Shown: one piece after another, positions 1-43,780 of the stretch
Position numbering within the stretch: position 1 is the first letter of the stretch
Layout of the letters: every line of letters begins with the position of its first letter
Virus record (IMG/VR): IMGVR_UViG_3300029305_004082
DNA length: 43,780 nt
DNA from: a virus
Lineage: Duplodnaviria; Heunggongvirae; Uroviricota; Caudoviricetes
Strand: one strand, 5' to 3'
Made by a program: the position numbers and the translations under genes
The notes under the pieces: model-generated
What the model saw: the letters and a program-made list of their open reading frames with translations, nothing else
What the model was told of the DNA's origin: nothing
Databases searched by the model: none

Positions 1-275
1 TCGGTCTCATCGTTTGATTCAGTTCCGTCAGACATTTCTTTGCCGTAAATCACACGCAATTTAATCTCATTTTCCTTGCGAGCTTTCCAGTAGTAGAAAG
101 CAACAGCCACATCAGCCAAAGAAAATAACCCGCCCAGTATCCAATCGAGCGGGGTTAAATCACTTGTAACGGCCATCATTATCATTGAAAAGATAATGAC
201 AATAAGAAGGACTGCGGAGATTGCGAACAGTATAACTTTGCTAAACTCCGTAGTATGTTTGCGCATATACTCCAT
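1..275 (-). CDS. Holin-like membrane protein, 3' end runs off the window (absent from ORF track)
   Basis: Hand translation: MEYMRKHTTEFSKVILFAISAVLLIVIIFSMIMMAVTSDLTPLDWILGGLFSLADVAVAFYYWKARKENEIKLR... It has two hydrophobic segments. Its ATG (275-273) overlaps the endolysin stop as TGATG. The holin call rests on TM segments and position. Confidence 0.55.
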   Translation of the reverse strand, partial: MEYMRKHTTEFSKVILFAISAVLLIVIIFSMIMMAVTSDLTPLDWILGGLFSLADVAVAFYYWKARKENEIKLRVIYGKEMSDGTESNDET

Positions 276-1246
276 CACACCTTCTTTATGTATTTATTTG
301 AAATAAAACCACACTTCATTTCGTTGTCCAGAACGATAGATATGCGGCTCCAATCTAAGTTGTGGGGCAAAGCAAGCACACGGTCGTCCTTGTGCGCCAC
401 ACCAATGGCGGCATAAGCAGAACCTGCGCCAGACCGCACGTTAACACTGCCGCCGGTTACAACTGCGAAGAAGGGTTCCGCCGCAAGTGCAACCTGAACC
501 TCAAAGTCCTGCTTGCGTACAAACCCTTTATAACCGTTGTATGCGGCGTAATAATAGTCGCTGTTTTCTCCAAGGAGAGAGAAAGACTTACCTTTTGCGT
601 TGGAAATCTTAGCGACAACGTTATATGAAGCCGTGGAAGCCGCAGGCTTTTTGCGGATATAAATAGACGTATCCTTAGATACGCCTACTTTAGCAGTAGC
701 ATATGCGGTATATGCGGGTTCGTCGTTTGCCGCAGGTTCTTTGCTCAATTCGGGGAACACCCAAATGGGACGGCCAAATTTATTCCAGTAAGAACTACCA
801 CTTGCATTGAGAGGACGCTTTACAACACCAACATCACGACCCATTGATTCAATTACGTTGAGGTCATCATCAACAACATAACCAATGTGGTATACTTTAT
901 TTCCATTGTGGCGGAACACCCAGTCGCCTTTGCGAAGTTCTGCTTTGGTAATCTTTTCGCATTTGCTGTACATACCGTTAGAACTAATGTCGCCACTGGA
1001 TATCTTTTTAAGATTGTATATCCAGTACATACCCAGACCAGAACAATCGAAAGCGTAAAGAGGATTCTTGGTTGCTTTCTTTACAAAAGCAATGGCTCGG
1101 TCAGCATTTTTCGTGGAAGTTTCCATACGACGAATCCACGCATAAGGATTATCCATGTCAGAAATACACTGGCCTTGCGCAGCCCAGCAATAAATATCAC
1201 CAATGTGGGATTCGAGATATTCTATAAATTCATTAAGCAGACTCAT
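275..1246 (-). CDS. Endolysin: NlpC/P60 cysteine peptidase domain plus two SH3b-like cell-wall-binding domains
   Basis: AFDCSG (catalytic Cys) and YHIGYV (His). C-terminal repeats IYIRKKP..Y.GY.GFV and SVNVRSGAGS..GFISNKYI. Start moved to ATG 1246 behind RBS AGGAGGTG (323 aa). Confidence 0.85.
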   Translation of the reverse strand: MSLLNEFIEYLESHIGDIYCWAAQGQCISDMDNPYAWIRRMETSTKNADRAIAFVKKATKNPLYAFDCSGLGMYWIYNLKKISSGDISSNGMYSKCEKITKAELRKGDWVFRHNGNKVYHIGYVVDDDLNVIESMGRDVGVVKRPLNASGSSYWNKFGRPIWVFPELSKEPAANDEPAYTAYATAKVGVSKDTSIYIRKKPAASTASYNVVAKISNAKGKSFSLLGENSDYYYAAYNGYKGFVRKQDFEVQVALAAEPFFAVVTGGSVNVRSGAGSAYAAIGVAHKDDRVLALPHNLDWSRISIVLDNEMKCGFISNKYIKKV

Positions 1247-1976
1247 TAACACACCTCCTATGAATAAATCCAAAAATAAAACCGCCTGCCGATTTGGATA
1301 TACCTTCGCAGACGTTTTTAATCTGATTAATGCTTACTTCAACATCTAAAGCGGCAGCTCTCATGGATGGATACTCAGCAATAAAATTTCCACCCAAATC
1401 GTACTTAGCCACAGGGCGAGCATTACGGTCATTAGCATTACTTACAAATTCATATATGAATCCGTTAAGACTTTTCCTACGCTTATTACAAGCATTACTA
1501 ATAAGCAAAGGGCTTACGTCTGCGGCACGAGCGGCGGCGTTAACCGATTCATAGGTCGCTACAAACTCACCATCAAGTGTGTATTGGTTAACACCTTTGC
1601 GATGTTTGTTTGGAACCCCTTTTTGGGAAGGAGGTTTAATACCTTGGGACTTCAGGTTCTCGCTAACCTTGCGCTTTGCCTCTTTGGAAATAGTGGTTCC
1701 CCAATTACCTCCAGAAGAAGAATTGAAACCATACTTCCGGTCGGTAGAATTATAAAACGCAATCAATTCACGCTCTTTTTCATGAGCTTCTTCTTCTGTG
1801 AGATTTTCAAAAATTATTTCGTGCTTAATATTATCCCACCCAAATTGTTTGATAGCGTCAAAAAATGGTTGGCCGTAATAACCCCAACCATTACTCCAGC
1901 GAATTTCGGATTGTCGTGATGTGACGCCAACATAATGTTTTTCATCAGGTGTGGTGTGTATGTATAACGTATACAT
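1233..1976 (-). CDS. Free-standing GIY-YIG homing endonuclease with two NUMOD1-type DNA-binding repeats
   Basis: LYIH..KHYVGVT..RW, ERELIAFYNS..GFNSSSGG, and two repeats V.QY.L.G.F.A.Y.S...AA. No group I core elements seen around it. Confidence 0.88.
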   Translation of the reverse strand: MYTLYIHTTPDEKHYVGVTSRQSEIRWSNGWGYYGQPFFDAIKQFGWDNIKHEIIFENLTEEEAHEKERELIAFYNSTDRKYGFNSSSGGNWGTTISKEAKRKVSENLKSQGIKPPSQKGVPNKHRKGVNQYTLDGEFVATYESVNAAARAADVSPLLISNACNKRRKSLNGFIYEFVSNANDRNARPVAKYDLGGNFIAEYPSMRAAALDVEVSINQIKNVCEGISKSAGGFIFGFIHRRCVNESA

Positions 1977-1993
1977 TTTTACCTCGTTTTTTC

Positions 1994-2031
1994 TAAAGAA
2001 AAGCCGCCAGAGGAATCAACCCCTGACGGCT
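1994..2031 (-). terminator. Intrinsic terminator after the IPKTG gene
   Basis: AGCCGUCAGGGG-UUGAUU-CCUCUGGCGGCU (12 bp with G.U pairs) followed by UUUCUUU. Confidence 0.6.
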
Positions 2032-2047
2032 CATTTTGTTGTTTTAT

Positions 2048-2788
2048 TTACTTCTTGCGGCAAATTATATAAAGAGAGCTTGCGAGTACAAGTGCGGGAG
2101 CGACGATAGATACAGCGTCGCCAGTCTTGGGAATGCCGAGCTGAGGAGCTTCGGCCTGCACATACCAAGCAATAGTTGCACTGGTTTCGCACACACGACC
2201 AAAGTTTGCAATAAGCACATCGTCATTCATACAAATCTTGCCATCATACAGCTTCTGGATATCAATGCCGAGCTCAGCAAGTTCAGCAAGCATGTCCGCA
2301 ACATTAAGGTCGCTATTTACATCAACAACAACACCATCTGCGTTGCGAGTAAATACGAGGTCGCCAATTACAACAGTAGCACCCTCGGCAACAATGGGTT
2401 CATTCTTATACTTAAGGTCGGCAACTGCAGTCTTTTCAGTAATGCTAATCTTGACCCAAGGTTCAGCGCCAATTACCTTTGCACGGAAAATCTTGCCGAC
2501 GGCTTCAAGGTCGCTCAGATGATGATACTCAACATCGGCGTCAACCTCTTCACCTGCGGCATCAGCGGCAAACAGGTCAAAGTAAACATAATCGCCAACC
2601 TTTGCCATTGCGTTAGGAGCCTTTTCGTAAGCAACACCAAGGTCAGAATCAATCTTAACGTACTTGGTTGCGGAAAGAACGTATTCATCACATTCAACAA
2701 CGTCTACGTCATTCCAGTTAAAAGCAAAAGCGGCAGACATGCCGCAAATGAGTACAAGAGATACAAGTATTGCAAAAAGTTTCTTCAT
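2048..2788 (-). CDS. Secreted, sortase-anchored (LPXTG-type) cell-surface protein
   Basis: Signal peptide MKKLFAILVSLVLICGMSAAFA. C-terminal IPKTG, hydrophobic VSIVAPALVLASSLYIIC and basic RKK tail. RBS GAAAGGA. Confidence 0.82.
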   Translation of the reverse strand: MKKLFAILVSLVLICGMSAAFAFNWNDVDVVECDEYVLSATKYVKIDSDLGVAYEKAPNAMAKVGDYVYFDLFAADAAGEEVDADVEYHHLSDLEAVGKIFRAKVIGAEPWVKISITEKTAVADLKYKNEPIVAEGATVVIGDLVFTRNADGVVVDVNSDLNVADMLAELAELGIDIQKLYDGKICMNDDVLIANFGRVCETSATIAWYVQAEAPQLGIPKTGDAVSIVAPALVLASSLYIICRKK

Positions 2789-2820
2789 TAATTTATTAAT
2801 CCTTTCGATGTTTGTAATTA

Positions 2821-3312
2821 TTAATAACTACCACCCGTCCATGTCGGCAAGGATGAAAGAACATCCGACACTATTTCCTCTTTATCAGTTGTGGTCCAAT
2901 AGTCAATTCCTTTTTCGGGGGTATATGTAGTAGATGTAAACACCCATTTGCTATTCTCACCACGATACCACGAGCCCTTTATGTAGCTTTCGTTAGTTTC
3001 GCCGACGTACTGAATTACAGCACCTTCGGTAACGGTAGAAGGCATCACTTCGTACTGAACCGTAGCCTGACCACCAATCATTTCCAAAATATCAGCAGCG
3101 GGAATAGCCGACGGCAATGCCTTGCTGGAGCCGGTATTGCCCATTAAAGTCTTGGCCGCAACCTGCTCCAGAATCGGATGATTCCCGTTATTTCCAATAA
3201 AAAGCTCCCCGGTATCAGTGCAGAGGCCAAGTTCACCTTGCTGTAGACCCGGGGAGGCGTCAAGTGCGGCACGAGTGCCGCGTTTATGTTTTATGGTTGC
3301 CACGATACTCAA
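2821..3312 (-). CDS. Tail-fibre-associated protein with Mtd-N/hyaluronidase-like N-terminal motif
   Basis: IKHKRGT..LQQGELGLCTDTGELFIG resembles the motif found at the N-terminus of phage fibre proteins; lies in the fibre cluster. Confidence 0.55.
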   Translation of the reverse strand: MSIVATIKHKRGTRAALDASPGLQQGELGLCTDTGELFIGNNGNHPILEQVAAKTLMGNTGSSKALPSAIPAADILEMIGGQATVQYEVMPSTVTEGAVIQYVGETNESYIKGSWYRGENSKWVFTSTTYTPEKGIDYWTTTDKEEIVSDVLSSLPTWTGGSY

Positions 3313-3320
3313 CCTCCTTA

Positions 3321-3560
3321 TTAGTTAAAAGAACCACAGTCTATTTCTTGAACACTTGTAGATATCTCAGTATCCGCACTGCCGTCAAAAGTAGCAGAAC
3401 CCGCCACGTCCCCCGTAAGGGAGACAGTGACGGGCTCAGCAATTTTGCTTGCACTTACGGCATTTGCGGTGGAATCTAATTTGGTGTCGAATTTATTCTT
3501 AATTAACTCAATCAGTTTGGAGAGAGAGTTTTGCCCAGAATAGTTCAACATCTTCTCCAC
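3321..3560 (-). CDS. Small tail-fibre module protein (79 aa)
   Basis: ASKIAEPVTVSLTGDVAGSATFDGSAD is a common fibre repeat. N-terminus resembles that of 3574-4842. RBS GGAGG. Confidence 0.55.
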   Translation of the reverse strand: MEKMLNYSGQNSLSKLIELIKNKFDTKLDSTANAVSASKIAEPVTVSLTGDVAGSATFDGSADTEISTSVQEIDCGSFN

Positions 3561-3573
3561 CTCCCATATTTAT

Positions 3574-4842
3574 TTAGCTTGCGGCAAATACGCTATCCCA
3601 AATAGCCTGAACTTCAGTATTGGTCAGCTCGGCAAAGTCATCATTCTGCATGTAATTGGACAGGTCTACAAAACCAGCCAGCACATCAAACTTGTAAACG
3701 CCCTCGCTTACCTCAACAACAACAACATTGGTGCCTGCGGCATACTGGCCGTTAGCGGCATCAACGAACTTGGCGTCGGTAGTAAAAGCATCGGTTACAT
3801 TGTAAACATAACCCTCATTGGCGGCAGAAGGAGTGGGCAGGGCGGCAAAGGTAGAACTACCTGCGGCCTTGTAAGCAGAAGCAAGTCTGCCGTCAACATA
3901 AGTCTTTACGGTGTTAGCTACGGAACCAGTAGTGGACTCAGTACCATTCAGAACTTCGATTGCGGCTGCGGCGGCATCAGCGGTGCTCTTTGCGGCATCA
4001 AGTTTCGCCTTATCGCCGTCAACAAACTTGGCAAGCTCAGCGGCATTTGCATGTTCATGAGCCTTGCCTTCAACAATCTGCATACGACCGTCCATAGCTT
4101 CGTCGAGGTCATCGGCGTAATCCTTAGCGTTCTGCTCAGCGGCATTCCACTTAGCAACGTCGCCATCGGCTATCTTATCCAACTCGGTAGCATTAGCATG
4201 GCTGTGCTTCTTAGCTACAGCATCGGCAAGGTCGGCTTCGGTCTGGGTGTAGGTTTCCAGAAGTTCCTTATTGGTATGTCCGTGATTGCCCTCGGAAGAA
4301 GCAAGAACCTTTTCCTTCAGCTCGGTATTAAGGTCGTCGATAGCAACCTGAGACTTAGAAGCCAAAGCGCCAGTAGGCACAGGAATATCAACAGCCTTAT
4401 CGGTAACAGTAAGCGCAGAGCCGTTTACCTTAACGGATTCGATGATATTTACATCAGCGTCTGCCTCGATGCCCTTCAGCTTAGTTACCGCAGAAGCAGG
4501 CATAAGACCTGCGGCGGATTCGGTCGCGTCACTATAAGTAGTATCCTGTGCGGGAATGCCCAGAGCAGTGATGTCGCCCTTTTCTACGGCAGACACATTG
4601 CTTACGTGACCCTGTGCGTCAACGGTTACCTTATACAGACCCTCGTTGCGCTGGGTATACGCAGGATGGCTGTAGTTATTAGCGTTGTCGGCAATACCCG
4701 CAAGCTTCTGCTTTTCAGCAGTAGTATAATCATTGGTAGAAAGACCTTTGCCGTCAACCTTATCTACCTTGGTCCCGAACTTAGTGTTCAGCAGGGAAAG
4801 CAAATAAGTTAAGACATTTTCGCCACTATATTTAACACTCAT
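3574..4842 (-). CDS. Tail fibre protein (422 aa)
   Basis: KVDKVDGKGLSTNDYT..EK.KL.GI motif, AGLMPAS, three HxHxN repeats, Ala/Thr/Asp-rich. RBS AGGAGG. Confidence 0.7.
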   Translation of the reverse strand: MSVKYSGENVLTYLLSLLNTKFGTKVDKVDGKGLSTNDYTTAEKQKLAGIADNANNYSHPAYTQRNEGLYKVTVDAQGHVSNVSAVEKGDITALGIPAQDTTYSDATESAAGLMPASAVTKLKGIEADADVNIIESVKVNGSALTVTDKAVDIPVPTGALASKSQVAIDDLNTELKEKVLASSEGNHGHTNKELLETYTQTEADLADAVAKKHSHANATELDKIADGDVAKWNAAEQNAKDYADDLDEAMDGRMQIVEGKAHEHANAAELAKFVDGDKAKLDAAKSTADAAAAAIEVLNGTESTTGSVANTVKTYVDGRLASAYKAAGSSTFAALPTPSAANEGYVYNVTDAFTTDAKFVDAANGQYAAGTNVVVVEVSEGVYKFDVLAGFVDLSNYMQNDDFAELTNTEVQAIWDSVFAAS

Positions 4843-4862
4843 TTGTAATATAATCCTCCTGT

Positions 4863-5027
4863 TTAATCAACAATATATTGGTTCCAGAGCTCTTGGAGCC
4901 TGGTGTTGGAAATTTCCAAAAGGTCAGACTCTTCCAGTTTTATTTCGTCTAAGGCAGCATCAGCCTTATCGACATAATCCTTATTGGTTAAGTCTTTGCC
5001 TTCGACGATGTTACCCAGATATTTCAT
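4863..5027 (-). CDS. 54-aa fibre-module protein below the ORF-track cutoff
   Basis: RBS AAGGAG then ATG. MKYLGNIVEGKDLTNKDYVDKADAALDEIKLEESDLLEISNTRLQELWNQYIVD fills the gap exactly. C-terminus resembles that of 3574-4842. Confidence 0.7.
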   Translation of the reverse strand: MKYLGNIVEGKDLTNKDYVDKADAALDEIKLEESDLLEISNTRLQELWNQYIVD

Positions 5028-5036
5028 GGGTTCTCC

Positions 5037-6407
5037 TTATACGTAAAGGATGTTCAGCTTAATGTTGTTTGCGTATGCTTCGGAGATGCTAAACGTATGG
5101 TCATTACCAGAGACAGGGGAGAGGTGGTCGATTATTACCTCTTCGCCAGTCACTACGTCCCGAGCATGATAAGACAGAAGGGTGCCTGCAACGGTAGCAG
5201 TGCAAGTGGTGTCACCCGCCGCAATATTGGCTTCCATAGCAACAGGAACAGTGGGAGTGTCGGACAGGTCGTTGTAGGAGCCGCTAAACGCAACGTCCTT
5301 CAGGTCTGCCAGATACTTTGCAATCTTGCCGAAAATTACAGCAAGGCTTTCACCAGTTGCAATGTTCTCACGAGCTTCTGCGGCGGTAAAGGCGGCGGTA
5401 GTATTGCTTGCATCGCCGGTCTTGGTCAGATAATTAGAAAGGTCAATCTGAGTGTTACCAATCAGTTCCCAATCGCCGTTGGCATACAGATATTCATCGT
5501 AAATATCCTTGTTCTTGCCAGAGGTGCGTCTAACCATGTAGATGGTCGTAGTAGATATGTCAGCCTCGGGCAGAGCTTCAACAATCTGGATATCAATAGT
5601 GGAAATATTTCCAATAAGACCGTTGACTTCTTCCTTGGTATAAGTTTCGGTCTTAGTGTAGTAGTTAACCAGATTGGCAACAGTGTTGTCGATGAAGTTT
5701 TCATCGTTGGTAAGCTCGGACAGCTTAACAGGAACAGTTACGTCAACCGCCTTGTTAGTAATATCCAGAGCAGTACCATTTACCTTGACAGACTCAAGGA
5801 CATTTACCTGAGCGCCTGCGGCAATACCTGCGAGCTTAGTCTTCTCGTCGGAGGTATAATCGTTGGAAGACAGGCCCATGCCGTCAACCTTATCAACCTT
5901 ATTATCCTGCAGGTTCTTGATATCAGTAGACATAGTGCCCACATCTTCAAGCAGACCTTCTACGGCAGTATTCAGGCCATCAACGGTAGTGGTATCGGGC
6001 AGAATCCATTCAATCTTACCTGCGGCATTAATACGGGGCTGCTTACCTGCAAAATTACCAGCGGCAATAGCTTCGGCAAAGCCGTACAGCTTCATAACAC
6101 CGTCAGCGTTTACAATAGAAGCGTCGTCGCCAACAACAGCGCCGCCAATGGGCTTGAGGGAACGGTCAGCATCAATCTTGTATACGGTTACAGTATCGTT
6201 CTCGTATACGGTAATAATCTGACCCACATAAGAAGCACCGCACAGACCACGGCTATCGGGGTCGGTAGTATTACCAGCGGCATACTTTACAGCATCGGCA
6301 TAAGTTGCAAACAGGTCGGTTCTGTCCAGAGGGAATGCACCCGTTCTCTGGAACATCAACGCCCAGTCGAGCTTGGACTTATTGCCTAAATCAACAAAAC
6401 TTGCCAT
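5037..6407 (-). CDS. Tail fibre protein (456 aa)
   Basis: KVDKVDGMGLSSNDYTSDEKTKLAGI, VESVKVNG, KLSELTND, YTKTETYTKEEV, IDLSNYLTK and AFSGSYNDL fibre motifs. Confidence 0.7.
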   Translation of the reverse strand: MASFVDLGNKSKLDWALMFQRTGAFPLDRTDLFATYADAVKYAAGNTTDPDSRGLCGASYVGQIITVYENDTVTVYKIDADRSLKPIGGAVVGDDASIVNADGVMKLYGFAEAIAAGNFAGKQPRINAAGKIEWILPDTTTVDGLNTAVEGLLEDVGTMSTDIKNLQDNKVDKVDGMGLSSNDYTSDEKTKLAGIAAGAQVNVLESVKVNGTALDITNKAVDVTVPVKLSELTNDENFIDNTVANLVNYYTKTETYTKEEVNGLIGNISTIDIQIVEALPEADISTTTIYMVRRTSGKNKDIYDEYLYANGDWELIGNTQIDLSNYLTKTGDASNTTAAFTAAEARENIATGESLAVIFGKIAKYLADLKDVAFSGSYNDLSDTPTVPVAMEANIAAGDTTCTATVAGTLLSYHARDVVTGEEVIIDHLSPVSGNDHTFSISEAYANNIKLNILYV

Positions 6408-6422
6408 TATGTTCTATCCTCC

Positions 6423-7814
6423 TTACGCTATAGTCACGGTGTAGGTATTAGCGCCCAGAGCGGTACTGGGAGAATAAACCCAAACATCATAAGAGATTGC
6501 GGTGTGGCCGTTTACACCCTCAACATCAACCTCGGATTTCTCAAACTTACCAACAATATCAGTACCGAAAGCACCTGCGTCCAGAACGGCAGAAAGGGTC
6601 TTGTTTATGTTGGTGGGGAAAGCGATAACAACCTGAGTTGCACCTTCGACAATACTCATTTCGAAAGTCTGAGAAGTGCCTACGGCCATTCCGCTGTTGG
6701 TCAGCTTCTCGCGGATATTTGCGGAAGTAAGAGCCATTGCAGTAACATTGGAGCCGTAGAAGAAGCTACGGTAACCAGTTACGGTGCCGGAAGAACCGCT
6801 CTTGGAACCTGCGGCAATCTGCTTAGAAGCGTAGTCATTGCCCAGATTGGTCTTGGGAATAGCGCCTGCGTCATGGGTTGCAGTTGCGGATACCTTATAA
6901 CTGGTAGTGTCGGTTACGGTAAACTTAGTGAAGCTACCGCTTGCAGTAGTTGCAGTTGCACCATTGGAGTCAGAAATTGCCCAAGTATTTGCAACAATGC
7001 CAGTAGCAGGGCCATAGGTATAGCTACCTGCGCTCAGGCTTGCGGAATAAGTGGGAGTAAACTCAGTACCAACTTCCTTTGCGCCTGCGTCGGTCAGGGT
7101 TACAGTTACCTTGGGGTCAGTCGCAGAGGGGTTGAGTTCCTTGGTAAAGATGGCGGTAAATACATCTGCAACACTCTTACCTGCGGCGGAAATAGAGCCG
7201 GTGGCAGTCTTATTCTTGGTTACATTGCCAACCTGAGTGTAATCACCAGCGGTAACAATGTCGGCACGCATAATTACGTTGGTAGCATCAACATTGCCAT
7301 CCATAGCATTCCAAGTGCCGTTCTCGTATACATAAGCCATGTAGGAGTAAGCGGTGCCGGAAATAAGGGTGCGGATAACACAAATGTCGCCCTCGTAAGG
7401 AGTGGCATCGCCAACGATACGTGCGATAGCTGCGTTGTCAGTTTCGGCCACGTTGTCCTCGCTCACTTCACGAACACCATTGAAGTAGTTGATATTGCGG
7501 GACACAGTACCATCTTCGGCCACAGAAAGGCCACCGCCAACCTTAACACCGCCAACGACATCAGCGGATGCGGTAGGCAGTTCGTACACGGTCATTTCAA
7601 CGCCGTCGATTACCAGATTACCGTTAGTTTCGGAATCTTCCACCATAGCACCAATGGTTACCCATTCAGCGCCGTTATACTGCTTAATCTTGCCAGATAC
7701 GCTGTCAGTGTAAATCTGACCGTACTTGGGATTGGCAGGAGCGGTAGCGAGGGGCTGTATGACAGCGTTCTGCAACTCGTTACCGTTCAGATTAACATTA
7801 GTTAAATAAACCAT
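6423..7814 (-). CDS. Tail fibre / minor tail protein (463 aa)
   Basis: N-terminal NLNGNELQNAVIQPLATAP..GQIY, ELPTASADVVGGVKVG motif, Thr/Ser/Gly-rich beta-type C-terminal half. Confidence 0.65.
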   Translation of the reverse strand: MVYLTNVNLNGNELQNAVIQPLATAPANPKYGQIYTDSVSGKIKQYNGAEWVTIGAMVEDSETNGNLVIDGVEMTVYELPTASADVVGGVKVGGGLSVAEDGTVSRNINYFNGVREVSEDNVAETDNAAIARIVGDATPYEGDICVIRTLISGTAYSYMAYVYENGTWNAMDGNVDATNVIMRADIVTAGDYTQVGNVTKNKTATGSISAAGKSVADVFTAIFTKELNPSATDPKVTVTLTDAGAKEVGTEFTPTYSASLSAGSYTYGPATGIVANTWAISDSNGATATTASGSFTKFTVTDTTSYKVSATATHDAGAIPKTNLGNDYASKQIAAGSKSGSSGTVTGYRSFFYGSNVTAMALTSANIREKLTNSGMAVGTSQTFEMSIVEGATQVVIAFPTNINKTLSAVLDAGAFGTDIVGKFEKSEVDVEGVNGHTAISYDVWVYSPSTALGANTYTVTIA

Positions 7815-7827
7815 AGTTATCCTCCCT

Positions 7828-8109
7828 TTAATTTAAATAAGCCTTTCCAGAGAAAGACCCGATAAACGTGATAGTCACTTTGTTTGTATTGTTATAAACA
7901 ACTTCTCCGACAACAACGGAACCAGCACTGTCAACCACGGTAACAGAGGGGTACTTGTTGAGGCCATGATTTATCTGCCAAACGTTTGCCGCGGAAGACT
8001 GAATATGCACATAAGTTTTATCCCCACCTCCGGTGGAGGAACCACCATTGGGCACAAAATTCATAGAAGGAGAGCTGTTGGGGACATTTAAATTAATAGT
8101 AGGTAACAT
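7828..8109 (-). CDS. Small tail-associated beta-rich protein
   Basis: DKTYVHIQSSAANVWQINHGLNKYPSVTVVD..FSGKAYLN, a motif I recognise from phage tail modules; translationally coupled to the upstream gene. Confidence 0.55.
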   Translation of the reverse strand: MLPTINLNVPNSSPSMNFVPNGGSSTGGGDKTYVHIQSSAANVWQINHGLNKYPSVTVVDSAGSVVVGEVVYNNTNKVTITFIGSFSGKAYLN

Positions 8110-8417
8110 TAGAGCTCCTCCTTAGATAATGATTCGCCTATGAAGAAATCCAACGGGTCTGTGCCGAACACAGTTCCGTCGCTATAAAGAATGCGAGCCT
8201 GAGCGTACAGCCTCTTCTTCGTGGGCATCGAGAAAGATTCTTTCTGAGTTATAGGCATTAAAAAAGCACCCGAATTACTGTCGTAAGTGACTTCGCCCGG
8301 ATACTTTTTAGTGATATTATGCAGGGTAATCTCTACGGCACTAATTTCCGAAAGGTCGAGATATGTGCCCTGACTTGTTATATAAATAGGTATAGAGTAT
8401 TGGTCGCCCTGATACAC
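8109..8417 (-). CDS. BppU-like baseplate/fibre adaptor
   Basis: MYQGDQYSIPIYIT..AQARILYSDG Ig-like pattern; one-base stop/start overlaps with both neighbours. Confidence 0.45.
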   Translation of the reverse strand: MYQGDQYSIPIYITSQGTYLDLSEISAVEITLHNITKKYPGEVTYDSNSGAFLMPITQKESFSMPTKKRLYAQARILYSDGTVFGTDPLDFFIGESLSKEEL

Positions 8418-8977
8418 TATTCGCTACCTCCTTCTCCAAAAGTACCGCAGTCAATAATTGAATCCGCAAAGACAGCATCATCCGCCATTCTGGATATCTT
8501 TCCAAAAAGAACAGATAATGTTTCTCCGCTTTCAATGTTCTTACGTTCTTCGGCCTTTTCAAAATTTACCACGACATCAGAACCACTTCCTGCACCGGCT
8601 AACACGTTCGCAAGCAGAGCATAAAACTCAGCTATCGTTCCTTCATACCCAGAAGCAACAAAATTGTTATAGGTTGGGTCAGCAGGAATTAAATCAGCCC
8701 ACACATTAACACCGTCGCCAAATTTGACAATGCCTGTGTCGGATGCAAGACCGATATCGTTTGCTCTCAATATCGTAGCGGAGTCGGTGCCCCACTCAGC
8801 GGAGGTTTTAACCACCAAGGACGCCTTACCGCTCATGTATTTTTCTATTATTCTAAAATTGCTGTCGTCGCCAGTTCCCGATATACTGTCAACGTAGACA
8901 CGCCCTTCAACAGACGCATCTTCACCAAAGGGGTCAAACAGCTTTAACCCCATGTAATCTGTAGTTACGCTCATCAA
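8417..8977 (-). CDS. Tail-fibre-associated protein with Mtd-N/hyaluronidase-like motif
   Basis: TSAEW..ILRANDIGLASDTGIVKFGDGVNVWADL, NIESGETLSVLFGKI, and terminal IDCGTF. Confidence 0.6.
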   Translation of the reverse strand: MMSVTTDYMGLKLFDPFGEDASVEGRVYVDSISGTGDDSNFRIIEKYMSGKASLVVKTSAEWGTDSATILRANDIGLASDTGIVKFGDGVNVWADLIPADPTYNNFVASGYEGTIAEFYALLANVLAGAGSGSDVVVNFEKAEERKNIESGETLSVLFGKISRMADDAVFADSIIDCGTFGEGGSE

Positions 8978-8988
8978 AGACCCCCTTC

Positions 8989-10035
8989 TTAGGAATAATC
9001 AAGCTCCGTATAACACCAATCGCTCAGTTTAATGCCGGGGTCGCCAATAGCAAAGGTGTAATCTTCAAGGAGTACGGGTCGCGTATACCGTATACGGGCT
9101 TCGTTCAGAGCTATATCAACGCTCTGGAATATCGTATCGTATGCGGTGCCCAATGCCATACTGTGTCGTTGCACATCGGTGCTCTCCAGAAGAGTGGCGA
9201 GGTCATATGCAGCCGAGCAGAATGTCTGCACCGTTTCTTTATGCCGAAAACTGAATACCATCGTACCAACGAAAGCGCAGAAGGTTTGCGCTATGTCGAC
9301 AGATTTCAACAGGGCATCATTATAGATGGTAGCCCACATATTCGATACGGTTGTTTCTTTGTCGGACTTCATTAACACATTCTGGTAAATGCTTGTCAGC
9401 ATCTTACCCACAGATGTTTCCTTAATAGAAGGGAACAATGTGTTCTGCCAGTATTGTACTGCCATATTTGTGGAAGCTTTTTCTTTTACGGAAGTCATAA
9501 ATATGCTTGCCCAGAAAGAAACCATCATCTTTGTAACGGCGGCTTCACGCACGGATGGCATTAACACGTTGTTGTAGAAGTCAACAAACATTTTTGATAT
9601 GGCAGACTCCCTGTGCCGGAACAAAACACCCGCAACATCAATCCAGTGAGATATTTCGCCAACAACTCTACCGATAGAAGCATCAATGTCCGCAGACAGC
9701 CGAAATACTGTTTGCCGTATTGATGTTGATATGCGGCTTATGGTTTTATTAATCCCAAAAGATACACGAGGCGTTGTTTTCTGTTCGCTGACAGTCGCCG
9801 TTATGCGAGGCGTTGTGTTGTCCGCCATTATTACTATTCTTTTAACGTCAGTTTCGAGAGTGAGAGGAATTCTTTCAATTTCTTTCTGGACATCAAAAGA
9901 AAACCTATCGGGTAAAACCTCTAAATCGAAGTTGATAGGCTTAATGCCGAACACCACCGATATTCGCTCGATGGTGTTCATAAGAAAAGGTATGCGCTGT
10001 ACTACGCTGTGTATCTCAAAGGATGTGCGCTTCAT
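8989..10035 (-). CDS. Repeat-containing tail protein (21-aa repeats), function unknown
   Basis: Five consecutive 21-aa units, aa 143-247; located in the tail module. Confidence 0.55.
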   Translation of the reverse strand: MKRTSFEIHSVVQRIPFLMNTIERISVVFGIKPINFDLEVLPDRFSFDVQKEIERIPLTLETDVKRIVIMADNTTPRITATVSEQKTTPRVSFGINKTISRISTSIRQTVFRLSADIDASIGRVVGEISHWIDVAGVLFRHRESAISKMFVDFYNNVLMPSVREAAVTKMMVSFWASIFMTSVKEKASTNMAVQYWQNTLFPSIKETSVGKMLTSIYQNVLMKSDKETTVSNMWATIYNDALLKSVDIAQTFCAFVGTMVFSFRHKETVQTFCSAAYDLATLLESTDVQRHSMALGTAYDTIFQSVDIALNEARIRYTRPVLLEDYTFAIGDPGIKLSDWCYTELDYS

Positions 10036-10038
10036 AGC

Positions 10039-10467
10039 TTAATTAGCACGACTCAAACGCAAATTACCCGCAGGAACAATAACCCTACCGCCTGCCGTAA
10101 TAGCAATGTTGATGGGGTTCCCATTGGGGTCACAAATCCTATCGTAATACAGTGCTGTGCCGCCAGTGGCGGAAGAAGATATGAACCAATACATCAGTTC
10201 AGTGTTGGAAATGGTTGCGGTAAAAGAGTCAAACTCAATAGTGGCGGCATTTACAATAATGCCGTCCTCGGTAACCGCCCATTTGGTAGAATCATTAGTA
10301 ATAGCCTTGCGAGAATAACCTGCCGCATCAGGCTCAGTAAAACCAATGCCGGTCTCAAAATCCACCTCGGTAGTAGACAGACCAATATAATACGTATCAG
10401 GTATAGCATAAGCCACATTGCCGAACTCAGCATTCATAGTTTGTACTGCATGAATCTTGCTTATCAT
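10039..10467 (-). CDS. Phage tail fibre/baseplate protein
   Basis: YYIGLST..EPDAAGYSRKAI..G.IVNAATIEF..ATGGTALYY..I..GG...PAG.L is a widespread phage tail-protein pattern. Confidence 0.6.
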   Translation of the reverse strand: MISKIHAVQTMNAEFGNVAYAIPDTYYIGLSTTEVDFETGIGFTEPDAAGYSRKAITNDSTKWAVTEDGIIVNAATIEFDSFTATISNTELMYWFISSSATGGTALYYDRICDPNGNPINIAITAGGRVIVPAGNLRLSRAN

Positions 10468-10842
10468 TTAGCTCACCTCCGCATTGCGGGGGACAATAAT
10501 CAGAGTACCCCTGATGGGCCTGAACACATCCCCGTCGGGACTTGTCAACTCTATCTGGTAATCAAAAGAACCCTGCAGGTTATACGTATCCGCAGACAGC
10601 AGGGTTACATCAAAATTATTAGTAGGCATTCCTACAACAACCTGTTCGGGGTTTGCGGAAAGGGACAGCGTAAGAGCTGCGCTATCAGGTTGCCCCCAAT
10701 AAGTCAGCAGAAATTTGATTTCGGTGCCAGATAAAGAGAAGTCCACACTGCCGCCGTCAGCACGATTGGCGGCAAAGGGGAGGGTGAACTGGTGCCCAGC
10801 CATGACGGTTACATCAGGAGCTTTCGTGAACAGTTCAGTCAA
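10468..10842 (-). CDS. BppU-like baseplate adaptor (start corrected to TTG 10842)
   Basis: TTG overlaps the upstream stop (TTGACTGA). VMAGHQFTLPF..L.GSFDYQIELTSPDG..RGTLII pattern. Confidence 0.5.
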   Translation of the reverse strand: MTELFTKAPDVTVMAGHQFTLPFAANRADGGSVDFSLSGTEIKFLLTYWGQPDSAALTLSLSANPEQVVVGMPTNNFDVTLLSADTYNLQGSFDYQIELTSPDGDVFRPIRGTLIIVPRNAEVS

Positions 10843-11008
10843 ATTTACCCACCGCCTTCTTTTCAGTTTCAGCATCTTCGGCGAGAAGCAACCTAATGGA
10901 ACGCAAGCACATTGCGTGCTTGGTAGAATACTCCTCGGAAGGTGCTGGTATCATAGTAACAAGTGTGTTATACACATTTGCCAGTGTTTCTTTTTGTTCT
11001 TTTGTCAT
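10835..11008 (-). CDS. 57-aa hypothetical protein below the ORF-track cutoff
   Basis: RBS GAAAGG then ATG. MTKEQKETLANVYNTLVTMIPAPSEEYSTKHAMCLRSIRLLLAEDAETEKKAVGKFD fills the gap and couples to the next gene. Confidence 0.6.
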   Translation of the reverse strand: MTKEQKETLANVYNTLVTMIPAPSEEYSTKHAMCLRSIRLLLAEDAETEKKAVGKFD

Positions 11009-11024
11009 TTGTTATGCCTTTCTT

Positions 11025-11768
11025 TTAATCAGGTATGTAAAGACGTCTACCGCTACTGTCTGTCAAGTATTGTTGCGAAGCCGTATAATAAGTAACATCG
11101 CTATAATAACCGCCGCCACTTCCATTCAAAGCAACTTGCATATAATCACTTGGGTCCCAACTAAAGCCCCAATATTTTCTATAATCAGCCCAAGAAACAT
11201 AATATGTGCCGGAAGAATATTGAGATACATTTACGGGAGAATATGATTTTACAAGGAGGTATTTTTTTTGTGCTACGGGTGTGGCGCTATACGATGTAAA
11301 CTCAGCCTCTACCAAATACAAACAACGACCACCAGATGAGTCAATAAACATACCATCGGAGCCATCAAAAGTAAATGTCAGAGTATCGCCTGGGCTGAAA
11401 GCGGGAGCTCCTAAATCATTATCTAAGTCTATAGTAAACGTGCTGTTTCGAGTTGAGCTTGAATAACCACTAAACTCAGATGCTTCCAAATACCATATAA
11501 GCTGTTTAGCACCAGTATTATATTTCATGTAAACAGGCACCATGGTAGCATTTGAACTCGCCCACCAATCATCATCCCAAGAAGAGGGGCTGTACCGCGA
11601 GTAAAAGGTAAAAGTAATGGAGCAACTATCATATGAAGAATAATTATCCGGGAAGTTTACGACTATCCACGCATCCGACATGTCGTTGCCGCCAATCTGA
11701 TAACCTTCAGCGGTAGAATTATATGTGTTATCTCCTGATGCACTTATTGTTGTTGAATATACCGCCAT
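11025..11768 (-). CDS. Aromatic/Ser-rich beta protein, candidate receptor-binding protein
   Basis: Y/W/S-rich 247 aa directly after Tal; RBS GAGGTG. The function is inference. Confidence 0.4.
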   Translation of the reverse strand: MAVYSTTISASGDNTYNSTAEGYQIGGNDMSDAWIVVNFPDNYSSYDSCSITFTFYSRYSPSSWDDDWWASSNATMVPVYMKYNTGAKQLIWYLEASEFSGYSSSTRNSTFTIDLDNDLGAPAFSPGDTLTFTFDGSDGMFIDSSGGRCLYLVEAEFTSYSATPVAQKKYLLVKSYSPVNVSQYSSGTYYVSWADYRKYWGFSWDPSDYMQVALNGSGGGYYSDVTYYTASQQYLTDSSGRRLYIPD

Positions 11769-11779
11769 ATTTCACCTCT

Positions 11780-14700
11780 TTACGCCAAAGGAGCCCCAAT
11801 TATTCTCTCTACCGTGGGACGGCTCGGGTCAAGATTAACCCAGCCCTTTTGTATATCGGTATCCAATGTATAGGTCGTACCTGCGGAAGTATCAATATTT
11901 GGAATAGCTCGTGCATATATCTGATACCAAGTATCACCAGATTGAGAACTATAAGCATACCAGAAACCAACAGTTGTTTCTGCGCTACCAATCTGACTCC
12001 CATTAACACCATCTCGTATTTTTACACTACCTGACGTAGACCTAATAATATTGATAGTCCTTGCGCTGGAACTACCGCTACCAGAACCACCGGTATTACT
12101 ACCCGTACTATAAAACAGCCTATATGTGGCGGATGAGTTTTCAACAGCAACATCCAACATATTGTATACCACCGTTCCAAAATTATTGGCAGAGTGTGAT
12201 GTTACTAAATAGTTGCCGGTGTTGCTTAATCCCGCACCAGACGGTGTGACTGGCACATAAGGGTACGAGCCAGTTATTTCAAGGTCTCCGTTTATCAGGA
12301 CTTTATCATTTCCTGCAACAAGCGCACCAACCGAACCAGAGGTAGCATCAAGGAATCCACGGAATGTGCCTTTGTTTGCTATAAGGTTACCATTGTAATC
12401 CACGCTAAACTGCGCATTATTCTGGTTAACACCTGCAGAAAAGGCATACTGACCACCACCAAGACGAGCATAGCTACTATCAGAAGCTTCGTAAACATCT
12501 GCTTCAGCAACATAATAAGGTATGGTTGTTCCTGTTTCGTCAACTATTTCGATAGTAGGCGTAGTACCGCCAGAAGTGTTTTCAGTTTCGGCAACAATAT
12601 TCTTTATAGAATCAGTAGTTCCTGCAATAACCTGCAAATCGGGGTCGGAATAGTAAGTTACTTCTGCGCTGCAAACACGCTTTCCAAAAACACGTTCCAA
12701 CCCAGACTGTTCTTTATTCTCCCAACCTGCAATATTTCCAACGGAAGTAAGGGCTCCTGCGATAGTAACGTTACCATCCATATCCATAGAAAGCTTGTCA
12801 ACCCATTCGCCATCCTCGTTGGCCTGCATGTGGAACCCTTGAGATGGATTCATAAAGATTTTGGCATTCTCAGACACGTTGGCAAAGGACATGCCACCAC
12901 CATCAACAGAGAAGTTGCCGGACTCGCTCATAATGGAAAGGTTATTACCAATTAGCATTGAGCCAACAAGTACATCAGCAATAACACCAAACTTATCTAT
13001 GCCGCCAACATTAACCTTACCGATAGCCATAGCGCAATTAAGCCAGTTATCGTCAGTCAGATAAATGCCATTGTTAAGCACCTTAATCTGCTCAGGCTCG
13101 TATTCATTTGCCGCAATCTCTTTACGCCCCAGTATGCCATGGGAGTCAATAAGCATAGATTGATTATTACCTGCCAATACAGCGTTGCGAGAAGTATCCA
13201 GAGCGGAATTCATAAACTCCGCAAACTTATCAAGGTCACCGTTGCGAACAGGTTTTATCATGTCGGAGAAATTCGCCGACACAACGCCGCTTGTCTTGCT
13301 AACTTCGTTATTGAGTTCAGCCCAAGTCCATTCGGCAGTCTGCAGACGATACCTGTTACCCCAAGTCATAGAGAAGTTGTCGGGGTTGCTGTAATCTATC
13401 TCCATCTCCAAAAGAACAGGAGAAACCCATTCATCCTCGCGTATTTCGGCATTAACGGTACAGCCGAGTTTACACTGTAATGCAAAGTGCTCGTACTCCT
13501 TCATAAACAAGAAGTTCATAGCTTCCAGAGAGAAGTTATAATTGGGCTGAGAAATGCGGGTAAGTGCATTCTTGCCCTGCTCATACAACTGACGTGCAAC
13601 TTCCTGCATGTCGGCAAAGGTGTAGTTCTCGCTCAGTACAAAATACTCATTGGTATACGTGGTGCCGAAGATAAACTTATCCAGTTCAAGCAGTTCTTCC
13701 CGCGTAAAGTACGCCGCCATAGACAGGCTTTCGTTTTTTGCGGAAATTGCGGTGTCAAGTTCGGCAATCTCCTGCATAAGCGCATTTTTATTCTGCGTGG
13801 CTGCCGCAATGAACTGCTCGCACAAATAAATGTTAACCAATGCTTCGGCAATGCCGCCATCATCCACAACTATATTCTTGGCGTATTCTTCTACACCAGG
13901 AGTTACTGCGGTCTCGTCTACGCCAAACCCAAGATTGATAACAGGATAGGAGGTGGCGTCCAGAACCATAGTTCTTTTCTGGTCATAAGAAAGACCATCA
14001 ACCCACCCTTTGATATCCTTAACGGCATTGGAGCTGCTCTCAGCCATGGTGTACGGCGTACTTACATCCTGTACTTGTTTGCCAGAATCAAGCATTGCCA
14101 AACCATCGGCTATTTCGGAATTAACCTCAATAACATTATTGCTCAGTTCAAGTTTGCGAGCCAACAGGCCGCGATAACTTGTGCCGTCAGCATCATCATC
14201 ACCCGCCTGAATTTGCTCGTCAATTTCATCCTGCCAAGCCTTAACCTTAGTCCAGAGGGCAGGGGTCATCTGCTCAGCAAAATAGTCGAACCGATAAATT
14301 GTTGCGGTGCCCAAAGGATTGATGCTTGCGATAGACAGATTGCCTGCACCGTAAATATCCAGAGCGGTGATTACAGGGTCATCAGTTTCCGCAATCTCAA
14401 CCGACTTCATAAGATTATCCCACGTAAACACTATGTCGGTGGGTGTAATAACCTCGGATGCCGTATACGCATTTATTTCAAGACTCTCATTATCGAACAC
14501 AAAAATAGCCTCATATGCTTCTGAGGCTTCTTGTGTGAGGAAGTTGTAAACTGTGGTATCCGGCATATCGAAGGTGCGGTATTTGCCGATAAGCTCGTTG
14601 CTTATGTTCTTGCCGATTTTCCAAGAAGGACAACGCCGCTGTATTGTGCCCATAAGGGTATCATCAGGGGATGTGATATCGTAGAAATTATAAGTCCCCG

Positions 14701-15037
14701 CCTTGATGTCCGCATTGCGCATAGTCAGTGTGTACTCGTAAGAGAAACAATGCACAGACTTGCGTTCAATAAAGCCCTCGGATTCCACAACGGCACTGTC
14801 AATAACCCAATAACCAAAGCCATCAACATGTATGACGCGATTCTTGGTAATCAGATTAAAGTACGGCACGTCGTCTCCGCTATTAATCTCGAAGGACAGT
14901 TCGCTTATGGCATTAAAACGAGGAATTATCTTAAATGCGGCGCTCGGTACGATTACGTCAAGCTCATCAAAATTGGGATTGCACAACACTATTTCGGGAA
15001 TTTCGTAACGGTTAAACTTATCAAATGAGAAGTACAT
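11780..15037 (-). CDS. Baseplate hub / tail-associated protein (Tal-like), 1085 aa
   Basis: Follows Dit. N-terminal FNAISELSFEI, VITALDIYG and SINPLGT baseplate-hub-type sequence, a coiled coil, then fibre-like FSVDYNGNL repeats. Confidence 0.75.
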   Translation of the reverse strand: MYFSFDKFNRYEIPEIVLCNPNFDELDVIVPSAAFKIIPRFNAISELSFEINSGDDVPYFNLITKNRVIHVDGFGYWVIDSAVVESEGFIERKSVHCFSYEYTLTMRNADIKAGTYNFYDITSPDDTLMGTIQRRCPSWKIGKNISNELIGKYRTFDMPDTTVYNFLTQEASEAYEAIFVFDNESLEINAYTASEVITPTDIVFTWDNLMKSVEIAETDDPVITALDIYGAGNLSIASINPLGTATIYRFDYFAEQMTPALWTKVKAWQDEIDEQIQAGDDDADGTSYRGLLARKLELSNNVIEVNSEIADGLAMLDSGKQVQDVSTPYTMAESSSNAVKDIKGWVDGLSYDQKRTMVLDATSYPVINLGFGVDETAVTPGVEEYAKNIVVDDGGIAEALVNIYLCEQFIAAATQNKNALMQEIAELDTAISAKNESLSMAAYFTREELLELDKFIFGTTYTNEYFVLSENYTFADMQEVARQLYEQGKNALTRISQPNYNFSLEAMNFLFMKEYEHFALQCKLGCTVNAEIREDEWVSPVLLEMEIDYSNPDNFSMTWGNRYRLQTAEWTWAELNNEVSKTSGVVSANFSDMIKPVRNGDLDKFAEFMNSALDTSRNAVLAGNNQSMLIDSHGILGRKEIAANEYEPEQIKVLNNGIYLTDDNWLNCAMAIGKVNVGGIDKFGVIADVLVGSMLIGNNLSIMSESGNFSVDGGGMSFANVSENAKIFMNPSQGFHMQANEDGEWVDKLSMDMDGNVTIAGALTSVGNIAGWENKEQSGLERVFGKRVCSAEVTYYSDPDLQVIAGTTDSIKNIVAETENTSGGTTPTIEIVDETGTTIPYYVAEADVYEASDSSYARLGGGQYAFSAGVNQNNAQFSVDYNGNLIANKGTFRGFLDATSGSVGALVAGNDKVLINGDLEITGSYPYVPVTPSGAGLSNTGNYLVTSHSANNFGTVVYNMLDVAVENSSATYRLFYSTGSNTGGSGSGSSSARTINIIRSTSGSVKIRDGVNGSQIGSAETTVGFWYAYSSQSGDTWYQIYARAIPNIDTSAGTTYTLDTDIQKGWVNLDPSRPTVERIIGAPLA

Positions 15038-15040
15038 AGT

Positions 15041-15820
15041 TTAACCTCCAAGTCTGCGGAAATTCTCTATGGTAATATCCAGAGAAGAAAGATTGCCGTC
15101 AACCTTAATGATGTTTGCTCCACGCACCAACCGCAGGAACTTTTTGTTGAAGTTGCCAAGCCTGTTCGCACCCAAAGAGGAGCGAATTATCTTGGTGTTA
15201 CCTTCAATCGTTATAGTTTCGCCGCCAGTAAGCCCCGTAAAAGAGAACTGGCGGTTATTGTCGGATTCATTTGTGAGTACAACTTCCGTCGCATCATTCG
15301 CCAGAGTAAAAGATACGGAAGGGTAGGTATAATCGTTGTTGCCGGACTGGTTATTCACCACAATGGTGCCGCCAGACGTAGGCACAAAATGCAGGGTGCG
15401 GGGCTTTTCCCAAGCTCCACCTGCATCACAAATAACCTTAAACTTCCAACCATTATTGCCGTTTATCTGGATATCCTCGGGGTCGTTGAACAAACAGTTA
15501 AAGTAATATCCGCTCAAATCTTCCCGCATAATCTGGAAGGTTTTATATTCCAGATGACCGAACAGCCAATCCTTTACCAGAACAGCCTGAGCGGTGCTGA
15601 GCTCATATTCGCACATTACCTCTATCTCGAATTCCAGCGGATTGGCGGGAGTTGCACTAAGTATTTTTGTTTTAAGACTACGCGCCGCCCTGCTACGAAC
15701 GACTTCCATAGAGGAACCACCTTCGTAGCGATATGACGCTAACTCAAAGGAGACGATGCGCAAGCCGTATGTCTGAGACGGAACGCCATCGAATATAAAG
15801 CTGTAACCTTGATACGCCAA
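15041..15820 (-). CDS. Distal tail protein (Dit-like)
   Basis: Directly after TMP. FIFDGVPSQTYGL..PLEFEI..WLFG.., C-terminal FLRLVRGANIIKV pattern. Confidence 0.75.
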   Translation of the reverse strand: MAYQGYSFIFDGVPSQTYGLRIVSFELASYRYEGGSSMEVVRSRAARSLKTKILSATPANPLEFEIEVMCEYELSTAQAVLVKDWLFGHLEYKTFQIMREDLSGYYFNCLFNDPEDIQINGNNGWKFKVICDAGGAWEKPRTLHFVPTSGGTIVVNNQSGNNDYTYPSVSFTLANDATEVVLTNESDNNRQFSFTGLTGGETITIEGNTKIIRSSLGANRLGNFNKKFLRLVRGANIIKVDGNLSSLDITIENFRRLGG

Positions 15821-15840
15821 AAGCGCACCTCCTTTTCTTC

Positions 15841-15874
15841 AAAATATGGGACGCCACGATTAACGCAGCGCCCC
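15841..15874 (-). terminator. Terminator-like hairpin after tape measure gene
   Basis: GGGGCGCUGCG-UUAAU-CGUGGCGUCCC followed by AUAUUUU. Confidence 0.45.
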
Positions 15875-15884
15875 GTTGTTATTC

Positions 15885-18800
15885 TTATATTGTTTTTACA
15901 GGCGTTTTGCCTGCGAATTTATTCTGTTGGTTCATTGTTTTGAACACACCGTTCTGGACATCTTTCTTGAACTTGTTGCCCCATTCGTCAAGACGACGCA
16001 GAGTGTCGGCATCAACATCGCCTTCAAATACGTTATGTATTGTAAAGACAGGGGAGTTGTTCTGTACGACAGAACCTGCCAACGTGCGAGACTTGCTTAC
16101 ATCCGTATTTGTTGCGGACTTGATTGCCGCAATGGAGCGGAATGCTTCACGCACAGCTTCCTGCTGACCTTCAGTAAGAACCATTTCCTTTTTCAGCAAC
16201 TTGGCCCAAACCTCATTGTCGTTAAGGGGTACAAGTTCCTTAATGATATCCAAATCATTACGACTGGACTTCTGGCCGACAATACCGCCGGTATGCAATT
16301 TGTCGAACGATGCATTGAGATATCCTGCGGCAATAGCGGCATCAATGGCCTTGCGGGTCTTTGAACCAACCTTGCCATCTATCTTTAGGTCATCGCCAAA
16401 ATTAATGACACCACTGTTCTGCAAATCATTAAGATACTGCTGAAGTCCCTTGGTGGTCATCTTGCCCATAATACCGTCAACGCCATCTTTGTTTGCGCCG
16501 TAATTGCCGATGTCATATCCAGAGTTCACCAGACCTTGCTGAAGGCCGGTTATACCACTGGAAGTGGACACATCAATACTTGCGAAAATAGCCTGTATTT
16601 GAGCAGCCGCATCTGCCGCCCTGTTAATAAGAGCATCAAAACTGGAATTAATAGCATTGATGTTGGCCTCCAACATGCTATCAATGTGGTCCAGTTGTGC
16701 GTCATAACTCTTTTCCAGAGCATCGAGTTGGTCTTCGAGAAGCTTGATTTGGGCATCAATAGTCTTCTCGTAACGCTCGTATTCTTTGTCCAGAGCATCC
16801 TTTTGATTATCGACAGACCAATCCCACTGCTCGTCCTCAAGTTCTTTCTGCTTTGCCATTAACTCATCGTGCAATTCAACACGGCGAGCATTTGCCTTTG
16901 CAGAATTATCCAGAGCGAGAGCGGCAAGTTCTGCCTCAATCTGGGCTATGTCCTGATTAAGCTCGGCAACCCTTTGGTCGTGAGCACGTTCATCAGAAGC
17001 ATCGTCGAGCAGGTCTTTCTTGTAGTCGATAAGGTCTTTGTATGCGTCCTTCTCGTCTTCAAGTAAATCCTTGCGCTTTTCAAGTGCTTCTTTTTCGGCG
17101 TCATACTGGTCTTCGAGCGCTTTCTTCTGCGCATCAGCACGGTTTTCGGCGGCCTCGATTTCCGCGTCACGCTGTCTTTCGTACAGTTCTTTCTGGTAAG
17201 CCCAAAGTTTTTCCTGTACAGAACGATATTCGTCCAAATACTTGGATTTGCCTTTAAGGTATTTGTCTGCCAGAGCTTCTAAGCGACGGTAATACTCTTC
17301 CTCGGATATGAGGTCCATCGCACGAAGGTGGTCGAGCTCTTTTATAGCTTTTTCATATGCGGAGGGGAGGGAAGAGGTAGAAGAACTCCCGGAAGGAATT
17401 TTAACTGCGCCAAAAGCTTCTTTAATAGCATTAACAGCTTCTTGTATTGCTAATTCTCTTTTCTCTATTTCTTTGAAAAGAGCAATACTCATGTATGACT
17501 CTGTAGCATATTCTTTGAGGAGGCTGAGTTCTTCCCGAGCTTTGGATAAATCCATACCGTTCACAGAAGTAATTAAGTCTATATTACCTTCTGCAACAAG
17601 CTTTAATGCTTCGGCGCTACTAAGAGCCGCCGCCGCATTGTCACGAAGTTGACCATTCTCATCAATAAGAGCTTGACTGAGTCCAGGGATTATCTTATCG
17701 AGCTCTTCAATCTTCTCGATAACAACGTTACTTTCGTCACCATAACGTTCTGCCGCATCAACAACATCCTGAAGAGCGTCGGCTATTTGGTCCCCACGGA
17801 ACTGAGCAATGGCAACGTTGAACTGCTTTTGCAATTCCTCTGCTGACATAAGGCCATCGCGATACGCTCGAAGTTCATCTTCAAGTTCAGGGAATACTTC
17901 TAAGAGGTTGTTAACGTTTTCCGAATTGGAAAACACTTCTTCGAAAGAGCCATCTTGTAGATTAGATATGGCGTCCGCCAACACATCAGACTCAGTGGCG
18001 ATTTCACCAATAGCTATTGCAACTCCATCCAAAGAGCTGCTTAAATCATTAGCGGTGTCTGCCGTCTCCGAACTTATCGTTGATTCATAAAAGATGTTGA
18101 GAAGGTTAGACAGATTTGTTTTTAAATCGCCATCCTCTAATGCTTCTACATAGGGTTTAACAAACTCTACAAAATTTTTGATTGAATCTTTTTGCTTTTC
18201 GAGCGCCGCTATTTGTTTTTCTGCCGCTTCATCAGACATATGAACCGTTACACCAAAAATATTTGTGTAACCCTCTGCCTGTTTGCGCTTAACTTCTTCT
18301 ATCTGGCTATTGATATTTTTGTAGGTATCAATGTATCCAGACAGCATATCCTCTATGGTTACAGCTTCACCATTCTGGCTCATCTTCATAAGACGGGCAG
18401 AATTAATAGCCCGACTTTCGGGGGATAGGTCTTTTAGATTTCCACTGCTACCACGAGTAAGAATCTTTTCGGCAGTTTCAGATGCCCTTTTTTCTTCTTC
18501 TTCACGAAGCTGTTTGCGATACTCCAACTCTGTGTTAAGAGTTTTGAGATGTTCCTGCTCTGCCTTAAAACGCTCTTTCTCTCCGCTCGTAAGAGCTCGA
18601 TTTCTTTCAATTTCAGAAAGCTCTTCAATCGCTTCTTTTGATTTTTCTCTCGCCTCGTTTAAAGAACTTATTTTTTCATCAATCTCGGCTATTTTTGCTA
18701 CGGACTCATCATATTTTTCAATGGTAGATTTATGATATTTAGCTAACAGAACTAATGCGCCAGTCGCTATACCTATCGCCGCTATTGTTCCAGCGTTTGC

Positions 18801-21351
18801 AACCAGAAAACCGCCTATCGCACCAGTAGCTTCAAGAACTTTCGCCGAAAGAATCTCGAATGACAAGCCGAGAGCCGAGGTCGAACCTGCGGCTACCGCC
18901 TCATTTGCAATTGTCTTAACTAAATGAGACTGAAGGGTGGGGAATTTTATAAGAAGTTTGCCTAAAGTTTCTTCTCCATTGAGAAGAGCCTTAGAAAACT
19001 TAAATACGGCAGAAGCTGCTTTAACGCCTTTTATTGCGCCAATCAAGCCTAACAACGTAGGCAATACACCAACAAGGTCTATAACACCAGTGGTTATATT
19101 AACTACGCCCGTACCAATATCAAGTATGTTTTTTACAAGACCACTATCAACAAAAGAATCTGCAAGGTCGTATACGGCAGATTTAAATGCGGCGCTCTTT
19201 GCACCAATGGAGTCCAAGTACGCACCGTATTTTTCAACAGCAGTTCCTGCGGAGTCGGCAGAAACACCTGCCAGTTCCATTGCTTTGTCATAGTTCTCCA
19301 TGAGAACCATCCTATATGTTCGGTATAAGTCGCTACGTTATACCCGCTTTCGCCGCTTTATGTCTCCATAAAGAGCAGACCATATCATCATCCACAGGGG
19401 ATGCCCACCACTTCCACACGCTTGTGTGTACGTCTTACGACTGGTCGTTGAACCTTCTCCTAAGCGGAGCTTGGCTGCTGATTGCCCAATCCACATCTGT
19501 TTTCTAACCATCACGCCTGTCGTTTCCAACTACGTTGTGGTCGATGTGGCTCTAAGGGGTTTCCAGCAATTCAATGGGTTTGCTATACATGTTGCCACGT
19601 ATAGGTTCTGATTTCAAAACCGTTCTTGTTGACGAGTTCCTGAGAACGCAACGGCTATTGCTCTCTGTTGAACAGAGCTATAATTATGCCATTCTCTTGC
19701 AACATCATCGAGCACGTCTTTAAAGTTGCGGAACTCGTCTTGTGAATCTCGCAATGCAATACCGGCACCTTTAAGCACGGTTTCAACATCACTAAGAGAT
19801 TCTGCGGATTCGGGGTCGTATAAATTACCCGCCTTTATATTACCCATACGGGCAACAAGGGTCTTAAAGAAGTTACCAACGGATTCCGCTGACTGTTGCG
19901 TTACTTCACCAACTGTTGCAATATAGCCAGTCAAGGTATCGAAGTCGATGCCCATCTTGTTTGCGCCAACAGCAGTCTGAGCCATAGCTGTTGCCAGATA
20001 TCCAGCGGAAACAGCGGCGCTCATATCGGTTGCCGCAAACTTATCTACAACACTTTCGACCTCATTAACTTCAAGCTTGTACGCCTTCATTGCTGAGGTA
20101 AGAGCGTCGGTAGCCTCGGAGGCTTCCATCTGGCCCAACTTAGCCAACATGGTGCTGTTGCGAATTAGTGTGTTTGCTTCTGCGGCAGAGTAACCCTGCC
20201 TACTGTAGTGTTACTTATAGGCTCGCTACGCCTACAAGAATGTTTCTCACGGTTTCCCGCAAGCACAGACCATATCTTCACCCTCGGCATCATCCGTTAG
20301 GGGTTCTCCATTTCCGACGCCAAACGCTTGCGCCGTACACCTTTCGGTTGGTCGTTGAACCTTCCTCTGTTCAAGGCTTGGCTGCTGATTGCCCAATCCT
20401 TATAATTCTTAAACCTTCACGCTTGCGCTTATTTCATCGCTACGTTGTGGTTATAAGGCTCTAAGGGGTTTCCAGCAATTAAGAGAATTGTAACCGTATA
20501 TTTCTATACGGCAGACCTATTTTATTAAGCCATCCATCAGAAGCTTTTGCTACTTCAACACTGGTTGCACCAATTTCCTTGGCTAATTCGTGATAACTTT
20601 CCATCATCCGCCCAACTTCATCGGCGGATTTACCGCTTGCTATCTGCAAGTCAACCATTACCGAATCAAGTTCGGTTACATACCGCACCGCTGTGCGAAG
20701 TGCCCTGAGAGCTAAGATTATCGCACCAATCGAGTCATATACTCCAATCATGCGCTTCGCCGCAGTTGCAAACTTATGCCCAAATGTATCAGCCTCTATG
20801 CCGACACGCTTTGTTTCAAGCTTCAGCCTGTTAAACTGTGCATTGGCTTCGGCTACTGTAATATTTCCGTCTTTTAACTCTTTATTTAATACACGTATTG
20901 TATATGCTGCATCGCTATAATTTTTAACGTCTTTATGGCTTAATAGCCAACTGTCGGTTCTGGTTTTAAAATTCGATGCGGCAAGAGTGTCCGCCGATTT
21001 TGTTTTTGCTTCCTGCGCCGCCGCCTTTAATGCGGCACGTTGAGCTTCGGCTAAAATTTTCTGCTTTCTTGCCTCTTCGGTTTCCTGCTTCTTTATACCG
21101 AGAAGCCGCTCGTTTTCTACTTTTTGGGCTTGGAGCGCCGTCAGCTTTTTCTGCTCACCAAGGAGAACCATTTTGTTGATGCTCTCCATGTCGGCGGCAG
21201 ACATATTTAGTTTAACTTGGAAAGCTCCAGTCTCGTTTATCCTTTTTGATATGGCGGCTAATTGCTGAGATATAGCCGCATACGATTTTTCCACGTCAAG
21301 TTGCGCTACAACATTAACAGCGCTACTGGTTATATTTACATCAGACGCCAC
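15885..21351 (-). CDS. Tape measure protein in three exons (21351-20528, 20202-19617, 19310-15885), 1611 aa after splicing
   Basis: Exons of 824+586+3426 = 4836 nt give 1612 codons. Junctions read SDGWL-RQGYSAAE and GTRQQERF-MVLMENY, both plausible TP901-type TMP core sequence. Long coiled coil; peptidoglycan-binding-like repeats near the C-terminus; GTG start with RBS AAGGACGGTG. Confidence 0.9.
19311..19616 (-). ncRNA. Group I intron, ORF-less (TMP intron 2, 306 nt)
   Basis: P AAUUGCUGGAAA, Q GCAAUCAGCAGCC, R GUUCAACGACCA, S AUGAUAUGGUC. P7 GACCA/UGGUC, P3 CCCAU/GUGGG, P8 CAUCC/GGAUG. P1 exon GGUUU pairs with GAACC, giving U.G at the splice site. Terminal G. Confidence 0.9.
20203..20527 (-). 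ncRNA. Group I intron, ORF-less (TMP intron 1, 325 nt)
   Basis: P AAUUGCUGGAAA, Q GCAAUCAGCAGCC, R GUUCAACGACCA, S AAGAUAUGGUC. P7 GACCA/UGGUC, P3 UUCUCU/GGAGAA. 5' exon ends in U and the intron ends in G; removal restores the frame. Confidence 0.9.
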
Positions 21352-21377
21352 ATAAACACCGTCCTTTCCGTAAAAAT

Positions 21378-21405
21378 AAAAAAGAGACGGTGTAAAATCG
21401 TCTCT
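21378..21405 (-). terminator. Intrinsic terminator just upstream of tape measure gene
   Basis: AGAGACG-AUUUUACAC-CGUCUCU followed by UUUUU. Confidence 0.55.
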
Positions 21406-21408
21406 CTA

Positions 21409-21945
21409 CTAATATGCATCTTGCGGAGTGTATTCCGCCTCAGCTGCACCACTATACTTCTCATTAAAACGTTCTACGGCCTCTTCCATAAATCTCAACG
21501 GACCTCGGAACGAAATAGAACGAGCGCCATTATAATTATGTTTTTTCCAATAGCCGTAAACATATTGGTCATTTGTGTTAAAACCCACGTTAAGCAGACG
21601 GGGAAGGATGACGCTTCCATAAGTTTCTTCGTCCAACGAAGGACTTAAATTCAACCCATTATCAAACGTAAGAGATACATTAACGCTGTTCGTTCCATCC
21701 GTATTAATCTCTTCTACTTCAAGAAATCCGTAATCGTCTCCCAGTTTTGTACCCCATGCCATGACATGTTCATTCATGCATTCCTGCAAAATCTCTTGGA
21801 ACGCATTGGCATAATCCGTAGCGTCTTCAAGCAATACGGCCTTGGGAACTTTTATCTCGCCTGCGCTAACCTTCTTTTGAACAGCCTGATGAAACTCCTT
21901 TGATTGAGCAAGCTTTTTCAGTTGCTCCATCAATAAATCAGCCAT
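21409..21945 (-). CDS. Hypothetical protein, possibly a tail component
   Basis: Compact 178-aa ORF in the operon, abutting the upstream gene; no diagnostic motif. Confidence 0.5.
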   Translation of the reverse strand: MADLLMEQLKKLAQSKEFHQAVQKKVSAGEIKVPKAVLLEDATDYANAFQEILQECMNEHVMAWGTKLGDDYGFLEVEEINTDGTNSVNVSLTFDNGLNLSPSLDEETYGSVILPRLLNVGFNTNDQYVYGYWKKHNYNGARSISFRGPLRFMEEAVERFNEKYSGAAEAEYTPQDAY

Positions 21946-22383
21946 TTATAAAACACCCTTTTCTGTAAGGTAATATATAATGGCACCAATGGCGAGAACG
22001 ATACCTACAGCATTCTTTTTAATAATATCCAGAATGGAAATGCTATCCTTTTTCTCAAAAGCGCTTATCTTCTCGCGTACGGCACCAACGTTTGCTTCTA
22101 AATCATCCATCTTGGTGGTGAAGGACTCCATCTTAGCATTGGTTCCGGCCATTTCTTCACGCATGTCTACCATTGTTTTTGCAACGGATTTCATTGTGTC
22201 CGATAATTCCTTATTGGAACTAATAAGCTGTTTGGTTATCATATTATAATGCTCGTCCCGAACGCTATCTTCCTTGTCGAGCTTGTTTATTTTGTCGCGC
22301 ACTTCTTCAACTGCTTCGTGCAGCTCGTTTAGCCGCCTCTCATGTTCTTCGTGTTTGGGGCATCCGTATGAATTATCGGCCAT
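21946..22383 (-). CDS. Coiled-coil protein with C-terminal transmembrane helix (XhlA/holin-like layout)
   Basis: Heptad-rich body then AVGIVLAIGAIIYYL; RBS GGAGG. Confidence 0.5.
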   Translation of the reverse strand: MADNSYGCPKHEEHERRLNELHEAVEEVRDKINKLDKEDSVRDEHYNMITKQLISSNKELSDTMKSVAKTMVDMREEMAGTNAKMESFTTKMDDLEANVGAVREKISAFEKKDSISILDIIKKNAVGIVLAIGAIIYYLTEKGVL

Positions 22384-22400
22384 GACCTATATTTCCTCCG

Positions 22401-23828
22401 TTAAATTAAAATCTCCGTACTGCGATTAACGCATATAACTTTACTTGTTTTATTTTTCTTATATATTTCATTTTGCAATTCCTTGGCAAATATAGCCTTA
22501 GCTTCAAACTCGCCATGCACAAGCGCTATCTTATCAGCCTGCACATCGCTGTAATACTTCATAAGGTTCTCCCTGTTCATATGTCCAGAGAATGAATGTA
22601 AGTCGCTTATACCACACCTGTTTTTTATCTTTTTGCCGTCAATCGTTATAGTCTTTTGTGTGCGACCATTCTTTATTTTGCTTGCCAATGACTGTTCCAC
22701 AGAGAAGCCGCAGAACAATATATGAGACTTTTCATCGGGTAACAGTAACGCCGCCCACCTGCGGGAACGACCAGCTTGCATCATGCCGGATGCCGCCAGT
22801 ATTACGGCAGGCTTATCGGACTCCTGCCATTTTTTTGAATCGGCGTAATCTTCAACCCATACCAAATTAGGCCAAGACAGCATTTCTTCATAATATTCGA
22901 GCTCATCACCTGTTAACTGAGTCCGCATATAGTTAAACATCTGGATAGTCAACGGGGAGTCTATGAGAACCGGCAAGGTGAAAGAGGAATCCTTGCCAAA
23001 CAGGTCATAAAGAATTGACAGAAGATTCTGAGACCTGTCTAAGCTGAATATTGGAATAAGAACCCGACCACCATTTTTAATACAGCATTCATCAATAACC
23101 GTCTTTATTTTCTCGACATCCTTGTGGCGGTCTTTGATAGTGATGGGGCGCAATTCTCGGGCATAAGTGCTTTCGCCGATAAGAAGGTTGCACTTTTCCA
23201 TGGGCTTAAAAGTGTTGGCAAACCTCTTAGGAATGCCGGAACCCAAGTCTGAAGTATAGCCAATTTTAACCGTGTTTGCACCGTGGCTAAGCCATAGCTC
23301 AATTTGCGCTGCATTAATGATGTGCCCAGAAGGAGTGAATCGGAAGTTGAGCCAATCGCACAAAGTATAGATTTCGCCAAACTCATATTCACAAAAGTGA
23401 GCCGCCGCATTTATTACATCTGCCTCGGTATAAAACGGCACGAAGGTTTTGCCATTCATCTTAGACAACATCTCAGCATCTTTGGAAATAATAAAGGAAG
23501 AATCCTTCGCCATTATTCGGAATAAGTCGGCAGTGCCGCAGGGCGCAACAATAGTCGCATTGCACCCCATAGCGTACAGTCTCGGAATCAAGAGCATGTG
23601 GTCGGCATGACCATGCCCTATAAAAATGTAAGAAATTTCACTCGGTTTAAACGGCAGTTTTCTGGTGTTGGCCTTCCAATCTTGCAACACAGAGGCACCT
23701 TGTACCAAACCTGCCTCAATCAATATTTTATGGTCGTCTACTTCGATAAGGGTCATAGAGCCAGTTACTTGAAATGCCGAATAACCAGGGAAAGACACAC
23801 GTATCTTCTTAGTCTTTGACATAGGCAA
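22401..23828 (-). CDS. Metallo-beta-lactamase fold, beta-CASP family nuclease
   Basis: HGHADH, SGHII, TSDLG, GESTY, IPIFSLDRSQ, SGMMQAGRS, FSGH and LVHGE motifs all present in order. Confidence 0.9.
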   Translation of the reverse strand: MPMSKTKKIRVSFPGYSAFQVTGSMTLIEVDDHKILIEAGLVQGASVLQDWKANTRKLPFKPSEISYIFIGHGHADHMLLIPRLYAMGCNATIVAPCGTADLFRIMAKDSSFIISKDAEMLSKMNGKTFVPFYTEADVINAAAHFCEYEFGEIYTLCDWLNFRFTPSGHIINAAQIELWLSHGANTVKIGYTSDLGSGIPKRFANTFKPMEKCNLLIGESTYARELRPITIKDRHKDVEKIKTVIDECCIKNGGRVLIPIFSLDRSQNLLSILYDLFGKDSSFTLPVLIDSPLTIQMFNYMRTQLTGDELEYYEEMLSWPNLVWVEDYADSKKWQESDKPAVILAASGMMQAGRSRRWAALLLPDEKSHILFCGFSVEQSLASKIKNGRTQKTITIDGKKIKNRCGISDLHSFSGHMNRENLMKYYSDVQADKIALVHGEFEAKAIFAKELQNEIYKKNKTSKVICVNRSTEILI

Positions 23829-24428
23829 CTACTCAATTATTTCATCGACAAGACCGAGTTCAAGCATTTGCTCGGCACACATATACCACTCACAACGCTC
23901 CATTTTTTCATACTCTTCCTCGGTAATCTTGGAGTGGGAAAGAACATACTTACGAATCTTTTCATTCATTTCATCATTGAACTTCATGGTGTCTTTTACA
24001 GCATTTGCACTACCTTCAAGACCAACATTACCTGCGTGAAGCAGAGCGGCGGAGAAGGGGTAGCACACCTTCTTTACATTAGGATTGCTATATCCTGCGC
24101 AAAGAAAAAGACCGCCCATTGAGAAAGCATAACCCATTACTCGGATGGTCGTAGGGGTTTTAAGATTGTCTATAATATTGCAAAGAATGAGTGAGTCAAA
24201 GGTCGAACCACCGGGGGTAGCCAGAATAATTTCGATAGGGTCTCCTGACCCATCAGAATCCATATCCATCAGAGGTATAATAACCCTTTCAACGATACCT
24301 GCATCAACGGTGTCATTGAATAAGATGCGGCGCTTTTGTAAACCCGCATAATACTGATAGGCTTCGGGGGATATCTCCATAGGGTTGGAAATCAGGGCAT
24401 CGAGACATATTTCGTTATTCCTAAACAC
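23829..24428 (-). CDS. clpP: ClpP-like serine protease
   Basis: ATPGGS, AFSMGG (Ser), LLHAG (His), WYMCAEQMLELGLVDEII. Confidence 0.85.
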   Translation of the reverse strand: MFRNNEICLDALISNPMEISPEAYQYYAGLQKRRILFNDTVDAGIVERVIIPLMDMDSDGSGDPIEIILATPGGSTFDSLILCNIIDNLKTPTTIRVMGYAFSMGGLFLCAGYSNPNVKKVCYPFSAALLHAGNVGLEGSANAVKDTMKFNDEMNEKIRKYVLSHSKITEEEYEKMERCEWYMCAEQMLELGLVDEIIE

Positions 24429-24450
24429 TATATAAAATCCTCAATTCTCT

Positions 24451-24996
24451 TTATTTTTTAAGATACTTTACAAGCTCGCTTACTACATCTTTTTCTTCAA
24501 CCTTGCTCAGCTTTTCAGCTACTTCCACTATATCCTTGTCGTCGGCAAGGTTGCTAAACTTCCTGCCCAACTCGTCAATCCAATAAGTGAGAGTTGCGGA
24601 CAGATTATCGGAATAAGTAGACATGGCGAGGGTCTGTTCTATCTGGCGCATAGCGGCAGAGCAAAGAGCCTCGTACTGAGCAATATTAACTTCACCCAGA
24701 ATATTAGCAATTACATCGCTGCCGTAAATAGCGTTATTGAACTTCTCGCTCAGCTCGGGGTCGTTAAGTTCTAAATCTCCAACGTTGGTGTAATATATAA
24801 TGGTCGCATATTTTACTGCAAAATCAAAAAAGGCGGCCACATAGCCGTTGTCGGTGAACACCTGATTGAGAACACAATTGCAGAAACCCGCCTGCTCAGA
24901 CAGGCTGAGGTAGCTCTTAATCTTAACGTCAAAATCTTCGCCAATGATGTTGTTTTCGTAAAGACCTTTGAAAAATGCTTTATTATTTCTGGACAT
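24451..24996 (-). CDS. Hypothetical protein (possible tail assembly chaperone)
   Basis: 181-aa helical ORF with RBS GAGG; function inferred from position only. Confidence 0.45.
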   Translation of the reverse strand: MSRNNKAFFKGLYENNIIGEDFDVKIKSYLSLSEQAGFCNCVLNQVFTDNGYVAAFFDFAVKYATIIYYTNVGDLELNDPELSEKFNNAIYGSDVIANILGEVNIAQYEALCSAAMRQIEQTLAMSTYSDNLSATLTYWIDELGRKFSNLADDKDIVEVAEKLSKVEEKDVVSELVKYLKK

Positions 24997-24998
24997 TT

Positions 24999-25490
24999 TT
25001 ATTTCCTCTCGATAATTATTTGTTTTGTTGCTATCATATCAACGAGCCATTGCCCTATGAGAGCCGCTTCTGATTCATCCTCGGATGCGTCTATGTTGTA
25101 TTTAGCAGAAGCAGTTTCAATAGCGCTCTTTTTTAATACTTCTCTTTTATTGGTTGGGTTGATGCCTACATTAACACGCCACTTTGATGGTTCTACTATA
25201 AAGAATGGAATGTGAAGAGTGTACAATATAGCAAACACAACACCCTGCATATTTCCAAGAACAGCGTATGCGTGTTGATTTTTCTGGAACTGTATATTCT
25301 CTATAACAACAGCATCAGGCTTTTCTTTCTTCAAAAACGCAGACAATGATTCGTGCATCTGTTCCATTCTTACATAGGGGTCTTTCTCTTTTTCATCCGC
25401 CACAAACATCCCATATCGCTTAAGTTTACCGTTTACAAATACGCTGTATGCACTGCGTCTGGTGGACTGGTCTAATCCAATTATTTTCAT
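24999..25490 (-). CDS. RuvC-like Holliday junction resolvase
   Basis: IIGLDQS, VVIENI, PSKWR..VG, K and DESEA acidic motifs of the RuvC/RNase H fold. Confidence 0.8.
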   Translation of the reverse strand: MKIIGLDQSTRRSAYSVFVNGKLKRYGMFVADEKEKDPYVRMEQMHESLSAFLKKEKPDAVVIENIQFQKNQHAYAVLGNMQGVVFAILYTLHIPFFIVEPSKWRVNVGINPTNKREVLKKSAIETASAKYNIDASEDESEAALIGQWLVDMIATKQIIIERK

Positions 25491-25501
25491 CGCTGGACAA
25501 C

Positions 25502-25714
25502 CTACCTCAGCTCGTAATTAGCCCACAGCCTGCGCATTTCTTCGGTTTCCTCTTTATCGAAAACGATAGCGAGGTCATCAGTATTTCTGGCAACAACAAC
25601 ATCAAGGATGGTTGCGCCGTTTTTAATAAACCTTGCGGCCTGCCTCGGATTCTTAACCCATATAGATTCGGTATCCCTGTAGGTTTTTCCCGTAACTTCC
25701 GATACGTACTTCAT
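25502..25714 (-). CDS. Small phage protein (DUF5659-like)
   Basis: WVKNPRQAARFIKNG..ILD..IVFDK..W pattern; RBS AAGGAG. Confidence 0.5.
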   Translation of the reverse strand: MKYVSEVTGKTYRDTESIWVKNPRQAARFIKNGATILDVVVARNTDDLAIVFDKEETEEMRRLWANYELR

Positions 25715-25732
25715 AAATCTCCTTTAAAATAC

Positions 25733-25768
25733 AAAAAAATAGGGAGCTTCGTTAATCGTGAAGCTCCC
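25733..25768 (-). terminator. Intrinsic terminator overlapping the end of 25752-26123
   Basis: GGGAGCUUC-ACGAUUAAC-GAAGCUCCC followed by UAUUUUUUU. Confidence 0.65.
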
Positions 25769-26123
25769 CGTTAATTTCGATTTCGACGTCATTAACGACT
25801 GCCTCAATCTCGGATTCCTTCACATTTGCTACCTTGCGACGTTTTTCTGCCTTCGGTTCTTCATACTGTATTTCTTTAATGAGGTTCTGAACCTCGGGCT
25901 TAAAAGTAGCCACATCTTCGGCCTTGATGCCGATATTTTCCAGATAGCCCTTCGCCTCAGCTTTGGAAATCTCCTTGCGGGTATACTGAATAAGGGTCAT
26001 ATATACCTGATAGTGCTGAGGAGTGTCGCACATACTCTTCCATGTGCCACGGTCGCCACAGGACAGACATACATAGTAATGTGCATTACAAATGGGGCAA
26101 TAACGATTAGGCTTTTTGGACAT
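25752..26123 (-). CDS. Cys-rich, probably zinc-binding hypothetical protein
   Basis: CPIC...YYVCLSC...CDTPQH; RBS AAGGAGG. Confidence 0.6.
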   Translation of the reverse strand: MSKKPNRYCPICNAHYYVCLSCGDRGTWKSMCDTPQHYQVYMTLIQYTRKEISKAEAKGYLENIGIKAEDVATFKPEVQNLIKEIQYEEPKAEKRRKVANVKESEIEAVVNDVEIEINGELHD

Positions 26124-26136
26124 ATAGCCTCCTTAT

Positions 26137-26168
26137 AAAAATCGGGGCTACCTTATTCGGGTAGCCCC
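26137..26168 (-). terminator. Intrinsic terminator after major tail gene
   Basis: GGGGCUACC-CGAAUAA-GGUAGCCCC followed by GAUUUUU. Confidence 0.6.
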
Positions 26169-26177
26169 AACGAGATA

Positions 26178-26993
26178 TTAGGCATTTTCAGCCGCAATCT
26201 TTTCTACATCTTCCTCGTCGAATACGATGAAGTCCCACAGCTTTGCGCTGGAGCAGGACTGCATGGATTCGAACTCAACATTCTGAGCGGCGAAGTCGCT
26301 GCCAGTGGTGATGTTGAAGTTGCCGGAAACCTTTGCGTTGTCCATAATAAGACGAGCGGGATAGCTCTTGGAGGAGCAGGGGTCCTGAACCCAAGCGCTT
26401 GCCTGCATACGACCACGAGAAGAGAACTTGTTGGTCATATTGGTAAGCTTCTTAGCTTCGTTAATCTTGATGTCGTACTCAGCAACAACCTTGTCGCCAG
26501 CCTTAAACTGGTTGGTAGGAAGGGTGATTACGCCATCGGCATAAGAGAAGTTGGCCTCGGAAGCAGCGGCACCCTGAGTATACCTCTTGCTTGCCACACC
26601 GTCAGAACCACAGGCATAGATGTACTTAACTTCGTTGCCTGCCTCGCCCTGGGGCTTATAGGTCAGCTTTACAGTATTGTCAGCAGCGGCCTCGAGGTCA
26701 TCCAGATAGTTCTCCATTACAACGGGGCCATTTACCCACTCGGAACCAGTCTGAGCCGCGATAACACCATCAACGATAGCACCGTTATTAACAGTCAGAC
26801 GGGAATACTTATTCCTGTCGGCAGAGCCGATACGGGCACCGTTCAGGCCGAGAGCGTAGTAAGTCTCCTGCTCGTTAGTCCAAGTAACATCCTGCAGGTC
26901 GGTCATGCGGAAGGTGAGAGAATCGTCCGCATTATCAAAATACATAATGTCATCGAAAGTCTGAACGAGCCAGCGCTTTGCATTAACACTCAT
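26178..26993 (-). CDS. Major tail (tube) protein
   Basis: 271 aa, strongly biased codons, position after head-tail genes, terminator downstream, Gly/beta-rich sequence. Confidence 0.7.
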   Translation of the reverse strand: MSVNAKRWLVQTFDDIMYFDNADDSLTFRMTDLQDVTWTNEQETYYALGLNGARIGSADRNKYSRLTVNNGAIVDGVIAAQTGSEWVNGPVVMENYLDDLEAAADNTVKLTYKPQGEAGNEVKYIYACGSDGVASKRYTQGAAASEANFSYADGVITLPTNQFKAGDKVVAEYDIKINEAKKLTNMTNKFSSRGRMQASAWVQDPCSSKSYPARLIMDNAKVSGNFNITTGSDFAAQNVEFESMQSCSSAKLWDFIVFDEEDVEKIAAENA

Positions 26994-27016
26994 TTGAATT
27001 ACACTCCTTTATAAAA

Positions 27017-27802
27017 TTATTTGGACGGGATTTCGACCATCTTGCTATCATCGACGGTTTGTTTGTTGATGTTGATGCGAGATGTCCAGTCAAGCACGTC
27101 CTTATTCAGTTTTTTAGAATCAATACAACCGGAATAAATTCCAGTCATAATGTTTTGAGCGTCTTGAATTTTGTTGATACGGTAAAAAGCATCGAAGAAC
27201 TGACTTATGTGCAAATCCATTACGGATGTGTAGTCATATTTAAAACCACTCGTATTAACCAATGCTGAGACAATACTGCTGTATGGGTCTGCAGGTTCCT
27301 TCGGTTTACGAGCGGCTCTTTTCATCTTGTCTCTCTGTTGTCTTATCCAAACCTGTACCGCATAGGTACTGCCGGGGTTGATAAAAATCTTATCCGACAC
27401 AAAATTAATAGACCTTATTGCTTGGACAATCTTCGTGTACAGAAGCTTGTCTATCACAACTTGGTCCGAATACAGGTAATATTCGTTTGTGTTCGGGTTA
27501 ACACCCACCGTCATATTAGATATGTCCAACCCAGAGAAGATGAGGGAGTCAGGATTAATCAGATGCTTGCATAGCGTATAAAATAACTCAAAATCCTCAA
27601 CATATCTGTAATCACGCTTCATATCGTCTAAAAAGACGGCGGCATCATAGGGACGCAATGTTGCGTAATAAACATCTTCGAGATACTTCTCTTCGCCGTA
27701 ATCACGTATTTCACCCAACGTGGGATTATGAATGACGATATGCTCATTGATAGGATAATCTTGTCCGCCAACTATGTGCTTAAAGTTGTCTACCATCAGC
27801 AA
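27017..27802 (-). CDS. Hypothetical tail-assembly protein
   Basis: 261-aa ORF overlapping the upstream gene; function inferred from position only. Confidence 0.45.
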   Translation of the reverse strand: MLMVDNFKHIVGGQDYPINEHIVIHNPTLGEIRDYGEEKYLEDVYYATLRPYDAAVFLDDMKRDYRYVEDFELFYTLCKHLINPDSLIFSGLDISNMTVGVNPNTNEYYLYSDQVVIDKLLYTKIVQAIRSINFVSDKIFINPGSTYAVQVWIRQQRDKMKRAARKPKEPADPYSSIVSALVNTSGFKYDYTSVMDLHISQFFDAFYRINKIQDAQNIMTGIYSGCIDSKKLNKDVLDWTSRININKQTVDDSKMVEIPSK

Positions 27803-28272
27803 CTCTTACTGGAGCAAGCTCCCCTAAATTTCATAATCCTGCAGGGATGACGTGCATCGGTAAAATCTTCAACGCTGGACAAAAGTTCTATTTCCTTAAA
27901 ACCTAAATCACGACGCCCCACCAACATTTCTTCTATTCGTTCCGCAATAAAGTCGATGCGGGTACAACCCCTCGCAACACTTGTGCGGGGCACCTTCATC
28001 AAATCCTGATGCGTTACGATGAGGAAGTAGATTGTGAGGTCGTTGGTTAAATTGGATTTTTTACTCTTGTGTGCGTCGCCTCGAATACAGATATGGGTTT
28101 GTTTTTCAGTTTCAACCTCGGGTATACGGAAACTATACCAAAGGTTGTTATCAATTAAATCGTCGGGGTCTACAATTTCGGGATTGTCAATGGCTGCAAT
28201 AATATCGTCATTATGAACAAGAAGGTTCATTATCTGTCTTTTGATTTCACTTATTTCTCTGGTTTGCACCAT
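27796..28272 (-). CDS. Tail terminator/completion-like protein
   Basis: LLVHNDDII..FRIPEV..IYFLIVTHQ..RIDFIAERIEEML pattern; position. Confidence 0.5.
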   Translation of the reverse strand: MVQTREISEIKRQIMNLLVHNDDIIAAIDNPEIVDPDDLIDNNLWYSFRIPEVETEKQTHICIRGDAHKSKKSNLTNDLTIYFLIVTHQDLMKVPRTSVARGCTRIDFIAERIEEMLVGRRDLGFKEIELLSSVEDFTDARHPCRIMKFRGACSSKSC

Positions 28273-29291
28273 TATGACAACACCGCCTCTACTACTAAAT
28301 TAGCCTCGGCGCTGAAATCACCAAGTTCTCCTCGGGCCACGAGAGTGAACAGGGAAGCGTCGGGGACAGAGGGGCCAAATACTACACGGCAAGCGCCATC
28401 TGTTAAGTCTGTTAAAGTAACATCCTTAGCCATCGCCCCATTTATAGACCACGAAGTAACAACGCCGTCGATGATATTTTCTTGGGCGTCGCGATATACA
28501 ATTTTAAACGTCTTGCCAGAACCGCCGATGCGGATTACGGCATCACCGCCGTACGTTATCTCTGCAACATAATTCTGGATAGGAGGAACGTCGCCAACTG
28601 CAATATAATCGCAGATGCGCTCCTCAATACTGTCTGTGTTCGGGTTGTACTGGTCGCTTATACACTTAAGAATGAGCAATGCGTCATCACCGTAATTTTC
28701 GCTGAGGTCGTCAAACTCAGTAGTTCTCCAACAAACAAGCACGTCGTTATACTTGTTGTCCTTCATGGTAGATGTAGCCAAACGTTTGCCGATATACAGC
28801 TTACGGGTCTCATCATCAAGGGGGAGATATATCTTGTACTGCTTATTCAGAGAAGTCTGCAGTTCGGTTTCCTTTACGGTGGTAGAGTAAACACCAGTGT
28901 CCAGAACGCCCCAACGCTCAATTATTTCACTCGTACCATTCTGGAAGCGGAACAAGTGATTACAACGAAGCATGATGCCGGTCGTACAAATATCCTTGTT
29001 GGATTCAACCTCGATAATTATCCAGTGAGAACCATAGCATTCAACAATGTCTCCTGCATAAAAGGTCTCGCCGGGATAAGACGAAATCTTGTAGCGTTGG
29101 TTACCCTTTGTCTTTGCCGCAATGATTCGGCGGGATTCTCCGTTAATAAGGGCGTCAGGTTCATATTCCAAAGACTGAGACATGTTACGGGCGTATTCTG
29201 CCCGTAACCTATTTATCTCAGCTTCTTTATGTGATTCAGCCCAACGAGCGTAGTTAATGATGCGAGATTTATCGTAAGGTGAATACATCAT
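28272..29291 (-). CDS. Head-closure/neck protein with C-terminal Ig-like region
   Basis: FYAGDIVE..HWIIIE..GIMLRCNHLFRF pattern; position after head-tail adaptor. Confidence 0.5.
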   Translation of the reverse strand: MMYSPYDKSRIINYARWAESHKEAEINRLRAEYARNMSQSLEYEPDALINGESRRIIAAKTKGNQRYKISSYPGETFYAGDIVECYGSHWIIIEVESNKDICTTGIMLRCNHLFRFQNGTSEIIERWGVLDTGVYSTTVKETELQTSLNKQYKIYLPLDDETRKLYIGKRLATSTMKDNKYNDVLVCWRTTEFDDLSENYGDDALLILKCISDQYNPNTDSIEERICDYIAVGDVPPIQNYVAEITYGGDAVIRIGGSGKTFKIVYRDAQENIIDGVVTSWSINGAMAKDVTLTDLTDGACRVVFGPSVPDASLFTLVARGELGDFSAEANLVVEAVLS

Positions 29292-29305
29292 AATGAATCA
29301 CCCCA

Positions 29306-29791
29306 CTACTCTTCGACATCATAAGTCAGTTCTTTCGGAGCTCCGGAAAGACGGTCTTTGGCTACGTATCTATCTATCAGGGTGCGATTTTCATCACACA
29401 CCTGATTGTACATAGCCATGAAGGTCTTACGGTCGTTTGCGGGAGAGAACACAGTTTGTTCGGCGGATGTAAAGCGCATTGCGTTTGCACGCAACTTTGA
29501 TACATCACGAGACAGGTATGCCTCGTATTGTAGCCGCGCAAGCAGGTAAATTTCCTCACGAGTTAAGTCAGCGGCAAAAGTGCGCTGTTCATAGTCGTAA
29601 TCGGAAAAATTAATATCCGCCTGTATTTCCAGAGAAAGCTTAACGGCTGCTTCTACAAGACACACATCTGCTCGCTGCTGAGCAAGCGTTATTGAGTCCT
29701 GACGAGAAAGACCGTAATAGTCAAAGAAACCATCGTCTTCCTCTATCAAATTGTAAAAGACAATATTTACACTGTCGAAAGAAGTAGCCAT
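29306..29791 (-). CDS. Head-tail adaptor/connector-like protein
   Basis: Helical 161 aa in the post-capsid position; RBS AGGAGG. Confidence 0.5.
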   Translation of the reverse strand: MATSFDSVNIVFYNLIEEDDGFFDYYGLSRQDSITLAQQRADVCLVEAAVKLSLEIQADINFSDYDYEQRTFAADLTREEIYLLARLQYEAYLSRDVSKLRANAMRFTSAEQTVFSPANDRKTFMAMYNQVCDENRTLIDRYVAKDRLSGAPKELTYDVEE

Positions 29792-29803
29792 GAGCGACCT
29801 CCT

Positions 29804-30535
29804 TTAAGACTTCTTCGCAGTAGAGGTTTTCTTGGGGGTGGTCTTCTTGGGTGTAGTCTTCTTGGTTGCCTTGGGTTCCTGCGCGGGAACCTCAGCAACT
29901 ACCGGCTGTTCACTGGGAGCAGAGGGGATGTCAGTAGCCGATACGACCTCCTCGCTCTGTACGGTCTTCCCAGTCATCATAGCCTCAAGACGAGCAATCT
30001 TGGCTTCGAGCTCTGCGGTCTTTGCATCAACAGCATTATCACTGTTATTGCCGTTCTGCTTCAGATTGATAGCGGAACGATACTTGCCATTATAAATCTC
30101 ACGATATCTTTCCTCGATAATGCGCTCGACATTACTGGAAACAGGCTGGTCGCCAGATTCACGCAGGTATATAAGGTCACCACGGAAGCGCTCAATCATA
30201 CCCATAGAGGTAATATCTATGATTGCCTTCATCTTGTCATAGGTAGGATTGAGTATGGCGTCGCGAATACGCTCAGGAGTATATACGGTCTTTTCGATGT
30301 TGAAGTTACCAAGCTCCTTGTGGAGTTCGGCAGATTCAGTATCAGAAAAGCTCAGATAGCCTTCGCGGAACAGTTCGGTATTGTCGTTAATATACTCGAT
30401 ATCTTCCCAAGCAAGGGGGATGGAGGCCGCACGTCCACCCTGCGCAGCCTCGAACTTATACCCACGATTAATACCCTTTGCAAATACGGCAAAAGTATTA
30501 CGATTGAAAACCTTTACTACTTTGTTGTTCTTCAT
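29804..30535 (-). CDS. Hypothetical virion protein with Lys/Thr/Pro-rich tail
   Basis: Directly after the capsid gene; ends KATKKTTPKKTTPKKTSTAKKS. Confidence 0.55.
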   Translation of the reverse strand: MKNNKVVKVFNRNTFAVFAKGINRGYKFEAAQGGRAASIPLAWEDIEYINDNTELFREGYLSFSDTESAELHKELGNFNIEKTVYTPERIRDAILNPTYDKMKAIIDITSMGMIERFRGDLIYLRESGDQPVSSNVERIIEERYREIYNGKYRSAINLKQNGNNSDNAVDAKTAELEAKIARLEAMMTGKTVQSEEVVSATDIPSAPSEQPVVAEVPAQEPKATKKTTPKKTTPKKTSTAKKS

Positions 30536-30573
30536 TTTTTATGTCCTTTCTGATTTCGATAAATTATTTTTTA

Positions 30574-31575
30574 TTAGGCGAGAACAATCTTACCTACCAT
30601 CTCGGGGCGGGTAATTGCATAACCAAAGGTAAAGCCATTTACCTTGATGTGAATCTTCTCGGAGTTGATGTCGGTCTCCTGATATACGTTGGCTTCGCCA
30701 CGAACAGCCATCTCGCCAACCTTACCAGCGATACCAAGAACTACGTTGGCGGGGAACACTACGTTGCCGCCAATCTTCTTCTGGCCGGAGAAACCTGCGA
30801 GCTCGCAACCAGCGAACTGCTTCATGAAGCCAGTGTTATTGAACAGGCTCTTTTCCTTATCGGTCATGAAGTTCTGGATACCATCGGTGCCAACAAGCTC
30901 CATCAGGTGCTTATTCTGAGCAACCATAATGGGGGTCTCGCCATCGCTTACATCATGCAGGTACAGAGCCAGAGCCCTGGCTTCAGCATCAGCAACGCCA
31001 GTAGCGGCGGAGCCGGAGAAGTAACGCTGGGTCTCGGAAGCAACAACGGCATCTACCAGAACGCCAAGCATAGACTGGAGCTTCTTGTACTCCATGGCCT
31101 CGCGGATGTAGGTTACGAGGTTGGCAACGGTGCGGAAACCACCACGACGAATCTCCTGCAGAGATACTTCGGTCTCAGCCTGCAGGCTCTTCCAAGTGGG
31201 AGCCAGAGTCTTGGTGCCGATGTAGGAACGGTCTACGTTACCACCAAGAATGGAGTCGAACACCTGAATGGTGTTTTCGGGCTCACGCTCGAACTCGATG
31301 TCATCAAACTCACCGATGGAAGCCTGAGTGAAAGCACGCTCCAGAATTACGGAGGGAGTTTCTACAACGGGAGTGCTAATAGCCTTAGCGATGAGCTGGC
31401 TAATCTCGTGGTTAGCGTCATGACCAGTGCGGCCTACTACGTCCTTCAGCCAAGCATCGGTAACAGAGCTGATTTCCTTATCATCAGCGTTGAGGTCGAG
31501 CTTATAGGTAACCTTCTCGGCCCAATCAACTATGCGGCCGGACTCATTGAGGATGGATGCAAATTCGGTATTCAT
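30574..31575 (-). CDS. Major capsid protein
   Basis: 333 aa, strong codon bias, third gene after the protease/scaffold in the SPbeta-like order, C-terminal FGYAI..PE..GKI strand pattern. Confidence 0.75.
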   Translation of the reverse strand: MNTEFASILNESGRIVDWAEKVTYKLDLNADDKEISSVTDAWLKDVVGRTGHDANHEISQLIAKAISTPVVETPSVILERAFTQASIGEFDDIEFEREPENTIQVFDSILGGNVDRSYIGTKTLAPTWKSLQAETEVSLQEIRRGGFRTVANLVTYIREAMEYKKLQSMLGVLVDAVVASETQRYFSGSAATGVADAEARALALYLHDVSDGETPIMVAQNKHLMELVGTDGIQNFMTDKEKSLFNNTGFMKQFAGCELAGFSGQKKIGGNVVFPANVVLGIAGKVGEMAVRGEANVYQETDINSEKIHIKVNGFTFGYAITRPEMVGKIVLA

Positions 31576-31606
31576 CTTATATCTAAATTCCTTTCTTTTG
31601 AGTAAT

Positions 31607-31629
31607 AAAAAAGACGGCCATAAGCCGCC
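31607..31629 (-). terminator. Terminator-like hairpin immediately upstream of major capsid gene
   Basis: GGCGGC-UUAUG-GCCGUC followed by UUUUUU. Confidence 0.45.
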
Positions 31630-31653
31630 GTTAAAATGTCCAGAAAGAGAGAA

Positions 31654-32073
31654 TTACAGCTTCTCTACGATATACATCTTGATGCCGGTGGGGTCATCAT
31701 AGGTGCCGCCGTATACGAACTCGCCGTCCTCGTCCTTAGCAAACTTGCCGTTCTCGCCTACGCCAATCTTGTCACCAACGGACAGACCTTCGTCGGGGCA
31801 CTCGGAGGTAGCATAGCGCTCGCCGGAATGTACGGGGATGTACAGGCACAGAGCGTCCTTCTTGATGTCCTCAAAATCTTCGTCGGCAGGCATAATAACA
31901 GCATTGATGCCATCATAGTTGGGAGTGGTATCTACGAAACCAAAACCAGCGGCGGATGCATTGTCTACCTTATTGTCAACAGTCTTGTTTACGATAGCGC
32001 CACGCTTAAGGTCAGCAGCAGCAGTAACTACGGGAATATTCTTATGGGTAATTGCCTGGAGGGTCCTTATCAT
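31654..32073 (-). CDS. Capsid decoration/cement-like protein
   Basis: 139 aa, Gly-rich beta pattern, between scaffold and capsid genes. Confidence 0.55.
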   Translation of the reverse strand: MIRTLQAITHKNIPVVTAAADLKRGAIVNKTVDNKVDNASAAGFGFVDTTPNYDGINAVIMPADEDFEDIKKDALCLYIPVHSGERYATSECPDEGLSVGDKIGVGENGKFAKDEDGEFVYGGTYDDPTGIKMYIVEKL

Positions 32074-32101
32074 AATTCTAAAATCTCCTTATCTATAATT
32101 T

Positions 32102-33553
32102 TTAGTTTGCAAGGAAGCTACGGAACTTAGCGACCTTATCATCGCTCTTTTCCTCTGCTTCCAGAGTAACCTTTACACCACTAACAGTGGCAACTTCGGG
32201 TTCAGGCTTCTGATTGCGCATCTCGGCAATAAGACGCTCTGCAATCATGGTGTTAATGGATGCCTTATCCAGATTCTCGATGAGCGCAGACAGCTCTTCG
32301 CCATCAAGCTCTTCGTTGGTAAACCTACCGGAATCTACGCAATACTGACGCATTTCAGCAACGGCGGCTTCATGTTCACGAGCAACACGCTCAGCTTCAG
32401 CCTGCTCAAAAGCATCACGGTAAGAAGCCAGAGCATTCAGCTCATCCTTCTGTGCGTTGATAGTGTTGTTTGCAGAAACCAGAGCCTCATTGAGTTCAGC
32501 AACCCTGGCGTTTACTTCTGCCATAGAAACAACAAGCTTAATCTCTTCGCCGTCATCAACTTCAACATCATCACCATTTACGGTGTAGGTGTGCTTCTTA
32601 TAAGTAAGCTCGTCCATCTCATATTCGTGCCAAAGCACATAATGCTCTTCGGGGTAAAAATAAGTAATCCAACCCCAACCGTACTTATCACGAAGTTTAT
32701 TATAAATACGCTTCATAATATCTTCGCCGGTCAGCTCGGAAGTCTCGACAACTTCCTCTTCGGCAACAACTTCTTCTGCGGTCGCCTCTTCTACAACAAC
32801 TTCTTCCTCGGCAGAAGCTTCTTCAACCATGTGAACTTCGGTTACTTCTACTTCGGCTACGATGTTTCCATTATCCATTTGTTCCTCATTCTCCTTTCCG
32901 CCAGTGGCGATGTCCTGAGCTAATGCCTCAGCAACCATCAGCATAGCGTTATTGTCTTCCTGAGAAAGACTTAATACTTTTGCAGAATTCCCGAATGCGG
33001 GAGCTACATTATCTCCAAGGAAACAATTTCCAAGGTAGGAGTATTTAGTAAGATACTTAATGCCGTCACGGAAGTTGTACTCTGTGGAAGCAACCTCCCA
33101 AGAGTTATGCAACTTGCCTTCGCCGAAAAGACGAAGTACGGCGGCCACCATGTTTTTATTGCGCTTCCATATTTTCTGCGTTGCAAAAACGCAGGGGAGA
33201 GTCTTGGTCTCGCCTGCGAAGGTGGTAACAGTATCTTCTTTTATATAAGCGTCGGTGTGTACTCCAATGGGGGTGGTAGCAAAAGCTATCTCACCGGTTT
33301 CCTCATCAATATAGGCTTCGTGACCGCCCAGATTGGGTTCGCCGTCTTCGTCGCAAACATACTTAGCAACAACAGGCATATCAATCAGGGTCTTAGTCAT
33401 TTCTGCCGTAGCATCGGGGTCATCATAAGGAAGACATACGCCATTACCATTGGGTTCATCGAGATAACATACGCGGTTAGTAAGCAGGATGTAATTTTCG
33501 TGTTCCGCAATGTCAATGGTTTTACTGGCGAAATTAATATTTATTTTCTCCAA
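32102..33553 (-). CDS. Prohead protease/scaffold protein (start corrected to TTG 33553)
   Basis: RBS GGAGGTGA. LIDMPVVAKY..LGGHE..PIGVH, SWEV, GNCFLG..PAF protease-like N-domain; acidic linker and coiled-coil C-terminus. Confidence 0.65.
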   Translation of the reverse strand: MEKININFASKTIDIAEHENYILLTNRVCYLDEPNGNGVCLPYDDPDATAEMTKTLIDMPVVAKYVCDEDGEPNLGGHEAYIDEETGEIAFATTPIGVHTDAYIKEDTVTTFAGETKTLPCVFATQKIWKRNKNMVAAVLRLFGEGKLHNSWEVASTEYNFRDGIKYLTKYSYLGNCFLGDNVAPAFGNSAKVLSLSQEDNNAMLMVAEALAQDIATGGKENEEQMDNGNIVAEVEVTEVHMVEEASAEEEVVVEEATAEEVVAEEEVVETSELTGEDIMKRIYNKLRDKYGWGWITYFYPEEHYVLWHEYEMDELTYKKHTYTVNGDDVEVDDGEEIKLVVSMAEVNARVAELNEALVSANNTINAQKDELNALASYRDAFEQAEAERVAREHEAAVAEMRQYCVDSGRFTNEELDGEELSALIENLDKASINTMIAERLIAEMRNQKPEPEVATVSGVKVTLEAEEKSDDKVAKFRSFLAN

Positions 33554-33578
33554 ACAGCACTCACCTCCTCCCTTGGAG

Positions 33579-33830
33579 CTACTCGTTGGGTATAATCCCA
33601 ACCTCTATACCCCTCTCGGCCAGCTCCATGTATGAAAGCTGACGCTCTTCAACAAGACTATCTAAATCCTGCTGAAGAGCATCGGTATATTCAAACAAAA
33701 AACTGGTGCGAGTACGGGTAACATCCCCTTTAAGGGGCTTGATATCATGTATTCGGTGTCCTCTTTTCAGAAGCTCCCTCGCAATGCGCGGGGAATCAAC
33801 CTTGCGACACCTCACCTCTTTGTTATCCAT
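33579..33830 (-). CDS. Small phage protein (DUF5659-like)
   Basis: PRIARELLKRGHRIHDIKP..T.FLFEYT..L..DL pattern. Confidence 0.5.
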   Translation of the reverse strand: MDNKEVRCRKVDSPRIARELLKRGHRIHDIKPLKGDVTRTRTSFLFEYTDALQQDLDSLVEERQLSYMELAERGIEVGIIPNE

Positions 33831-33843
33831 ACTTCATTTGTCC

Positions 33844-35457
33844 TTATTCTCTATTGATGTTGTCTTCTATCTGTTTATCAGGGTCATTGGAATCCTTATC
33901 GGCAGGTCTGCCGCCTTCACCTTCGGAGTCACCAGAAGTGGTATAGCTGATGGCGTACGGACGGAAAATTTCGTCGTAGCCTTCACTATTCTCCTTCTCG
34001 CGGCGAGAAGTTTCTTCCGTAATGTCGTAGCCAAGGACTTCAAATGTGGTCTCACGAGAAGCGCCAAGGGTGGAGTACAGAAGCTTTGCCAGATTTGCAC
34101 GAGCATCGGCATCGAGAAGCTCGGTGTCAATGATGCGCACACTGGGCACATACTCAGAACCAATACCATTCTCACGCAGAACAGTCCTGTAGTAGTTGTA
34201 CAGAACACGCTCAACGGATTCGCCTATTGCGTTAATAACGTTCAGCAGAACAGTATAAGAAATCTTAGCAACGGCCGCCGAAATATCATCCAGACCAGAC
34301 AGGAATTGTACGCCCAGAGAAGAGAGAATCTTTCTGGTGTAGCTATCCATGGAATCACTGGAAATTTCTTCGGTGGTTTTCTTAACAACATAAGAAATCT
34401 CCTCGACGTAGGGAGGAGTTGATACGATTACGGTATTCTGCTTGAAGGCTTTCATCAGATTATTGTGAGCCCAAGCAAGGTGTTCATACCATTTGCCGTC
34501 TTTAACCTTTTCTAAAAGCTCCTTGCGAAGCTTCTGATGGATTATCACCTTGCTTTTCTGATTTGCCAGAGACATATCGGCTGAGCGCAGTTTTTCCAGA
34601 GCGATAGCAGAAGGAAGTGCTCGCATAATAGGGGAGATGCCGTAAAGTTTGTTGAAATTATTAACCCTTACGACACCAGTATAGTCTGTATCCAAGCGGC
34701 AATAGTTGTCGTTGGCTTTATATGCCTCAACAACCTCTTTGCCAAAACTGGCCTCGATTTCCTTAAGAGTGTTCTCGAAGTAAAGCGCCTTACCCCTGCG
34801 ATTCTTCAGGATGGTTTTCTGTAATGCACTTTTAAGCCTCTCCATATTAATCTGAACAATGGGCTGGCCGTTTTGGGTATACTGAGCAAGCTCCGCAATA
34901 CCAAGAGGATATTGGTCCAGAACCCAGTTATTATTGCCGTCAGAACGAATGGTGGAGATGTATGTTCCTTCAAGCCATGTGGTAAGAATTGCGCTACGGA
35001 TAAAATCACGCACATTAATCTGGTTGTTGAAGTCGTTAATCAGACTCTTTGCTTTTTCCAGAGTGTTATTCTTCTTTTTCTGAGTGCCGAAATTTCTGTA
35101 CGACAGCCTCATGTCGGTATTGACATTAGACCATATAGTTGTAGCAACCATACCAATAGCTTCGTCAAGAACGACGTATTTGCTTATAATACCGTTTATC
35201 TCGGTTATCTTGGTTAAATCACTCTGGGCTCCCGATGCGAGTTCAGACAGCCTTTCCAGTGTAGTAGTGGAGCCGGAGGCAGACTCGGTAAGGACTGCAC
35301 TGTACATTTTGTTTTCGGGGTCATATTGGGAAAGAGCTAATTGCAAGCTTTTCTCCACGTTTTCAGCAGAAGTCATAATAAAAGTTTCGTTATCCACTTG
35401 GGAAAACTCCACTTCAAAATCAATCTTTTTTTCGTCCATAGTTAACCTCCTTTCCAC
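33844..35457 (-). CDS. Portal protein
   Basis: 537 aa immediately after terL, helical, YGISPIMRAL motif, acidic GGRP tail typical of portals. Confidence 0.8.
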   Translation of the reverse strand: MERRLTMDEKKIDFEVEFSQVDNETFIMTSAENVEKSLQLALSQYDPENKMYSAVLTESASGSTTTLERLSELASGAQSDLTKITEINGIISKYVVLDEAIGMVATTIWSNVNTDMRLSYRNFGTQKKKNNTLEKAKSLINDFNNQINVRDFIRSAILTTWLEGTYISTIRSDGNNNWVLDQYPLGIAELAQYTQNGQPIVQINMERLKSALQKTILKNRRGKALYFENTLKEIEASFGKEVVEAYKANDNYCRLDTDYTGVVRVNNFNKLYGISPIMRALPSAIALEKLRSADMSLANQKSKVIIHQKLRKELLEKVKDGKWYEHLAWAHNNLMKAFKQNTVIVSTPPYVEEISYVVKKTTEEISSDSMDSYTRKILSSLGVQFLSGLDDISAAVAKISYTVLLNVINAIGESVERVLYNYYRTVLRENGIGSEYVPSVRIIDTELLDADARANLAKLLYSTLGASRETTFEVLGYDITEETSRREKENSEGYDEIFRPYAISYTTSGDSEGEGGRPADKDSNDPDKQIEDNINRE

Positions 35458-35462
35458 AAAAA

Positions 35463-37262
35463 CTAAAACTCAAAGGAGCCAACAAAATACTCCATTTGAG
35501 AGATGTCAAAATCATCATCACTATCCATGTCACGTCCTAATTCGGATGCAAACCAACAACCGTAACTCAGAGACGTATATCTATCCTTTCTGGCACCACT
35601 TCTTTCACGCAAACGAACCGCGCCAGTTTGTTCAAGCTTTTCGCATTCCAGTTCGGCGGCTTCGTTAATTGTGAGCATGGTTTCCAAATAAGGTGATTCA
35701 AAAACAAGTTGCTCCTCGGCGGAGGCACTAATGTATTCGGGCACACGTGCGGCCAATTCTTCGGTGGCCTCATTAGGATTAACAAGCAAATCAAGCTTGC
35801 CATCAAATAACATCTGCCGCAGATTAAATGCGATATCGCTGTTAAATTTCTGAGATGCGGAAACTGCGTAAACATTTGGGTTGTCCACGCCGCTATTAAT
35901 ACGCTTAGCTATCTCGGGGTTATTCATGCAACACCAAGGAGCATATTCTATACCTCGCTCATCATCGTATACGACACGAGCGCCGACATCATAAACAGAA
36001 ATACCCGCATTGGCAACGTCCAGAACGAGATAGTCCGCTTCAAAGTCATACATTAACTGCTTAATACGTATAACCTGTCGCAAAGTGTCCTTGCCTGTGT
36101 ACGCCTCAACATACGGAGCCTGCACGCGGAAGCCAAACTGGTTGTAATTCGTTTCCGCAGAGAACGTTGTTTCCGGCAATAACCGCAGACAGTAATAAAC
36201 GCTATTATCGTTTATATTGCCATCCATCATAGCCACGTCCACAGTAACGACACGCACCTCGCCATCCTGCTTGGGAATGGCAAATCTGTTTTTACTGCGG
36301 GGGTTGTCGCTTGCCGCTCGGGGATAGAATGCCTGCCGCAATCTTTGCCGTTGTGTGAGCAGCTCATAAGAGAAAAATGCCGACGTGTTTTCACGCGGCA
36401 TAAAATTGCAGTATTCTATTTCAAATGATAATTGGTCGAATTTCTTTTTCTCAGCCTGCAGGAATCGCTTCGTCTTAATGTTGTGTTTGAGTGTGATGGC
36501 GTAGTCCATTCCGACAAGGTATGAGGTTCGGTCACGCATCATTTCTCCCAATGCTTGCTTCATTATGTCGTACATATAATGGCTGGAAAACCACGAAGAC
36601 GATATGAAAACTTGTTTGGGTTCCTCAATCAGTTCCGGCACATTGCTGTACTCGGTGCCAATCATGTAAGTTGCGGGACGAGTAATAAGGAAGGGAGAGA
36701 TGATTTCATCCATAACCTTCTTATCAATCTGGCGAAACTCTTCGTATATTACTATCTGAGCTCGATTACCACGGCTGGAATCAATGGCAGGAACTACCGT
36801 AATAGTGCTGCCGCTCTTGAATGTAATGATAGTTTCGTTCTGGTTATCGCGCACACTATCTATTTCTGCACACAACATAGGACTCATGCCCATAAGTTCT
36901 CGCAGTATCTTTTCTTTGGCAATCAACCTTGCCTGCCCTCTGGTACTTGAGCAAAGAACTATTTTGCAGTTGGGATACAATATCGCTTTACAACAGGCGT
37001 AGATAGCTATTACAAATGATTTGGCACAGCTTCGGGCAGCAATCCACACAAACATTTCGCTGATACCCATAAGGAACAGCAATATAAGTTGGTACGGATG
37101 CAGGGATAAGCCCAAATAGGTTTGTGCAAATCTGTGTAAGTTACGACGAAAGAACGTCGTCCACATAATTAACTGTTCAACATGTTTAGCATTTCCAAGC
37201 CAAGAATCACTGCCAAAGTTTCTGTGAACTTTAGCCTGATTGCTGTCAAGAGTCATTGCCAC
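35463..37262 (-). CDS. terL: Terminase large subunit
   Basis: AARSCAKS Walker A-like, RGNRAQIVIYEEFR Walker B, ISS motif III, VTVDVA and LVLDV nuclease acidic residues, KDRYTSL. Confidence 0.88.
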   Translation of the reverse strand: MAMTLDSNQAKVHRNFGSDSWLGNAKHVEQLIMWTTFFRRNLHRFAQTYLGLSLHPYQLILLFLMGISEMFVWIAARSCAKSFVIAIYACCKAILYPNCKIVLCSSTRGQARLIAKEKILRELMGMSPMLCAEIDSVRDNQNETIITFKSGSTITVVPAIDSSRGNRAQIVIYEEFRQIDKKVMDEIISPFLITRPATYMIGTEYSNVPELIEEPKQVFISSSWFSSHYMYDIMKQALGEMMRDRTSYLVGMDYAITLKHNIKTKRFLQAEKKKFDQLSFEIEYCNFMPRENTSAFFSYELLTQRQRLRQAFYPRAASDNPRSKNRFAIPKQDGEVRVVTVDVAMMDGNINDNSVYYCLRLLPETTFSAETNYNQFGFRVQAPYVEAYTGKDTLRQVIRIKQLMYDFEADYLVLDVANAGISVYDVGARVVYDDERGIEYAPWCCMNNPEIAKRINSGVDNPNVYAVSASQKFNSDIAFNLRQMLFDGKLDLLVNPNEATEELAARVPEYISASAEEQLVFESPYLETMLTINEAAELECEKLEQTGAVRLRERSGARKDRYTSLSYGCWFASELGRDMDSDDDFDISQMEYFVGSFEF

Positions 37263-38241
37263 CCAGCGAGTATTCTTCGTCGAGCTCCTTGCTGCCCGTC
37301 AGCAAATTCTTCAAAGGCCGCAGGATAAAGCGCTCCATGTACTCGCCTATCTTATCAAAGTCGTTGAACAGTTGTTTGTCTTTATAATATTCGGCAGGAC
37401 AATACATCTCTATCATCGCAAGGTTTTCACCCAACGCCTTTTCCTGCCTATTTTTATCTATGTCTTTTTGCTTCTTGGGGTTGAGGTTTGCATTCTTTGC
37501 TGTTTCCTGATAAAGCTTTTTAAGTTTCTGGATGGAATCAACATCGTTCTTGGCAAAAGCTCTGGTCTGCAACACTTTCAGCTCGCACAGGTCTCGGATA
37601 TAAACCTCTTGCATCGGGTCTTCCGTGGTGCGTTGGTCATTAAGTTGGTCATAATGATTCTGCATCAAAATCATTTCATCAATCGTGTAACCGGCACCCC
37701 AGAAATCGTAAATCTCTTTGGTGATTTCAGTAGTTTGCGAAGCAACCTTCTCCTCAAATTCCTCATCTGTATAAATACCGAGCATTTGCTGTTCAGCCAG
37801 ATAGTCATCGTAGGTCTTTATTCCCTCACGGGTCAGATTAAGATTGCTGATATACCTTTTTATACGGGTTTGCTTATTGCTTTCAGCAGTACGGGTCTGG
37901 GTCAGTATCTTTTCGTCCAGATACATATCCAGATGTAAGCACATGCGCCGCAGAGCATCGTCTTGATTGCCAAGGATAGTCTGGTACTGTGTAATAAAGC
38001 TTTCCAGACACTTATTGCAAATAGTCAACCTGTGGTTATTTCCAGCAAAGAAAGGACTGTTTGAATGGGAGAAGTTCTTATCTTGGTTGGTATATACGTT
38101 GCCACAGGCGCTACATTTAAACTCGGTTTCTTCTTGTGTTTGCCTGTAATTAGCGTCGGGTCTATTAACCCGCTCAGGCTTTTTCTTTTTTAGTGTTGAT
38201 TTAAGGAGGCCATCCGGCACCGTATCTACTTGCTTTGCCAT
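37246..38241 (-). CDS. Putative terminase small subunit (zinc-binding N-domain)
   Basis: CSAC...CNKC pair; overlaps the terL start; ATG 38241 has RBS AGAAAGGA. Confidence 0.55.
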   Translation of the reverse strand: MAKQVDTVPDGLLKSTLKKKKPERVNRPDANYRQTQEETEFKCSACGNVYTNQDKNFSHSNSPFFAGNNHRLTICNKCLESFITQYQTILGNQDDALRRMCLHLDMYLDEKILTQTRTAESNKQTRIKRYISNLNLTREGIKTYDDYLAEQQMLGIYTDEEFEEKVASQTTEITKEIYDFWGAGYTIDEMILMQNHYDQLNDQRTTEDPMQEVYIRDLCELKVLQTRAFAKNDVDSIQKLKKLYQETAKNANLNPKKQKDIDKNRQEKALGENLAMIEMYCPAEYYKDKQLFNDFDKIGEYMERFILRPLKNLLTGSKELDEEYSLGGNDS

Positions 38242-38451
38242 CGCTTTGTCCTTTCTCATTGCAAACTTGTTTCATTTGCGAAGCAAGTTTTCAATGTTGA
38301 ATACTGGGAATATTTGTCTTATAATTAGATGGGGTCATCATTGTGGGTATAATGGTGATACCTGGGGACCTTATCAAAGAGCGGGGAACATAACCCCGCT
38401 CTTTCCTCTTTGTATGAAGTCGGGGATTTCTTGCTCGCAACGTGTTAAAAT

Positions 38452-38477
38452 AAAAAAGGGGCTGCCGCAGCAGCCCC
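38452..38477 (-). terminator. Intrinsic terminator downstream of HU gene
   Basis: GGGGCUGC-UGCG-GCAGCCCC followed by UUUUUU. Confidence 0.7.
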
Positions 38478-38557
38478 AACATCAATTGAGCTTTATTTAT
38501 ATTATGGTGGTCGCGCTCTACGACCACATCATCACTTGCAAGAGGTTCGAAAGGGAT

Positions 38558-38857
38558 TTAAACCTCTGAATTAACTTCTTGTGCCGCAATGGTATCCTTA
38601 AACTTTTCCGTATACTCGAAATCTGGATAACGGCGAGGCGGATACTCCTGCGTGCATTTTGTCTTGAAGTTATACCGTTTAGTTGCAGGAGCGGTACGTA
38701 TAACAAAACGCCCCACACCTTCCAACCAAATAGGGTCACCACTTTCAAGCTTATATTTTACGTAATCGCAAATCTCATCGTACAGCTCTTCGGACGATGC
38801 GATAGTGTAGCCGTAACGCTTTGCGAACTCACGTATGGTTTTCTTTTTTGAATACAT
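38558..38857 (-). CDS. HU/IHF-family DNA-binding protein
   Basis: KKTIREFAKR..L.SGDPIWLEGVGRFVIR..R.N.KT..PPRRYPDF..KFKD matches the HU fold. Confidence 0.82.
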   Translation of the reverse strand: MYSKKKTIREFAKRYGYTIASSEELYDEICDYVKYKLESGDPIWLEGVGRFVIRTAPATKRYNFKTKCTQEYPPRRYPDFEYTEKFKDTIAAQEVNSEV

Positions 38858-38880
38858 TTGGTATCATTCCTTTGCTGTTT

Positions 38881-39864
38881 TTAGTTGAGGCAAACAAGCT
38901 TGGTGAAATCACGCATCTCCTTACCGTCTTTATCAAGGCAAAGATATATGAATCCTTGCTTCTGGCTGTTAACAAGCTTGCCGTCATTGTACATCATCGA
39001 ATCGGTCTTGCAACAAGCACCCTGCTCATACAGAGCGGTGTTACCAACGATGTACTGACCAAGCCTGTGAGTGTGGGCCATAACGAGGGTAGAGAACTTG
39101 TAGCCCTCATTGCGGAACCACAGCATTGCATCGTTTGCGGTCTTCATTGGCGCAGACTTAAATGCCAGAGGGTGTGCGAAGATGACTTCGCCAACCTGCC
39201 AGAACCAATTGTTTGCGTATTCAATTTCGATATTATCAAATATGTTTGCGAGAGGCTCGTACCATGTTTTGGTGCGGGTTTCCTTATCATAATGATGGAA
39301 GCCATCAACGATGATAAGTTCGAGCGCCGTCAGAGGCATGAGCTCCAAAATGTCGGTGTCAAGGTTTTTGACCAGATAATTCTGAAGCCTCTGGTCGTGA
39401 TTGCCGTAAGTGACGGCAACCTTCTTGGGCTGGATATATTCGATAAGAGATATCAGATATTCCCGCGCCGCAATAATTTCTTCCATGGGACTCTTGCGGT
39501 ACGCCTTGGGGAACTTGGAGATAGAGTAGCCGTCTACCACGTCGCCGTTAATCTGCAACAGGTCTACGCAACCAACGTAATCCTTAAACACTTCAACGGG
39601 ATGTTGGAAAGGAACATGCAGGTCGCTTATGCTCAGCACACGCAACGCAATGCCGGAACGTCCCTTCTCTCGTTCGTAAATGCGGCCGCGATTAAATGCG
39701 GCGTATTCCTTGCGGTAAGCGCAGGAGCCGCGAGGGTTTGTATTATCGGGCTCGTCATTAAGAATGTCGGCAATCTTATCACAGGTCAGACCGTATTCCG
39801 CCTTGTTTTCAAAAAGGCGTATCATGTAATCCTCAAAAGTTTCATAATCGAACCTTGTTATCAT
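38881..39864 (-). CDS. Calcineurin-like metallophosphoesterase
   Basis: SDLH, GDVVD, GNHD, AH and AHTH motifs. Confidence 0.85.
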   Translation of the reverse strand: MITRFDYETFEDYMIRLFENKAEYGLTCDKIADILNDEPDNTNPRGSCAYRKEYAAFNRGRIYEREKGRSGIALRVLSISDLHVPFQHPVEVFKDYVGCVDLLQINGDVVDGYSISKFPKAYRKSPMEEIIAAREYLISLIEYIQPKKVAVTYGNHDQRLQNYLVKNLDTDILELMPLTALELIIVDGFHHYDKETRTKTWYEPLANIFDNIEIEYANNWFWQVGEVIFAHPLAFKSAPMKTANDAMLWFRNEGYKFSTLVMAHTHRLGQYIVGNTALYEQGACCKTDSMMYNDGKLVNSQKQGFIYLCLDKDGKEMRDFTKLVCLN

Positions 39865-40046
39865 CGGCTATACCTCTTGCCGTTATTTCGCTTTGCAACA
39901 ATGGCACGAGCCTGCGGATTACTCTTCAGCGCTTTCATTACGCTGAATTCTTCGGTGCAGTAGTACCGATGCTTGGTACGATGGATATGAGTATTGGGGA
40001 ACTTTTCGCGGATAAATTCAGATTCTTTCTTAGTAATTTCTATCAT
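39861..40046 (-). CDS. Small basic hypothetical protein (about 61 aa)
   Basis: MIEITKKESEFIREKFP..; RBS AAGGAG upstream; ATGA overlap with the next gene. Confidence 0.5.
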   Translation of the reverse strand: MIEITKKESEFIREKFPNTHIHRTKHRYYCTEEFSVMKALKSNPQARAIVAKRNNGKRYSR

Positions 40047-40221
40047 TGATATGTTTCTTTCTCCTTGCATATTTGGTGGTATATCCACCCTAAGCTAAAA
40101 TTAAGCCGCTTTAAGCCGCATGCGGAAAATCCAAGCAAACAGGGCGTTTTTTCGAATACCCGTCTTGTATAGAGGGGTGTATAAAATTCCAAAGCAATGT
40201 ATAAAAATGCAAGATTACTCC

Positions 40222-43200
40222 CTATACAAGAGAGTAACTTGCACCATATAGGACGATATTTCCATCATTATTTGCACGTAACTGCGGTACGGCAGTGTGG
40301 GATTCGCGGATGATTTTAAACAGGCTTTCATTTCCAGCGGAGAACAGAGTTTCCATTAAACTCATAGGTACGTTAATAGCCTTCTTCTCCATTATGCGGA
40401 AGAGCAGTCTGGCGGTAGTGGCGTCAAACTTAACGGAGCGCAGGAACTCAACCTGTTCGTTCATAAGGTCTTCTGCAAGCATAAATTTCTCAGCGGGGGA
40501 GATGTTGTCATTTATGTCGCTACCCCAAACCGCCTTAAGCTTGCGACTTGTTTCTTTCGCCATATCTACAATCTTCTGGACACGTCTGCGGTGAGTATTA
40601 GTGATGTGCTCAGGAGAAGGGGAGATGATGTGCGAGAATGGAACATACTCATATTTAGGTACGGTTATATATCCGCGAGAGTTCAACACAGTCTGCACGT
40701 AATCCATAGTGGTCTTGTGTTTCTTGTAATTGTTGCGGTGGGGGTTGTAGTATCCTTTGGCCTTGCTGACAGGCTTAAAGAAGTTGGGTTTTATTTCACG
40801 GTTATCTTCATCTCTAAGCTCATGCTTCTTCTTCAGCTTGGTAAGCTCCTTCGGTATGTCTACCGGCAAATGCTTCTTTGCCGCATCAATAGAAAGATTG
40901 CTCAGCACGTCGAGATAGGATATGTCGCGATACAAGCTCTGTATTTCTTCACTATGTACATCAGCGCCGTTGTTTACGGCATCCCACAGGCGGCTATTAA
41001 GCACCTGCGATAAATTAATAACCTCACCAATCTTATTTACGGACGTTTTAACATCCAAGTCAGCAAGGTCTTCATCACAGTATGTTCTTTTCATTTTGAC
41101 CGCTTCAATCAGACGAGTAGGTACTGCAAAGTTGTCGTAGTTGCGCTGAGCTGCCTTAATGAGTATGGGGTCGTCGGTAATAAGTACAGTATCCGAGTCA
41201 AACCTTTATACCGTGGCTTTCGCCATACTTTAACGCTCCTCGTAGGAGCCGGAGTAGACTATCTCTTCACGTCAGAGACGTGCTTGGCGCTTCGCAATGC
41301 CGAGTTTCACGGCAAAGCTACTTCCTTTCGGAATAGTCGTTACACGTTCCGGTGTTTGGCTCACCGGCTTCGCACGATGTTTACATGTGGCTTCATGTTT
41401 AGGCATATTTATAACGGTGTCCATAAGCGACACCGTTTTCTTTCAAGGCTTTTGCTATATAGTTGCTGGCCGAATAGGGATGTTTACACTTTGCAATACC
41501 TTTATCAATCAGGTAATTCGAACACTCTGCAATGTAATTAAATTGCCCAATCTCATTCCAATCCAAATCAAACATGATAATTGGTGTAGCTCTTCCGTTT
41601 TGAGCCCCGGGACGACCAAGCAACGCTTTTTCTTCTGGATGAGCAGCGTAATAATCTTTAAGTTTTGTTCCACCATAATTGGAATTGTCCGCACCATAAT
41701 GCTTATATTTTCCAAGGTTTGCAGAATACGCTACATTTTCAGCATGTGTTAACCATTCGAGGTTTTCTGCGGTATTATTTGTTCTATTCGTATCTTTATG
41801 GTTAACTTCGAGCCCCAGGTTATAACCTTCGACGAATGCACGAGCAACTAAGATATGGATATTATGACGCCTGCTAATTCCATCACGGCTCAGCTTAACC
41901 ATGAGATACCCATCCTCGTTTGTATATTTTGTCATTTCCCTGCATCGCCGAGGTTGTTTAACCCCATCTGCTTTTTCTATTATTCTATCGACAGAACGAA
42001 CATTACCAATATTGCTAACCTCGTAATATCCTTCATACCCAACAACGGGTTTCCAAATCTCTTCTACAATATCACCTTCTTTATAGTTTATACGAAGCCA
42101 TTTAGTAGTCCATCGTTAGCAGTTACGGTGCCAAACCCGCAACCACACCCCACATGTGTGGGTTCACCAAGTTTTCATTTGCGTATCGCTACGCAAAGCG
42201 ACCATTGTGTTAATCGCTTCCGCTAAGTCTTTCCAACAGATTCTCATTAATGCTGTTCACATAAATGATTTCATCCGTTGCTCGGAAATAGCGGTCTATC
42301 TCTTCATTATACTTATTGACGCACAACAGAATATTTCCAGCGCAAACATGAGGGGAGCGGGAACCGAGCAGGGTTTGTCCGTCCGCAAATCGTGAGTTAT
42401 ATACGGTGCCGGGGGCAATACAAGATGTACCATCAAACCGACCAATGGCAGACTTGAGCATCTCCATAGGGTTGCCGCACAGAGTGCAGTATGTACCGTT
42501 AACCAGCACGTGCCCCTTACGCATGTCGTTAATAAAAGAGCTAATATTGTCGTCGCGGTATTTTGCGTACATCTTGGTTTTAGTGAACTCATCGTTCAGC
42601 CCCAAGAACTTATAAACAATCTCGTTGCGAGACATCAGTTTCTCGGTCTGGAAACCACTCTTCTGGTTAAACTTAACATGATGACGGAACACTGCAGGAT
42701 TGGTTTTGAGCAGTCTCGCATAGTCCAGAGAGGGCTGCAGGAACTCACGCACTTCATCTGTGAACATCTGCAGGCTGTTGAGCAGTTGGTAGTGAGTCTG
42801 CACCAGTCTGCCGCCCATAAAGTGCGTAGGCTTCTCATGCTTAACAATGCCGAAAGTAGGGTCAAGGTTATCCAACCACTTATCAAAGGAACCGAATTTT
42901 AAATACTTTATAGAAGAGGGGGTTGTTATAAGCTTGATGTCCTTAATGTCGGTCGCTCTGGTTTTGCCGCACAACTGTGACACCTCGGTAATACCGTTAT
43001 CCGCAAAGAACTGCTGTATGTTGCAATGGAACGCCGCACTCTTGAAGAAGCGGTTGCGCAGAAGCATAAATCCATACTGGCGGTAATTTCCAAAGAATGA
43101 AGTATCAAGTAGAGATTCACCGTCGAAGATGCTATTGCAGATGTTGGCGGTCTTCTGTTCCGTCATGACCTCACCCTTATCATTCAAGTAGGTCATTACC

Positions 43201-43780
43201 GCCTCATCGCTAAACTTACTTTCGTAATCGTCGATGAGCAGAATGTTCTCAGGCCGAATTTCCATCGTGTCGATGATAGAGGAAGAAGTGAGGGAGATGT
43301 AGCTTTCAAGTGCCGCAAGGTCCACAGGGTCATTGCGATAAATGGGCAGACCCGCCATATCCCACGTATGCATTCTGCCATACATCTTCTCGTCTATAAA
43401 ATTACACTTACCAACACGAGCACTGCCTGCGCTGCGCTTATAGCGACAATAGTGAGTGCCGTCAAGGTTGAAACCATTCTTGTATATCCAATGACGCAAC
43501 TCAGCGCGGGACATTACTTGGGGCATTACATCTTTGGCGACATACACACCATCTTCCATCCAGAAAAGGTTGCCGAGTATTTCGGCGGAGACAGGGTTTT
43601 CGACAGGCATTCCTGTTTGCACTGCAATCAGCACCCCGTCACGGTAGTCGATATTATCAACCAACTGGACATCGCTGTAACCGTATCCATGCCGTATATA
43701 CAGGCCGTTGCTCAGGCGGTTGTATTGTTTAATGGAATACTTGAAGGTTACGTTAATGATGCGGGTGCTGTACTCCTTGT
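40222..43780 (-). CDS. yonO: YonO-like single-subunit DNA-dependent RNA polymerase, split by a group I intron; 5' end outside the window
   Basis: Frame is open to the window edge (KEYSTRIINVTFKYS..). KRSAGSARVGKC, IFDGESL, LLRNRFFKSAAF, SRSPH. Exon 1 ends at 42213 and exon 2 runs 41202-40222; splicing gives SGSDFDSD and at least 848 aa. Confidence 0.88.
41203..42212 (-). ncRNA. Group I intron (IA-type, 1010 nt) carrying a homing endonuclease
   Basis: P1: exon GAAGCGAU pairs with GUCGCUUU (U.G at the site). P3 CUUGGU/GCCAAG, P4 ACGAUG/CAUCGU, P6 arm CCGGUG/CACCGG, R GUAACGACUA, S AAGAGAUAGUC (P7 GACUA/UAGUC), P7.1 UUCC-GAAA-GGAA, P8 CACGUC/GACGUG. Terminal G. Confidence 0.93.
41399..42067 (-). 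CDS. Intron-encoded NUMOD4-HNH homing endonuclease (I-HmuI-like architecture)
   Basis: The frame extends 44 codons upstream of the track's ATG: EEIWKPVVGYEGYYEVSNIGNVRS (NUMOD4), then HILVARAF..VNHKDTNRTNN..NLEW.T..EN (HNH) and a NUMOD1-like C-terminus. Start codon uncertain. Confidence 0.88.
   Translation of the reverse strand, partial: VEEIWKPVVGYEGYYEVSNIGNVRSVDRIIEKADGVKQPRRCREMTKYTNEDGYLMVKLSRDGISRRHNIHILVARAFVEGYNLGLEVNHKDTNRTNNTAENLEWLTHAENVAYSANLGKYKHYGADNSNYGGTKLKDYYAAHPEEKALLGRPGAQNGRATPIIMFDLDWNEIGQFNYIAECSNYLIDKGIAKCKHPYSASNYIAKALKENGVAYGHRYKYA

Follow-up and report, generated by a model that had tools for sequence, protein, structure and literature searches.

The window, i.e. 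the whole stretch of 43,780 nt of phage DNA analysed here, carries on its minus strand a polymerase gene in two pieces, and the insert that parts them falls within the codons of the catalytic motif. Can such a gene still yield an active enzyme, and how did the insert get there? A sequence-only reading of the locus had proposed a group I intron with an HNH endonuclease in the gene of a YonO-like RNA polymerase. We consider it highly probable that a mobile IA2-like group I intron lies after the first Asp codon of this gene, that splicing restores a 906-residue enzyme, and that the intron owes its transfer to the endonuclease or to a recent ancestor of that enzyme. The features of the locus are listed in table 1.

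Table 1. Coordinates of the split polymerase gene, its intron and its downstream neighbours in the window.
Feature	Coordinates	Strand	Detail
Exon 1, YonO-like RNA polymerase gene	42213..43780	minus	open frame 43778..42213, exits window
P1	42195..42220	minus	exon 42220-42213 with internal guide 42202-42195, 8 bp, U.G at splice site
Group I intron	41203..42212	minus	1010 nt, opens with UAA in frame with exon 1, closes with G
P2 hairpin, GNRA loop	42181..42194	minus	compensatory changes in 7/7 pairs among relatives
P3 5' strand	42165..42171	minus	partner 41289-41283, about 880 nt apart; double changes in 4/7 pairs, 12 relatives
Two extra hairpins between P3 and P4	42162-42149 and 42146-42119	minus	kept in 12/12 family members
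P4 5' strand	42116-42111	minus	partner 41379-41374; covaries
P5 5' strand	42100-42093	minus	partner 41395-41388; loop filled by endonuclease ORF
Putative homing endonuclease ORF (NUMOD4 + HNH, I-HmuI-like)	41399..42070	minus	stop TAA 41401-41399
3' ribozyme part (P5' to terminal G)	41203..41398	minus	R2 match
P6/P6a	41373-41344	minus	3' ribozyme part
P7	41338-41333 with 41262-41257	minus	3' ribozyme part
P7.1	41333-41322	minus	3' ribozyme part
P7.2	41314-41298	minus	3' ribozyme part
P3'	41289-41283	minus	3' ribozyme part
P8	41282-41268	minus	3' ribozyme part
P9	41249-41235	minus	3' ribozyme part
P9.1	41225-41214	minus	3' ribozyme part
Terminal G	41203	minus	intron 3' end
Exon 2	40222..41202	minus	326 codons + stop at 40224-40222
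YonJ-like metallophosphatase	38881-39864	minus	downstream neighbour
HU-like DNA-binding protein	38558-38857	minus	downstream neighbour

The insert separates the catalytic aspartates

The longest reading frame of exon 1 has 580 codons (714-2453 in L001, with TTG as candidate start). It ends in ...E-R-L-S-G-S-D (GGA AGC GAT) at 42213, the final D being the first Asp of the catalytic triad, and the codon straight after it is an in-frame TAA (42212-42210). Exon 2 starts at 41202 with TTT GAC TCG GAT (F-D-S-D-T-V-L-I-T-D-D...) and encodes the second and third catalytic Asp. The D-x-D-x-D motif, interrupted between its first and second Asp, is complete only once the exons are joined (D580 followed by F-D-S-D). 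The exons match positions 106-550 and 551-803, respectively, of the PHROG profile phrog_8308, and the boundary between 550 and 551 marks an exact break. The exon ends, the in-frame stop and the insert coordinates (41203-42212) all agree with the sequence-only reading, as does the splitting of the triad.

A phage lacking the insert (L011), 94-98% identical to the window, has a single gene of 906 codons (580 + 326; protein P0003) in which the motif is contiguous (G-C-D-Y-D-S-D). The DNA comparison joins the exons without any extra base, and this intron-less allele therefore fixes the intron boundary, including the terminal G. The base preceding the intron is U. Alignment to intron-less homologues had been suggested as a check, and the contiguous G[SAC]D[FY]DSD was indeed found: D-x-D-x-D is uninterrupted in MT835469, MT835887, PMBT24, BUCT082, Perkons and the YonO of SPbeta, and G[ASC]D[FYM]DSD occurs in 71 full-length homologue clusters.

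Might the two pieces instead be made separately and assemble into an active enzyme, as happens with free-standing endonuclease insertions? Split phage RNAP subunits are known (PMC2919709), as is a split nrdA gene (PMC3045599). In Clostridium phage c-st, where CST179/CST178 show the same kind of split, CST179 and the downstream CST177 are annotated separately as N-terminal and C-terminal YonO homologues. In the window, however, an in-frame TAA lies two codons 5' of exon 2 and the first start codon listed in its frame is an ATG 36 codons downstream of F-D-S-D. Translation begun anew there would thus give a C-terminal piece without two of the catalytic Asp. The conserved ribozyme fold of the insert, described below, also argues against separate translation. 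We rejected this explanation as there is no start codon for the part bearing D-S-D, and rate it as extremely improbable.

The interrupted gene is a YonO homologue

Several searches were uninformative. Pfam gave no significant family for either exon searched separately, a PDB sequence search with exon 1 had no match, megablast of the polymerase gene against the phage collection had none either, and a related-locus search of viral contigs with a single-protein query found nothing. Other comparisons relate the polymerase to YonO by hhalign (probability 98.9%, E 1.4e-17, 509 columns) and by a BLAST chain from the window to BUCT082 (2e-4) and from BUCT082 to yonO (3e-14). The D-F-D-S-D of the joined exons aligns with the D-N-D-G-D of YonO. 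The Pfam RdRP family is detected in the uninterrupted allele P0003 only (28.1 bits, cut-off 23.8). A structure model of P0003 reached a moderate pLDDT of 64.5 (below 50 in the catalytic loop), and its best 25 Foldseek matches were QDE-1, RDR2 and phage P32/P74 RNAPs, with E down to 4e-11 and TM scores of just 0.37-0.43.

The YonJ-like and HU-like genes downstream (38558..39864) follow the gene order of SPbeta-like phages (yonO-yonN in SPbeta), and YonJ_N, Metallophos, Bac_DNA_binding and YonG_N are the Pfam families of the corresponding genes of L011. As the sequence-only reading held, these profile, fold and neighbourhood matches identify the host gene as a YonO homologue, a predicted single-chain two-barrel RNA polymerase. 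It shares with the YonO of SPbeta (Forrest et al. 2017, PMC5467207) this architecture, the Asp triad, the downstream HU gene and the YonJ/YonG-like neighbours, but yonO is uninterrupted, the identity is about 25% and the motif reads D-N-D-G-D rather than D-F-D-S-D. YonO in which the three Asp are changed to Asn is inactive, and late transcription by such an enzyme has been demonstrated solely for SPbeta (PMC5467207). By homology and gene order, the polymerase of the window would also transcribe late genes, in which case the late programme would hang on splicing.

The insert folds as a group I intron

All helices from P1 through P9.1 form in the insert. The 3' end of exon 1 (...GAAGCGAU) pairs with the internal guide in 8 of 8 positions with a U.G at the junction, in agreement with RNAalifold (columns 10-14/23-27). 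Applied to 12 relatives, RNAalifold independently recovered P1, P2, the long-range P3, P4, P5, P6, P6a, P7.2, P8, P9 and P9.1, with compensatory changes in 40 of 68 pairs. In the core these affect P3, P4, P5, P6, P6a and P8; P7 is invariant within the family and thus gives no covariation signal. Of the cells, 97.7% are paired; sliding the partners lowers this to 35-45%, and the highest value among 500 shuffles is 79%. The 8-bp P1 and P3-P8 core previously read from the sequence are thus present. The two extra hairpins between P3 and P4 also show compensatory changes and have no counterpart in the Rfam consensus layout.

The fold resembles the phage IA2 introns (T4 td, Twort; RF00028) in the U.G of P1, the terminal G, the P3-P7 pseudoknot, P4-P6 with an A-rich J4/5 (between the 5' strands of P4 and P5), P7.1/P7.2, the sequence of J8/7 and P7, and P9/P9.1. 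It differs from them in the two conserved P3-P4 hairpins, in the ORF placed in P5 and in a sub-threshold RF00028 score. Fold and covariation place the insert, which has P7.1 and P7.2, among the group I introns of phage IA2-like type; it is presumably self-splicing. An intein is ruled out by the in-frame stops, and a group II intron by the absence of matching features and the presence of a group I core.

The standard Rfam model misses this family

The check proposed earlier, Infernal with the Rfam group I model, gave a different outcome. Rfam searches of the whole window and of 41000-42400 had no match in the intron region, and RF00028 had none to the intron at its gathering score (50 bits). 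Its best scores, obtained just from very short stretches, were 11.5 bits (E 1) for the intron 3' half and 15.7 bits (E 0.13) for L012, a relative from which the ORF is deleted. The weak alignment of the 3' half has the same helix layout, while the 5' half of L012 is misaligned. The 5' half of the window intron deviates from the Rfam consensus by the two hairpins between P3 and P4. Rfam found nothing at E up to 0.01 in the interrupted homologues L007, L008 and L009, nor at E up to 1 in L012 and L013, and RF00028 likewise misses the introns of c-st and other YonO genes. The miss reflects the reach of a single general model, a match to which does not define the class.

We built family-specific models for the two intron halves, R1 and R2, from a 386-column alignment. 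They match the window intron with 80.7 bits (E 1.7e-18) and 108.2 bits (E 3.2e-25), respectively; the training relatives had been found with a search pattern derived from the window intron itself, and these matches therefore signify family membership and not independent discovery. R2, the 3' model, also detects both Rfam-confirmed (RF00028) introns elsewhere in the window. These other introns are located in the tape-measure gene.

The failure of Rfam to reach threshold would fit an insertion that does not splice, leaving the polymerase as a dead split pseudogene in a phage that uses the host RNA polymerase or another enzyme. Against this, both exons keep long open frames and conserved motifs, and compensatory changes maintain the ribozyme helices. 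About 40 of the 120 nearest homologue clusters are interrupted at or beside the first Asp, the recurrence at this codon being unlikely for a lethal or useless lesion, and the remaining introns of the genome sit in another gene, that of the tape measure. We regard a dead pseudogene as very improbable and favour a spliced gene. The pre-mRNA would be joined between ...AGCGAU and UUUGAC..., giving the 906-residue enzyme with an intact G-S-D-F-D-S-D. If it were left unspliced, translation would halt at the first intron codon and the product would be devoid of two of the three catalytic Asp. This bears out the earlier expectation of a dead enzyme from unspliced mRNA, since the only possible product has 580 residues and ends after the first Asp.

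The intron encodes a putative homing endonuclease

The frame within the P5 loop is open from 42115 and has 236 codons. Pfam identifies NUMOD4 (PF07463, 2.8e-13) and HNH_3 (PF13392, 2e-08), in line with the HNH endonuclease of the sequence-only reading. The protein matches phrog_59 (1.3e-38) and the structure of I-HmuI (PDB 1U3E, E 1.6e-15), the C-terminal residues 134-238 lying outside the latter match. Its start is unusual. No ATG, GTG or TTG precedes NUMOD4 in this frame, and the first canonical start is an ATG at 41935, past that domain. Candidate starts are ATT (42070-42068) or GTA (42067-42065), both preceded by a Shine-Dalgarno-like GAAGGTGAT. Relatives have GTG or ATG at the homologous position, with GTG in the 46%-identical L095 relative versus GTA in the window. 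Hence, the ORF may be weakly translated or newly disabled.

This opens the possibility that the intron splices yet is immobile, a vertically inherited passenger whose endonuclease gene has lost its start and is decaying. In addition to the missing start codon, L012 carries this intron after a deletion that removed most of the ORF between the P4/P5 stems, and the ORF is absent from several relatives at this site. However, neither the window nor L013 has a break in the 236-codon frame, and between them the ORF shows 11 synonymous versus 8 non-synonymous codon changes (4 to 1 in the NUMOD4 region before the ATG). Bacteria are known to use ATT as a start codon on rare occasions. The comparison of introns and exons also speaks against mere vertical descent: the intron is 97.4-99.5% identical between the window and L013, whose exons are 72-82% identical, and such near-identity (97-99%) across diverged hosts indicates recent transfer. 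We think an immobile passenger unlikely.

The pattern of divergence also fits a mobile intron. Between the window and L011, divergence reaches 15.8% over the final 240 nt of exon 1 and 27% over the 15 nt that open exon 2, and is 2-4% away from the insertion site; the flanking tract resembles co-conversion. The site is found empty (L011), with intron and ORF (window, L013), with the ORF deleted (L012) and with an ORF-less intron (L065, L066, L068, L076). These comparisons support the spread of the intron between phages; for homing through a putative nicking or cleavage of the intron-less allele, the near-identical intron in diverged hosts and the co-conversion-like tract are indirect support. 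The I-HmuI-like NUMOD4 + HNH enzyme, or a recent ancestor, would nick or cut intron-less alleles, and repair of the target would copy the intron together with some flanking exon sequence. The analysis thus establishes the anatomy of the locus, its homologies, the conserved RNA structure, the exact empty-site allele and signs of horizontal spread; self-splicing, the activity and target of the endonuclease, and the role of the polymerase in late transcription are inferred.

Relation to known systems and significance

Selfish elements of this kind are well known. The closest parallel is the gp210 intron of PhiPA3, in the gene of a virion RNAP beta-subunit, for which nicking and competition are experimentally proven (Birkholz et al., Science 2024, PMC11620839) and whose endonuclease targets intron-less alleles (PMC11620839). 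At both loci, a putative group I intron that encodes an HNH endonuclease resembling I-HmuI lies in a phage RNAP gene, immediately beside conserved catalytic Asp residues. They differ in that PhiPA3 interrupts a beta-like subunit of a multisubunit jumbo-phage RNAP, whereas the polymerase of the window is of the single-chain YonO/RdRP type, in that nicking and competition are conjectural for the window, and in that the window intron belongs to a subclass missed by the Rfam model. The intron of 201phi2-1 gp273/274 is a case similar to PhiPA3 (PMC2919709). I-HmuI, from the intron in the SPO1 DNA polymerase gene, shares the NUMOD4-type N-terminus with an HNH nicking endonuclease and is likewise encoded by a group I intron within an essential Firmicute-phage polymerase gene, but has another host gene and target site, and the ORF of the window is without a canonical start.

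Our literature search (YonO with introns or homing endonucleases, and Enterocloster phages) found no intron described in a YonO-type gene, and no description of the two extra P3-P4 hairpins. The earlier suggestion that the arrangement is undescribed for such polymerases thus holds for the literature, but the same split is visible in the public record of c-st. A broader reading, which we find doubtful, is that a structurally distinct, Rfam-invisible intron subclass with two conserved P3-P4 hairpins occupies the D-x-D-x-D codons of YonO-type genes in roughly one in three members of a large gut Firmicute phage family, that its nickase is a weapon against co-infecting intron-less relatives, as in PhiPA3 gp210, and that splicing efficiency gates the late-gene polymerase. 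A role of the HNH enzyme in competition between phages is speculative.

Gene callers report this polymerase as two 'hypothetical proteins', a split that touches roughly one third of its nearest homologue clusters as well as long-published genomes such as c-st, and recognition of the intron gives the annotations back a complete single-chain RNA polymerase. The standard Rfam model misses the subclass, so phage genomes probably contain more such introns than have been counted. Mobile introns as a rule target the catalytic codons of essential phage genes, and the present case extends this to YonO/RdRP-type polymerases. The intron-plus, intron-minus, ORF-deleted and ORF-less alleles in public data provide a natural test system for homing and for phage-phage competition in gut Firmicute phages.

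An exact break in the Asp triad of a YonO-like polymerase gene

The gene is interrupted exactly by an insert (see the table), and the coordinates and exon-end codons of the sequence-only reading proved exact when we re-read the sequence. Exon 1 runs past the window edge; in the genome record of this phage (G000) its longest open frame has 580 codons from a candidate TTG start (locus L001, 714-2453). The two exons fall side by side on the PHROG profile phrog_8308 (847 positions), exon 1 covering positions 106-550 and exon 2 positions 551-803.

Features of the interrupted gene and its insert (window coordinates)
Feature	Position	Strand	Remarks
Exon 1	43778..42213, open past window edge	-	ends ...E-R-L-S-G-S-D (GGA AGC GAT)
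Stop codon TAA	42212-42210	-	directly after exon 1 GGA AGC GAT
Insert (intron)	42212..41203	-	1010 bases between the exons
Two hairpins between P3 and P4	42162-42149 and 42146-42119	-	columns 64-101 of the 12-relative alignment; conserved, covarying
Open reading frame	8-bp closing stem 42100-42093 with 41395-41388	-	in the P5 loop
Exon 2	from 41202, stop 40224-40222	-	TTT GAC TCG GAT = F-D-S-D-T-V-L-I-T-D-D..., 326 codons

The closest of 3052 database homologues (E up to 1e-10) is an uninterrupted protein of 906 residues (580 + 326), P0003, which is 97% identical and encoded on a 112.7-kb contig (L011). The DNA of this contig matches the window up to the end of exon 1 and restarts at the start of exon 2 with zero extra bases, giving a contiguous G-C-D-Y-D-S-D. 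An uninterrupted D-x-D-x-D had been predicted for intron-less homologues; besides L011, it stands at the aligned position in all six that we aligned (MT835469, MT835887, Enterocloster phage PMBT24, Bacillus phage BUCT082, Psychrobacillus phage Perkons and SPbeta YonO). In MT835469, a 176-kb human-gut phage, a GOLLD RNA (L002 6158-7219, 172.6 bits) lies between two tRNA genes, about 500 nt downstream of the YonO-like gene.

The identification of the host gene as a YonO homologue, also proposed earlier, is borne out by three comparisons of sequence and predicted fold. Aligned to YonO and its Perkons homologue, a profile of 12 full-length relatives reached 98.9% probability (E 1.4e-17 over 509 columns) and placed D-Y-D-S-D onto the D-N-D-G-D of YonO. 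Pfam RdRP (PF05183) scored above cut-off on residues 501-727 of P0003. The AlphaFold model of this protein is of moderate quality (pLDDT 64.5), and each of its top structural matches is a two-barrel RdRP-type enzyme (QDE-1, RDR2, phage P32 gp64 and P74 gp62). The downstream genes carry YonJ_N/Metallophos, Bac_DNA_binding (HU) and YonG_N domains; in SPbeta, the HU gene yonN comes after yonO.

The insert is a group I intron of an unusual subclass

The insert is a group I intron, as the sequence-only reading had it, on the evidence of a covarying fold, helices in its own sequence and family models. The Rfam-level covariance match anticipated for it was absent: RF00028 gave no match at the intron, while finding two others in the window (19356-19626 and 20246-20537, minus strand). 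Applied to the 3' 181 bases alone, it recovered the correct layout with an insignificant 11.5 bits. The open frame is not the sole cause of this miss, because a copy of about 430 nt lacking most of it (L012) scored only 15.7 bits, with its 5' half misplaced.

Since RF00028 misses the intron, we gathered relatives of two kinds: copies without the open frame, inserted at the same codon of YonO-like genes (L065, L066, L068 and L076), and introns of the same subclass in other genes, picked by conserved sequence patterns. Unguided RNAalifold on 12 relatives yielded P1, P2, a long-range P3, P4, P5, P6, P6a, P7.2, P8, P9 and P9.1, and 40 of the 68 pairs showed changes on both sides with pairing kept. 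In a control computation, standard pairs filled 97.7% of cells; sliding the partners by 1-3 columns lowered this to 35-45%, and none of 500 column shuffles exceeded 79%. Compensatory pairs numbered 37, against at most 32 in the shuffles. The window's own sequence forms every helix, including P7 (GACUAU/AUAGUC), P7.1 and P7.2; a U that pairs with G directly precedes the 5' splice site, and the last intron base is G.

Covariance models built from the relatives each had a single match in the region: R1 (5' part) at 42114-42208 (80.7 bits, E 1.7e-18) and R2 (3' core) at 41190-41345 (108.2 bits, E 3.2e-25). These matches express family membership and do not imply independent discovery, since patterns from this same intron had served to find the relatives. 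R2 also matches P7-P9 of the window's two Rfam-confirmed introns (E 1.9e-07 and 5.7e-04), a link between the core and accepted members of the group I class. With a third at G000:C1:35012-35291 (+), outside the window, these two make up the Rfam-confirmed group I introns that the 110-kb record has besides the one in the polymerase gene; the genome, estimated to be 63% complete, therefore has at least four.

The unusual feature of the intron is the pair of hairpins between P3 and P4. This pair defines a subclass that RF00028 misses, with members in several different host genes at about 30 loci, viral and metagenomic.

Endonuclease frame and signs of mobility

The open frame inside the insert has 238 codons and matches NUMOD4 (2.8e-13), HNH_3 (2e-08) and, from chain residue 3, the nicking homing endonuclease I-HmuI (1U3E, E 1.6e-15); these matches bear out the HNH endonuclease predicted earlier. 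From the preceding stop (42118-42116) to the NUMOD4 motif, the frame has no ATG, GTG or TTG. After the GAAGGTGAT ribosome-binding-like site come ATT (42070) and GTA (42067), in the reading ATT GTA GAA GAG ATT TGG (42056-42070, minus strand); where the window has GTA, the relative L095 (46% identical) reads GTG. The lack of a canonical start before NUMOD4 is shared by L012 and by L013, a diverged phage with the same intron and frame. Codon changes relative to L013 are 11 synonymous and 8 non-synonymous overall, and 4 to 1 in the NUMOD4 part that precedes the first ATG; this ratio, from small numbers, hints at continued translation of that part, perhaps with ATT as start codon.

The exons of the window share 72-82% identity with those of L013, and the intron 97.4-99.5%. 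Compared with the intron-less L011, the window diverges by 15.8% over the last 240 nt of exon 1 and by 27% over the opening 15 nt of exon 2, versus 2-4% elsewhere. Such divergence flanking the site is the pattern expected of flanking-exon co-conversion in homing; divergence of the target site in the empty allele could be an added contributor. In L012 (2956-3385), a deletion has left ~20 codons from the beginning of the frame (through ...V-E-E-I) fused to ~25 from its end, and this copy resembles a stage of decay in the homing cycle. One site occurs in four states: empty, ORF-bearing, ORF-deleted and ORF-less.

Interruptions at this and other sites

Among the best 120 homologue clusters, 49 are short, about 40 of which end at or a few residues after G-[SAC]-D; the remaining 71 span the full length and read G[ASC]D[FYM]DSD. 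In Clostridium phage c-st (L008 2451-2767) and MT835481 (L009 ~2085-3035), the break follows the second Asp codon, 6 nt downstream of the site in the window. The c-st insert lacks an open frame, and the gene pieces are annotated as separate proteins; by eye, the MT835481 insert shows a NUMOD4-like N-terminal motif (EEWK…YY..SN) and the same P3-hairpin layout. Enterocloster phage CB457P2 (L007 2073-3197) is broken about 93 residues past the Asp triad; in its relative PMBT24 the gene is continuous. A third site is occupied in L065, whose second intron, of group I and Rfam-confirmed (4888-5248, 64.9 bits), lies at the conserved I-D-x-A-K-K motif about 105 residues past the triad.

Relation to known introns and late transcription

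It is a classic finding that essential phage genes harbour mobile group I introns with HNH genes of the I-HmuI-like kind. Introns adjoining the catalytic Asp have been described in jumbo-phage multisubunit RNAP genes (PMC11620839; PMC2919709), and for PhiPA3 gp210 phage competition is proven (PMC11620839); the host gene here is instead of the YonO type. Our literature search turned up no report of an intron in a YonO-type gene, in line with the sequence-only reading, which treats such an intron as not known from earlier work; in a 2021 survey, the N-terminal piece of c-st is cited as a YonO-like enzyme and the intron goes unmentioned. The intron in a YonO-type polymerase gene is well supported as real and apparently new to the literature, the kind of element being known.

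YonO transcribes the late genes of SPbeta, and is inactive when its three Asp are changed to Asn (PMC5467207). By analogy, we infer that the window phage's own enzyme would transcribe its late genes. An Rfam 6A RNA motif (38481-38531, minus strand, 53.4 bits) follows the HU-like gene at a distance of 27 nt, and does so in L011 as well (7412-7462); it might mark where the late transcript made by the polymerase itself begins. For the window intron, splicing, endonuclease activity and roles in the timing of late transcription and in competition between phages are putative.
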